The notes below the pieces were generated by a model. The model made no database searches. It was given only the letters and a program-made list of their open reading frames with translations, and was not told where the DNA came from. This document shows, one piece after another, positions 1 through 64,000 of a DNA stretch of 64,000 nucleotides. Numbering within the stretch: position 1 is the stretch's first letter; every line of letters starts with the position of its first letter. The translations under genes and the position numbers were made by a program. This stretch comes from Octopus vulgaris (Eukaryota), in assembly GCA_951406725.2 (NCBI GenBank), contig OX597823.1:44330001-44394000 (forward strand), written 5' to 3'.

Positions 1-976
1 GGTCAAGGTCACACATGAACAGTACTGGTGTCATCATCATCATCACTATTTAACCCTCTCGGGACACCCAGGCGAATTGGTTGGTCCAAGTGATACAAGC
101 TGAAAGGACTTTGAGGCTGATCCGTTAACCCAATGGAATAAATGGTGTGAATGGTTGGTTTTGAAGTGTAATAGCTAATCAGAGATTGTCTTTCAGTAGA
201 TGTATTTCAATAGAAAAAATTTTTCGTCTTTTTAGCTACACATAGCAAAGCATCACGTGCCTCAAAAGTGTTAAATATCTACTTTTCCATGCTTGCATGG
301 GTCAGAAAGGCCTTGTTGAGGAAGATTTTCTACAGCCAGGAAGCCCTTCCTGTCACCAGCAATGTTCTGTTTCCAAACAAAGTATTATTTGGTAGACAGA
401 AACTGAAAGAAGTCTATCATTTGTATCTATATGCGAGAGTGTGCGTATGTGAGCTTGTGTATTTTTTTTTATACATTTGTGCTCTAGAAACATCAAAAGC
501 TACAATCTATGTTATTGTTATCACTTCTGTCTACTCACTTTGCATCTTTGAAGACAAACCCTTATTTAAAAAGCAGAGAAAGGTTAGCAACACGAAGGGC
601 ATCTGGTTGTAATACAACTCATCAATAATACATTCATCTAACACATGAATAAACCAATGAAATATTTATGGTCACTGATGAACATAAATGAAATGAACTT
701 TCATTTACCTGCTTTGTTCTATTATATATAGTTCACAGGACTATTACCAATGAATGTTGTGAATATGTTGAGTTACTGATAACAAAATTTTAAGTCAGAA
801 AAATTAGGTAGAAGCCATTGTAACAAAAACAAAAAAAGTGGTTATGATCAGTGTAAGACTTAACTGCCAGACAAAATTCACAATTCAAAAACCATAAAAT
901 AGCAGCCGTTATAAAGTGTTCCTACCAGCTGCAGACCTTAAAATAATGAAGCAAAGAACAACAAAGCAAAAATTAC

Positions 977-1054
977 CTCTGTATCTGTTGGACCTCCCCA
1001 AGCTTCAGGATGGAACTGGGCCGTAAATATAGGACGTGATGTGTGCATAATACC
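977..1054 (-). CDS. CPS1: CPS1/CPS III coding exon 10 (78 nt), contains the catalytic His-Pro-Glu
   Basis: CAG acceptor and GTAATT donor; GIMHTSRPIFTAQFHPEAWGGPTDTE. The gene continues beyond position 1. Confidence 0.97.
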
Positions 1055-2119
1055 CTGAAAGAATAATAATTATAATAATGATGATGGTGATGATGATGAT
1101 GATAATAATGGAGTGAAAGAGTATGAGGAGGATAAAGAGTAAAGGCAAAAGGAAGAGAAAGGAAAATAATTTCTAACATTTGCACAAGATCAAAAATTAG
1201 AAATGTTTTAATTATTTGCTATATGTAATTGGTGTTTGTTACATCATTTCTAGAAGGAAGCAACACGAACTGAAACCCTGAAAGACGGATATATGCTTAT
1301 GTGTACACATTATTATCATTATCATAATTTATGTCTTTCCGTTTTTTTGCTGGCATGAGTTAGAGTTATCACAGTCCAAGTCAGTTCTTATTTATAGTTA
1401 CTGCTCTCCTTGATGGGTCTGAGATCAACAACATACTTGTTCATTCCATTTTTTGCATAGTTTCTATGGCTGGATGTCCTTCCTATCACTGACCCTTGGC
1501 AGATTTTATCTTGAAAATCACCTGTGTAAATTACACAGGATAAAATTTGTTAAAAAAAGCTTCTATTCATGTAAAATCTGCACCCAAAAGTTTTCAGAAT
1601 TGCTGATATAGCCAGGGGAAAAAGGTTTTCAATTTAGTTGTATTTAGCATTATTTCACTTACTTATTGGATTTTATTAAATTTTCATTAAATAAGAATAA
1701 TTTCTGTCTAACAGGTATCACATTGAAAGCTATTAAATTACAATTGTGTTGTTTATAATAAACTTCATTTTACCTTTCCTGCCCACAAGAGATTATGTCC
1801 TATCTTTAGCATACTGTTGTATGTTTTTTCAAATCACGATCACAGGAAAAGTTGTTGATAAGAATTACCAACAAAAACAGAGCTGATAAATACATACAGG
1901 TGTTGCAAATTAAGTTTCATTACCAATAAACATCAGCTTGGATGACACTTTACTCAACTGACAGAGAAAGGTGACTGATCAAACTGATTGTGTAAACAAA
2001 ATTCTTTTCTGCCTATTCTCGTTGGAACCTTTGATAAGGAGTATTGAAATTTTAATCCCTTCCACACTTATAAAATGTCAAACAAATTTTAAAATTTGTC
2101 ATTACCATTATTGTCAGTA

Positions 2120-2250
2120 TGGGCAGAACTTATGAATCGTTTACTGTGAAGGAGAAATTAAATATGTTGAATATGCATTTGAGCATAGCAATAGAGCTGC
2201 CGGAAGGCATTTTAATGTCAATGAAGCCAATGTTCAAAATTGGCATAAAT
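2120..2250 (+). mobile_element. Pogo-type transposase N-terminal remnant (Brinker-like DNA-binding domain)
   Basis: Frameshifted translation MGRTYESFTVKEKL / YVEYAFEHSNRAAGRHFNVNEANVQNW resembles the HGNRAAGR-F-V-E--VR-W helix-turn-helix. Confidence 0.55.
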
Positions 2251-2397
2251 AGTACCTAGTAATAAACAGACAAAAATAAAAACAAACACTTTCATTATGC
2301 AAATTAGAGACTCCTTTATAGAGTAACTGCTGCATTTTTTGAGTATATAAACAGCTTAGCTGCTTGTTTCTTTGGAGACTGTCAGAATGATGTAGAC

Positions 2398-2440
2398 ACC
2401 TCTAATGAGAACCCAATAAGGTTCGAAAATTGATTAAGGT
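2398..2440 (+). ncRNA. Type-I hammerhead ribozyme motif, core decayed (CTAATGA)
   Basis: ACCT-CTAATGA-GAACC caataa GGTTC-GAA-AATTGATT-A-AGGT; stems I and II pair perfectly. Confidence 0.7.
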
Positions 2441-2701
2441 TGTTCATTTTTTTTCAGTCTGCAGAGAAATGGCTAAAAATTTGCCCTGTTTATAATTATA
2501 CCATATATTACATGTATAGTATATCATACCTTGATACTGTATGGACTAAGATCCCCTTTGACATGCCACTGGAATTTATGGAGTGTTAAACACTTTCGGT
2601 ATGCAAATTAGGGACTCCTACATAGAGTAACTGCTGCATTTGTAGAGCATATAAACAGTTTGGCTGCTTGTTTCTCTGGAGACTGTCAGAATGACGTAGA
2701 T

Positions 2702-2744
2702 GCTTCTGATGAGAATGCAATAAGGTTCGAAAATTGATTAAGGT
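2702..2744 (+). ncRNA. Type-I hammerhead ribozyme motif, canonical core
   Basis: GCTT-CTGATGA-GAAT gcaataag GTTC-GAA-AATTGATT-A-AGGT; stems contain G.U wobbles. Confidence 0.7.
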
Positions 2745-3289
2745 TGTTCAATGTTTTTAGTCTGTGGAGAAATGGATAAGAATTTGCCCTGTTTATAATT
2801 AAACCATATGTTACATACGATCAAGATTAACCATGTCATTACATTTTTTACAGTCAGGAATATCTGTATCACCATGTATATCAATGGTGTTCCACTGTGA
2901 TAGGTAGAAATTCCAAGCAATGTAAAATATGGCCTGGACCGTGTTTACCAGCATGGACGTCAGACTTCAAAAAGGAGTTAAACATTTAATGGTTTTAGTA
3001 AATTTATACAGAAAAAGTAAGCATTATACCATCCAGCATAAATAAAAGTCAGTTTCATTATATCTAAGCCATTATTTTTTTCTGTAAAAACCTATTCTGA
3101 CATTAAATGAGTCAATTTCCAGTATGAATGTTTACATTTTGTACATTTTTTTCTACAAGAAAAATTCTGGAAATGATCTACTCATGTAATTTACACATGC
3201 CCTAAAGTTTATTTTTATTTTTGCAAAAAATGTGCATAAATTACATAGGCTTTTATGGTAAGTTATCTTGCAACCCTATGAGACTAAGA

Positions 3290-3545
3290 CAATGTTTCTC
3301 AACTAGATTTCATATGGCCCTTCGAAGTCCATATAAGATTTTTTTGTTAAAATCTATGTGCAATAAATTATTTATACTTCTACAATACATAAAAATATTT
3401 TAACAATTTTTTAATACAATTTCTTATTAATATTTAATTATCAAAGTATAATATGATGTTTTAAACATTGAATGGCTATATTGGTCCATCCGAAGAAAAT
3501 AGAAATCAAAAGGGATCACAGGCAAAAATTGATTGAGAACTACTG
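3290..3545. mobile_element. hAT (Charlie-like) MITE
   Basis: TIRs CAATGTTTCTCAA and TTGAGAACTACTG; 8-bp TSD GACTAAGA / GACTAAGG. Confidence 0.75.
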
Positions 3546-4139
3546 GACTAAGGGGCCCTTTTTACTATAGGTAGTTTCTGACATACAGGATTGAAAGTGT
3601 GAAAAGAAGAACAAAGAGAAGGAAGGAGGTGGGAGAGATGAGAAAAAGGAGAGAGTAATAACTACATGCTAGTGATTGGTAAGGAAGTGGAACAGAAGAA
3701 CAACATGGGCAGCTTGACAGAATAGCAACAGATATGGTAATGGAAAGAGTGGTAAATATCAACAAAAAATCACAAGGGAGGGGAGGATCATGGTTCGTGG
3801 TGGTAGGTGACACAAATGGTTACAGGATATAGGGCAGCCTTAGTAACACTCCTTGGTTATGCAAGCAGTGTGGTATACTGAAAGGATATAGAATGAGATG
3901 GAAATGAATAGAGAAAATAAAAAAGTAGATGGAGACTTAATAAAGTGAAGGCAAGGAACTCAATGAGTGTGTGTGTGTGTGTCATCATCATCATCATCAT
4001 TTAGCGTCCGTTTTCCATGCTAGCATGGGTTACACACATATATGTATGTATGAATACATACATACATGTACATAAATGTATGTGTACATACATATATATT
4101 TACATGCACACACACATGTATATACATACACATGTGTAT

Positions 4140-5047
4140 TCCCGCCAAGAAGAAGGTCTTTGGTTGGTCGTGCAACCATTTATGCCCTGCTTCCTTCACA
4201 TCTTCATCCATAGGAAACTGATGACCTCATAGACCATCTATGAGCAGGCCAAGGATACGACAGTTAAAAGGGGCGAGATCTAGGCTGTAGACAGAGTGTT
4301 CCAGCATCTCAAATCCCAATTGATCGATGGCTTCAACAGTCTGGGTGGCCATGTGTGGGAATGCATTTTCATGCAACAACAAAACTTTCTTTGACAATAG
4401 GCTTCAGGGTTTGATGCGAATTGCTGACCAGCAAAGCACTGTATCTTGCACTGTTGATCATACACCCCTTTACCAGGTAGTCTTCCAGTATAGGCCCTTT
4501 TGAGTCCCAAAAAAGGGTTAGTAATTTCTTTTCCACGGAAGACTGAGTCTTGGATTTCTTTGTCGCTGGTGAGCCAGAATGTTTCCACTCCATGCTCTGT
4601 CTTTTGGATTTTGCCTCATAAAGATGAACCCCTGTTTTATCTCCTGTGACTATTCTGCTAAAAAATTCCTTGCAATCAAGTAAGTGTTGGCAGACCTCAA
4701 GATGTTTGTGCTTGTGCTCTGCAGTAAGTTCTCTTGGCACCCATCTTGCACAGACTTTATGGAAGCTGAGCTCATCATGGATGATTTGATAGGTAGAACT
4801 ATGATAGGTAGAACTAATTTGATAGGTAGAACTAATCGGATCACTGCTCTTTGTTCTTCTTTGGTGCACATTGCTTGTGAAGTGGCCATGCTTATATTAT
4901 AAAGTCAGAAAGAAAAATGGTGCAATCAGGCTTAAAATTCGATCACATGATCACAATTTTACCACCTATAAGCATGCATGTGCAGAAGGCAGTGTGACAA
5001 TAATAAAGATATGTTATGACAAAAGTGCGGATAATTTTTGACTTCCC

Positions 5048-5051
<4 letters not shown>
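4140..5051 (-). mobile_element. Decayed mariner element
   Basis: ORF 4369..4869 has KVCARWVPREL, IVTGD and FWDSKG mariner motifs; the C-terminal DEDVKEA..WL..QPKTFF..GI is in 4020..4211; TIR-like TATGAGGGGAAGTCAAAAATTATCCGCAC abuts a (TA)n run. Frameshifted and internally deleted. Confidence 0.9.
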
Positions 5052-5098
<47 letters not shown>

Positions 5099-5722
5099 CA
5101 GCTAAATACTGTATAACATTATTTTTCTACTTTATATGTGAAACAGTTTCATAAATGTCTACAATATTTCGCAGATATTTTCAGTGATAAATGTCAAAAT
5201 TAAGATTGATTTCAAAGAACAGCTTGGACAGATTTTGTAGTGTCATAACATCACTATGATATGAGTTGTATATTTCACACTTGACATGGGATTAAGTGGA
5301 CCAAAATGTATTTATGAATCATTAATATCAGTAAGAGAGTCGTATTAGGGTAAGTCATAGAAAGTAGACCAATGATGGAAAAAGTCAACCCATCAACCCC
5401 TATTATAAGCAATAGTTTGTCTTCATGCAAAAACACTCAACTTTTAACATAACTAGCAAGTTTTTCATTATCTTGTAATGTGTGGTTCAAATCTTCACAT
5501 GAGTTTTAATTTGAAAAAAACTTGTTCCAATATGCTACCTTTTCTAAACACATTACATAGCAAAAAGGATTAAAGTCATGTCTCACAAACACACAGGATT
5601 ATAGGATACAGGCTTAACTATTAGAGTCACTTGTCTACTTTTTTGTGTGTCTCTATCCTCATGAAAATTCTTTTTGTAGTTCATTAGTTGTTTGGATTGG
5701 ATTTTTCATTTATTAAACTAAC

Positions 5723-5864
5723 CTCGTTACTTTTGTCATTGGCATTGACAAACAAAACTTTCCAGTCTTCTGGCAGAGAATTACTATCAATGGCAAAGCC
5801 ATGGTTCTGTGATGTGATAAATGCCTGGTTAGTTAGAACATTCACAACAGGTTGGTTATGGCCA
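5723..5864 (-). CDS. CPS1: CPS1/CPS III coding exon 9 (142 nt)
   Basis: CAG acceptor and GTTAGT donor; (R)GHNQPVVNVLTNQAFITSQNHGFAIDSNSLPEDWKVLFVNANDKSNE, with the TSQNHGFA motif. Confidence 0.97.
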
Positions 5865-7511
5865 CTGAGAGATACAAAACAAAAAAAGAAAATAAAAAAA
5901 ATGAAACAACAAAATCATAAAAAGGTACAGTGCATGAATGACTGAAAGAAAAAGAGAGAAAGTGCAAGTGAGAGTGAGGTTTAGATGAAGGACCCAGCTC
6001 CAAATATTGGTTTGAAACTTTTTGGCAGAAGGCAAGCAATTTCAGGGAGTGGGTAAGTTGATTACATCGACCCCAGTGCTCAACTGGTAACTTATTTTAT
6101 TGATCCCTCAGGATGAAAGGCTAAGTCAACCCCAGTGGAATTTGAACTCAGAACGTAAAGATGGATGAAATGCTGTCAAGTGTTTAGCTGGGCATGCTAA
6201 TGATTCTACCAGCTTGCCATCCAGAATCAAATATTAATCTCTACTTGTAGTAGCACATCAACATATATTTGTTTATTTATCAATTTCAGTGATTATTGAT
6301 TATGGAATCAAAATAGAAATTATTTGAAACAGAAACCAATTTGAAACCAATTTCAGTAATTATTGATTATGGAATCAAAATAGAAATTATTTGAAATGCC
6401 ACTCAGCTAAAATTTCATGCACAAGTATCTTACAACCTATCTCCTTGTTGCTAGCAGGGGCGATTATTTTGATTACTATACTTTTAGAATATCTGTCTCC
6501 ACAACTGAACAAGTCACCTAGGTAACAAAAGCTACCAACTATTTTTATGGCAGCTGTTTCTGCTAATTGATCCTGCTCTCATTGACAATGAGAAGAAAAA
6601 GGTTTGTAGATTTTGCTTCAAGAGGTTGTGGAATAAATAGAATATTTGAAGGAGAGAAAGTCTACCCAAATGAGACCTATCAGAGGAACCAGGTCTTAAA
6701 GTTGACAGCTGCAGGGTTGAAAGGACAGTTAAGGATATGAAGTAAAGAGAACAACTGGACCATCAGGAATAGTTGCTGCAATGCTGAAAATTCCTTGCAA
6801 AATATTATATACAATAGAATATATCATAAAATGTCAATTGCATGGTCAGTCATATACAACAGAGAAATATCATACCCAATGACTGACAAAGCAGCATCCT
6901 CATCAACAATAATAATAAAAACCATAACAATAATAATACTGCTTGTAAGTTTTGGCACAAGGCTAGAAATTTTAGTGGTGGGGTAGATAAATTAGGCCAA
7001 CACACGGTGCTCAACTGGTACTTATTTTATCAACACTGAAAGGATGAAAGAGCAAAGTCAACTTCAGCAGAATTTGAACGCAGAGCATAAAGACATGAAA
7101 TGCCGCTAAGCATTTTGCTCAGCATGCTAACAATTTTGCCAGCTCACCATATTAATAACAAAAAATAATATTAATAATGGTTTCTAATTTAAGTAAGAAG
7201 ACCAGTAATGGGGGTTAAGTTGACTAAATCAACTTAGTATTTGATTGGTACTTAATTTTATTGACCCCTGAGGAATGAAAGGCAAAGTTGAGCACAGTGG
7301 GATTTTAAGTCAGAATGTAAAAAGTTGTAACAAATACCATAAAGTATTCTATTCAACGCTCTAACAACTCTCCCAAATCATAATAAATGTTTAAAATGCA
7401 ACAAAAATAACACAAAATAATCAAAACATACAAATGGATGTTTGGTGTTGAAAAGAAAACAAATTTAATTCATAAGTTAAAGGGTGAAGTATGAAAACAT
7501 TCACATCTTAC

Positions 7512-7618
7512 CGATTTCCAAGTGCCAACTTATAAGTCTGAGCACCAGCCGCTAAAGCAGTCAGTTGGTTTCCCATACAGATTCCAAAGAGTGGCTCTGG
7601 TCTATTTTGCTTCAGGAA
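7512..7618 (-). CDS. CPS1: CPS1/CPS III coding exon 8 (107 nt), contains the catalytic Cys
   Basis: CAG acceptor and GTAAGA donor; [36 protein letters not shown]. Confidence 0.97.
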
Positions 7619-7883
7619 CTGCAAAATTATAAGAAACAGATTAACATTTTAGAGAATAAAAGTTAAACATTGTAACAGTCCCAACACATGACATGACTCC
7701 AATTACACACAAATCTCTCTCTCTATATATATATATATTTTTAAATATATGTATATAAATAAAAAGAGAGAGAGAGAGTCTCAAAGACTTTCCCATTTTC
7801 CCCAAGTGTCAAACTAATACAACTTGCTTATTGTTCCCTCATTTGTCTCTGCCTTTTATTTTTTTGTACATTTGAACCATATA

Positions 7884-8190
7884 TTGGGTTGGCAACTAAG
7901 TTCCTGCCGTTTTTTTAAATTTTGGAATTTATTGCATTTTTAAATTTTGGAATCTATTTTTTCTGAGAATTCTATTTTTGAATCATTTTGGAATCTAAAT
8001 TGTTCCTTTTCTAGTTAATTTTAGTTAATTTTTGTTTATTTTCAGGTCATTAAAATGGAATGTCAAGTTAAGAAAAATGAGCATTTTCAACACCTCCTTC
8101 TTTTTGCTTTTAATCAAGGTTCTAAAGCCGCAAAAGCGACTCGCGACATTTGTGCTATGTATGGTGAGGGTGCCATAGCTGAAAGAACCT
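7884..8190 (+). mobile_element. 5' end of a mariner element (mellifera-like)
   Basis: TA followed by TIR TTGGGTTGGCAACTAAG; ATG at 8055 gives MECQVKKNEHFQHLLLFAFNQGSKAAKATRDICAMYGEGAIAERT then stop. Confidence 0.8.
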
Positions 8191-9089
8191 GAATTTATCC
8201 ATCAAGTTCAACAGGTCACTGATTACAATTCCAGAGAGTCCATGAGGTCAGTTGCAAAAGATCTCCATGTGTCAGAAGGAACAGTCAGAAATGTTGTCAA
8301 TGAAGACATCATTTATAAGTCTTATATGATGATGAAAGGTCAATTTTTCAGAAAAAGCAACACAAACTCACTACATTAGATCTAAAAGGTTTTACTCAAA
8401 TGAGAAAAATTTTGGCCAAGATCAAAAAGTTAACAGAAGAAATGACAAATGGTTAAGTGCAAACCCTTCTGAAGTTCCAAGTGTTATACATACAAAATTT
8501 CCTGCAACTGTCATGGTTTTAGGGGTTGTCAGTAATGAAGGGCATGTGATGCCTCCTTACCTCTTTCCACAAGGCCTTAGAGTTAACTCTGCCGCCTACA
8601 TTGAGGTCCTGGAAACAACTGTTAAACCTTGGATAGACAATGTATGCAATGGAAGGCGATATGTGTTTCAGTAAGACTCTGCACTATCATACATGGCTCT
8701 AGTAACACAGGAATGGATGGCTGAAAATTTTCATGATCACATAAACCATAACATTTGGCCTCCTAATCCCCCAGATCTCAATCCATTGTACATGTGGAGC
8801 ATTGCTGAGAGAAGGTCAGTGAACATGCCCATAACACCAAATATTCTTTGAAAGCTGCCATAGTCAGAATAATGTCCAAACTGAACCAGGACCACTTGAT
8901 TCGAGCATGTAAATGATTTAGATTCCATATGGAAACAGTTGTTGGAGCTGAAGGTGGCTTTATTGAATAACATTACAGAAAAGAAGGTTCATTTTTATTC
9001 TCATAGAATTTTTTGATAAATAATGTTATCTGTTGTTTTATATGTTTTTTATAAACATAAATCTGTCCTTAGATGCCTTATGCACCCTG
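8185..9089 (+). mobile_element. Decayed DD37D/maT-like Tc1-mariner element, 3' two-thirds
   Basis: PEFIHQVQQ..SMRSVAKDLHVSEGTVRNVVNEDI, KFPATVMVLGVVSNEGHVMPP, YVFQ*DSA, IWPPNPPDLNPL, GAEGGFIE*; right TIR ends ..TATGCACCCTG. Confidence 0.8.
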
Positions 9090-9098
9090 AATATTTTC

Positions 9099-9136
<38 letters not shown>

Positions 9137-9305
9137 TGAGAGAGAGAGAGAGAGAGGGGTTTTTTGTTAACCAACTCTGCACACAAAGTAGACCTGATTA
9201 AGAAAAGATTAATATCAATTCAAATATTGCAAATAAGTTGTCATTTCTACCTGTAATTTTCAAGTTTTATTTGGAACTGAAATAAAACAATAAATGCATC
9301 CTAAC

Positions 9306-9434
9306 CTCTTTCAGATATTTGATTGTCTCTGTGCTCATTGTTGGGTCTCCAGGGCCATTAGAAATAAATAAACCATCAAAAGTATCTTGAGAAAAATCAT
9401 AATCCCAAGGGACCAACTTTACTTCTGCTCCTCG
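9306..9434 (-). CDS. CPS1: CPS1/CPS III coding exon 7 (129 nt)
   Basis: CAG acceptor and GTTAGG donor; [43 protein letters not shown], with the SNGPGDP oxyanion motif. Confidence 0.97.
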
Positions 9435-10610
9435 CTGAAATTAGATAAAGAGTGTTTTGTTGATTATCTGACACTGTTGTTAGATGCAAAAATACAACAT
9501 TAGCAGCATTTAAAGTTATTTTTTATTATTTTTTTTTTTGTAATGATTTGAGCGACAAATACCATCCAGAAGATGAATTCAAATGATTTTTCTATCTCCA
9601 GAAATTATATGATCAATAATATTCATCAATAATGATGATGACATGTCTCTCATTTACTTGTTTCAGTCGTTAGACTGTGGCTATGCTGAGGCACTGACTT
9701 GAAAAAAATTTTTTTAGTCAAATGAATTTTTAAGCCTGGTACTTATTCTATTATTCGCTTTTGCTGAACTGCAAAGTTACAGGGACATAAACACTCTAAC
9801 ACCAGTTGTTGAGTGGTAATGTGTGTGTGTGTGGATGGGTGGGGAGCAAGCACAGACATACACGCAAACACATATATAATGGGCTTCTTTCAGTTTCCAT
9901 CTACCAAATCCGCTCACAAGGATTTAGTCGGCTTGAGGCTATAGTTAGAAGACACTTGCCCAAGGTATCATGCAGAGGGACCAAACCTGGAACTATGTGG
10001 TTGGGAAGCAAGATTCTAAACACACAGAAATATCTGTGCCTTAAAAAGTGAGATGCTTACAGCACCTAAGTTTCTCAAGTACTATCTAGGCTTGATGTTA
10101 CTTTACTTCAGAAATTGGACAAGAACCAGTGCATTCAACATATAGCCACAAGCACTTGTTAAAAAATCCCTAAAATTTTGAGTGCAAGAACCATAACTAA
10201 CTGAACATAAAGCAGAATTGTCATATCTACATTATTTCATTCAGCCCAAAACACAAACAAATTCATTTCAGTCAAAGATTATTTCCGTTATATTGAAGGG
10301 CTGCTTGATTAGTATTCAATATGATTATCCAACGACCAAAATGGTTTCCAAGTACCAATACTTCCAGAAGCAAATCAGTGGGATTTCAGTTCACTAAACC
10401 ATAGATGAGTAGCTACAACTTATTGTGGTTAAGAAGCAGGATCACTGGTTAAGTTGAAATATTGACTTCATGTCTTCTTCTAAGCTGGGATTATTCTAGA
10501 TAGAGACACTTTTTAACCATTTCTAAACACTGCATGATAAATAGTGCTCCTTGTGAGTAAAAAAATAATGAATACATACAGAGAAGATAAAAACTTTGAA
10601 ATATACTTAC

Positions 10611-10700
10611 TTTGATCAAACTTCTAATCATGTTGTGCTTAATGCCACAATCAACAGCCAGAATCTTATAAGGATTCCCTTTTCCATAGTATTTTACTAC
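10611..10700 (-). CDS. CPS1: CPS1/CPS III coding exon 6 (90 nt)
   Basis: TAG acceptor and GTAAGT donor; [30 protein letters not shown], the start of the class-I glutamine amidotransferase domain (DCGIK motif). Confidence 0.96.
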
Positions 10701-12707
10701 CTAGAGAAAATAACAACAAAAAAATATCCTAATCATCATCATCATCACTATCACTACCATAAACAACAAGTGAAAGACATTATAAGAATGGGGTTTGATG
10801 ACAATGGAAGTTTTACATTGAATGAAATATATGTATATGCATGCATGTGCGTGCGCACACACACACATTGAAAATTAACATGAAACATAAAAAAGTATAA
10901 AATTGTCCCTTACATGGTTTCATTTGAGTGCAATTTGGTTTGTGTCACTTTTTTCTATGTGCTGTATTTCTATAGAATCAACACCTCTCGACACCTCATT
11001 GTTTCCATTTCAGGTTTACAATTTTCTTTTATTTTACCTTCAACTCCTTCTTCAATAGTAAGGTACACCATGCTTAAGCTAGCACTTATGTTAGAATATT
11101 GTCGTTTTTTAAAACATTTTTTCAAATGTCAATAAAGTAAATTTTAGAAATGATAATTTATTTATTAAATCAACTTCAAAATGGAAAGTGTTCAATAGAA
11201 ACTATAGATCAGTTTTATAGAATGAAGCAAAAGTCAAAGCCAGAATATTCATAGGATCTTTGGTAACTTCAAAACAGCCAGCATACATATGTAATAACAT
11301 GGGAAAATTGAAAAACTGCTCTGTATTTTGGGTAGAAGATAAAACCCAATATTACAATAGTATACAAATACACGTGTATGTATAAATTTTTAAGTTATGG
11401 GTGGCCAGTCACACTCCGAAATGGGCCAAAAAAGAAGCTATCTCTGACAGGTCGGGCAGCAATAACAAATGTCTACATCTCTTACCACTTGACAGTTGTG
11501 CCTAGCCCCAGTTCACATCTGAACAAATTGGATTGTCTGCTCTTCTGCTTTTCATGGAAGTGATGGGTTCACCCTGATCAGGCATTGCATTTGCTGTCAG
11601 CACTTGCTATACTGAGGACTGGTATACCATAGCTGATGATGAACAGACATGAGCTGGGGCTGTGAAGATTTTCCTAACTGACGCATTTCTTTAGACAGAG
11701 AGAGCAAGCAGTCTTTATCTGACTGATGCAGTGGCTTTGGTAAAAAATGTTGTGTAGTGGAAGTGATTGAAAGGACTGAAGATGCACACCATCTTATTTG
11801 GCCAAGCCCACATTAACTTTTTAAAAGGAAAGTGAGGGTGGAAGAGGAAAGTACTGCCTCCTAGCAAATTTGCAGAAAAAAAACAAGGGTGTTGAGCAAG
11901 GCACAAGTGAAAGGGCCTGCTCTGATCGTGTACAGGTAGTTTGGAGAAGGATACTTGAGAGAGGGTACTTGTGTTACTGGTCAGGGTAACCATAGTTTTG
12001 TGAGTTTTCCACAAACAACCTTCGTTGGTTTCTCCATCTATTTCCTTTGTTTGTATTTTCCCCTGTTTTACACTTTTAATGTTATTTCACATTGTACTGT
12101 CTTGTATTGTCCTCAATTCTTTTGTCAACACTTGTAATTATTATTTTTATATGCTCTGAGATCAACTTTGCCTTTCATCCTTTTGGGATTGATAAAATAT
12201 TGTACCCTCAAAATTGCTGACCTTGTGTCAAAATTTAAAACCTTTATTGTTATTGTTATTATTATTTACCTTTCGTCCTTTTGGAGTTGAGAAAATAAGT
12301 AACAAGTGAGCACTGGAGTTGATGTAATTGACTTCCCCACCCCTGAAATTTCTTGCCTTGTGTCAAAATTAGAAACATTATTATAATAATTATTATTATA
12401 ATTATTATTTTATCTAACTAGAAATTGTTTCTTTAGGGTGATATGTTCAGTCAATGAAATCCAATTATCTTACTACTGCTTGTTTCAACAAACCCATAAT
12501 GTAAAGATTAAAAGATTTTAGTCCGAAGCAATGACATACTAAATATTTAATATTGTGAAATATACCATTTTAATTACTTCTAATTTGGCTATACTGATAA
12601 CAATGATAATTTCACTATCCAAATATTAAAAAAAAAAAACAAAAAAAAACAGCAATAACAATTTTCAACTCCACCCTGTCAAAAAATGAAAAACAATAGA
12701 AACTTAC

Positions 12708-12800
12708 ATTTGTTGAGATTTCTGCCATCAGGTTTCGAGTATTTGGGTTAATAAATTCCACAGGCTGATCTTCAAATTCAATCTTTCCTAAGACTGTACC
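12708..12800 (-). CDS. CPS1: CPS1/CPS III coding exon 5 (93 nt)
   Basis: TAG acceptor and GTAAGT donor; [31 protein letters not shown]. Confidence 0.95.
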
Positions 12801-13502
12801 CTATATGATTTTTAAAACAAATATAGAAAATTGAAGACAGTTCAAGATTTACTTTTGAAAATAACATTTTAATACATATACAGAGATACACTTTATACAC
12901 AGTTTTTCTGTCTTAGTTTCTTAGTAATTCTTTATATTTTAATATCAACATACAGATACATGAAGACTTAACTATAGAAGTAATTTAGTCATCAAAGAAG
13001 CACCAAATAAATGAAAACTATTTCCTACTTCAGAAACTGTTGTTATAACACACGCCTTTAATGCAAAAAAAAAAAATCTGAACTTTTAAAATAGCCAACC
13101 AGAGCAGCATGAACAACTGCAGATCTATGCATGGGTTTGGTTTCAATCCCACTGTGTGGCACCATGGACTTCTACTAATAGGAGATACTTGCCCTAGGTC
13201 AACCAAAGCCTTGTAAGTAGATTTGGTAGATGGAAACTAAAAGAAATCTGTCATGTGAGAAAGTGTGTGCATTTGTGTCTTCATGTCTTGACATTATGTG
13301 ATGGTTGTGAGTGTCATTATCATATAAGAAGTATCATTCATTATCAGTCTTCCAGTAAAAACATGAATTGAAGGTTGGTGACAGGAAGAGCATTTGGTTG
13401 TAGAAAATCTGCTTCAACAACTTTCACTTGACCCATGTTAAGCATGTAAAAGTGGACACAAAAACTGTGATCATGATGACATATATATTGGGAACTCCTT
13501 AC

Positions 13503-13649
13503 CATGTCGCGAACCTTCTTAGTTATCATCCTGGTATCAATACCATACAAGGCTGGTACTTTGTCTTCTTTAAGCCACTGGGAGAGTGATTTGACTGAAT
13601 TCCAGTGGCTGTGTTGGTGGGAATAATCTTGTACAATCAAACCAGAAAC
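13503..13649 (-). CDS. CPS1: CPS1/CPS III coding exon 4 (147 nt)
   Basis: TAG acceptor and GTAAGG donor; [49 protein letters not shown], with the GIDTR motif. Overlaps ORF 13344..13640. Confidence 0.97.
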
Positions 13650-14792
13650 CTACAAAAAAAAAAATTCATAATATAGTTGGTTCTGCTGAACTTAATGCCA
13701 GATAAATGCATGATTCAGTTAAATGCATAAGATTTCAAAATACTGAAGCATTTTACATCAAATTGATTTAAAAATTCACCAGTAAATTGCATATACAAAA
13801 ATGTTAATTTAAGTTAAATGCATAAGATTTTTCTCGAATTTGACAAAAAACAATTGGTAGAAACGGAATATAAAACTAAACATTTGATTTCATTTGATAA
13901 GAATAAAATGATTCTAGAAGCTTCCATTTCTATGACGCATTAGTCAGTACTACATCATCATCATCATCGTTTAACGTCCGTTCTCCATGCTAGCATGGGT
14001 TGGACGGTTCAACCGGGGATCTGGGAAGACAGAACGCTGCACCAGGCTCCAGTCTTATCTGGCAATGTTTCTACAGCTGGATGCCCTTCCTAATGCCAAC
14101 CACTCCGTGAGTGTAGTGGGTGCTTTTTACGTGCCAAAATAACCAATACCAATAGAACCAAATATATTTAGTTATTACCATTTCAATGAATTAAAGACTA
14201 TCAAAATTCATATTCCAATGGAATATCATATTTTAATTGTAGAATAAAGTATGTTAATAAACAAATCCCTAGTGCAGACAAAATCTGTAAAAAGATAGTT
14301 TTGAATTGATCAGTAAATATACATCATTTCATTGTTTCCATTATTGACTCCAATTTTATCTTATCCTACTTGGAAAGATTTGGTTGAATTATTACATGGT
14401 GTCAGAGCATTCACCATACAAAATATGTAATCTGGAGATTTTTAAAAGTGAGTGGAAAGAGGAAGTTATAAGTTCATGTCCTTCTTAAGGACATTTTCTT
14501 AAGTGAAATGGTTCCAGTTGATTGCAGATACAAGTTGCAGTGAATAACACAGAAATATATATATTTTTTTTTACATGTACTAAAAACACTATTTAGCAAG
14601 AGAAAAAAAATAGAACAAAACCGACATTCCATAGGCCACAAACTCAACACATTAGAAATTTATATCATACGCCCAGTATATCAGAAACTAAGATCACAAA
14701 TACAGCAACCCAAAAACTTAATCCAGTGGTACCACAGTGTGACTTCATCATCTGAATACTAAATCCTAACAGATGAAGGAAATATAACTAAC

Positions 14793-14937
14793 ATGGATGC
14801 GATCAGATTCAACATTCAACATTAGTCCATTCTCATCCTTAATATTGGTGTCTGGGACTCCGTAATTGCCGACGATTGGATATGTCAATGTCAATATTTG
14901 TCCTCGATAACTTGGGTCTGTAAGGGCTTCAGGATAT
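14793..14937 (-). CDS. CPS1: CPS1/CPS III coding exon 3 (145 nt)
   Basis: CAG acceptor and GTTAGT donor; (G)[48 protein letters not shown], with the TDPSY and GNYG motifs. Confidence 0.97.
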
Positions 14938-15544
14938 CTGGAACAAATTGAAATGAGAGAAAGTGAGTGAGAGAGAGGGAGAATAAAAAAAATATGTAAT
15001 AAATAAAAGGAAAAGAAAAAAGTAAAAACAGTTAGTAGTAGTAATTTATTTTGTTGTTATGCCACTCCAGTTGTTGCTGACCGGGGCTGCATAATAATAA
15101 TATTTAAAAGAATATTTAAAAGAAATTTAAAATGTTTGATTCTTATAGTGACAAACTATTGCAAATCTAAAAATTCTACCCCAGTCTCCTGTAAAAACTT
15201 GGCACTTTTCAAAAAAAGGGGGTAAAAAGAAGCTCAGCATAACTAGCTGAGGCAAAAGAGTGTAGTAGTTTCTCATTTGTAGCTAAAATAGTTGAATGAT
15301 ATAATCTTGCAAGAAGTGTTATAGAGTAATCTTCCTTTAGTAAGTTTCTTGGAAGATATTTCATGAAAAGTAATTCTTAATTATTCAAGAAGCTTCACGT
15401 TTCTTTTGGCAGTTTCTAGAATGTCTAGCATGTCTAGAATATCTTTGCTTCTTTGTCGATTAGACTCAGAGCCATTCACGTCATTGCCATGTCTATCTAT
15501 TTCTCTATGCCACATTACTAAAAACCATTATTTAGCTGTTGTTT

Positions 15545-15830
15545 ATATAATATAATGAAATTATTGTATGCAGTGCTCAGGTGCACCACAACTTGTCAAA
15601 AAGTGCGTATAAAGTATATGCAGTAATGTACAAATGTCTGGAAAGCAAACAGTGTATGAGTCAGATACATGCTTGCATGTGTATGGAGGGGAGAAAATCA
15701 GGTGTAGTGTTGGCGAATCTCAGGAAGCATTGAAGTTTTGAAGGATGCAGTGCTCTGACAACTAACAACTGATGCCGGCAGTCTGTTCCATGCTTCAGCA
15801 ACTCTTAGCGTGGTTCCATGCTTCAGCAAC
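15545..15830 (-). mobile_element. 3' end of a CR1/L2-like LINE
   Basis: LRVAEAWNRLPASVVSCQSTASFKTSMLPEIRQHYT* followed by a 3' UTR. Confidence 0.65.
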
Positions 15831-16523
15831 TCTCAATTAATTTCCACATTTTGATTATGTTTCATTGACAACCAGTGGATAAAATATATTTTATGTAATA
15901 AATATAGAGTTCCTAAATTTATTCTTCTTCTCTGTAAGAATTCTTCTAAAAAGATACATGCAGCATTTATAAACATATATATATACACTACAAGAGTATC
16001 AGCTAACCAGTCAAATCTGACAAGATTTGAACTCACACAACATACAAAGACATAACTAAAATACTGCAAGATATTTTTTTTTTTGTGTGCTGAAATTTAT
16101 CTCAATTCACTTATCCTATTAGACAGTGTTTCTAATGATTACAGCAGTATATTTTACATTGCCATAGCATTTAAAAATAAATGCACATATCCCTCATATC
16201 ATATGTAGTCTTAAAAGCTGAAAAGACACACAGTATATTCTAGTTTCTAGATGTTTTGAAGAGGTGTTGTTGCATTGATGATCATAAAATCACAATAATA
16301 CTTGAGGCACAGTGCAGTGCTGTTATGATACAAGACACACTAATAATATGTCAGTAAGTGTATATCTTACTGGAAGTCAACATATTGCTGTGTTTCTGAT
16401 GAATCACACAATTGCTTTAACAATAGATAAAATACCGGGTTCCAGTTTTACTTCACCCTAGTTTTTCATAGTTGGAAGGGACACTCAGATAAATTCATGG
16501 GAAAAAAAGACAAGAAAACTTAC

Positions 16524-16633
16524 CCCACAAGACCTGTATTGAATACAACTTCTCCACTGCTAGAACTTTCATGACCAAATGAATATCCTTGGAAATAGCT
16601 TCCATCTTGCAACACAAGATGAGCTTTACGTGG
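16524..16633 (-). CDS. CPS1: CPS1/CPS III coding exon 2 (110 nt)
   Basis: TAG acceptor and GTAAGT donor; translates [37 protein letters not shown], with the GEVVFNTG motif of the CPS small-subunit N-terminal domain. Confidence 0.96.
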
Positions 16634-17179
16634 CTACAAAGGAAATGTTTGTTATAATTACTAAAACTTACTGAAAAAAAAAATCTTTTGGGTTTTTCTG
16701 TAACCATGTAACAAATGGCATAAAGAAACAGTCACAACAAAATGTCTACCTATTACAGAAAGAAAATAAAGTGTGTGTGTGTGCCAGCATGGAAAGTGGG
16801 CGTTAAAAGATGATCACACACACACACACACAGATATTTATATATATATAGTGATTTTGTTTTCTCAAAGAAGACGTGGTATCCATGACATGTGCAGGTC
16901 TACAAGACTGGTGAGAATCAATGCCCAGCTTGCATTCCTGTAGGATCATACAAATAGGAAAAAATGTGTCTAGAGAATGAATTTGAGCCAAATGTTTAAT
17001 TCAGTATTTGGTGGATGAGATACATTAAGAGGGGAAAGAATGGGGGCAGATATTAGTTCATGTTAATACATGATGAAAGCAATCACCTGTAAGGTTAACT
17101 GCTTAAATCTAATATATAATGTTTAAAATGGTATAATGAGAATTGGATGATTAAGATGATCAAGGTATTCCAATTGTGC

Positions 17180-19535
17180 AACAAGGTACTTATGCTTAGA
17201 CTAATTTTGTGAAGTAGAACAACTATTATTTCAACCTATGTTCCTCAACCAGGACTACCAGATGAACAACAAGACTGATTTTTATGATGCCATTTTGCAG
17301 ACAACTTTGATGACATATGACAGAAACCTTATATTCATGGTTGATGACTTCAATGGGTATGTTGGGCCGAATCCAGGTGGCTTCCAAAGTGTGTGTGGAG
17401 GCTAGGGAGTTGGTTCCTGTAATGAGGAGGGAACAAGGCTATTAAAGCTTTGTGATGAAAATGACCTAATGATTTGCAATACTAACTTCAGAAAACCAAC
17501 CAGTCACCTGATCTCCTATCTATCTAGTGGCTACACAGCCAGATTGACTACATTCTCACTAGAAAACAGGATGGATGGATGGTTACTCATAAAGACCATC
17601 CCTTGAGAAGAATGTATTCTTCAATATAGTTTAGTCATTAGCAAATTCAGACTGTGGGTTAAAAGAACTCCAAGAAGCAAACCAATCTGGAAAAGAAAAA
17701 TTTGAAAGCTTAAGGGTCTAAGGGTCCTTTGAATAGCCAGAGATTTAGAGATGTTCTAATTGAAGCATTTGATGAGAAGTGGGAGGAGTTACAGATTTGT
17801 AACAGAGAAAAACTGGAAGTTCCAACAAGATACCTTACTGAGGGCTACAGGCCAAATTTGTGGTAGGTACAAAGGCCCAACCAGACCTAGGGTGACATGG
17901 AGGTATAACAATGAAGCAGAGAGGGCCATAAAAGCAAAGAAACAAACCCGGAGGGTCTGGAAGAGAGGAGACAGCAAAGAACTATGTCAGAAGAGAAGCC
18001 AGCAAAGTTATATTTAGCTAAGGGAGAAACAGAATGGAAAAAGTTTGCTAATATTCTGTGGCACGAAGTCAAGAGGTTTGTGGTGTTCTGAATTGCAAAA
18101 TAGTGGGTTCAGAGAAAGCTGTGATGCTGTGTGTTCGGATGGATGATGGTATACTTGCATTTAGTGATTTTGTAAAGAAATGCCACTGCGAAAGGCTGCC
18201 AAATGTAGAGAATACATAGGAAAAGGAGTCTTCCTAATGTGAACCCAACAGAGAGATCACCTATCTGAGCTGACAGCTGCTTCGTAGACAAAGCAATTAG
18301 GGATATGAAGATAAGGAAAGCCCCTGGCCCATCAGGAATTACTGCTGAAATACTTAAAATACCTGATGGAGTGAGATATGCCCTAGTCACCTGTGTAAAT
18401 AATCTGATTGTCCAGGAAGGTGTCATGCCCAATGAGAGGTATAGCAACATTATTGTCAAATTCTACAAATGTGAAGGTGATACCTTAGTCATAAATAATT
18501 ACAGAGGTGTCATATTGCTGAACCAGGACGTGAAAGTTCTAGAAAGGGTCAAAGTTCAACTAATTAGGAAGTGAGTTAACCTAGATGAGATGTATGATTG
18601 ATTTTCTGCCAGGAAGAAGCACTACTGATGTTATCTTCCTGATTTTATCTTCCTGTATCTAAATGAAAAAGAAGCATTTTAGCCAAAAATAAAACTTCAT
18701 ACTTGGTATTTGTTGATAAGGAGAAAGCCTTTGACCCTCACTCACTTGTCTAGTGGTTGATGTAGAAGCTAGGAGGTAGATCAGTGGCTGGTGGTGAATA
18801 TCAGCAATGAGTACAGCAATGAAATTAGTGTGCACTAATTCACCAAGGATTGATTCCCAGATCTATCTTGTTTACCATAGTATTCCAGGCCATAACAGAG
18901 GAATTTAAAACTGGCTGCCCATGAAAACTCCTCTACCAATGACCTTGATCTTATAGCTGAATCTCAAGAAGAATTAGAGAAGAAATTTCAAGTGTGGAAA
19001 CAAGTATCAGAATCAAAGGGCCTTAGACTTAATTTAGCAATGACCAAAATACTAGATAACAGAAAAGCAGACAAATTACTAATTTCTTCAGGAAAATGGC
19101 CCAGTTCAATATGTAGAAAAGGTGCAGGTAGAAATTCCATATGATGTACCCAGTGCAAGCTATGGTCACATAAGAGGTGGAGTAAAATTACAGGAAGGTT
19201 AACAGAAAAAGTAGTCTTGGTGTGTTGCAGATGTGTAGATATAATAATCATTAAGAATACACAGGAAATAGATTTCCTCAAATGCCTAAGGAGATCCTTG
19301 GATGTAGTAAATGGTTTCTGTTACCTAGGTGACCAAATAAGTAGAGGAGGAGGATACTCTGAAAGCCTAGTTGCTAGAATAAGAACTGACTGGACAAAGT
19401 TCAGAGTGCTGTTACTTTTGTTAGAAACAAAAGGCTTCTCCCTTAAAGTGAAATGCAGATAGCATGATGCCTGTGTACAAATGGCTATGTTACATAGCAG
19501 TAAAACATGGGATGTGATGGAGAGGATATGCATGA
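17180..19535 (+). mobile_element. Decayed RTE-clade LINE in the CPS intron, antisense to the gene
   Basis: APE endonuclease remnants (IISTYVPQPGL, DDFNGYVG, MICNTNFRK, QIDYIL) and RT remnants (KAPGPSGITAEILK, NNYRGVILL, PGRSTTD, EKAFD, DLDLIAES, FCYLGD); many stops and frameshifts. Confidence 0.9.
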
Positions 19536-20179
19536 ATGTCACACAGTTACATTTTCCTTCCCCAATAAATATGAGCTCAAGGGCTTATAAAATACTTTTT
19601 TTTTTTCCTTTTCTTGTCTGGTAGTTGTTGGGTGTCACAATTGACTACTGAAGTATTTGTGAGATTGTGGATAATACTGATATTTGATATGTTAACCCCT
19701 AATAAAAGACACTATTGATAATAGCAGGAGAGATAAGCTAGAGATATTTATTAAGTGCAAATTTAATATTCAGTACATTGACATTTTCAGTAAAGGTAAT
19801 TTGGAAAAAGCTAGTAACAAGAGGCAAGTAAGGCAATTAATACTGTTAGTGTTGCATATATTTCTGAATCAGGTGAGAAAGATAGTGCTCAAGAGAGCTG
19901 CTGAGATGGTTTTTTTTTCTGTGTTTTCTTTGTAAGTAACTCAAAGGCGGTGGGGTGCAGTAACTATGACATTTGCAAGTTCTCCCAGAGCGCTGAAATT
20001 GATACAGTTGATGTACCCTTTAAACATCTGTAGTTCAATGTCAGCAGAAAAAAATGCAGGTGAGGAAGGAAACACAGAAAGTGGCATTTCTGGGGAAGAA
20101 GGAATGAGCAAAGTGTTTGTGCATAGTTTGGCAAGGTTGGTTGCAAGATCTTTGTGATTTGAAGTTAAGTACAATGATA

Positions 20180-20650
20180 AGCAAAGTCGACCTCAGCGGA
20201 ATTGAGCTCAGAACATAATGGCAGACAAAGTACCTGTTTCTTTATTAACCACAAGGGGCTAAACATAGAGGGGACAAACAAGGGCAGACAAACGGATCAA
20301 GTCAATTATATCAACCCCAGTGCGTAACTGGTACTTATTTAATTGACTCCAAAAGGATGAAAGGCAAAGTTGACCTCGGCGGAATTTGAACTCAGAACGT
20401 AACGGCAGACAAAATACCTATTTCTTTACTACCCACTAGGGGCTTAACACAGAGAGGACAAACAAGGACAGACAAATGGATTAAGTCAATTATATTGACC
20501 CCAGTGAATAACTGGTACTTATTTAATTGACCCCGAAAGGATGAAAGGCAAAGTCAACCTTGGCAGAATTTGAACTCAGAACGTAACGGCAGACAAAATA
20601 CCACAAAGTATTTCACCCAGCGTGCTAATGATTCTGCCAGATTGCCACCC
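20180..20650 (-). mobile_element. tRNA-derived SINE (family B) with tandemly repeated ~180-nt body
   Basis: Head GGGTGGCAATCTGGCAGAATCATTAGCAC, B box GAGTTCAAATTC, body repeated about 2.3 times. Other copies at ~5995-6220(-), 6945-7150(-), 7180-7370(-), 12160-12380(+), 36895-37032(+), 59715-60030(+) and 60045-60256(-). Confidence 0.85.
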
Positions 20651-21014
20651 TAAGAGCACAATATGTTATTCTTTCAACCATCTTTCAGTAAGTTTGGTGA
20701 AGCCTGTACATCATTGATAAAATCTAAGAAGACACTAAAACATATCTGGAGCTGTCTTTCATACTTGCCAGACTAGTTAAGGTAATATTGGTCATTGACT
20801 AATAATGTCTTTTCCTTGCCACATAATTATTTCTAACCTTACTGCATTAAGTATGGTAACACTAATTTGACTATGCTATTAGTTAGTCTGCCTGTATTAT
20901 AATTACTGTGCTGCTGTTTGCGACGGAAAGACAAAAACTAACAGTTATAAAAATATTTGCTCTGACAACCCTGAACAAAACTGAAAAGGCATAAGTAAAC
21001 TAATATAGAATACA

Positions 21015-21430
21015 GGCGCAGGAGTGGCTGTGTGGTAAGTAGCTTGTTTACCAACCACATGGTTCTGGGTTCAGTCCCACTGCGTGGCACCTTGGGCAAG
21101 TGTCTTCTACTATAGCCTCGGGCCGACCAAAGCCTTGTGAGTGGATTTGGTAGACGGAAACTGAAAGAAGCCCGTCGTATATATGTATATATATGTATGT
21201 ATGTGTATGTGTGTGTGTTTGTGCGTCTGTCCCCCTAGCACTGCTTGACAATCGATGCTGGTGTGTTTATGTCCCCGTCACTTAGCGGTTCGGCAAAAGA
21301 GACCGATAGAATAAGTACTGGGCTTACAAAGAATATGTCCCGGGGTCGAGTTGCTCGATTAAAGGCGGTGCTCCAGCATGGCCGCAGTCAAATGACTGAA
21401 ACAAGTAAAAGAGTAAAGAGTAAAAGAGTA
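21015..21430 (+). mobile_element. tRNA-derived SINE (family A), near full length
   Basis: A box TGGCTGTGTGG, B box GGTTCAGTCCC, CORE-like CCTTGGGCAAGT, (AAAGAGT)n tail. Related pieces at ~9650-10020(-), 13105-13460(+), 13955-14135(-), 22165-22340(-), 25795-26010(-), 27973-28190(-), 29960-30270(+) and 46470-46660(-). Confidence 0.85.
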
Positions 21431-23313
21431 TAGAAATATAGAATTTTAGAGTTTAATTCATACACTTTCATTGAAATATAAGCCACCACTATGTTGTAAA
21501 AAGGAAAATAAAATTCCATATTTTGGGAAAAAAATTTAATGTATCATTAAAACTTATTTGACAAATGCTGAAACAAGGCTTAAAATCTTCATATTAAATT
21601 TGTCATTGAAATATTGAATGCATTCCTTTATCTTTCTTCAGAATAGTGATGCTTTCATAACTTTTAGAAAAAAATCACAACAAAATGAAAAAAAACCCCA
21701 ACATTTTAATAAGAAAGAATAAAATAAATATTTAACTAACATTATAATACTAGGTAACTACAAATCCATGGCTACTAAGCTAACTATAACCAATGTAGCT
21801 TGATGAAAGGTAGGGTATATAATTAATCTTAATCAATCTGCTATCTGAAAAACAAATACCATCTTTACTTCATAGATGTGGTTGAACTGGAAAGGAAAAC
21901 ATCGGGAAGAAAACCATGATCTAACTTACTGTGACTGTTTGACCTGTAAAAAAGTAACAAAATCTCTCTCAAATCATGCTGTCTTAAAAAGACAAAGACA
22001 ATTTGAAAGGAAAAGACAACCTTGCCATGGCTGGAATGCTTTTAATTAAAAGGTTAGTGTTGATCTGGAATGAACCAACAACAAACTTTTTACAACCAAC
22101 GTGGCATGCACCATAACATTACATTATTGGTTAATTCGTTGTTTTTCATTGTTTTTCTTCTTCTTTTTTTTACTTTCACTTCTTTCAGTAATTGAACTAC
22201 AGCCATGCTAGGGCAACACCTCGAAAGGTTTTAGTTGAACAAATCAACTCCAGTACTGGTCTCTTTTGCTTAATTACAGGAACGTAAACAAACCAACACT
22301 GATTGGTAAATAGTGTGTGTGTGTTGGGGGAGACCAACATACATGCACACGCAGGACAGTGTAAAGAAAGAAAAAATAAAATAAAACAGACCAAAACAAA
22401 AAACAAGATGTCTTTCTCTTGAGAGCTGAGAGATATAATGTAGGAAGAGGCATTCAAGCCACTAAGTCTAAACTAATGGAGCCTAATGTACTAGACTTCT
22501 GGGTTAAATCCAAATGTTTGATTTACTGCCACCATACCACAAGTCTACTCAAACATAGTTGGTTGTCTCTGCTTAAGGATAACAAAACTGGTATCATATT
22601 TATTGTGTTGCATCACCTTAAGCAAACATGATGAATGAATGGAAATAAAAAATCTTACACAGAAACATGATTAATACAAGTGAACAGAATGAAAAGATTC
22701 ATAACTTCTAAAAGTTATAAATTGTTTTACTCCTTTCAGTTTTGGAAGCCTCAGCAAAATTCATGTATTTATGAAGCCTTCAAATGCAGCATTGCCATTG
22801 CTATGATGTCACATCTCATCATGGTGAGTTACATTTCACTAAAATAACTTAACAAGTAGCTTCCAGTTTGTGATGATTTGATTTGGCTGCATAACTTCTT
22901 AAATAAACTTACATATGCCCTCTTCTAGCCCAAGGAAATTGCATGGCAGTATCATGTTTGAGGTTGGTATTTCCTTACAGGAAACATACTACTTCCACTT
23001 TGAAGACACATATACACACATAAACACTGGTGTGCATGCATGTGCACACATATGTACACACATGGGATCCTTTACAAAGCTCACTTGACCTAGAAGAAAT
23101 GGTAGATAAGTCCCCTGCACCTTTCACTCTCCTATCTTGAAACAGAGTTGGAATTCACTGGATAATATAGTCTTTGACAAATCACAATGCCTCTGACTAT
23201 GAATCTGCTCAATTAGAGTAATTCTGGGATTAAATAACAACTAAACACACACACACACAAAGAAGCAGCTAATAACATAATAACACATAATGAAAGTGAA
23301 ATTTTACACTTAC

Positions 23314-23436
23314 TCGTGCAATTCTAGAGGGAATGTCACAGGTTACAGATACATGGCGATAATTGCTGCAAATTAATTTTAGATTGTGTTTGAGTAAGTT
23401 CTTGCCATGAAATTGCAAAGCTTGGTAGATCGTCAT
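23314..23436 (-). CDS. CPS1: Carbamoyl-phosphate synthetase (CPS1/CPS III), coding exon 1: probable mitochondrial presequence
   Basis: ATG at 23436 opens 41 codons, MTIYQALQFHGKNLLKHNLKLICSNYRHVSVTCDIPSRIAR, ending at a GTAAGT donor in phase 0 that joins exon 2. The peptide is basic with one acidic residue and close in length to the vertebrate CPS1 first exon. AG acceptors just upstream (exon start 23470 or 23461) imply a further 5' UTR exon. Confidence 0.75.
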
Positions 23437-25115
23437 GATTCAAATCAGATATTCTTCCCTTCTGAAATACCTGAAATTTAGAGAATAGGTCAACTATTAA
23501 GAGAGGAAAGAAGAAACATACACAAAAGAATAAACTTAACAGCCAGATAGCTCTTTGATTATACATGGATTCTCATAAATTTAAGTTTACTGAGTAGGTA
23601 AGGTATTTGACTAACAGCTCATGTATAACAAGTTTAAATTTATTGCTGGTATTTTCTTGGTACTTTTGGCCTGAATTCTATTCTAACATTATTAATTTAC
23701 TAGGTCTTTACTCGTTGCTCCGCTGCCAGTAAAAATATTTGTTAAACATGCATGTACTTTCGTTTAATAGTAGACTTTTTTAAATGGGAAAAGTCTGGTT
23801 TGTTACTATGGTGACAATACTCTACCTATCTCTCTATCTTTCAAATACACATGCACATACACTCTTTCTCTTTCTCTCTCACTGAATTTCTCTCTCAACA
23901 ACATCAACCTGTCATTATAATGAAAGTTTTTTCTTGAAAGACTGTGCTACCGTTATCTCTATGTTGAAAGACATACAGAAGCACACAAATGCATGCATGC
24001 ACACACACACACAAACAATAAAAAAAATAACTACCTATATTGTTATATAATAAGTCTTTTTTTTTTTAAGCTGTTTGCATTGTATTGTTTCTATATTGAA
24101 AGACATACAAAAATACACACACACAGAACCAAAAAAAAAACCCTATAGTTGTGCTAACAGACTTAAAATTTCACATTTTTAATCAAAACTTGTTAGTTAC
24201 TATGGTGACAAAACTGTCTAACTATCTTTCACACTCTCTCTCTCTCTCCCTGTCTATCTGTCTCTCTCTCTCTATATGTACATATATATCTCAGCAACAT
24301 TTTCTCCTCCCGTTCTAAAATTTGTTGTAATGTATGTTTTGATTCCTTCCCTTCTTTCCCTCCTTCTAATAGATATTATGATGAACAGACAAATTTATAA
24401 ACAATTTATAAGGGCAAAAGAAAAAAATTTCTAATGCCAAAATATGCCGAAAATAGACAACGCCAATGACCATGTAATTTATCACTACAAGCACGCGTTT
24501 CAAAGAAAGCCGACAGAAATTTCTAAAAAATCCCATTATTACCATATCAGACCCGATTTTAGAGTTAGTTCATAAGAACCATTGAACTAACTCTGAAATA
24601 TATACCTTTAAAGGTATTTTTTAATATGCTGGCCATTGATAAAATTTTTGTTCGAAAAATTTTATCCTACATTAGATGTATATATATACACATACATATA
24701 TGTATATATATATATATATATATATCTCTTATTATAATCTCTTATTATAAAAGGCAGATTTTATCTGCCTCCCTTTGGGAGTTATACAAATCTACAATAT
24801 AGGATTTCTTCAATTACAATTTACCTAGCAATTTTAAGAGTACAATGCATCGCGTCATGCCAGGTCCAGTTTTTAAAATTTAAACTCCAATTAAGCAAAA
24901 TTTACAGAAAACTCACATTCTGGTGTGTGTGTCAAATGCTTTTCTTAGTCTGGTTTACACCACACGCAAACGCACACACACAGTGGGCAGCGAATAAAAT
25001 GAAAGTAATTTACTTACTGTAGTGAGTGATTCTTTCACTCTGCCTCCCACTTCCTCTGTCAACACAGACACGCAAATATATAAATAAAATTGTAAGCTAA
25101 CGTGCGTGTGTGTGA

Positions 25116-25150
<35 letters not shown>

Positions 25151-25244
25151 TGTGAGGGTGCGCGCGTGTGTGTGTGTGTGTGTGTGCGCGTGTGCGTGAG
25201 TGTGTGACAGGAAAGTATTTTACGACGAATATAAGTAGCAGAAA

Positions 25245-25723
25245 GATAAGACAGTAAGGTGTGATTTGAGGGAGATTTGGCTGCTATTTCTACCATGTCT
25301 AGCTGCCATGTAGGGGTCTCCCTCATAGGCTCATACATACATATATACATAGATAAGACAGTAAGGTGTGATTTGGGGGAAATTTGGCTGCTATTTCTAC
25401 CAGGTCTAGCTGCCATGTAGGGGTCTCCCTCATAGGCTCATACATACATATATACATAGATGAGACAGTAATGTGTGATTTGGGGGAAATTTGGCTGCTA
25501 TTTCTACCATGTCTAGCTGCAATGTAGGGGTCTCCCTCATAGGCTCATACATACATATATACATAGATAAGACAGTAAGGTGTGATTTGGGGGAAATTTG
25601 GCTGCTATTTCTACCAGGTCTAGCTACCATGTAGAGGTCCTCCTCATTGGCTCATATATATATACATACATAAGACAGTAAGGTGTGATTTGAGGGACAT
25701 TTGGCTGCTGTTTCTACCAGGTC
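25245..25723 (+). repeat. 107-bp minisatellite, about 4.5 units (about 2.5 units at 27637-27902)
   Basis: Unit GATAAGACAGTAAGGTGTGATTTG..GGCTCATACATACATATATACATA repeated head to tail. Confidence 0.92.
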
Positions 25724-26089
25724 TGTTAGGCCTTCTCATGTAAACGCAAGCTTTCTCATGCCTTGAACATAAGACCAAAGCAGAGAATGTATTCTTTTAT
25801 TCTTCTGCTTTTTCCAGCCATTGGTCTGTGGCCATGCTGGGGCAATGCCTTGAAGAATTGTAGTTTAATGAATCAACTCCAGTTTTATTTTTGTAAGCAT
25901 TGTACTTATTCTATCTGTTTCCTTTGTCAAACCACTAGGTGACAGGGATGTAAACAAACCAACATTCGTTGTCAAGCAGTGGTGGAGGACAATCACAAGC
26001 ACAGACACGCACACACACACACATACATGCATACACATATACACACATACATACATACATACATATATATATATGTGTGTATATATATA

Positions 26090-26411
26090 TTGCAGCGTGG
26101 AAGGTGTTTGTAAGCCATTTAAGAAACACACAAAAAGCGTTACATTCACTTCAACATTTAAATTTAATTTGCCAAAATATTTTCGTCGCTTTGAGACCGC
26201 GACCTGTTCACTGACAAAAATATCGTGCTAACAGGTCGCAGTCTCAAAGCGACGAAAATATTTTGACAAATTAAATTTAAATGTTGAAGTGAATCTAACG
26301 GTTTTTGTGTGTTTCTTAAATGGCTTATAAACACCTTCAAAGCTGCAACTGTTTTCGTTCCAGCACACGATCTCAGATCAAGTCACTTGCTATGCAAGTA
26401 CATCTCTGTAA
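26090..26411. mobile_element. Foldback element (119-bp arms, 21-nt spacer, ~60-nt tail); probable inverted Penelope pLTR pair; duplicated at 28268-28590
   Basis: 26090-26208 is the reverse complement of 26230-26348; (TA)n on both sides; contains a hammerhead-like motif. Confidence 0.8.
26168..26218 (-). ncRNA. Variant type-I hammerhead motif with G3-C8 core (second copy 28346-28396)
   Basis: TTTGTCA-GTGAACA-G-GTCGC ggtctcaaa GCGAC-GAA-AATATT-T-TGGCAAA. Confidence 0.6.
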
Positions 26412-26512
26412 CTATATATATATTTATATATATATATATATATGTATATTGGTAAAAACAGTAAGATAACAAAAGAAAGAAAGAGACCTCAATATTATGT
26501 AAATAGAGGAAA

Positions 26513-26906
26513 TCTTTATATATAAAAGTGAGGTTGTGTGTCTGTCTCCTACGATTTAGATTCCTAACTACTCCCACATTTTGCGGTGCAGTTTAACCAA
26601 AACCGGGTATCTTATAGTCGTGATTCATATCGAGACCGTCTGGGTATTAGCGCGCGTCTACGATGAGTCTACAATTTAAAAAAAATTTACCATCAATTTT
26701 TCCCATTTTTAATCCATTTTTGACATATATAAGGGAAGTAACTCTCTAAAATTTATTATTAAATCTCAGAACGTAAAAAGCTACAGTAACACCCCTCCCC
26801 CTTTGTGGTTAGCCATATTGAGATGGCTATTATACTTTACATCTCTAAAAATGCTTATATAATTATTTCCCTTACAAACCCGAGCAACGCCGGGCGATAC
26901 TGCTAG
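26513..26906 (+). mobile_element. Non-autonomous Helitron
   Basis: A|TC 5' end, subterminal hairpin CCCGAGCAACGCCGGG, CTAG|T 3' end, no TSD. Confidence 0.88.
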
Positions 26907-27523
26907 TATATATATATACATATATATGTATATATACACATACATATATGTATATATATATCTATATATATGTATATATACACATACATGTATATATATA
27001 TATATATACATATATATGTATATATATATATATATATGTATATATACACATACATGTATATATATATATATATACATATATATGTATATATATATATATA
27101 TATGTATATATACACATACGTATATATACACATACATATATCTCTTATTATAAAAGGCAGATTTTATCTGCCTCCCTTTGGGAGTTATACAAATCTACAA
27201 TATAGGATTTCTTCAATTACAATTTACCTTGCATTTTTTAAGAGTACAATGCATCGCGTCATGCCAGGTCCAGTTTTTAAAATTTAAACTCCAGTTAAGC
27301 AAAATTTACAGAAAACTCACATTCTGGTGTGTGTGTCAAATGCTTTTCTTAGTCTGGTTTACAGCACACGCAAACGCACACACACAGTGGGCAACGAATA
27401 AAATGAAAGTAATTGACTTACTGTAGTGAGTGATTCTTTCACTCTGCCTCCCACTTCCTCTTTCCACACAGACACGCAAATATATAAATAAAATTGTAAG
27501 CTAACGTGCGTGTGTGTGAGTGG

Positions 27524-27555
<32 letters not shown>

Positions 27556-28688
27556 GGGTGCGTGTGTGTGTGTGTGTGTGCGTGTGCGTGAGTGTGTTAC
27601 AGGAAAGTTTTTTACGACGAATATAAGTAGCAGAAAGATAAGACAGTAAGGTGTGATTTGAGGGAGATTTGGCTGCTATTTCTACCATGTCTAGCTGCCA
27701 TGTAGGGGTCTCCCTCATAGGCTCATACATACATATATACATAGATAAGACAGTAAGGTGTGATTTGGGGGAAATTTGGCTGCTATTTCTACCAGGTCTA
27801 GCTACCATGTAGAGGTCCTCCTCATTGGCTCATATATATATACATACATAAGACAGTAAGGTGTGATTTGAGGGACATTTGGCTGCTGTTTCTACCAGGT
27901 CTGTTAGGCCTTCTCATGTAAACGCAAGCTTTCTCATGCCTTGAACATAAGACCAAAGCAGAGAATGTATTCTTTTATTCTTCTGCTTTTTCCAGCCATT
28001 GGTCTGTGGCCATGCTGGGGCAATGCCTTGAAGAATTGTAGTTTAATGAATCAACTCCAGTTTTATTTTTGTAAGCATTGTACTTATTCTATCTGTTTCC
28101 TTTGTCAAACCACTAGGTGACAGGGATGTAAACAAACCAACATTCGTTGTCAAGCAGTGGTGGAGGACAATCACAAGCACAGACACGCACACACACACAC
28201 ATACATGCATACACATATACACACATACATACATACATACATATATATATATGTGTGTATATATATATTGCAGCGTGGAAGGTGTTTGTAAGCCATTTAA
28301 GAAACACACAAAAAGCGTTACATTCACTTCAACATTTAAATTTAATTTGCCAAAATATTTTCGTCGCTTTGAGACCGCGACCTGTTCACTGACAAAAATA
28401 TCGTGCTAACAGGTCGCGGTCTCAAAGCGACAAAAATATTTTGACAAATTAAATTTAAATGTTGAAGTGAATCTAACGGTTTTTGTGTGTTTCTTAAATG
28501 GCTTATAAACACCTTCAAAGCTGCAACTGTTTTCGTTCCAGCACACGATCTCAGATCAAGTCACTTGCTATGCAAGTACATCTCTGTAACTATTTATATA
28601 TTTATATATATATATATATGTATATTGGTAAAAACAGTAAGATAACAAAAGAAAGAAAGAGACCTCAATATTATGTAAATAGAGGAAA

Positions 28689-29072
28689 TCTTTATATATA
28701 AAAGTGAGGTTGTGTGTCTGTCTCCTACGATTTAGATTCCTAACTACTCCCACATTTTGCGGTGCAGTTTAACCAAAACCAGGTATCTTATAGTCATGAT
28801 TCATATCGAGACCGTCTGGGTATTAGCGCGCGTCTACGATGAGTCTACGATTTAAAAAAAAAATTACCATCAATTTTTCCCATTTTTGACATATATAAGG
28901 GAAGTAACTCTCTAAAATTTATTATTAAATCTCAGAACGTAAAAAGCTACAGTAACACCCCTCCCCCTTTGTGGTTAGCCATATTGAGATGGCTATTATA
29001 CTTTACATCTCTAAAAATGCTTATATAATTATTTCCCTTACAAACCCGAGCAACGCCGGGCGATACTGCTAG
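28689..29072 (+). mobile_element. Non-autonomous Helitron (same family)
   Basis: Same termini and body as 26513-26906, with a small internal deletion. Confidence 0.88.
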
Positions 29073-29106
29073 TGTATATATATATATATGTATATATACA
29101 CATACA

Positions 29107-29148
<42 letters not shown>

Positions 29149-29161
29149 CATACATATATGT

Positions 29162-29192
<31 letters not shown>

Positions 29193-29825
29193 CATACATA
29201 TATGTATATATACACATACATATATGTATATATACACATACATATATGTATATATACACATACATATATACCTTCTCTCTCTTTTCATCTGTCCCTTTCT
29301 CTTGTCTTTTGTTCTCACGTGACCGCTAGCCGCTGTTGAACGCTCTTTTCGTTCCAGCAGCCGTTGAAGCAACACGTACTTGTTCGTCTCCCTGTGGCCA
29401 TTAGGCACAACTTCATAAGCTAGCCCCATGCTCAATTCGTCCTGTCGAAAGACCCTTGTCCTACGTCCTGGTTTTGTTTTGTTGTTTATTCTTTATACTT
29501 TATTTTTACCGTTATTGTTTTACGTTTTTGTATTCTTATTGTTGTCACGTATTCTGTATTTTTGTTCGTGTACTTCGTTCGTTTTCCGTCCTCGTGTTGT
29601 ATACATTCGAAGCTTTCTTCCAGGGGATCTGATGCACTTGGCTTAGATTTCCCGTGGCGGGCTGGCCATATCGGAGCAATCTCAAGATTAATCAGCCGAA
29701 ATTGCTAAGATGATCTGGTTCTTGACTGATGACTGAGGGCTTCGAATGTCCCGTCCTGTGGTTCTTGTGTCGTCTCTGTGGCGTTTCATGTTCTTGTCCA
29801 TGTCTGTAATTATTTTTACTGTTTA

Positions 29826-29863
<38 letters not shown>

Positions 29864-30419
29864 TATGTATATATACACATACATATATATGTATATATAC
29901 ACACACACACATAGATATATACATATGTATATATACACATAAGCACCAGTCAAACGTTACCGTTACCAGCATTGCCTTACTGGCACGTGAAAAAAACATT
30001 CGAGCGAGGTCGTTGCCATTGTTGCTGGACTGGCTCCTGTGCAGGTGGCATGTAAAAAACACCATTTGAACATGGCTGTTGCCAGTACCTCCTGACTGAC
30101 ACATAAAAGTACCCACTACACTCTCGAAGTGGTTGGTGTTAGGAAGGGCATCCAGTTGTGGAAATTCTGCCAGATCAGTTTGGAGCCTGGTGCAGCCATC
30201 TTGTTCGCCAGTCTTCAGTCAAATCGTCCAATCCATGCTAGCATGGAAAGTGGACATTAAACGATGATAATGATTATGATATATATATATATATATATAC
30301 ACATACACACATTTATATACACACATATATACATATATATATATATATACATATATTCTTTTATATGTTTCAGCCCAATGACTGTGGCCATGCTGGAGCA
30401 CCACCATTGTGATCATCTT

Positions 30420-30612
30420 TCCACTCTCCACTTTTGTTGGAGCGTCTTTAGGTGAAGGATGGAGTTCAATGTTACTGCCCTCTTTTGAGTTTCCTGCCTA
30501 GATATTGGCTCATCTGGGATCTCGGTGAGCCGGAGGTGAAGTTCATGTTTGAAAATGTCTACATCCACTCCATGGAGGCTCCTCAGATGCTTTGGCAGAC
30601 AGTTAAACAGCA
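30420..30612 (-). mobile_element. 3' coding end of a CR1/L2-like LINE (related copy 46700-46960 on +)
   Basis: LFNCLPKHLRSLHGVDVDIFKHEL...IPDEP...NSILH, a typical LINE ORF2 C-terminus. Confidence 0.65.
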
Positions 30613-31339
30613 AGTTAACATTTTCAGCTCTTCAATCAATAAAAAGCAAACAACGAAACAGACTGGATTTTACACACGATATGAGGGTTGCTTTATCCAG
30701 AACCCAGCTAAATATAGACAAGTTGGTAAAGCTAAAGCAAATACAGCAGTCACATTAATCCTTCTTTTGAACAGGTTTAATTTTTCCTTAATACATCTAT
30801 CAAATATTATCCTATCTTCTATGGTTTTCAGCAAATATATATGCGAATTAAGGAAAGAATCGGAAAAAATACACAAAGAATTAAGTACTATGTCAATGCC
30901 GATGGTCCTTTTCTTATATTGGACCTTACTTGCTACCAAACTTAATATTTGTAAAAATGGGTTTGAAAGCATAAATTATTAATGAATAATTAAAGTTTGG
31001 TAAAGTTAACTGTGGCCCTACTTCATGGCCTAAAAGGAAACAAAATATTAATTTTTTCATATCATTTTGCCAACATCTGGTGTCATGTTAGTGTCATTAT
31101 TGTTATTTTATGCTTGCATCTAACATTTATATTTAATGGCATTATTGAGGTTTTGTGTATTCAACTACTTAAACCTAATAGTAGAATAATTGCAGAACTT
31201 TTTCATTTGATTAATCTCTTATTCCTGCCAAAATAGGCCAGGAACTGCGAGGCCTCCCAAAAATGGCCAGAGGACCACAAAGCAAAAATTTTGGAAAAGG
31301 TTGAAAACCACTGTACTAGCCTAAGGAATATCCTACCCA

Positions 31340-32700
31340 CACACGTTTCTATATTGAGCAAGATGTGGGGTGGAAACCAAATGATGTTTCTGCAGTGCTT
31401 CCTTCTGTGGCTGTTAGGACCCAGCTAGTGCCTTGTTATAGTAGGGTGTTACTGAGTCAAAAATCTCCTGGCTACAGAAAAGGTTCATGGTCATCTTGCT
31501 GACATCCTTCACCAGGTTTCTGAATACATTGGGTGGGTGGGTGGGTGGGTGGGTGGCAGGAAGCTGTGTTGATATACGTCATCCTCTCATTTGGCTTGCA
31601 GTAGGGGCTGTATGTACCAGAGCTCAAATCAAGCATGACATCTAAGAAGTCCAGAGTGGTGAGATTGGTCTCGATAGTAATTTTCTGTCCCATAGAGCCA
31701 TGGGTGCTAATCAGATCTTTCCTAAGCCTATCTAGAGATGGCCAGGGCATCATCTCTATAGAGGCCAAAGAGGACAGAGGAGAATTTCATCTTTAGGACA
31801 TCAAGGATATACAACCTGATGCGGTCACATATACCAGTGCTGTCATAGGCCCCCATCACTATGTTGAAAGAACCCACGGAGTTGAATTGCTTGACCCAGG
31901 TCTGACCTTTATTGAACAGCATTGTTTTCCTGGCATGCATAATGACATCTGTGTCCCTGTTGTTAATGTCAGTGAAGCCTCTAGCAAAGGAAAGTGTCTT
32001 GACCAGTAACCCTTTTGATACAAAGAGGTGAAAATTGACTGTCGAACTGTGAGCCTTGCTCTGCCTCTCCCCTATGATGTTGCTAGAGCAACATCATAGA
32101 GAGAGGTTGGTGGTTCTCTTTATGTTGTTTTTTGATGTTCCTCAGAATGTGTTTGCTCACCAGACTGATCTCGGATTTGGCTGGGTTCATCAGGTGACAT
32201 TTGGAGCTCAAGGCAATGTTTGGTTTATGGTCTGTGATAGTAATAAAGGCATTCCTTTTAGCTAAAATCTCTACCGTATCTGCTATATCAAAGTTGGCTA
32301 ATTGTTTAGCTTCACTATTGAAGTTGTATGTGTGTGGAGAGGCGCACCTATAGTTTTGTGTAATATTGTTTTCTGGCAGCCTGTCAAAAGTATGGGTGTC
32401 TATCCTATATACGTTTTAGTCTTATCTGAAAGATTAGGGACCTGTCAGAATTTTTTTTTTTTTTTGTAGTCTAATGTCGACACGAAGTTTACATTTGAAA
32501 GAGTAAGAGGACTTAGGGAAGTTTAGCCTAGGAATGATGGTCAGCTAGTCTGCTTTGAAGGGCTCGAGGTCCTTGACCCTGGGTGGGTACGTCGTAGATT
32601 TAATCACGTATGTGTTGTTCTCCGAGGAGGGTGTGGTTAGGTCGTAGTAGAAAGCTTTCCATCGCAATCGCCTTATTAAGTCCACTTTTTGTACAGCTCG
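31340..32700 (-). mobile_element. Decayed Penelope-like element, reverse transcriptase
   Basis: MGAYDSTGICD, GLYRDDALAI, TLDFLDVMLDL, YSPYCKPN, YINTASCHP and IIWFPP across frames. Confidence 0.88.
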
Positions 32701-34820
32701 TTAGACGACGTAGAAATGTTATTAGTGGAGTAGCAGAGATCAAAACGTTCCATATTTTGGAGAGACTAAGTGGTGGCCTGCCGGACGTAGTTTATTGAAA
32801 CTGAATTCTATTCCTGTTATTAAAGTTTCATATCACAGCAATGATTATCAGGCATGAAATTCGGACTCACAAGATAGTTTAAATAAATCTTATACTTTAC
32901 ATCACGTATTGAGTAATTTCTAGCTTACTCGTCGACAAAAAGTAAAGCCTTCATATGCTATATTAAATTCAAACCTGCAACCAGTTTGATTCTTTTCATC
33001 AGTTTGTTGTTAACCATAACATTAAAATGAATAGAAAGACAGATGTGAGAACAATCTTGCGAACAGCAGAAAACTATAAGTATTACAAAACGATTTAAGA
33101 GGCGAAGTATTGTATACAGCATATTCTCATTTTTCGTCTTGGTTGAGAAAAAACAAAAACCAGTTAATTCCTCAGTATTGTTAACTTTGAATAAAGAAGT
33201 AGTAGCGATGATGATGCTAGTAGTGATAGTAGTAGTAGTGTTATATCTCCGATATTACAAAATAACACCCGCACCGCAATTCTACATATAATAAAACAGG
33301 AGAAAAGATCGAACTAGTCACATTTTGTGTCGCCAAATAAAAATAATTCATTGAAAGAGGGGAATAAATTCTGTGTGCGGCTTAGCATATTGTTAAGTGT
33401 ACTGCATAGAATTTTTAAGAGTTGTTACACATTGCAACATACATTTATTAAACGAGCTTTATTATTTAACACAACTATTTATAAAACAATTAATTCATTT
33501 GAAGAAATTCCATTTCTCCCGAGCATAAAATTCATTTGAATTATTTACTCTAAACATAGTTACGTTAGAAATGTGGTCGATTAGTAAATATGTTCGAATG
33601 CATAGCAACTATATCAATTCCATACTGTAAAATATTTATTTATTATCAATATCTAGTGCACGTGGCAATCTTTCATTGCAGTCTACCGAGAATTGTATTA
33701 ACCATGTTAATTTACATACGCGCACGCTATATAAATAAATGGATATGTGTGGGTATGAACGATAGAGATCAAAAAGGATATTCAATGTTATAAAAAGATT
33801 TAGAATTCATTGGAAGCTGTATCATCCCAAGTTGTTACTGCACGTTTTCCGTCGTCGATATTCAGCAGAATATTATTGATACATTTCTGTTTACAAACGT
33901 GATAAAATAATTTTTTTGTTTTATGTACTCAATAAATATATATTAGAGTTTGAATTTTTCCTAAATATTTAAAGTTATTATACTGATACTGTTCAGATTT
34001 TCGCGTCACGATAAGTTACAAGTAATTAGCTATGACGCTAAACTGCGAGTAGCAAGTTGTGATATGTCAGATTTAAATAGATAAACATTATTGACATGTT
34101 GTTTTATTATTACCCACAAGGGGCGAACACAGATGGGACAATACATTCTGATGATGGGGTCAGACAAACGAATGGGTTTTTACAATAAATCGGGTTTATT
34201 TGTTTATTTGTGTAACTATTTCTATACATGCACTAACATACGCGTACGTACATGCGTTATTAAAGTACACATGCACGAAGGCCGACTCACGTGTGTTTAC
34301 TTTTTAATTTTGTGATAATTGTAAATTGTGTGTATAGGTACACCTCTTAAAATTGGCGAGAGATTTATCAACAATATTCATATGCAATTTTTTATGTTCC
34401 ACATCAACAACTTTTATTGCCTCTTAATGCAAAATTTCCCTCCCCACTATACAAATAAATAAATAAATTTAAAAAGGAAAGCAAATGTGTAAGCAATAAA
34501 AAAAAAATCGTGTAACGTAAGTGTTGCGTCAGATTATTTTGCGTAGTAGACAAATTGAAGTAAATTAACACCAGTTCATTCTTTGTTGTTACTTATTTTC
34601 CCTGTTTTAATTTTCTGGCTTAATATAGCCGTAATCAGATTCAACGTTTTTTTAACATCATATGAACACATTGTTAAACTGATATGATAAGTCATATCGA
34701 TACCTTTATCATTTATTTGTAAATCAATTTGGAGTTTTGTCTACACCGAAGTGATAACGCGAAAAAAAAGATAAAGCAAAACAGGATCAAATATATTATA
34801 GATAAAATGTATGGACTCAC

Positions 34821-35050
34821 CTGAAAGAAAAGAAATAACCGATGCTGAATGAGATAATTATGTAATAATAGAACAGTTTCTTCTATAAGCAGTAAAGAAA
34901 GAGAGAGAGAGAAAGAAGTCTACTAATAATAATGGAACGGAGCGAACTTTCAGAGTTACCTGCTCCTGTATAATGAGTCTGTTAAGGGTGACACGCATTC
35001 TGTTGCAAGCATTCGTCGTTGCGTTTGAATTGGCGTGTTTGGGAAGCGAA
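34821..35050 (-). promoter_or_regulatory. Candidate non-coding first exon / promoter region of the CPS gene
   Basis: Consensus minus-strand donor CAG|GTGAGT at 34821/34820 in unique, CpG-containing sequence upstream of coding exon 1. Alternative donors lie near 32929 and 34960. The upstream boundary is a guess. Confidence 0.25.
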
Positions 35051-35153
35051 GGTTAAATAAACTAATATGCATACATAAATACTTATGGGAGAAGTATTTG
35101 GTTTGCACGATTCTTTATGAGTTCGCGTGTTGAAGCATATTCTGTTGTGTCTG

Positions 35154-35316
35154 GGGAGAGTCATTTTCTTTTTGTGCCTTATAATGTAACACACTCACCG
35201 GTAAAATTTCCATTTAGTTCTTATTTTTATTTTCCTAAAATTTTCGTTGCGTCTTGCAGGAAATTTTACGGGTGAGTGTGTTACATTATAAGGCACAAAA
35301 AGAAAATTACTCTCCC
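35154..35316. repeat. Short foldback element (58-bp arms)
   Basis: 35154-35211 is an imperfect reverse complement of 35259-35316; the spacer holds the 3' half of a hammerhead-like motif on the minus strand. Confidence 0.8.
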
Positions 35317-35637
35317 TTCTCGTTATATGGAAATCGTTTTCATTATTTCCACTTGGGTGATGCAATAGTTGAGACATTAGCCATCACTCGCAAACAGATA
35401 TTCCCGGTAAGATGTGCTCTATTTACTATTTGTTTTCATTCAATCAACACCAGAACATAACTAGTACTCATTTTCATTTGATTTGACAGGAGCAGACTGG
35501 AATAACGTGAAGTGAAATACCTTTCTTAGGGACACAACGTGCACACCGGAACAAGAATTGTACTCACGACCCTATGGTCATGAGTTGAACACCTTAACTA
35601 TAGGACCAGGCGAACGATTTTAGAGCACATTTTAATA

Positions 35638-35947
35638 CACCTTCACCTCGACTTACGACCATCCGTACTTACGATCACAAAAAAATAAATAAATACAAAA
35701 ATAGATAAATAAATAGATCGATTTTCGGACGTCGGACAGCTGCACGTACGATAACTATGGCAGTATCTGGCAACGCAGGCCTCCCTCAGACCCAGACATT
35801 TACTGCCTGCCGCTGTCTCTTAGTCGCTTTCAAGCATCAGTTGCGTGAATGAAAATAGTATTGAAACATATAAATCCGACAGAGGACCAGATCGACTTAC
35901 GACCTCTCAGTCGGAACGGAACTCGGTCATAAGTCGAGGAGAAGGTG
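35638..35947. mobile_element. Pogo/Tigger-like MITE
   Basis: TIRs CACCTTCACCTCGACTTACGACC and GGTCATAAGTCGAGGAGAAGGTG with TA on both sides. Confidence 0.85.
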
Positions 35948-37034
35948 TAATTAGTTTCACAGTCTATGTTATTACGAGTTCAAAATCCACTTCGGTCAAG
36001 TTTAACTTTCATCACACTAACATTCAAGAAAGACGGTTCTGCGATTTCTTGCTGAATAACCTACTCAAATGATTTGTTTATTATAGTAATCAAATGCTTG
36101 TGCTGTACATCAGTTCACTCCCTCCATCAAATCAACGTTACCTGAGCAAGTGCACAGAATACCTGAAATTGAAGTGATCGCAGAGCAACGTGAGATGAGG
36201 TGTTTTGCACCAGAACACAACGCACCGCTCTGTTCGGGAACTGAAACTACGATCTCGCGATCGTGGACATCACAGTAATCGTGCCGATTTAAATAACTAT
36301 ACTGCTTTCTAAGTTTATGCCTGTATGCTAATCTAAGAATGACCGACACAATTTCAACAACGACACCATCTTTTCTGTTGCAACGGACTAATGTGTGTGT
36401 ATGTGAGAGAGAGAGTGTGAGTGTGAACAAAAAAAAAAGACGGATGAACTTAGTGCAGGTTCAACGACTATCTAACAATAGAACGGGCTCTTAGAAATTC
36501 CCGGTTGGTGGAAGACAACTGGGAGTAAGGCACCCTTTAGCTTTTGTTTGAGCATGTCTCAACGAGAAGATCACTGATATAAAACCAGATATGCAGAGTA
36601 TGGCATCGAACATTTTGACGATCATTAATTTGAGCTTGAGAACATGGTGCTCCTACATTCCTGAGTGTGCAACCTATATTAGCGTTAGATATTTTGTCTC
36701 GGCTTGTCTCTGGATATGTCGATGGGGTAGAGAGGGTCTATGGGGTAGAGAGGGTCTATGGGGTATTGTACAAGCCTTATTGGGCCTAAAATTTTGCTGA
36801 CGTTTTTGCATGGGCATTACTGCTTTAATTTTTTAAACTTAACACTGTGCCGATGAGAAGGTGGCGAAGCTTGCAGACCTGACGGGTTGGAAGCAGGACT
36901 TTGCCTTTCATCCTTTCGGGGTCGATAAATTAAGTACCAGTTACGCACTGGGGTCGATGTAATCGACTTAATACCTATGTCTGTCCTCGTTTGTCCCCTG
37001 TGTTTAGCCCCTTGTGGGTAATAAAGAAATAAGT

Positions 37035-40000
37035 CAGTAACTTACAAGTAGGCGGCCCATATTAGATATAAAGTCCTCTCCTGGTAATCCAAGACAGTGG
37101 TGGCACTCGGTTGCTGCGTGGGTGACTGAGTAGCTCCTTTTGAGAAGGGCACTGTTCATCTGGAAACCGGAGAGGTTCTAGGAAAGGTGAACTAAAAATT
37201 GCCTGTCGTTTTCTATCTCGTCAATCGACCGCGACGGATGTCCACCTTGCGCTGGCAAAACAAAGAAACTATTTACAATATCTGGATGGAATATGAATAT
37301 TTGATGTTGGAATGTGAGTACTCTGTTAAATAACAATAGTGAATATAGTCCTGAAAGACGTACTGCCCTTGTTGCCCGTCAATTGACTGTCTTTGTTGCC
37401 CGTGATATAACATATAGTAGGAATGGTGATGGCCAGCCTGAAGAGGTTGGGGGAGAAATCGAAAGAGAAATGTGGGGGGCCGGGTTGGTGTTGGTTTTGC
37501 AGCTCGATCTGAAATTATCAAGAAGTTGGAGTTTCCTATCCCTATAAATGACCGTTTAATGACTCTGAGAGATGGGTGATTTAATACTCTGATAAGTGCC
37601 TATGCTCCTACTTTGACCAGTCCTGATGAAGATTAAAAAGTGCTTTCTATGCCCATCTGTGTGCTATACTCAGGAAAATGCCTAAGTCAGAAAATGTTAT
37701 TCCTTTGGGGGATTTCAGTGCGAGGGTTGGAAGGGATTCGCAAAGATGGAACTCTCTCGGGTATTTTGGTGCAGGGAAGATGAATAGCAATGGTATCACG
37801 CGCCTAGAGCTTTCCGATGAATATGATCTTTACATTGCAAGCACTCTATGCACAAAGGTGATAACAATATAAAAGCTGCTGAGGTCTTAGGTTTGGCACT
37901 ATCTGCATTATGTTATTCGCAAGCGTGACATTTATGACATTATTAATGTGAAGTCCTTTCATGGATCGAAGTGTTGGGTAGACTACTGCCTGGTGCGAGT
38001 AAAATTCCATATGGTAATCAAAGTGAAGGAGAGAAGGCCAGATGGGATTTCTCGGTGCCTGAATGCCCGTAAGATATATGATCCTACCGTGAGGAAAGAG
38101 CTTCAGAATCACTTATCCAGCATCAAAGATATTACACCTTGGGAGGAGTTTCAAGACCAGGTTTTTAAACGCGCTGCTGAAGCATTGAGATATGTTGCAG
38201 CCAGTCATAGGGACCTGTTTGATGAAAATGATGCTGAGGTTCAGAGACCTCTATCTGCGAAGTGCAATGTCTACAGTGTAGTACTGCACAGAGCGCTATC
38301 AGTTGCAAATCAGAATATAGCACTTACCCATTAGAAGAATGCAGAATCCCTACTGCAACGATTTTTCAGGAAGACGCAGAACACCTGATAGGAAGGTGTT
38401 GTTTGTGATATTCAAGCTGCTGCTGATGCAAATGATAGCAAGAAACTCTACCATCATATGAAGCACGCTTATGAGCCTAAGAGTTCTACATCGGTTCCTT
38501 TGCTTTCCAAGGAAGGCTATACCCTACTTACTAAATCACAGAAATCGCAGGTCATTGGATTTAACATTTTTCTAAAATTTTAAACTGCAAGTTGGTTGTA
38601 GATGATAAAACAATTGGCACTATTCAACAAAGACTTGTCATCAACTCTCTGGACTTTGCACCCTTAATAGACGAGGTAATAACAGCAACAAGTAAGCTGA
38701 ATCTTGGTTAAGAACTGATAAAAACGGAATTTGCGCTGAGATTTTGCATTTTGGTAGTGGTCGTTTCACATTGAATCTTCACGAGCTTATTTGTGTAGTG
38801 TGGCGGGGTGGTGATGTTCTGGAAGGATTCAATTATCCTTCCTCTCTAGAAAGAAAGGGGAGTCAGAATAAAGTGCGGTAACCATAGAGGTATTGCTCTA
38901 CCATCAGCTTCTGGCAAGGTTCTGGCAAGAATTCTTCTTATTAGCCTGAATAAATACATTGTAAATGATATCCTATCTGAATCTCTATGTGGCTTTCGTT
39001 CTAGTAGAACAATAGGCATGATTTCCACCGCAATACAGATGCAAGAGAAGTGCTATGAGTAGAATATGGATCTTGTCTAGGCTTCATTGATTTAACCAAA
39101 GCTTTCGGTGTTGTGAATAGGACTTCCCTTTGGAAAATACTCGACAAGCTTGATAATTGGGGTCACTTTGAATTGATGATTATATCATTTTATGATAAGA
39201 TGGAGTCATGGCTCAATGCCCGTGGTGATTTGGTAGGACCCATTACTGTAGAGAATGGCGTCAAGCAGGGTGATAACCCTTGTCCCAACTTGCTTTTGCT
39301 GCGGATTGCTCTTTTAGATACACGTGAGGTAGCGATCTTCTGGTCGTCTCTTCAACTTGCGTCAATTTGTTGTCAATACGAAAGTTTTTCAATCTCTTAT
39401 CCATGACCTCTAACATGTGGATCATAGCGACCTGGTTGCTCATTAGGTAGAAGATATGCAAATTCTCATATATCATATTTCTGCATTTTACAAAGAACAG
39501 TACTGAAAGTGGTAGACAAGTTTGTCTGCCTGGGCAGTACACTAAGCCGTTCTAAATCCTTAGATGAAATACCTTTAAGGTTTTAGAAGGAAGCTGATTC
39601 CTACGGGGCTTCCGAGTTTCGTGTCCGGTACCAACATAACATCACATGGCGAACAAAAGTTGCTGGATACCGTGAGTGTTTGCTGACGTCACTCCTTTAC
39701 TCATGTGGGACGCGGATCCTTTACAGACATTATGTAGGAGTAATTGAGCGCTTCCATCTTGGCTGGTTCTTGTGAACTCTGGACACAGAGGGACTGAGGG
39801 GAGCCCGAAGTCCTGGGCATTGAGGCGATGATGCACAAGCTCTGTTTACATTGGTCTGGGCACCTTGTTGGGATAAATGATCAGAGGATCCTTAAGAAGA
39901 CGCTATATGGCGAACTTGTTTGTTGAAAGAGCCCCATATTTGAAATATGGGAACTCAGTTAGGAAAGCAATGCTTGTCATCGCCACCGATGGAGGAAACA

Positions 40001-40230
40001 GGTAAAGGAAAGAATGGTCGAAAAAATAACATGCGTTTTTATGCAGAATTTAAGCGAGCTGCTCAAAAACCTCGTTTCCAGTGCAGTGAACAAGGGAAGC
40101 TTGATCTGCAATATCAAGATCTGGGTTCATTAGTCACCAACAGAGCCACAAATAAAGTACAATTCTGAGTTCACAATGTTCTTTACGGTCAGTGGTGGTC
40201 TTCCTCAGTTACAAGCGGACAACCATCTTG
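37035..40230 (+). mobile_element. Decayed near-full-length RTE-BovB-like LINE
   Basis: ISAYAPTL, LGDFSARVG and GAGKMNSNG (endonuclease); CGNHRGIAL, GKVLARILL, GFRSSR, FIDLTKAF and ENGVKQGD (RT); many disablements. Confidence 0.9.
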
Positions 40231-40357
40231 TATGTGTTTGTAGCGAATTGCTTCCTAGATTTTTAACCAAGATTCGAAACGGTCTAGATGTTTTTACTAG
40301 TTCCTCCCTATTGTTCTCGGCATTAATACTCAGAAATTTGTGAGAGTCAACTATTAA

Positions 40358-40576
40358 CCCTTTTGTTACTGCATTTATTTTGAGATGCTCTGGGTTTCTT
40401 TCAATTATTCTAAATATAAAAAGAATTTAGTAAAATAACTTAGTTATCATTAAACTAGTGTTAGGAACGTAACTAGTGACTAAGGCTTGGTGGAATATTC
40501 TAATTCAAAACTTATGGAAACAAGACATTTTACCACAGAGCCAGAGCCGGTTTTGGCCGGGTTAGTAACAAAAGGG
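40358..40576. mobile_element. piggyBac-like MITE
   Basis: TTAA|CCCTTTTGTTACT ... AGTAACAAAAGGG TIRs; the right-hand TTAA is missing. Confidence 0.6.
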
Positions 40577-41215
40577 CCTGTGATCGTTCTTTGGCCGAGG
40601 AAAATAACAGACACAAAAATCCTTTGTTTAACCTGACCTAATTTAATTATCAAAAATATATAAATACGGGACCCAAATTTGTTTCTATCTCTTTCAGTTG
40701 GCCCCTCGCTGGAAGAGCACATTTATTTGTTTCTCATTTCACTCATGTCACAGCGGGACAATGCAGCTTCCACCTTCTCTACTTGTCAATACAGAGAAGT
40801 AAATTCTTTTTCTCCTTTTTTTTGTCTCCTTCCGTTCATCTTCTAGCAGTCAACAAACGATGAGCTCAACAACGTACAGAATGAATAACAGAACTGCAAA
40901 TAATCTGGGCATATCTATTTATATTTTTCTTCCTATCACTCATTTGCTACATATAACCTGTACATATATATGCAAAAGTATGTATGTTAATATGTACTTA
41001 TGTATGTATGTATGTATGTATGTATGTATGTATGTATGTATGTATGTATGTATGTATGTATGTCATTATTCAGTTTATTTCAATATTTCTTACCAATTGA
41101 GAAAGAACCGGTTTCTAACTAAGATCCAAGGCGCCTTCATTGGAATTTCAACGTCAACAATAGGGTATGTATGTATGTATGTATGTATGTATGTATGTAT
41201 GTATGTATGTATGTA

Positions 41216-41519
41216 CTAGCAGTATCGCCCGGCGTTGCTCGGGTTTGTAAGGGAAATAACTATATAAGCATTTTTAGAGAGTTACTTCTCTTATATAAAC
41301 CAAGCAAAAAATGAATTAAAAATGGGGAAAATGATGGTAAATTCTTTTTAAAATCGTAGACTCATCGTAAACGCGCGCTAATACCCAGAAAGGCTCGATA
41401 TGAATCACGACTATAAGATACCCGCTTTTGGTTAAACTGCACCGCAAAATGTGGGAGTAGTTAGGAATCTAAATCGGAGTAGACAGACACATACACAACT
41501 TCAGTTTTATATATAAAGA
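41216..41519 (-). mobile_element. Non-autonomous Helitron (same family, internally deleted) in a (TATG)n tract
   Basis: Reverse complement shows the TC start, hairpin and CTAG end. Confidence 0.88.
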
Positions 41520-41625
41520 TGTATGTATGTATGTATGTATGTATAAAGAGATGGGGAGAGAGAGAAAAATGGGATAGAGAGAGAGGGAGAGGATATGAAA
41601 AGTACGTGCGAACATACACACACAC

Positions 41626-41704
<79 letters not shown>

Positions 41705-42036
41705 GGGAGAATATATGGAATAAATTAATTGCTTATGAACAGAATTGTAAAGAAATAGTAAAAAGGTATCGTTACATAAACGAAAATAATGCTTATTCAG
41801 TCATCACAAACACGTGTTTAGTATTTAAATATTCATATACACCCAATCTACTATAATAATATTCTTGTGTTTTTTCCGCCACAACATATGAATGAACAAG
41901 GAAGGGGTGATAGATGAATAAAGAAGGAAAGAGTGATGGCAAACTTGGTAGTCGGATAATGGAAATTCTACGGTGAAAAAAGAAATCGAACTGTGTTTCA
42001 ACTCTGTGTGATTATACTTTTGTGTATGTAAAAGGG

Positions 42037-42067
<31 letters not shown>

Positions 42068-43384
42068 CAATTGAAGTGGGATGGTGAACATTCAACGCTG
42101 AAAAGAAAAATCAAACAGCGTTTCAACTCTGTGTGAGTATATGTGTGTATGTGTGCATGTACAAGGGAAGTATTTGAATGTTTTTTTTGTGAACCAGCGT
42201 TCTTCCAGTAACAAACGATGATCGATGTCACATCTCAAATGACAACCACTAGATAACATTGACAAGTGTATTAATTTGATTTACCGTCCATATTTATATA
42301 TAAAATATTACAATTATCCGTCATTTTTGACGGCACGTAGCCAGCTAGTAATATGATAAATAATGTTTGAATGACATAAATATCCGTAAAGAGATATCCA
42401 ATTAAAGTGGATCCAAAGTGGATCTTTTCAGTTTGGCTTTCACATGTACGCAGGGATTGTAGTAGTGTTAAGCAGACAACAGCTTGCCTTGTTGCAATGG
42501 GAACAGACACCAATGTCTGTGGTTTATGATCGGTTAAAATTACCCCGATATTTGCAAACTTAAAATGTTATTAAATTTTTATATAATTTATGGCAAAAAT
42601 GAATTTCATTACTATAATTAACATACAAAACTACATCAATACACTAATTCTAAAATCAATTGGAACAAAGTTAAAGGAATTCAGAAGTGAAAGCCAAATT
42701 GAAAAGATCCGGAAACTTTACTAATTGAAAATTTAGATAATTTAATAATTACATATATAACAAGTATGTATAAGATACATATATAATACATAACCTCATT
42801 AAAATATATATCCAAAACTGAAGAAAACACAAACATGAGTGAAGAGAGAAGAAGTGAAGGGAAAAGGCAAGAAAGAAAGAAAGAAACATTAATTCAACTC
42901 TTAATTTTTGTAATGACCAATTTCTTAATAAGTGTCTTATTTTCAATAATGCGAGTTGAATATGTATGTCAACGACTTTAACGAATTTGATGAATGGAAC
43001 GAACTCGAAACCACGGGGTGATGTTCCTATCCAGACAACTTGGTATTTATATTACTTTCACATCTGTTACATACGAAGTCTTCTTTTCTGTCAACCAAAC
43101 CGTGATTCCACTGATTCTCATGTAAATCCAAATGTACTTTCGATATAACATTTAGCAACCCTACCTTTGATCGAACAGCACCATTTTCCAGGTGACAGTA
43201 GAATCCTGTTTTCTTTCTTGTTGACTAAACCTTTCATCTTTGCTTTGTTTTTATTGTCACATTTGGAATTTCTTTTCTAATTTTTAAACAGACTTAATTA
43301 CGAGAGCTAGATAACCGATATACAGACGTTCCCACAGAAAACCAGCCTTAATTTCTTCTGTTATAGCTTGTTTTTTAAATTTTA

Positions 43385-43657
43385 TTTATGCACCCTTTTC
43401 AAGCCTATCCAGGCTTATGGGCCCGGTTTCCCGGGACGGGAGGCCAGTCCATCGCAGTGTTACTCAAGAAACAGGAAGAAAGAGTGAGAGAAAATTGGGG
43501 CGAAAGAGTACAACAGGGGTCGCCACCACCCCCTGCCGGAGCCTCGTGGAGCTTTAGGTGTTTTCGCTCAATAAACATACACAAAGCCCAGTCTGGGAAT
43601 CGAAACCGTGATCCTCCGACCGTGAGTCCGCTGCCCTAGCCACTGGGCCATTGCGCC
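43385..43657 (-). mobile_element. tRNA-derived SINE (family C)
   Basis: Head GGCGCAATGGCCCAGTGGCTAGGGCAGCGGACTC, B box GTTTCGATTCCC, A-rich end. Confidence 0.8.
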
Positions 43658-43679
43658 TTCGTTATAGCTTGTAGAGCAA

Positions 43680-44205
43680 TAATAAAGAGGAAAAACTGGG
43701 CCCTGGTAGATCCCTATCCGCACGTTAATTCCCTCACTGAACTCTTTGTTAACTTTCACACTGCTGACATAGCTTTGCGTGTTTCTCATGATCCATTCAT
43801 CTCGACCTAGTTTTCACAGCAACTGCCATACTACAGAGAGTATTATCGTGTCATTGACCTCAAGGATAACGAATGCTAGATATAGAGGCTTGCTCTTAGC
43901 TAAGAATTTCTCTTGTGGTTGTTTTATTAGGAACAGTGCATCAGTGGTACTTTGTCCTGAAACGAAGCAAAACCAAAAATAAATTAGTTCGATGCCTCTG
44001 CAATTATTTCCTTCTACGAGTAGAGCATCTTTGTCTTTGTAGCAATTGATGATGGTATTGCTATGTCTTTGGGAATGACTCCTACCTTGTATACTACCTG
44101 ATTGATTATGCTAATGACTGGTGCGTGTTCTACTTCCTCTGATATATTTGGTATCTGATGAATCGGATGCTTTCCCCGTCTTCATAGCTTTGATTGTCAT
44201 TCAAA
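43680..44205 (-). mobile_element. RTE LINE RT fragment, related to 17180-19535
   Basis: IKAMKTGKA, NNCRGI, GQSTTDALFL..QEKFLAKSKP and VNKEFSEGINVRIGIYQG motifs. Confidence 0.75.
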
Positions 44206-44211
44206 CGCTTG

Positions 44212-45472
44212 TCAAGACGGAGTCTTGAACTTTTCGATTTTGTGCACGCGGGAATTATTTGCAGTGATCATTTCGAGTGCATGTGTATCGTCATCTGATT
44301 CATCGTCGGTATGTATCTCTACTTTATGTACAAATTTTCTTGATTTGCACATTTTTGCATAGTGTCCTTGTTTCTTGAATTTTTCACATGTCTTGTGAAA
44401 TGCTGGGCATTTATTTCTTTTGTGATTATAACCACAATAGTGACAGTTAGTGACGTAGTGTTGACTTGGCGCTTGAAACTTCGCGGGCTTTCTGTCACTT
44501 CCGCCTTGTTCGTTTTGATGTCTGGATTGCATATGGCGAGTTATTTGAGTTTTGGCGCCTTTTCTGTCGTGTTGACTATACACCCTCGAGATTCCGTTAT
44601 CTCTTGTTTCGGATGTGACATTTAGCATCCTTGATTGGAGTCGTGTTTGCTCTGCACTGACCTGCTTGAATTGTTTTTTGTAAGTCTAAATTTGGTTCTC
44701 TCAATAATCTTTCTCTTAATCTCATGTCTCTGATTCCACAAATCAGAATATCTTTGGTGAGACTGTCTGTGAGGTTGCCGAATTCGCACTGTTGTGCCTT
44801 TTGGCGCAACTCTACCACGTACTCATCGAATTTTTGATGTTCCGCTTGTCCACATGTGAAGAATTTGTGTCTCAGGAAAGTTATGTTTTTCCTGGGTTCA
44901 CAATATGCATCGAATTTTTCGATTACTGTTTGAAGGTTCATTTCTTCGTCGGGTGAATCGAAATCCAGAGTGGAATGGATGTCTCGGCCTTTGGAACCGA
45001 TGCAAGTTAAAAACATTGAAGTTTTTACTTTGTCTGGCTTCATGTCACTTTCTGTTGCTATCAAAAAGAGATTGAATTCTTTTTTCCACTTTTTCCATGC
45101 TGCGGCTAGATTTTCCTGATTAAAGTCTAGGTCTTTTGGATGCGGTAAATTTTCCATTTCGTCTTTGAAGTATGATTTCAACTTCTTTTTTCTTTTGGTT
45201 TTGTATTTTGGGTTCTTTTAGTATTCTGACACCATGTTGTTGTTATATATATATAATGTATTGAGTATTAAAGGAAGTAGTGAGTACTTAGTATGAAAGA
45301 TTAAGAAAATGAGAGAGACTGAAAAAATGTGTTAACGATACGAGATACTTTATTAGACTGACGTTGTTGTACAAGGTATTTGTTGTGGCGGGAAACCTAC
45401 TGAATGTCCTTGTATCAAGGGAGACAATGGGCAACGTTGATTGTTCATGTTTGTTGTGATGATTACATAACA
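44212..45472 (-). mobile_element. 5' part of a Gypsy (Mag-like) LTR retrotransposon: LTR, PBS and frameshifted gag
   Basis: LTR TGTTATG..ACAACA at 45472-45235; PBS TGGTGTCAGAA at 45234-45224 (tRNA-Leu-like); gag ORF 44597..45181 (WKKWKKEF, CEFG, ICGIRD..LRERLL) and zinc-knuckle region in 44212..44628; truncated before the protease. Confidence 0.92.
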
Positions 45473-46249
45473 GTATCTACTTGTAGCAACCGCTATGTTT
45501 CGCGAGTAATTTCCCTATTTAATACCTTGACGTAATAAAATTTTCATTCCACTTCCTCGATGTCAGTAGAGGTGAGGGCGCTGCAATAAATACGTATATA
45601 CTTCTTATCAACAACGTCTTGTTTTATACAAACACACAACTTTGCTATCAGAAATGCATCACGTCTCTGACTTTCTACTTCCCTTCTCAATTCCTACTTA
45701 CCCTTGACTATGTTTATTTCACGTCTGTCAAGCTTCTCTTATAACTACCAGATACTGTTCTTTGCTCCCCATCTTCTATTCTTTTCATGCCTGTCTCTTA
45801 CTTTATATATTTTTATCGTACCATTTATCAAGTTACTCTCCGTTTGGTTCGAACCTATTTCAATTCACATATCTGGGCTTATAGCTCACTGCAGGTTATC
45901 TCAAAGAAACTCACAGTTGTCTTCTGCCTTACGTGTGCATGAGCATGCATATGTGGATAAGAGAGCGTGTGAGTGTGCGTGCGTGCGTACGTGTGGGCGT
46001 CTACAAAGGCATCCCCAACTATCACTTCCTTACGATTCTTTTAAAACTGTTGTCTGGACGCGGGATCTTTCAGCTCACAAAACTTTCTTCTTCGTCTTCC
46101 TCCTACTCTAATGTCGCTAATTCACAACGTATTTTGAGCGGTGCATTCTTTAACGGTTAAAGACCATATTCATAACCATCTGTTCGCCTCGTTAACTTGG
46201 GAGTAGGCAGTCTATCTAGCTTTTATGTTCGCCAATGTACATACAAATA

Positions 46250-46440
46250 CATGTATGTATGTATGTATGTATGTATGTATGTATGTATGTATGTATGTAT
46301 GTATGTATGTATGTATGTATGTATGTATGTATGTATGTATGTATGTATGCATCCATGCATGCATGTATGTATGTATGTATGTATGTATGTATGTATGTAT
46401 GTATGTATGTATGTATGTATGTATGTATGTATGTATGTGC
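46250..46440. repeat. (TATG)n microsatellite (others at 41000-41062 and 41165-41215; (GA)n at 41630-41696; many (TA)n and (CA)n tracts)
   Basis: Read directly from the sequence. Confidence 0.98.
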
Positions 46441-47125
46441 ATACAAACATACATATATATTTTTTTAATTCTTTTACTCGTTTCATCATTTGACTGCAGC
46501 CATGCTGGAGCACCGCCTTGAAGGGTTTTAGACGTAGAGATCTACCCCAGGACTTATTCTTTGTAAGCCAAGTACTTATAATATCGGTCTCTTTTGCCAA
46601 ACCGCTAAGTTACGGGGATGTAAACACACCAGCATCGGTTGTTAAGTGATTGCGGGGGGGGGGGGCCAAGCACACAAGCGACTCTTTTAATTGATCAATT
46701 TTGTTCCAAAAGTCCCAACCGTCTCATCTAAGGTGAGGACCATGTACTGCAATAGCTTGGCTTTTCAAGGGCCCACAGCTATTTAACTCCCTGTCAAAAC
46801 ATCTGAGGGGGTCTTCATGGAGTGGGGGTAGATGTTTTCAAGAAACAAATTGACCTCTTGCTATCGAAGATCCCAGATGAACTAATATCAAGGCAGGAAA
46901 CTCAAAAGAAGGCAGCGGTATCGAGCTCCCTCCTTCACCAAAAGCCAAACTCATAGAATTCGCCAATTAGAAGTTGATTACACAGCATGGCCACAGCCTC
47001 AAAGCTGAAACATATAAAAAAATAAAAGACTACACACACACACATACTGTATATACATATATATTAATTGAATAAAGTTAAAACAGTCTGGTTTTCACGT
47101 TTTTTTTTTATTATGGTATTTTAAC

Positions 47126-47165
47126 AAAATTAGTGCTTTCATAAATAGTGTACTCATCAGATTTC
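47126..47165 (-). ncRNA. Decayed canonical type-I hammerhead inside a small foldback element (47066-47275)
   Basis: GAAAT-CTGATGA-GTA cactatt TAT-GAA-AGCACT-A-ATTTT; flanking inverted repeat 47066-47105 / 47181-47220. Confidence 0.6.
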
Positions 47166-47294
47166 AAATGTGTTTAATAGAAAACATGAAAACCAGACCA
47201 TGTTTTAACTTTATTCAACTAGTATATTATTCCATAGTATATTATTCTATAGACGTTCACACAAATTCGAAACAATATACATACATATACATAC

Positions 47295-47360
<66 letters not shown>

Positions 47361-47488
47361 TATTTAGAGATAGTAGTCCCTTTCATCACACCATATAAAA
47401 GAATTTTAATTTAATTTTAACATATAAGTATGTGTATGTGTAAATAGGTTCGCCGGACTGTGCAAGCCATAATTTAATTCATATAAAC

Positions 47489-47549
<61 letters not shown>

Positions 47550-47600
47550 CGGGAAACTCATATATATAAGGTGCATTCAAAGCAATGAATAGTTGTATTC

Positions 47601-47638
47601 AAAGCAGTGATTAGTAACTCGCAAAACCGGTATGCTTT
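47601..47638 (+). ncRNA. Decayed G3-type variant hammerhead motif
   Basis: AAAGCA-GTGATTA-GTAACTCGC-AAA-ACCGGT-A-TGCTTT: 6-bp stem I and palindromic stem III; G12 and position 8 are mutated. Confidence 0.45.
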
Positions 47639-47778
47639 CGAATCTCTTTAATAATTCACAATAATAACTTTTATTACTTTTATTCCCACCTCACTTCATC
47701 ATATTGTATATATCTTTTGTTACTTTTCAGCAAGCTACTTACCACACAGCCACTCCTGCGCCTATATATCTATATCTA

Positions 47779-47850
<72 letters not shown>

Positions 47851-48510
47851 GGTCCCGGGTTGAGTATGTGTATGTATATATGTATATATATATATATATA
47901 TATATGTGTATGTATATATATATATATATGTATATGTAGGTATGCTTTTATGTATACGTGTATGCGCGCATGTGTGCATATATGTATTTATAAGCATATG
48001 CGTGTACATATGCGGGTAGATGTTCATGTGTGTTTATGTGTACTGAAGTCCTTCTATATATGTGGTTTTGTGTGTACATAGTTATGTATACGTTTATGCG
48101 ATAGTAGGTACATTTATGTATGTATGAATATGTGTACCTGCGTGTGTATATGTATGTACAGACATGTATACATGTATATGTATGTATGTTTATATGCGCC
48201 TGTGTAGAGAGAGATACATACATAAGTATGAGTGGATGATAAGGAAATGAGCGAGAGAACATATGTGTTTGTGTATGTGTATGAGTGTGAAGGAAGGGAG
48301 AGGGGCGGTAAATAGATTCCATTCAGGCCGGCTAGTACCCCGGGGAGCGGCTAGTCCAGCGTCACTAAATGTGTGTTGGCGAGTGGGCAGGTCATATATC
48401 ACACCTTCTAGGACTCTGAAGAGGTCAAAATAAAAATAAAAATAAAAATAAAAATAAAATAAAATAAGGGAGAAAAAATGTGTGTGTATATATGTGCATG
48501 TATGCGTGTA

Positions 48511-48563
<53 letters not shown>

Positions 48564-48651
48564 ATGTGTATATATATATGTGTGTATGTGTATATGCGTG
48601 TGTATATGCATGTGTATATGTATGTGTGTCTGTGTATGGGTGTGTATATCC

Positions 48652-48681
<30 letters not shown>

Positions 48682-48685
<4 letters not shown>

Positions 48686-49321
48686 CATAAGGGACTAAAG
48701 CCATCTGAATATGGCTAGGGACAGGGCAGGGTGGTGGGGGTGTTACTGTTGCATTTAGCCCCAGGCGAACATCGACGTCACCAGAAAGGCTCGACACCGT
48801 CACGGTGTCCTTATCCTACAAAGGGAGGTAATTCCCCGATGAAGCGGAAACCACACACGGACCATGGTTTCAAGGTGTATTGCCTATCGTCGGCGTGTGG
48901 TAGGCTTCCGCTTCCTCGACGAATTCTCACTCTGCAGGATATTCATATATAGATTTTCAAGCAAAATACATTTGCTGATTTCGAAAAAAATCAGCAAATG
49001 TATTTTGCTTGAAAATCTCTATATGAATATCCTGCAGAGTGAGAATTCGTCGAGGAAGCGGAAGCCTACCACACGCCGACGATAGGCAATACACCTTGAA
49101 ACCATGGTCCGTGTGTGGTTTCCGCTTCATCGGGGAATTACCTCCCTTTGCAGGATAAGGACACCGTGACGGTGTCGAGCCTTTCTGGTGACGTCGATGT
49201 TCGCCTGGGGCTAAATGCAACAGTAACACCCCCACCACCCTGCCCTGTCCCTAGCCATATTCAGATGGCTTTAGTCCCTTATGTTATCGAGCAGTTACTG
49301 TCTATATCTCTTTTAGAGAAT

Positions 49322-49325
<4 letters not shown>
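48682..49325. mobile_element. 606-bp near-perfect palindrome with ~37-nt tail; probable inverted Penelope pLTR pair
   Basis: Arms 48682-48981 and 48988-49287, 6-nt loop, two mismatches seen by eye; (TA)n on both sides. Confidence 0.9.
49070..49115 (+). ncRNA. Variant type-I hammerhead with CCGACGA core (mirror copy 48854-48899 on -)
   Basis: CACACG-CCGACGA-TAGG caataca CCTT-GAA-ACCATGGT-C-CGTGTG; GUC site after 49109. Confidence 0.72.
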
Positions 49326-49358
<33 letters not shown>

Positions 49359-49548
49359 CAATAGTCTTCCTATTTACCTAAAACTCTATTCTATTATTCT
49401 ATTTTTTCATTTATCTACTTTATCACTGATTCTTTTGACCACTCCCCTAAGAAAGACAGTTTGTGCCCTGCCTACCCCAAAAAGTCCTCCACCACCACCC
49501 CATCAAATCTGCCTAAATGTATAAATGCCAAAACTATTCTTGACGCCA

Positions 49549-49599
49549 AGCTTCCTGATGATTTCATTTGAATGAAACAGTTCTAGTCCTGTAGAAGCT
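49549..49599 (+). ncRNA. Type-I hammerhead ribozyme, canonical core
   Basis: AGCTTC-CTGATGA-TTTC attt GAAT-GAA-ACAG ttctagtc CTGT-A-GAAGCT; GUA site after 49593. Confidence 0.8.
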
Positions 49600-49612
49600 C
49601 CTTCTATAAAAT

Positions 49613-49647
<35 letters not shown>

Positions 49648-49991
49648 AGTGTAGGTGGTATACGAGTGGGTATATATTTATAAAGAAGTTTGAAAACACC
49701 ACTATATAAGATAAATTTTAATTTTCTTAGAAATTTTACATGTTTCGGTTCTGCTACTGCTATTTCAGCCACTGGTCATTTCCCCCAACTTTAGTCAACA
49801 CATGAGATAGCTATTATGCTTCCTCCTCACAAAAACCACTACGTGGATTCTGTTGAGACTAGTAAGAAACAATTATGAACTTTTTTTTATTACACTTAAC
49901 TTTTTAAAATATTTTTGAAAAGGTTCGTTTTTTCAAGAAGAATTAAAATTTATCTTATATAGTGGCGTTTTCAAACTTCTTTTTATTAATA

Positions 49992-50060
<69 letters not shown>

Positions 50061-50129
50061 TTTGATTTGAAAAATAACAGGATTGACAATGATAATAGGA
50101 ATAGAACGGAATTTCCAAATGAGAAAAAC

Positions 50130-51590
50130 AATTATAACCTAAAAACATACAGAAATCCACCGTTTAACTCGGCTCTCGCGAACTTTTAAAAAGATTCTAT
50201 GAACATGGCTAAACAAATAAAAGTTTTCCAGATACACAAATCCCTTTCAGAAAATCATCTCCAGATTTGCACATCCTATCTGATAAGACCGGAAATATTT
50301 ATACTGTACCGCCGAGCCTTTATAATGACTTAATCTTGAAAGAGCTTAATTTTCTGGATATAAATGTGTAAACAAGAATGTTTTGGATGATAATAATATT
50401 CATCTGGATATCAGCTCTAGTTTGGGCTTGCTGGATAGAACCCAACCTTATGCTCCCAAAACTCCCCATTGTTTTTTGAAGGACGATAAGCCTGATTTTT
50501 TTTATCAAATCCTTCGATTAGATTAATCTGCCCAACCAAGTCCGATTTGGTCAGAATCAGTAAGTATATTATTGATCGGATTATTTCCATCGTTAGTTTC
50601 AGTTTCCCCTATGGAACTTTACCGGGATGTCATTTTATGGTTTGACTCTCTTACTGATAAGCCTAATTTATACTTTATCCAATTCGATATTTCGAATTAT
50701 TACAACTCCACTTCCCCTATATTGCTAAATAAGGCTTTGATTTTCGCTCAGAAATTTGCAAATATCCATAGTTCGGATATTGATGTCATTTTAGCGGCAA
50801 GGGAGACCCGCATTTCCTTCAACGAGCGTAATTGGAGGAGGGCTGATTCCACCAATTTCTTTGATACTATGGGGTCCTCAGATTCAACACAGGTGACCGA
50901 TTTAGTGGGCCTATATCTCCTTTCGCAGATTAGGGATAGTTTTCCTCTCCTTACCGGGGAATTATATAGGGACGATGCACTTCTAGCTGCACGTGGCCAG
51001 TCTAAAACTGCGTTGAATAGACTGAAGAACGCTTTGAGAAGTTTCTTAAAAGATTTTTTAGAATCTTAACATTATTTTTGATGTTAACTCCAGAGTGGTG
51101 AATTTCTTGGATGTGACTTTGAATTTGGATACTGGTTTATACTACCCATTTCGTAAGCCAAATAAATCCATTTCATATATCAATGTCTCCTCAAATCATC
51201 TGAAATCTACTATTGATAGCATCATTACTGCCATTTCGATCAGAATCTCCAATTTGTCCGCAAACGAAGAGATTTTTTATCAACATGCACAAGTATATAA
51301 CAACGCTCTAAAGTTGAGCGGCTTCAAAACTAAAATCTCACATATACCTAACACGAGACTTAAGAACAAGCTGGCTGGTCTAGCACTTGACCATGTCATA
51401 GAAAGTCTTGAGAAACGCAATGCATTAATTGATTACTACAAATGTAGGCCATCCGCTAGATACTTATATAGAGATTTTAGGAATAGATACTGGAAGCGAA
51501 ATAGTAGTCGTGAGGAGATAAGAAAGACTAAGAGTTTACGTTCAAGAATACAGGAAGTTATCTGGTTTGCTCCCCACCTTTTCCCTTAGA
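50130..51590 (+). mobile_element. Decayed Penelope-like element, reverse transcriptase
   Basis: ORFs 50572..51069 and 51095..51589: FIQFDISNYY, MGSSDSTQVTDLVGLYLL, LYRDDALL, VNFLDVTLNL, YPFRKPN, SSNH; SDKTGNIY upstream. Confidence 0.92.
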
Positions 51591-51950
51591 GTAAGAAATC
51601 TGGACAAGACAAAAAGCAAATGGAAACAGAAAAGAAGTCCTCAAATGTGCCACCCTGTACAAACCTTTTTTTCCTATACGACATAAAAATTAAACGAATT
51701 AAAAGAAAAGCAAGATTTTAATAAAGGCTAATTTCATCAGTGTATTTTTGATGACATAATTCCTCACAAAACTGAATTTTACAATTTCTTGTATTCCGCA
51801 CAAAATAAAAAGCAAAAGGAAACAAATATTGCATCTTAAGCAATGTACACAAATATGCTATGTTAATTTGTTCAGGGCCACTGAATAAATTTGAAATTTG
51901 CTTGCCCCAGTTGTTGTCATTGTAGGACACATTTTGCATGCATGCACGTT

Positions 51951-52013
<63 letters not shown>

Positions 52014-52340
52014 ACACTCACATACACGCACACGGGACTAAACCGACTTTATCAATTTACTTACATTACATATATAAGACCTTTTAACACGCAGATGTCC
52101 AATTTCGTTCAAATTCATACATGGTTACTACCATTACAAAGACAGTTTGTAAAAAGCTTTGTAGGAAAAGCATCCATAGCTTTGGAAAACATTCATTGAA
52201 TATCTGTCCAAAAAATGAAAAAAAAATTTTCAGTCTTTGTTTTCTCTTTATATGCATAATATGTATGCATATTTTGTGTGTCTAACCCAAGAGGTTTTAT
52301 TTGTTTATTTGTATCATTATCTCTTGTTCTCTCCCCACCA

Positions 52341-52373
<33 letters not shown>

Positions 52374-52806
52374 TTATGGATCAAAACAGTTTGATTCAAA
52401 CTCCTTGGTACTTCGAGTTTCAAAGCATGATGGTAATCTTTAGCCGTTGGAAATATGAATGAGAGCTCAGTTGGAGAAAGTCAGTGGTTATTACCGGACG
52501 GTGGCCAGCAACTAACTAGTCGAGAAAGCTCTGCGTGCTTTATCTTCGATTCTATGGCAACAGTCCGGATACTTATTGATCACACCTCATATGTGTGTGT
52601 ATGTGCTTATGCATCTGTGTGTGTGCCTGTATTAATGCGAGTTCATATATGTGAGCATAGGTGTACATGCGCACATACACACACACACACACGCGCACAC
52701 GGACACACACAAGTATATATGAGTGTATACGTGTGTGCGCGCGCGTATCCGCGCATATATACATATGTATATATATACATATATGTATGTATATATATTT
52801 TATATA

Positions 52807-53205
52807 TCTTTATATATAAAAGAGAGGTTGTGTGCTGTCTGTCTCCTACGATTTAGATTCCTAACTACTCCCACATTTTGCGGTGCAGTTTAGCCAAAAC
52901 CGGGTATCTTATAGTCGTGATTCATATCGAGCCCTTCTGGATATTAGCGCGCGTCTACGATGAGTCTACGATTTAAAAAAAAATTTACCATCAATTTTCC
53001 CCATTTTTAATGCATTTTTGGCATATATAAAGGGAAGTAACTCTCTAAAAATTTATTATTAAATCTCAGAACGTAAAAAGCTACAGTAACACCACCCCCC
53101 TTTGTGGTTAGCCATATTGAGATGGCTATTATACTTTACATCTCTAAAAATGCTTATATAGTTATTTCCCTTACAAACCCGAGCAACGCCGGGCGATACT
53201 ACTAG
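52807..53205 (+). mobile_element. Non-autonomous Helitron (same family)
   Basis: A|TCTTTATATATAAAA ... CCCGAGCAACGCCGGGCGATACTACTAG|T inside a TA-rich tract. Confidence 0.88.
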
Positions 53206-53649
53206 TATATATATATATATATATATATACATATATATATACATACATACACACATAAACACACACACGAATATATATGCGTACGTGTGTATGCATACTA
53301 GTATGTATATATGTGTGCATGCATACGGTGTGCGGATGTACACGCACACGTATGTATATGTGCTGGTGTGTGCATTTGCATCCATGCGTGTGTGTGCATG
53401 TACACATAGGCGTACACACATACATGCATATATACATATATATACATACACACTCATACACACACATACACACACACACGCATATATATATATATATATA
53501 TATACATAGATATATACATATACATACAAACATATATACACATAATATACACACACACACTTACATACGCACCCACACACTCAGGGTACCCATCCACTCG
53601 TGCGCGCATGTATATATACACGTGTCGTTATGTACAAGGGGTGAGACTA

Positions 53650-55310
53650 TGCGGGTGGACAGGCATGAACAAGCGTTAGAGATTGGTGATTGTTGGTCCT
53701 GCACATGGGAGGTGGGGGGGTAGTTGGTGCCGGTGACCTTGGTGCAGGCGGTACAGGGGAACACCTGGTACTAAGGCGGTATATCCAGGTTGTCGGTGGC
53801 CAGTGGCTTGAAATTTATTAGAAAAGCATACTTCTAGTGACAGAAATAGGATAGATCGTATTTCTTGTTGATACTGCGGGTTGATGGAGGATGTGTAGTT
53901 TTTCGCGGAAGCAGAGCTGGAAATTGGGGGTGCCAGGTAAATATGGTGGAGCCATGTCGACGATAGTCTACCTGATGCTGGGTGTTTCCTCTCGGAGGTC
54001 GTGAAGTCTCCAGAGAAAGCACGACAGGGCAGTAGACTTTTCTCTATCCCTGGATCTGAGTGAATGCATGTGTTAGGAGTATCTTCCCTTGAAGTCATTG
54101 GCTGTCATACCCGTATAGTGCCTAGTGATACCATCGGATGGTGTGAGGGTGGCCTTGGGCAGGATCCTCCTAAGAGAAGGTGGTGGGGTTTCGGAAGTTG
54201 CCGGTTAGGGTTGGGGGTTGTGTGTGTGTCTGTTGATTGTGCGATGCTAGATGCGATGTTGTCTAAGTGGGAGTGGCTCACCTTGACATTATGGGGGTTG
54301 AAGAGTTTGTAAGACATATGGCCTCTGGGGAATGTTTCTTAATTAACGACAGGAAGCCCCTAGCTACGTTGGTAGAAACTTCTAGGTTAAATAGGGGTGG
54401 GGGTTAAACCAAATAATTTTACTTTTCTTAATCCTAATTCTCTTGGGGTGAGGTGAGGGGGTTTGGAGTTCGTCCACATACGTGAGCTTGTCAGAAAGAC
54501 TGCTCCTAGCCAAAGCATTAAAAATCTCCCTGTTGGCTGAGAATGTAGATACCATTTTGTTAATGTCTGAAAACAGGTTTCTAATTACAGCGGGGATGGG
54601 GTGGTTTGAGTTCTTGTGGATGTATATCGTTTCCTCCTTAGCCTTCCTATACGGGTAGTACTTGCCCGTGTTCAGGTATCAGGTTACGTTCAAGAAATCG
54701 ACCGTAGTCAGGTTGGTTGTAACTGTTATGGACAGGCCGAGCTCTTTGAATATTTTTAACAAGCCCTTCTTGAACCTGTTCATGGCGTGGCCGTTCAGCT
54801 GACTTGAGATTGCCAGGCCGCCATCCCTTTAGAGGGCCGACCTAGGTGGATGGGTTTCCCTTGTTGGTATCCAAAATGTATAACTCGACGGGGTCGGCGA
54901 TTTCAGCTCCGTCAAAGTTCCCCATAGAGACATCGAGCAGTAGATCGCCTTCTTTCTCCACCCAAAAGGAATCGTCGTGGACTTTCTGGCATTCATGATG
55001 ATTCTGATGTCAAGGTCACATGCTGGTAAGTTGCTCGGCAAAAGTTAGGGCCTTCGGTGGGACGGACTTAAATATGGAAGGGTAGAAGTCAACAATGTTC
55101 AACTGGGTGAATTTGCATGCTGATTTATTCCCGATATGCGGAACCAGTCGATCACAGCTGCACTGGAGTTCCATTGAGTCAACCCTGTAGTCCTTCTGAT
55201 GTCGGAGTTGATAGCATCGAGAATATGTTGCTAACGATATCTATTTCGCTTTTAAATGGATTGATCAGCTTGCATTTGGAATTGGAGAGGAAATTAGGCT
55301 TATGGTCCAT
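53650..55310 (-). mobile_element. Decayed Penelope-like element: RT plus GIY-YIG endonuclease remnant
   Basis: KLINPFKSEI, TVDFLNVT, YYPYRK, YIHKNSNHP, KIIWFNP and LFNPHNVKVSHS; endonuclease-like HYTGMTANDFKGRYS*HMHSFR near 54060-54120. Confidence 0.88.
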
Positions 55311-55314
55311 ATAA

Positions 55315-55356
<42 letters not shown>

Positions 55357-55484
55357 ACACACACACGCACACAATAAATATATTTTAAAAATTAAGGATA
55401 AAATCTACTTTAGATTTCATCAGGTAGTTAGCGTGGCGTTTTCTTCTGGCGCGTAGGCGACTTGTATACGTACTCGTTTGCCCT

Positions 55485-55547
<63 letters not shown>

Positions 55548-55549
<2 letters not shown>

Positions 55550-55771
55550 GGAGTAAACACATAAATGTGAAACAAGGTGAAAAAAAGAGTACTCACATAC
55601 CAGGGGTAGAGTAATATGCTTTATTTCAAAGCAGCAGAAATTCAACAAAACCTGTTACTCTGAGTTTCACGTTCCCGTTCGTCGGACAGTTTTTGCTAAA
55701 AACTGTCCGACGAACGGGAACGTGAAACTCAGAGTAACAGGTTTGTTGAATTTCTGCTGCTTTGAAATAAA

Positions 55772-55776
<5 letters not shown>
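55548..55776. mobile_element. Foldback element (~80-bp arms, 3-nt loop, ~67-nt tail) in (TA)n
   Basis: 55615-55694 is the reverse complement of 55698-55776. Confidence 0.88.
55703..55740 (+). ncRNA. Minimal variant type-I hammerhead with CCGACGA core (mirror copy 55652-55689 on -)
   Basis: CTGT-CCGACGA-ACG ggaa CGT-GAA-ACTCAGAGT-A-ACAG; GUA site after 55736. Confidence 0.72.
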
Positions 55777-55830
<54 letters not shown>

Positions 55831-56109
55831 TGTAGTTATGTGTATATCAATGAAAAGGAATTTCTCTGCACTCAGTATCACGTATGCGACAAAACTCTTC
55901 TAGCTCTCGCTTTGTACTCTTTCCTAACGTTTTCTAGCTCAAAACCACGTGCATCCTTAAATTTGGATGGAATAAAAGAAGCAATATTATGTACTACATT
56001 ATAAAGAGGGCCATGCTTAAATCGAGCCGTCTTTATAAAATTCAGGATACGTCGAAAGGTAGCCTGAATGAAATATTGTTGGATGCTGCTGCTATTGTTC
56101 CATAAAGGA

Positions 56110-57230
56110 AACAGCGAAACACGATAAAGATTTGGTATCCCAGACGTGATTGTATCTGATAATAGAACACAATTTCTGTCCAGTGAATTTTTTAAGTTTT
56201 GCGAAATGTTCACAGTAGAACATAACACGATAGCGCCTTACCATCCCAGATAAAATGGGCAGGTAGAACGTTTTGAGGAAATTTTTAAAAGAGCTTTGAA
56301 AAAAGCAAGCAAAGAAGTCACAGACGAAGTCGCTCTGCAGCAATTTCTAAGGGTATACAGGGTGACACTAAACCCCAGTACACTAGCAGAAAACTCACCA
56401 GCAGAACTAATGTTCGCGAGGAAGGTGAAATCAGTTTTTGATAAACTGTTACCGGGCAAGGAAAGAAACGTACCAGGAAAGACGATCCCAAAATTTTTCA
56501 AAATTGGTGATAAGGTGTACATGAGGTCGTATAAAAACGGAAAACGATTCTGGAAAAAGAAAAAAATTATAAGGAAAATAAGGAAAAATGATGTACGGAA
56601 TTAAAAGCAGAGGAGGTATTGAAAAAGACACAAACCAATTGAAGAAAGGATTCATAGAAAATGAACCAGACAGATTGGAAGAACCTATGGAATGACTGCA
56701 TGACACATTCCAGGTACCAACACCGTCACAGGTGGTTGAACCTACGCGTACGAGTGGAAGAAAGAGGAAGAACACAGAGTTCCTACAAATAAACGCCAAA
56801 AGAAAAAAAAAACATTAATTTGGGGGGAAAACGCTAAAAAGAGAGGAAAGGTGAGTAAAGTAAAATAAAATTACCCAAAGAGAAAAAAATTAAAAGGGGA
56901 GATGTAGTGAAAATGGTATACTCCTTCCCACGTGACAATGGTATGAAGCAGCCACTGTAAAGTCAGACAGCCAGTCGTTGTAGGAATTCAGTAGTAGTAG
57001 AGTCGCTGTACGAGTTCTCAGTTGGAGTCAGTGCCAGTTACGTGATGTATATGAGTTCGAGTTACCGTCAAGGTAGACGTTCAAAGTCGTTGTCCTGCGG
57101 AGCTATCAGCGATAGCACGTTAGACAGTCAAAGATAATAAGACGTGGAATACTGCCGTAACATAATAGTGGCGACAAGAACATTACAGTGCCGACAACAT
57201 ACAAGTGGACGAGGATCCACATTATAACAC
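56110..57230 (+). mobile_element. 3' part of a Gypsy element: integrase remnant, PPT and LTR
   Basis: FGIPDVIVSDNRTQF..EF, APYHPR*NGQVER and SPAELMFARK integrase motifs; PPT AAAAGGGGAGA at 56892-56902; LTR begins TGTAGTG at 56903. Confidence 0.88.
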
Positions 57231-57509
57231 TTATGGTTTTCTGGCACAAAGATTCAGTAAAAACATCACGCCATATTTGTGAAGCACTAGAATGTAGTGG
57301 TAATAGACGAAAATCTAGAGAAAATTACTCTGAATTTCAGAGTTGTAATAATTCTTCGCTGTTTTCCTAAGCTGAACACGAGATAATGCATCTGCTGCAG
57401 AATGTTTAGGGCCATTGGTATGATGTATATCCACAATAAATTGTGAAATATAATCAGAGTGTCTAATTTCCCGAGGAGAATATTTTTTTGTTTTGGATTG
57501 TAACTCATA

Positions 57510-57800
57510 ATTTAATAACGGCTTATAATCAGTATGAATGATAAAATTCTTCCTTCCAGGAAATGACGAAAATATTTTACTGACAAATGAACCGCCAGCA
57601 ATTCTCGTCCGAAGTAATGTATCTTGTTTCAGTAGACTTGAAACGCTTCAAAAACAAAAAGGGGGAAACTGGTTGTCAGGAATTCTGGACAAACTGTTGC
57701 ATTTCCACCAATTCCTACATTAGATGCATCTACCATTAAGGATAGTTGTGCATCTTGTATCGGATGGACTAGTAAGGTAACTTTAGTTAATTTTCTTCTA
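57510..57800 (-). mobile_element. Gypsy pol fragment (connection / RNase H)
   Basis: KLTKVTLLVHP..LSLMVDASNVGIGG, then ETRY and FIIHTDYKPL motifs in shifted frames. Confidence 0.75.
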
Positions 57801-58179
57801 TGTTGTAATACTGTAATTCTGTTGGAGTTAAGAAAATGGTCTCGTTTTACCATTTATGCTTACGTAGTAATCCAATTAATGTATATATGGTTTTCATACA
57901 GTGTGAGATAAACTGTCTATAGAAGTTAAATAAGGCCAAGGGACTCGCGCAATTTTCTTAATGATGTAGGACCAGGCATATTTACAGTAAAATCACAGCT
58001 ACTTTTTCCTTCAGCGGCCGGATTCCGTATTTATCAAAACGTAGCTTTTTACGAGGTCTGGTCGAGCGACTTCGTGAGGTCCTGCAGAAACAAGAATTTG
58101 AACGAGCAGAATAATCAGGTGAGCGCAGTTTTTCAAGTTTATCTGTCACAGCCTGAATGTTGTATTCTGTCGTCTTACG

Positions 58180-58670
58180 GATCGTTATTGCCTGATGGCT
58201 GTAGTCTTCTGAGAGATCATCTCGGAACTTCAGCCACAATGAGTTTGGATCATCCACTTCGCACATCTGTAGTAACACTGCAAACAGCACACGTAGACGG
58301 CTAGGGGATTGCAAAAGAGAAGCTTCTGATAATGGGCAAATCCACTGCGAGCCATTTTCAAGCAGACCATGTTTGAAGCATGCCTCCCTGTACGTGCTGC
58401 ACACATGACCAGACTGTTCGAAGATCTTCGAATGACTGCGGTCTCGTTACTTCGTGAAGCAGCAAACGGAGGTAATAGCATTCGTGGTAATTCGGGTGTA
58501 CTGTATAAACTCGTCCAAGGCAACTGTCGAACTTTAATTCCGGGATGCCCTGGTTGGCCTGCCTTTCTGCGAACCCATTTTTTCGTGGACCATGTGTAGT
58601 AGGAGGACATTTGAGGGTAGAGCAGCGTTTGAGCAGAAGGATCGTCCTGACATTGTTTGAAAAGTGTCAA
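58180..58670 (-). mobile_element. Autonomous Helitron RepHel fragment
   Basis: AQTLLYPQMSSYYTW..KKWVRRK, ECYYLRLLLHEV, SFEDLRT, TYREACFKHGLLEN, SPSRLRVLFAVLL..CEVDDPNSLW..FRDDLSEDY. Confidence 0.88.
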
Positions 58671-59399
58671 AATAGCCGTGTTTGTACTCAAAATGGCAAA
58701 TTGAGTAACTACAAAGGTAAGGCGCAAGTAAAAGGCGTTTACAGGAGAATGATTAAAGATATCGTAAGCACTTACCAACTCTCTGTGGTAAAATGTGAAA
58801 GATTCGCCTTGTGTAATAAAAGCTGAAAGTAGAAATCGTGTTGCCAAAAAGACTCCTCGAAATGACTGGCCTGTCGTAAACCCGATCACAAAGTGTCGTA
58901 ATAGGACAAAACCCGTCAGAGCGTTTGAACCAAGTGGTCAATTTTGTGAAAGAAGAGGTATGAGTGTGTACATGAGACTGCTTTATGTTGCAGTGAATTT
59001 CCAACGCTTGTTACAATTTCTGCCTCACGAATAACATGACTTATGGGTGCATATCGATTTCAATGTCACGGCAGATAATCAATACTTTACCTAGGTGTAA
59101 TGTATACGCTGAATAATTAGGCAATAGTCCAATGCATTCGAAAAATGTAAGTGTTATAATTGAAGCACCGAGAATTATTTTCAGTAATAAAAGCTAAGGG
59201 AGACCGGGTCTAGCTGTTACACTTTTCTTTTGTCTTGGCACCCACAAAAATGAATACAGCTGAATTTTCTTTTCAGATTTAATTGGTAAAACATATTTAT
59301 TTATTGTTATCACCAGCAAAAAACAGAAATTACATAACATTAATTAGACATGTTCTAACTAATGAGGTGGTGTCAGCTGTAACAATTTTTCCCGAATGC

Positions 59400-59710
59400 G
59401 GAGTACGTTGTGACACTTACCGGGATACTTTGTTACGACTGTCGATAACTCGGAATTATGGTAACCTGCAGAAACCTGACGAGTCAGTTCTCCAGTAGCC
59501 CGTAATATTTCGGAGGATTGTGTGTTGTCTGAAGCAGAAGTTGTAGAATGTCAAGAGGAAGACGAAGAAGCGATAACATTATCGGCAGATGGTGGTGTAC
59601 CAGAAAATTCCATAATCCTGTTTGCGGATGCGGCGAGTTGTTCAAGGGCCGTATGTTCCACCATAGGAGCTAAAATCGACTGGACATTGTTAACACATCG
59701 GACCCTCCAG
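59400..59710 (-). mobile_element. Gypsy gag fragment
   Basis: NVQSILAPMVEHTALEQLAASANRIME followed by a degraded C-x-YH knuckle region. Confidence 0.55.
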
Positions 59711-61019
59711 CTTTTCGTTCTGAGTTCAAGTTCTGCTGAGGTCAACTTTGTCTTTCATCCTTTTGGAGTTGTTAAATAAGTACCAAAGAAACACTTGTGT
59801 CAATATAATCGATTATCTCCATCCTCACCACAATTTCAGACTTTATGCCTTTAACGGAAAGAGTTATAATTTCTTCTGACTTTACGTTCTGAGTTCAAAT
59901 TCTACCTAGCTTAACTACATTTCATCCTTTCGGAGTCGATAAAATAAGTGCCAGCCAAGTACTACAATCGATGTAATTGACTAACTCTTCCTACCGCCAA
60001 ATTTCAGTCCTTGTGCCTATAGGTGAAAGAATTATTTTCATTGGCTTCAAATTTTGGCACAAGGCCAGCAATTTCGGGGGAGGGGCTAAGTCGATTAAAT
60101 CAGCGTCAGTGCTCAACTGGTAATTATTCTATTGATCTCAAAAGGATGAAAGGCAAAATCGACCCCAACGATATTTGAACCCAGAACGTAAAGATGGACG
60201 AAATACTGCTTAGCATTTTGCCCGGTGTGCTAATGATTCTGATAGCTCTCCGCCTTAAAGGATTATTATTATTATTGTAACTTGCGCAAAAACAAAGAAA
60301 AAGGTTATCGTTAATGCAGTTTTAATGTTGATGAATAACTGAATGGTTTTAAAAAATCAGTCTGTGGCCTTTTCAAGGAATGGTAAATCCATTATGTTGC
60401 AAACATACCATTTTAGCCAGTTCAAAAACTGGACATTATTCAATAGATATAGATAGAGGATTCTAAGAAGATTCAATAATTCTGGTCTTTTGTTTAAAAT
60501 TGCAAAAGGTTGTCTTTAGTTGTTATGCTTTTTCCGGAGACAAAGGTCAAGCATCCTGGAACGATTGATGCAGAAGTATGCATGTTCCATTAAAATTGTT
60601 TATATTATCATCCTTTAAACTCCAGATATATTTGGAGACTGTGTGGTGACACATCTTTCTGAATGTGTGCGTATGTTGTGAGAATTTTTGTGAAAAGAAT
60701 TTTCAGTAAGCCCAAGACAACTTTTTCTTTCGTTGACATTTGCAAAAGGAATGCACTCTTATGCATTACACCACTTCTATAACATTTAACTCAAACCTTA
60801 TATATGTTACAATTGAAAATTGCAATTTTTTCTATATGATTAACTATAATTGTTTCAACTATGAATAATAAACCTCTCCAAGAGCTGCTTCGCCTCACCA
60901 TTACATATGATTTCCATGCGGTGACTATCATGTACTCAATGTGAGATCATTATCCAATACCTTAATTACAGAAATTTTCTTTCTTCCAAAAGTAGATTTC
61001 AGGGCATTTGGCCAGATCA

Positions 61020-61760
61020 CAATAGAACCGAGCAATATTTACGAAGCAGTAATTCCAGTGGCCTAAGGACTCTATGAGTTTGTGCAAATTGGGCTTCTAT
61101 TACGCTCAGACATTTCAGAGATAGATTGATGACGTCATCAGAGGTTTACCCTTCGCCTATGCTTACCACGAAGATCTAAGTGTTACAAGCTCAACTAAGG
61201 AGAGCTCCTGGAAATCTTCTACTCGACTGGCCACTTAAAAGCAAAGCCATCCATCTCAGTGTGTATTTGGCGCACCAGCTCTGACTTTTCTTGGTCAAAT
61301 AGTTGACGAAGACGGTGTCATTTCATTGGAGGATAACTGCAAAAGTTGAGAGATTGTTTTGCCTTCATTAGTTTCTATGTCATTTCATTCCTAATTGTGT
61401 CAAAGTTGTACAATTGCTGATTGCTTTGTTCTGGAAGAGAAGGAAAGATCAACCAATCTACCTTTAAAATGAAAGTGATAGAGAACAAAGCTAAGTTTAC
61501 CTTTCTGGTTTATTCTGCTGCATAAGCATCACTATGCCATCGGACATTGAAGTGAAACATTGAAGTGGGACTGTCAATGCATTCCATCAGACATTGAATT
61601 GGGAGGAGTTTTACAATTGCTAGTGTATGAGATCTGTCAGACACTCTCCTATTGAGAGTTACTGACAGCTTGTATCAGCATCACATATCGCAAGGTCGCG
61701 TTTTGTGTCATTTACACAGATCATTAATCTTTAAGGTACTCCTTGAAATCTAGACCCGAT
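61020..61760 (+). mobile_element. Highly decayed Gypsy RT / RNase H fragment
   Basis: GLYEF, DDVIRGLPFAYAYHEDL (degenerate YLDD box) and LTFLGQIV motifs. Confidence 0.65.
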
Positions 61761-62389
61761 CACCATTCACCAAAAGAAATTCGATTATATCTCCAACGCC
61801 TTAGCATCGCCATCGTCAGCGGTAATGTCACGAGCGTGTTGGCTTGCTTCAATAGGTTCCGTAGAACCTTGTAATATACGACCAACTGAAGCACTGGTAT
61901 TGAATTGATGTTATTTCTTTCTTTTTCTTCCACCCCACCCCCCTTTATTTTCTTTCTTTCTTCCTCTTTTCTTTTTTTTTCTTTTTTTCTTACTTCATTC
62001 ATTTTTGTGTCTTCGATTTTCGATTTCTATTTTAATGTGGTTCTGAATTATATATGTATCATATATATACGTGTAATTATTAAATCTTATACTTGGTTTT
62101 TATAACTAAATCTAGTGTGTCTCCCAACATACAACTGACATCTGACGTATCAAAAGACGTGACAATATTTTTACTGATTTTGACTAGATTACAGCTGATC
62201 ATAATAATTATGAAAGGCAATGAGTTAAAGTGGAGTGTGCAGTTTGTGTGAACTAAACAAAGTGACCAATGTGTTTTCTGTAGTCGAAGGGGCAACCAAT
62301 TTGGTTACCATGCATGGTGGCCAAAATCTACGGTACGCCGCAAACGAAGAAATTCCTCTCCTATAACTCCCCAGTAAGTGCTCTAGCTA

Positions 62390-62640
62390 CAGTGGTGTAG
62401 CGAGAGTGTGTGCCGCCCGGGGCGGCCTTTCAGTTTTTCCGCACTCGAGCCCCCACAAAAGATACATATAGCACATTGTATTGAATTTAACGTTGAGTAG
62501 TTTCCTTGTCCCGAGATTAAAACCACTATTATTTGATTTCAATACAGCCTATACAGGCTTATAGCTTATAGCAGACCCCCACCCATAAAAGTGCCACCAG
62601 AGGCGGACCACCTCCTCCGCCCCATTTTAGCTACGCTAGT
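62390..62640. mobile_element. MITE with CAGTGGTGTAGC / GCTACGCTAGTG termini; inverted partial copy at 62853-63000
   Basis: Imperfect TIRs and GC-rich subterminal GCCGCCCGGG motifs; 62853-62945 resembles the reverse complement of 62560-62640. Confidence 0.6.
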
Positions 62641-63416
62641 GATTACTTTACTAAGCTGTATATATTTGATGTGATGTTTCTACCAAACATGAACGCTTTT
62701 TTATGTCTCAAATACATCATCAAGTGACTTCCAATGCATTCCATTGTTTGTCACCCACAGGTGCTATATTTACTCTGAAGTTGGTATTGGCATGCATCAT
62801 TTGGGCTATCATCAACGAGGACATTTAGTAGTGACCTAAGAATTACATCGCATCACTAGCGTATCTTGGTGGGTGGGGGGATAGAGGAGATCCATCCCGG
62901 GCGGCACTTTTAAAGGGGCACCACTTTTGGGTCTGCTGTAGGCAATATGCATTTTTTTTGTGGGGTCCGGGGGCAGAAAACAAAAGGGCTGCCCCGGGAG
63001 GTTCGCGAAAATTTTTCCCACGAAAGTTCCGGACCGCAGTAATAAACTTATTTACATACAGCCAATCAGAGCTCACCTTGATTTTGTTGTACACAAACAA
63101 CTACGCAGAGGCTGCCATGCAGATAACGAAGGATCAGATCCGTTCAGCTCTCGTCTAGGTATAACATGCGTGAATGTGTTAAAAACAACCAATCTGTAGT
63201 GGTAAAGGTGTAGCAAAAAATGTTGAGGTAGCAGATGAAATAGGCATGTGGACGATATTAAAGTAAAACAATGGGAAAGCATCGGATTGTGGTTTAAATA
63301 ATTTATTTAATCGATACTTGCATTAACTTGTATACACCAAAAAGTTCACTATATGACATTACCAACTTGCTTCGAGTTGGTAAAGTAGAAAATAAACAGG
63401 GGAAATACTGTGTCGA

Positions 63417-63658
63417 TGTGATGAGGTAGAACCGGGCATGTTTTGTGTCTGTGTGTACGTTGGTCATTCGGTGGTGTCTGTTTACGTTTTGCGTCTGCTA
63501 CTGTGTTGGGTCGTTCATGCTGAACATGTGGTTCTGTGTCGGCTGCTTGACTGGTGCAAGTTCCTTGCTGGCTGTCTGGTGATGGTTGTTTCTGCCGTCC
63601 CTTGACGGATTGCTGTATTTATAATGGCCAGGACAGCTAGAAGGACAGACATACCACA
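63417..63658 (-). mobile_element. Possible solo LTR
   Basis: TGTG..CACA ends and a minus-strand TATAAAT; no TSD found. Confidence 0.35.
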
Positions 63659-64000
63659 GGAGTAATTTCTACTTATGTAGGTCGCCTCCTGTCCACTTGA
63701 ACCTTAAATGACTCGGCTCAGGTTGTAGGTCGAAAAGAAATCCAGCCTTCACTTTTTGACAGGACAAAGAAATTTCTTTCGCGCCTGTTTGTCCCGTAGT
63801 GGATCAGACGAGCGAGAATCTTTAGATTCGGTTTCGAATCTTGGCTCGGAAAAAGGAAGTGTTAGTTTTTACAAATCTATTGGTAAAACAGATTCTACCA
63901 TGTAACCTCAAGACGATGAACGGTGTTGTAAGATCACCAAGTTAAGGCAGATTTTAGAAGGAGACAAGTAATTAGATAGATTTGCATCTATACCTATAAT

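Follow-up and report, generated by a model that had tools for sequence, protein, structure and literature searches.

Insertions of Penelope-like elements (PLEs) carry an inverted, 5′-truncated copy, often with a 30–40-bp tail at one end, and are biased towards TA (PMC8557442). Naiads share this inverted and tailed layout without a canonical hammerhead (PMC8557442). For Poseidon, both strands are cut and extended, and two internal reverse transcriptase (RT) start sites bound the tail; mutating the hammerhead left target-primed insertion in vitro unaffected, and a dimeric protein is predicted (PMC11167929). The origin of tandem and inverted PLE structures has been named as an open question (PMC8557442), and head-to-head repeats have been interpreted as self-priming (PMC3846280). 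Minimal hammerheads act as dimers, a circular template has been proposed, and opposite-strand hammerhead pairs 100–700 bp apart have already been noted (PMC4209133). Retrozymes have a proposed PLE origin and mobiliser (PMC7229834; Li, Clavereau and Pollet 2026, bioRxiv 10.64898/2026.07.22.740005), the mover of animal retrozymes being argued in the text of these two papers only from co-occurrence and pLTR similarity.

The palindrome considered here lies at 48682–49325 of a 64-kb window, by which we mean the whole stretch analysed (64,000 nucleotides of Octopus vulgaris OX597823.1, positions 44,330,001 to 44,394,000), situated on contig 10 of a TA-rich, 2.8-Gb genome. Rather than a self-contained foldback element, it represents a single insertion of a tandem unit of 360 bp. 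As a retrozyme-type repeat bearing a Penelope insertion scar, it belongs to a kind already known and not to a new element class: the inverted copy, the tail and the TA targets have all been described for Penelope, from which retrozymes have already been proposed to derive. It is a young head-to-head insertion of this protein-free repeat into (TA)n, probably made by a Penelope-like RT/endonuclease, which would have primed on both sides from one RNA or from a sister copy.

The 606-bp palindrome reported in the sequence-only reading is borne out, with arms at 48682–48981 and 48988–49287 (300 nt each, 99% complementary), the roughly two mismatches located at 48818 and 48950, and (TA)n on the left and right. 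The one-sided tail begins past 49287 and measures about 38–40 nt at this copy, versus 44 nt in most copies of the family (Table 1). That reading overlooked the 360-bp tandem unit, of which the arm makes up most of one turn, and the fact that the main locus and the three other loci with a similar layout represent different families. A separate repeat at 49337–49618 (+), whose hammerhead-like core at 49555 reads CTGATGA, runs out in (TA)n next to the palindrome and has relatives at our loci L202, L205 and L222.

Table 1. Features of the palindrome at the main locus and of the three other two-armed insertions (window positions)
Positions	Strand	Feature	Basis
48655..48681		Left (TA)n target run	sequence
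48682..48987	-	Untailed arm: unit 298 back to 1, then 360 to 353; 3′ end leftward (end A)	
48841..48914	-	Type I hammerhead-like motif, core CCGACGA from 48893, predicted cut after 48860	motif scan, alignment
48987..48988		Blunt head-to-head junction, both arms 5′-truncated (unit 353 / 359)	
48988..49287	+	Tailed arm, portion mirrored by left arm: unit 359–360, then 1–298	
49055..49128	+	Type I hammerhead-like motif, core CCGACGA at 49076, predicted cut after 49109	
49288..49327	+	Tail: unit 299–338; end B at 342 in most copies	
49326..49356		Right (TA)n target run	sequence
55548..55776		Separate family, like layout, with variable centres, a tail of about 67 nt and a CCGACGA core in each arm	
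26090..26411		Separate family, like layout: one complete core, tail about 64 nt, variable centres	
47066..47275		Short two-armed insertion with a single CTGATGA core, from the 3′ end of a Penelope-like family with an ORF	

A genome search gave 160 matches from the 40 scored of 1080 candidates, with frequent 360-bp spacing. Exact-pattern counts amount to at least 531 A/TA junctions (untailed, unit position 298) and at least 446 B/TA junctions (tailed, unit position 342) genome-wide, and to 1290 copies of the core-to-cut pattern of the hammerhead-like motif; the family comprises hundreds of very young copies. The fixed outer ends A and B lie 44 nt apart on the unit. Copies consist of head-to-head arms from 66 nt to 15 units long, the largest insertion (15+9 units) spanning 8.3 kb. 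No PLE ORF, of the kind encoding RT and GIY-YIG domains that defines an autonomous element, was found inside the arrays, the largest included; PLE protein matches occur at 4 of 100 loci, and those inspected fall outside the insertion. Targets are of the Penelope type, with (TA)n of at least 6 nt on both sides in 53 of 57 two-armed insertions and with target duplications of 13 and 12 bp visible at two loci whose flanks are not pure TA.

As a dispersed, non-coding unit in head-to-tail tandems, with a length inside the retrozyme range of about 170–400 nt, the 360-bp repeat is of the non-LTR retrozyme type. It resembles those of metazoans (Cervera and de la Pena 2020, PMC7229834) in its non-coding tandem unit, its multimers and the one type I hammerhead, predicted here, in each unit, and its size compares with about 350–390 bp for mussel retrozymes (PMC7229834). 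It differs from retrozymes as described in forming head-to-head tailed insertions where tandem arrays are reported, the word ‘inverted’ being absent from the text compared of PMC7229834, in its U4C core, and in that pLTR homology to an autonomous element was not found for it among about 140 PLE-bearing loci. With endonuclease-plus PLEs (Craig et al. 2021; Arkhipova et al. 2013; Frangieh et al. 2024) it shares the inverted copy, the one-end tail and the (TA)n targets, as well as partial tandems and a hammerhead (here predicted) near the 3′ end. Unlike PLE insertions, it has no ORF, and its tail of 44 nt, like the 64–67 nt seen in two neighbouring families, compares with the 30–40 nt published for PLEs. 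An older sister family has a 378-bp non-coding unit, copies about 10% diverged and a tandem and inverted layout likewise. Identity to the 360-bp unit is 66–68% across the last 135 nt and about 80% across the tail, which is the best-conserved portion of the unit in this comparison.

In the two-armed copies counted, the ends combine in one way. From 100 fetched loci we obtained 76 distinct insertions, 75 of them complete, in a non-random sample that combines top-scoring matches with the first 30 A ends and with long insertions picked by hand. In this sample 57 insertions join an A and a B end head-to-head (56 plus one case labelled complex owing to a stray match), none is A+A or B+B, 17 are single-armed and one is odd. 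Arm ends map to unit positions 293–298 (A) and 336–342 (B), so that, as in Penelope-type insertions, an inverted 5′-truncated copy stands between two fixed ends with the tail at one of them. An unbiased check took every exact junction listed for contigs 1 and 2, 84 of type A and 71 of type B, and paired them within 10 kb; 45 of 45 outward pairs were A+B. The same rule holds in the young intact autonomous family with a 775-aa frame, described below: its listed ends, 59 of type A and 100 of type B, gave A+B in 23 of 23 pairs once 10 internal tandem junctions had been left out. The rule of one short and one long end is therefore a property of Penelope-type insertion in this genome.

Variable centres with fixed outer ends had been proposed as the pattern that would support two-ended insertion, and this is the pattern observed. 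Among 58 centre junctions, 17 are blunt, 10 hold inserted bases and 31 show microhomology; microhomology of at least 3 nt occurs at 11 of 48 junctions versus 5% for random joins (10 of 47 after removal of one internal-deletion artefact). The centres are scattered across the entire unit and most are out of phase. Near-symmetric centres (within 10 nt), which include the main-locus copy, number 10 of 58 against 3.4 expected (p=0.002). The variable centres and fixed outer ends support the proposal that Penelope-type machinery primes from both sides of a TA target and leaves ORF-less palindromes. They speak against the suggestion that the palindromes are themselves mobile: a foldback element or MITE moves as a unit with a fixed internal structure, while here centres and arm lengths vary and finished copies do not appear to move as units. 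The sole repeated centre lies on 8–10 nt of microhomology and is found in two different haplotypes.

In L1 twin priming, both target strands prime reverse transcription and the inversion is joined at microhomology; the two segments derive from distinct stretches of the RNA, and the position of the second start varies. In contrast, the arms of the 360-bp family cover one sequence from two fixed starts. The predicted cut site is crossed by 105 of 133 arms in a sample biased to long arms, and no pile-up of truncations is seen there (2 of 116 ends), which suggests that the templates are uncut or circular. In two insertions (L046 and L066), three arms stop near unit position 153–158, within a unit whose haplotype is older; the source RNA may there have been linear with a fixed 5′ end, or the template may have been switched.

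The two arms of an insertion are also alike in sequence. Arm divergence is 0.86% within and 2.87% between insertions, two locus identifiers each merging two insertions in this comparison, and none of 2000 permutations was as low. At diagnostic sites the arms are fully concordant in 40 of 47 insertions (two merged-locus cases and the odd insertion left out) and differ at a single site in the other seven, compared with concordance in 246 of 2162 random pairs (11%). Several haplotypes coexist among the youngest copies, and the sharing of a haplotype by both arms disfavours random pairing from a mixed RNA pool; it fits one RNA molecule or two sister molecules alike. Gene conversion was considered as the source of the likeness and is disfavoured, since private variants are found on both arms in 5 cases and on one arm in 73, which dates the likeness to the birth of the insertion. 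The 24-unit array carries one 11-variant haplotype throughout. Mixed alleles flagged in 11 of 32 long insertions resolve into one merged-insertion artefact, five single-site cases and about five clear mosaics. A correlation of arm lengths (rho 0.34) was set aside because the long arrays were hand-picked.

One 11-unit arm (L050) has units mosaic for A/G at positions 55, 67 and 189. Editing of the RNA prior to insertion may have left this trace; across the family the signal is weak. An A-to-I footprint was not accepted, the excess of A>G over T>C among recurrent alleles (10 versus 2, p=0.017) being one of 24 uncorrected tests and the single-locus alleles standing at 13 versus 12.

In the portions compared of the PLE literature the tail is called optional and no count of an exceptionless one-of-each rule was found. 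Likewise, the strict end rule, the shared-haplotype test and head-to-head tailed retrozymes were not found described in the text compared of PMC8557442, PMC11167929, PMC3846280, PMC4209133, PMC7229834, PMC6765202 and 10.64898/2026.07.22.740005.

The claim of a hammerhead in each arm holds for the outward-reading hammerhead-like cores, one on each strand, and is qualified by their form, CCGACGA (U4C) in place of CUGANGA, and by the negative Rfam search. Reading outward, each arm holds CCGACGA, a short stem II, GAAA, a palindromic stem III (C-CATG-G) and TC, all within a long stem I; stems II and III of the main-locus motif were read by eye. Rfam returned no hammerhead over 48690–49620 at E<=10, and the whole-window list (150 of 238 hits) consists mostly of sub-threshold microRNA hairpins on simple repeats. 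The unconstrained predicted fold is an alternative rod and not a hammerhead, and holding the core open costs a predicted 7 kcal/mol and recovers stem I only. Because Rfam is silent and fold prediction prefers the rod, the call rests on motif and comparison. The exact copies of the motif and the covariation with the sister family suggest a putative type I hammerhead with a U4C core per unit. In the sister family the canonical CTGATGA is present in 24 of 26 cores and the proximal stem I is unchanged; stem II shows a G-C to A-U change, and the stem III loop is TCGA where the 360-bp family has CATG, palindromic in both. The stem III 8-mer is predicted to self-pair at -11.2 kcal/mol.

The core of the 360-bp family starts with CCGA in 202 of 219 units and with TTGA in 16 (some loci counted repeatedly). 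CCGA also predominates in the unrelated 55548 family, and the recognisable cores of the youngest autonomous family comprise 35 CCGA, 3 CTGA and 1 TCGA. Parallel selection for U4C across families is only a hypothesis, because the few CTGA cores of the youngest autonomous family could be CpG decay. Work by Lunse et al. on PLE hammerhead variants may already include U4C cores. In vitro, U4C activity is reported to be considerably lower, yet enough in vivo for a viroid (PMC3088659), and 8 of 9 Xenopus retrozyme candidates did not cleave (10.64898/2026.07.22.740005). The predicted hammerhead most likely serves RNA processing or circularisation of the repeat and not the coupling of the arms.

The same layout had been seen at 26090–26411, 47066–47275 and 55548–55776. 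Inverted arms, a single tail and TA flanks do recur at all three, while two hammerheads are present at 55548–55776 only. At 47066–47275 the second arm is short and lacks a core. The core at 26211 (-) of the 26090–26411 element is an atypical GTGAACA with a 5-bp stem II, possibly a G3/C8 swap judging from its letters; this element is present twice (26090 and 28268–28589) in a local duplication with a period of about 2.2 kb, at about 24700–29300. The proposed link between arms and Penelope ORFs was made for the 47066 family, in which a same-strand RT/GIY-YIG match lies upstream in 9 of the 30 best loci, and not for the 360-bp unit. For the 55548 and 26090 families, 30 end-anchored loci apiece yielded neither a full-unit tandem period nor a link to an ORF. 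At L146, L155 and L157, single arms belonging to the 55548 family reach from several hundred bases to more than 1.2 kb into shared non-coding sequence. Elsewhere in the window, the segments at 50527–51589, 31728–32093, 44597–45217, 4369–4896, 57982–58937 and 10054–10153 hold what look like broken PLE-like RT fragments, a gag-like frame and mariner-like and helitron-like fragments, together with a 5S rRNA match that passes the Rfam threshold.

Intact autonomous families are present in the same genome. One very young family with RT and GIY-YIG domains (L297:1798–4980 and L381–L410) counts 76 or more virtually identical copies, the majority with an open frame of 775 aa, and has a tandem period of about 4.27 kb, a TA target, A and B ends about 30 nt apart and a U4C core; its Cx4CxxC linker, read by eye, suggests that it is Neptune-like. 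A second young intact family (L281–L296) has a 781-aa frame, 98.4% mean identity among 16 copies and TA targets, and no canonical hammerhead was found in its 3′ region by pattern search. Among about 140 PLE-bearing loci, which sample few of many families, no autonomous element was found to share sequence with the 360-bp unit, so that any mobilising partner is putative. Candidates set aside for want of sequence shared with the unit are a Hydra-like family (CxCx5C linker, by eye), an old family with a bare GIY-YIG end and the young 781-aa family; the young 775-aa family and 20 further GIY-YIG loci have no detectable shared sequence. The single tail match of this search is to the older non-coding sister family. 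On its age, target and core, the 775-aa family is a candidate mover of the 360-bp unit.

We suggest that the enzyme would nick both target strands. Priming would start at unit position 298 from one nick and near 342 from the second, comparable to the two internal start sites of Poseidon in vitro. Both cDNAs would then extend through uncleaved or circular RNA before being joined, giving the head-to-head centre, and the finished palindrome would be a likely dead end. Some observations weigh against this explanation. Poseidon shows no strand difference in start site in vitro (PMC11167929) and so does not predict a strict one-of-each rule. None of the about 140 PLE-bearing loci compared revealed an autonomous element with sequence in common with the unit, the hammerhead is not the predicted minimum fold and Rfam is silent, 17 of 75 insertions are single-armed, and the main-locus copy belongs to the near-symmetric class of junctions (10 of 58), which could be made by fold-back too.

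Among the alternatives, the ribozyme dimer favoured by the sequence-only reading fares best, and we consider it improbable. Two RNAs, paired through the palindromic stem III of their hammerheads, would be delivered together and each would prime one strand. The stem III loop does change sequence yet stays palindromic, its 8-mer is predicted to self-pair, dimeric cleavage has been published (PMC4209133), and haplotypes would be shared if the dimer joined sister RNAs of a single source. However, palindromic loops are already accounted for by dimers between tandem units for cleavage, a symmetric RNA dimer leaves one short and one long end unexplained, and the arms match although several haplotypes coexist among the youngest insertions. 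Core mutants of the hammerhead did not change insertion in vitro, and it is the protein that is predicted to dimerise (PMC11167929); Naiads have the layout without canonical hammerheads (PMC8557442). Coupling of the arms by a ribozyme dimer is thus unnecessary for the layout.

Slightly less probable again is fold-back or self-priming, in which the cDNA would snap back and copy itself and the endonuclease would trim the second end to leave the tail (cf. PMC3846280, PMC8557442). The shared haplotype would follow directly, and the enrichment of near-symmetric centres, the main-locus copy included, is what such a process could give. Arm lengths largely refute simple fold-back as a family-wide route. 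Of 56 insertions, 23 have an untailed arm longer than any mirrored piece of the tailed arm could be, and in 28 the untailed arm falls short of the length needed to supply the tail. In addition, most centres are out of phase, and the tail matches the two in vitro RT start sites (PMC11167929).

Fixed outer ends, TA flanks and hundreds of copies would also suit a self-propagating foldback element or a DNA-transposon derivative with the arms as terminal inverted repeats; this is very unlikely given the variable centres and arm lengths, the tandem-array arms, the asymmetric ends, the single-armed 5′-truncated copies, the microhomology at the repeated centre and the covariation of the hammerhead stems with the sister family. 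An assembly artefact of palindromic (chimeric) long reads, which a near-perfect palindrome known here from the assembly might bring to mind, is scarcely credible: asymmetric ends are fixed across dozens of loci, the arms of the main locus mismatch at two positions, target duplications are visible at two loci and the end rule is repeated in another family.

Double priming of the Penelope type, our preferred explanation, may be extended into a joint reading that we offer tentatively and regard as rather doubtful as a whole: fixed asymmetric double priming of one RNA, U4C favoured in parallel in three unrelated families, and the youngest autonomous element as the mover. One target strand would prime at the untailed site and the other 44 nt downstream with strand displacement, both cDNAs travelling round a circle or along a multimer. 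The weakened, predicted U4C hammerhead might be favoured since it would leave templates uncut, in families that include the youngest autonomous element. If true, such double priming would account for the inverted copy and the tail in a single step.

If read through, the palindrome would yield about 300 bp of double-stranded RNA. For the family, the rule of one short and one long end, together with the shared haplotype, places quantitative constraints on any model of two-ended priming. The repeat also offers a compact test system, because a 360-nt template bears the whole Penelope scar, its copies are very young and intact RT/GIY-YIG families are present in the same genome.

Follow-up and report, generated by a model that had tools for sequence, protein, structure and literature searches.

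The window, a 64,000-nt stretch of the Octopus vulgaris genome (contig OX597823.1), contains two motifs whose cores read CCGACGA. In both, three stems surround a junction, stem I is open-ended and an NUH site is present, as in the layout of a type I hammerhead. Both cores match C3 U4 G5 A6 N7 G8 A9 / G12 A13 A14 / A15.1-U16.1 save at position 4, which is C (C4). Motif 1 has a 6-bp stem I (CACACG/CGUGUG), a stem II that starts with U·U followed by three base pairs, GAAA, a GUC site with a predicted cut after 49109, and a stem III that is a perfect 8-nt palindrome, ACCAUGGU. Motif 2 has a 4-bp stem I (CUGU/ACAG), a stem II of A-U, C-G, and G-C closed by a GGAA loop, GAAA, a GUA site with a predicted cut after 55736, and a stem III, ACUC-A-GAGU, that is near-palindromic with one unpaired center base. 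These descriptor matches bear out a first-pass annotation of this DNA, which had reported two CCGACGA motifs with different stems, GAAA, a GUH site, and a self-complementary stem III. When the same descriptor was applied to 30 dinucleotide shuffles of the window, we obtained no matches with C4 or U4 and 0.03 matches per shuffle for G4 and likewise for A4. Judged by sequence and predicted pairing, the two motifs are confirmed as variants of the type I hammerhead core rather than canonical members.

On the opposite strand, each motif is mirrored by a second copy that had been overlooked. As both motifs sit in inverted-repeat insertions, the window holds two insertions with four motifs (Table 1). 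A canonical CUGAUGA hammerhead of another family, with its core at 49555, had also been overlooked. Among the 150 of 171 Rfam matches listed, none was to a hammerhead family for motif 1, motif 2, or the canonical 49555 motif; since the canonical motif also lacked such a match among those listed, Rfam is uninformative here. Pfam returned no relevant family for five remnants of Penelope-like elements (PLEs) within the window.

Table 1. Hammerhead motifs and the insertions that carry them, in window positions
Feature	Position	Strand	Remarks
Family 1 (retrozyme-type) inverted arm, 5'-truncated	48682..48987	-	stops at monomer position 178, next to (TA)n
Mirror copy of motif 1	48854..48899	-	CCGACGA core starts at 48893
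Family 1 forward arm	48988..49327	+	monomer 239-360 then 1-218, ~40-nt extra tail, then (TA)n
Hammerhead motif 1, type I	49070..49115	+	C4 core CCGACGA 49076-49082, palindromic stem III
Canonical CUGAUGA type I hammerhead, another family	49549..49599	+	comparison; short tail then (TA)n
Family 2 (Hydra-type PLE 3' end) inverted arm	55548..55693	-	~70-nt tail, ends against (TA)n
Mirror copy of motif 2	55652..55689	-	core starts at 55685
Family 2 forward arm	55696..55772	+	ends 36 nt past predicted cut, then (TA)n
Hammerhead motif 2, type I	55703..55740	+	C4 core CCGACGA 55707-55713

Both elements insert into (TA)n as inverted, 5'-truncated arms with two fixed 3' ends, and both run through the cut site. 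The inverted arms around motif 1 (48682-48981 and 48988-49287) differ at two positions in 300, and no ORF of 100 aa lies over 48682-49327 apart from a low-complexity overlap. By its sequence context, motif 1 is assigned to a 360-nt unit repeated head to tail (family 1), and motif 2 is placed at the 3' end of an element encoding an RT and an endonuclease (family 2). As had been claimed, the two elements are unrelated, with no homology outside the core (best blastn E value 0.19).

Non-LTR retrozymes are recognized as head-to-tail units of 150-450 nt with one type I hammerhead each. Family 1 has a 360-nt head-to-tail period at many loci, each unit has one type I hammerhead, and its arrays cross the cut site for up to seven full units (L008). 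The monomer is non-coding and strongly self-paired (-128 kcal/mol, z -5.6). We classify family 1 from these features as a tandem retrozyme-type family; it is a young one. Its exact copies number 1225 with C4 and none with U4, while all 26 copies of an older sister family, ~70% identical to it, have U4. Only three copies vary at G5 (two A5, one U5). Selection against U4 in family 1 was considered and rejected, as zero U4 against two A5 is no deficit. The few G5 variants also bear on the earlier argument that two intact CpGs in the core speak against decay: C4 is indeed not decay, as the family counts show, but the CpG argument itself is weak because intact CpGs are, in this family, mainly a sign of its youth.

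Family 2 comprises 2099 copies with C4, 253 with U4, and 203 with the matched CpG-decay control, C4-A5. The first-pass annotation would have yielded to family consensuses with U4; both families instead have C4 (1225 versus 0 and 2099 versus 253). N7 is U in 29 of the first 100 U4 rows, compared to three of the first 100 C4 rows, and the U4 copies, with more neighboring CpG decay, read as the decayed ones. Since U4 slightly exceeds the A5 control (p 0.02), a minor U4 sublineage may exist. The proteins of family 2, whose motifs we took from broken copies (L258-L264) and compared with the descriptions in the accessible part of PMC8557442, contain RWK, DKT, a CxCx5C linker, and a C-terminal endonuclease without CCHH, with CxxC and CxH around E and N. 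Insertions show (TA)n targets, 5' truncation, an inverted copy, a tail, and partial tandems; at one locus (L261), the hammerhead lies upstream of a truncated ORF. Protein motifs and insertion features together make family 2 a probable member of the Hydra clade of PLEs. Assignment to Neptune or Naiad was rejected by the protein motifs.

A third C4 family lies outside the window, and the three families share no homology outside the core (the family 1 monomer was compared with the others). Family 3 has 7812 copies with C4 alongside 2854 with U4. As N7 is U in only two to three of the first 100 rows, in the C4 and U4 lists alike, the two forms are not related by decay but were co-amplified. Neptune-type PLEs are defined by an RT with DKG, a Cx2-5CxxC linker, and, at the C terminus, a GIY-YIG with internal cysteines. 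At one family 3 locus (L269), the protein has DKG, Cx4CxxC, and CCHH-type cysteines, and ~2.9 kb of CA-rich sequence joins the ORF to the hammerhead with no (TA)n break. From this one locus, family 3 is provisionally typed as Neptune, with Nematis as the alternative.

Together, exact-pattern copies with C4 number more than 11,000 in the three families. These copy counts indicate that C4 is a family state that recurs in three lineages, in keeping with the earlier proposal of a recurrent natural variant. A count of CCGANGA against CUGANGA motifs, which had also been proposed, was made as a census of 120 evenly spaced 10-kb stretches. It yielded 30 matches, 13 with C4 and 10 with U4; the reversed control gave two, neither with C3. 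As C4 occurs in 13 of the 23 census matches that have C3-G8, descriptors requiring CUGANGA undercount hammerheads in this genome. An A6U core, frequent in related elements, was present in 12 of 23 census rows. The U4 sister of family 1, the U4 in all 26 published Hydra-clade rows, and the presence of both forms in family 3 suggest that the change ran from U4 to C4. In these sequences, C4 is not required and shows no sign of selection for slow cutting.

With moderate confidence, we favor the view that Penelope-dependent retroelements carry these hammerheads and that U4C was established as their family state. The changed core is likely a slower, tolerated one with separate origins in three or more lineages, and the fold likely stayed under selection. 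Slower cutting by C4 is probable from the literature, as U4C is a natural viroid hammerhead variant with reduced activity in vitro that is still infectious (Ambros and Flores, 1998, as described in the accessible part of PMC3088659). The RNA would be transcribed, and single motifs would fold into inactive shapes. Cutting would occur mainly as double hammerheads paired via their palindromes, possibly aided by PLE protein. In family 1, this would yield a 360-nt monomer or circle, which a PLE enzyme could copy by internal priming to give multimers. Since uncut RNA can also serve such an enzyme as template, slow cutting would carry little cost, and master lineages could drift to C4 without losing mobility. 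Other families may have drifted in the same way to U6 or U3-A8. The fold itself is likely still constrained. Across 70 family 2 copies, the unpaired center of stem III differs in 21, compared to 13 of 560 cells for the eight paired positions, and the subfamilies of family 1 are set apart by the base at free position 7 and a change from A-U to G·U in stem II.

Some observations weigh against this explanation. Deep mutational scanning of a type III hammerhead showed low activity for every single mutant of the CUGA turn, and the frequent A6U cores could mean that catalysis is wholly dispensable. Both would also fit a reading that we regard as unlikely, in which the C4 motifs no longer cut and are kept as a folded RNA element, such as a dimerization or protein-binding site, while their catalytic letters drift. 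That catalytic mutants leave PLE insertion unimpaired in vitro points the same way, as do the A6U and further odd cores common in this genome and the predicted energies of the monomer hammerhead folds, which are much higher than the minima (-4.4 versus -19.2 and -2.6 versus -7.1 kcal/mol). However, viroid U4C retains sufficient activity, and the other core positions of family 2 are nearly fixed outside CpG sites while the free position varies. In family 1 and the A6U group, too, the position that varies is 7, the only free one of the core, and the exact 360-nt units fit a cut-and-ligated monomer. We give the same low weight to repeated, convergent replacement of U4, and in other families of A6, among the Penelope-dependent RNAs of this lineage. 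The ribozymes would then work inside the PLE ribonucleoprotein, protein or dimer contacts there would supply the role of U4, and a slower core would tune the split between cut, circular, and uncut RNA. If this were true, about half of the hammerheads in genomes of this kind would escape CUGANGA descriptors.

Slightly more doubtful still is that C4 was positively selected as a brake, such that slower cutting leaves an uncut or circular template for RT copy-through and drove the three expansions. The identical change in three lineages, the C4 state of the youngest retrozyme family beside its older U4 sister, and the L008 arrays are compatible with this idea. In family 2, moreover, C4 is predicted to favor a competing fold, with stem II at a probability of 0.0 against 0.85 for U4, but the effect is absent from families 1 and 3. 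A general model in which C4 stabilizes a competing fold was rejected, since it applies to one of the three families. The first-pass annotation had likewise suggested slow cleavage that allows the RNA to be copied through the ribozyme. Insertions do cross the cut site, but this is not specific to C4: U4 elements (the 49555 family and the sister of family 1) have the same run-through layout, family 3 was co-amplified in both forms, and a circular template that had been cut and ligated would give the same DNA. The lack of any U4 deficit in family 1 also argues against a brake.

C-to-U RNA editing that turns C4 into U4 and switches the ribozyme on is very improbable, even though the change is exactly a deamination. 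A U4 read would be telling for family 1, none of whose genomic copies has U4. Full-length 360-nt contigs from three sequencing runs keep C4, with the limits that low-frequency variants are lost from contigs and that RNA is only the presumed source of the runs. The only contig with T at position 4 shows 26 further differences and belongs to a diverged relative, and an edited template would return as U4 DNA, which is not seen in this family. Closed-loop contigs of 390 nt, found in three of four of these presumed RNA runs, fit tandem DNA or a circle alike. The least probable reading, that C4 is post-insertion decay or chance resemblance, is refuted by the family counts: there are thousands of identical copies, the decayed copies of family 2 are the U4 ones, and neither shuffles nor reversed controls contain such a motif.

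On the role of hammerheads in PLEs, the in vitro study found cutting to be dispensable for insertion and to depend on the protein. The natural matched pairs described here (family 1 with C4 and its U4 sister; C4 and U4 within family 3) allow tests without engineered cores. Neither the single change nor the element types are new; the addition is that C4 has been fixed repeatedly and across whole families. The literature covered, which did not extend to Lünse et al. or to the supplements of PMC4209133, PMC7229834, PMC3088659, and 10.64898/2026.07.22.740005, where C4 motifs may be present, gave no account of family-wide C4 in PLEs or retrozymes and mentioned U4C only for a viroid. U4C is likewise absent from the accessible portions of PMC3376415, PMC2553840, and PMC6155905.

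Compared with known systems, family 1 resembles the animal non-LTR retrozymes described in the available sections of Cervera and de la Pena (2020; PMC7229834) and Li, Clavereau and Pollet (2026; 10.64898/2026.07.22.740005) in its 360-nt non-coding head-to-tail units, the single type I hammerhead of each unit, its strongly self-paired monomer, and its PLE-type insertion signature, and differs in its C4 core. Linear and circular RNAs have been demonstrated for those retrozymes; octopus goes unmentioned in the same sections. Family 2 shares protein motifs, (TA)n targets, and a hammerhead near the 3' end with the Hydra-clade PLEs in the accessible part of Craig et al. (2021; PMC8557442), where the Hydra-2_aMil row has the same stem I, stem III, and GUA site. 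The comparison with published PLE rows, another suggestion of the first-pass annotation, cut both ways. Its observation that the G10.1-C11.1 pair is missing was accurate, with U·U in one motif and A-U in the other, but this is nothing special: U·U is found in 14 of the 26 Hydra-clade rows and is catalogued in the available text of PMC3088659. By contrast, all 26 rows, one octopus family included, have U4, while family 2 has C4 and A10.1-U11.1. As the descriptor behind these rows demands CUGA, they cannot show that C4 is absent elsewhere.

The minimal hammerheads of metazoan PLEs, with palindromic stem III and predicted dimer activity (Cervera and de la Pena, 2014; PMC4209133, accessible part), have the same minimal form as family 3. 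That source also describes paired motifs on opposite strands and, as its only family-level core variant, U3-A8 in Schistosoma; U3-A8 is compensatory, whereas U4C lacks an evident partner change. Viroid U4C, as presented in the accessible part of Perreault et al. (2011; PMC3088659), is the same single core change, but there it occurs as a rare form of a plant RNA replicon, whereas in octopus C4 is the majority state of three DNA-integrated families.

Searching the window with a hammerhead descriptor in which core position 4 was left free returned seven motifs, four with a CCGACGA core and three with CUGAUGA (table below). The same descriptor gave zero C4 matches and zero U4 matches in 30 dinucleotide shuffles of the window. 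Both CCGACGA motifs of the first-pass annotation, at 49070-49115 (motif 1) and 55703-55740 (motif 2), were recovered in place and as described. The four C4 motifs form two mirror pairs, and each element is an inverted repeat flanked by (TA)n tracts. No hammerhead, the canonical motif at 49555 included, was among the 150 of 171 Rfam matches listed. Relatives of this canonical hammerhead are present at other loci.

Hammerhead motifs and neighboring features of the window (PLE, Penelope-like element)
Feature	Position	Strand	Basis
CCGACGA motif 1, core	49076	+	descriptor
CCGACGA motif, core	48893	-	descriptor
CCGACGA motif 2, core	55707	+	descriptor
CCGACGA motif, core	55685	-	descriptor
Type I hammerhead with canonical CUGAUGA core; stem III long, tail short, (TA)n	49549-49599 (core 49555)	+	descriptor
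Weaker CUGAUGA hammerhead-like motif	47131-47160	-	descriptor
Weaker CUGAUGA hammerhead-like motif	2706-2740	+	descriptor
Broken PLE reverse-transcriptase remnant, Hydra-like, with DKT motif	50400-51589	+	
Broken PLE reverse-transcriptase remnant, Hydra-like	53700-55300	-	
Broken PLE reverse-transcriptase remnant, Hydra-like	31472-32415	-	
107-bp tandem repeats in duplicated block (about 25-26.2 kb / 27.3-28.4 kb)	25244-25724; 27638-27902		
Weak 5S rRNA match, barely over gathering score; probably belongs to a SINE	10054-10153	-	Rfam

Motif 1 belongs to a 360-nt retrozyme-type unit (family 1). Using its right arm as query, we obtained 1025 candidates; among the 40 of 1025 scored, full-length matches were mostly 97-100% identical and spaced at 360 bases. 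C4 was present in 59 of 59 distinct motifs from the 30 loci taken. Because this search started from a C4 copy, we instead counted exact patterns across 2.8 Gb in 227 contigs, finding 1225 C4 copies, zero U4 copies and three G5 variants. C4, not U4, is thus the family state, as expected of the recurrent natural variant that the annotation had proposed. Core position 7 is C or U, each in large subfamilies, and one A-U pair of stem II is G·U in 5 of 59 copies.

A natural control is provided by an older, retrozyme-like relative, about 70% identical to family 1 (3193 candidates, 40 scored, 25 loci taken), in which 26 of 26 motifs carry U4 and the neighboring CpG is intact in 15 of 26. Since this relative has U4 throughout, C4 in family 1 is likely derived. 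The relative also has a C·A mismatch at 10.1/11.1, the first stem II pair.

Mapping 20 family 1 loci onto the monomer revealed 5′ truncation to differing extents, in most cases an inverted arm, (TA)n flanks, arrays of as many as seven full units, and two fixed 3′ ends, at monomer positions 178 and 218-222. Such ends form the PLE tail signature; Frangieh et al. attribute it to two internal priming sites (PMC11167929). The monomer is predicted to fold into a long self-paired structure (z -5.6). When contigs of four runs were placed on it, three of the four gave a single closed loop of 360 nt carrying C4; among these three runs is one labelled as another organism, and the loops, from runs with no RNA record, show sequence presence only.

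Dispersed copies of motif 2 (family 2) lie 36 or about 108 bases upstream of a (TA)n junction and are preceded by broken ORF copies with RWK, DKT, the RT core and a CxCx5C linker; the ORF copies also encode an endonuclease that lacks CCHH and show CxxC and CxH motifs. As these features (RWK, DKT, CxCx5C, absence of CCHH, CxxC and CxH) are diagnostic for the Hydra clade (PMC8557442), family 2 is, judged by its protein motifs, a Hydra-clade PLE. Exact genome-wide counts were 2099 C4-G5, 253 U4-G5 and 203 C4-A5, the last serving as a decay control in which U4 and A5 are alternative decay outcomes of the same CpG. With 2099 C4-G5 against 253 U4-G5 copies, C4 is again the family state and not decay. 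Position 7 is U in 29 of the first 100 U4 rows versus 3 of the first 100 C4 rows (counted by hand); since the U4 rows show more decay at neighboring CpGs, most U4 copies are decayed C4 copies. The U4 excess over A5 is small (253 versus 203, p 0.02) and may reflect a minor U4 sublineage. Among 70 distinct copies, from which 12 loci fetched by U4 pattern were excluded, each CpG position differs in 5-11, position 4 most often (10 U, 1 A). In stem III of these copies, the unpaired center differs in 21, and the eight paired positions in 13 of 560 cells, as would be expected if the palindromic stem were under selection in master copies.

C4 also recurs outside these two families. A descriptor search of 120 evenly spaced 10-kb stretches of the genome gave 30 matches (13 C3-C4, 10 C3-U4 and 7 U3-A8), and the reversed sequences gave two, both U3. 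Seven of the 13 C4 matches belong to family 3, whose hammerhead is of minimal form and contains a 4-nt palindrome. Exact copies of family 3 number 7812 with C4 and 2854 with U4 genome-wide. Because no more than 2-3 of the first 100 rows in either list have U at position 7, the U4 form reads as a co-amplified subfamily, not decay. Flank identity among C4 copies is as low as 70-75%. At a single locus, L269, the hammerhead at 5249 ends an element whose ORF (about 420-2360, + strand) contains DKG, the cysteines of an endonuclease and a linker of the form Cx4CxxC; by these motifs the element is probably Neptune-type, and the assignment of family 3 is based on this one locus. This ORF is apparently little damaged, and a CA-rich 3′ stretch of about 2.9 kb extends from it to the hammerhead. 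The family 1 monomer showed no homology to families 2 and 3 beyond the core.

Other cores were also seen. A core-free anchor search of the 120 stretches yielded 23 rows belonging to the family 3 group. The core is CUGUNGA (A6U) in 12 of the 23, and each of the four bases occurs at position 7; examples from these stretches are loci L115, L138, L157 and L201, and the core was also seen at L039 and L055. A6U is possibly as frequent as U4C. Loci L150 (both strands), L103, L131, L128 and L122 between them hold a fourth C4 motif, CCGAAGA with an AGUACU palindrome, which has a U4 relative elsewhere, as well as several U3-A8 cores, of which one is U3-C4-A8.

In a folding model that ignores core contacts, inactive folds are favored over the hammerhead fold for motifs 1 and 2 taken singly (hammerhead -4.4 versus -19.2 and -2.6 versus -7.1 kcal/mol). 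For motif 1, the predicted gap per ribozyme narrows in a double hammerhead (-25.8 versus -41.2 for two), and the natural tandem double hammerhead gives -163 versus -175. In published work, U4C causes considerable loss of in vitro activity with viroid infectivity retained, and U10.1·U11.1 is natural and the best-tolerated mismatch at that pair (PMC3088659). When a type III hammerhead was subjected to deep mutational scanning, every CUGA-turn single mutant was low in activity (PMC9901934). Minimal PLE hammerheads cut weakly, as dimers (PMC4209133), and the hammerhead of an anole PLE requires the PLE protein for cutting, although catalytic mutants insert normally (PMC11167929).

The C4 family state, the element anatomy and insertions running through the predicted cut site were observed directly. 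On balance we favor C4 as a slower yet tolerated core, in elements where fast cutting would be no condition of RNA mobility. That the core is dead and retained for structure is less likely. Selection for slowness itself, close to the annotation's suggestion of slow cleavage for copy-through, seems about equally unlikely, as U4 elements share the same layout and U4 and C4 are co-amplified in family 3.

Retrozymes, Hydra and Neptune PLE hammerheads, U4C, U·U at 10.1/11.1 and family-level core variants (U3-A8) are each already known. C4 as the majority state of a PLE or retrozyme family was not found in the literature covered; Lunse et al., the likeliest source, and several supplements lie beyond that coverage. 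What is new is the repeated fixation of C4 in motifs of predicted function. Family 1 matches the description of animal non-LTR retrozymes. Family 2 differs at position 4 from the published Hydra-clade rows of File S2 (PMC8557442), which were selected by a descriptor requiring CUGA and have U4 in 26 of 26, one octopus row included; by our count, their 10.1/11.1 pair is U·U in 14 of 26 and G-C in 7 of 26.
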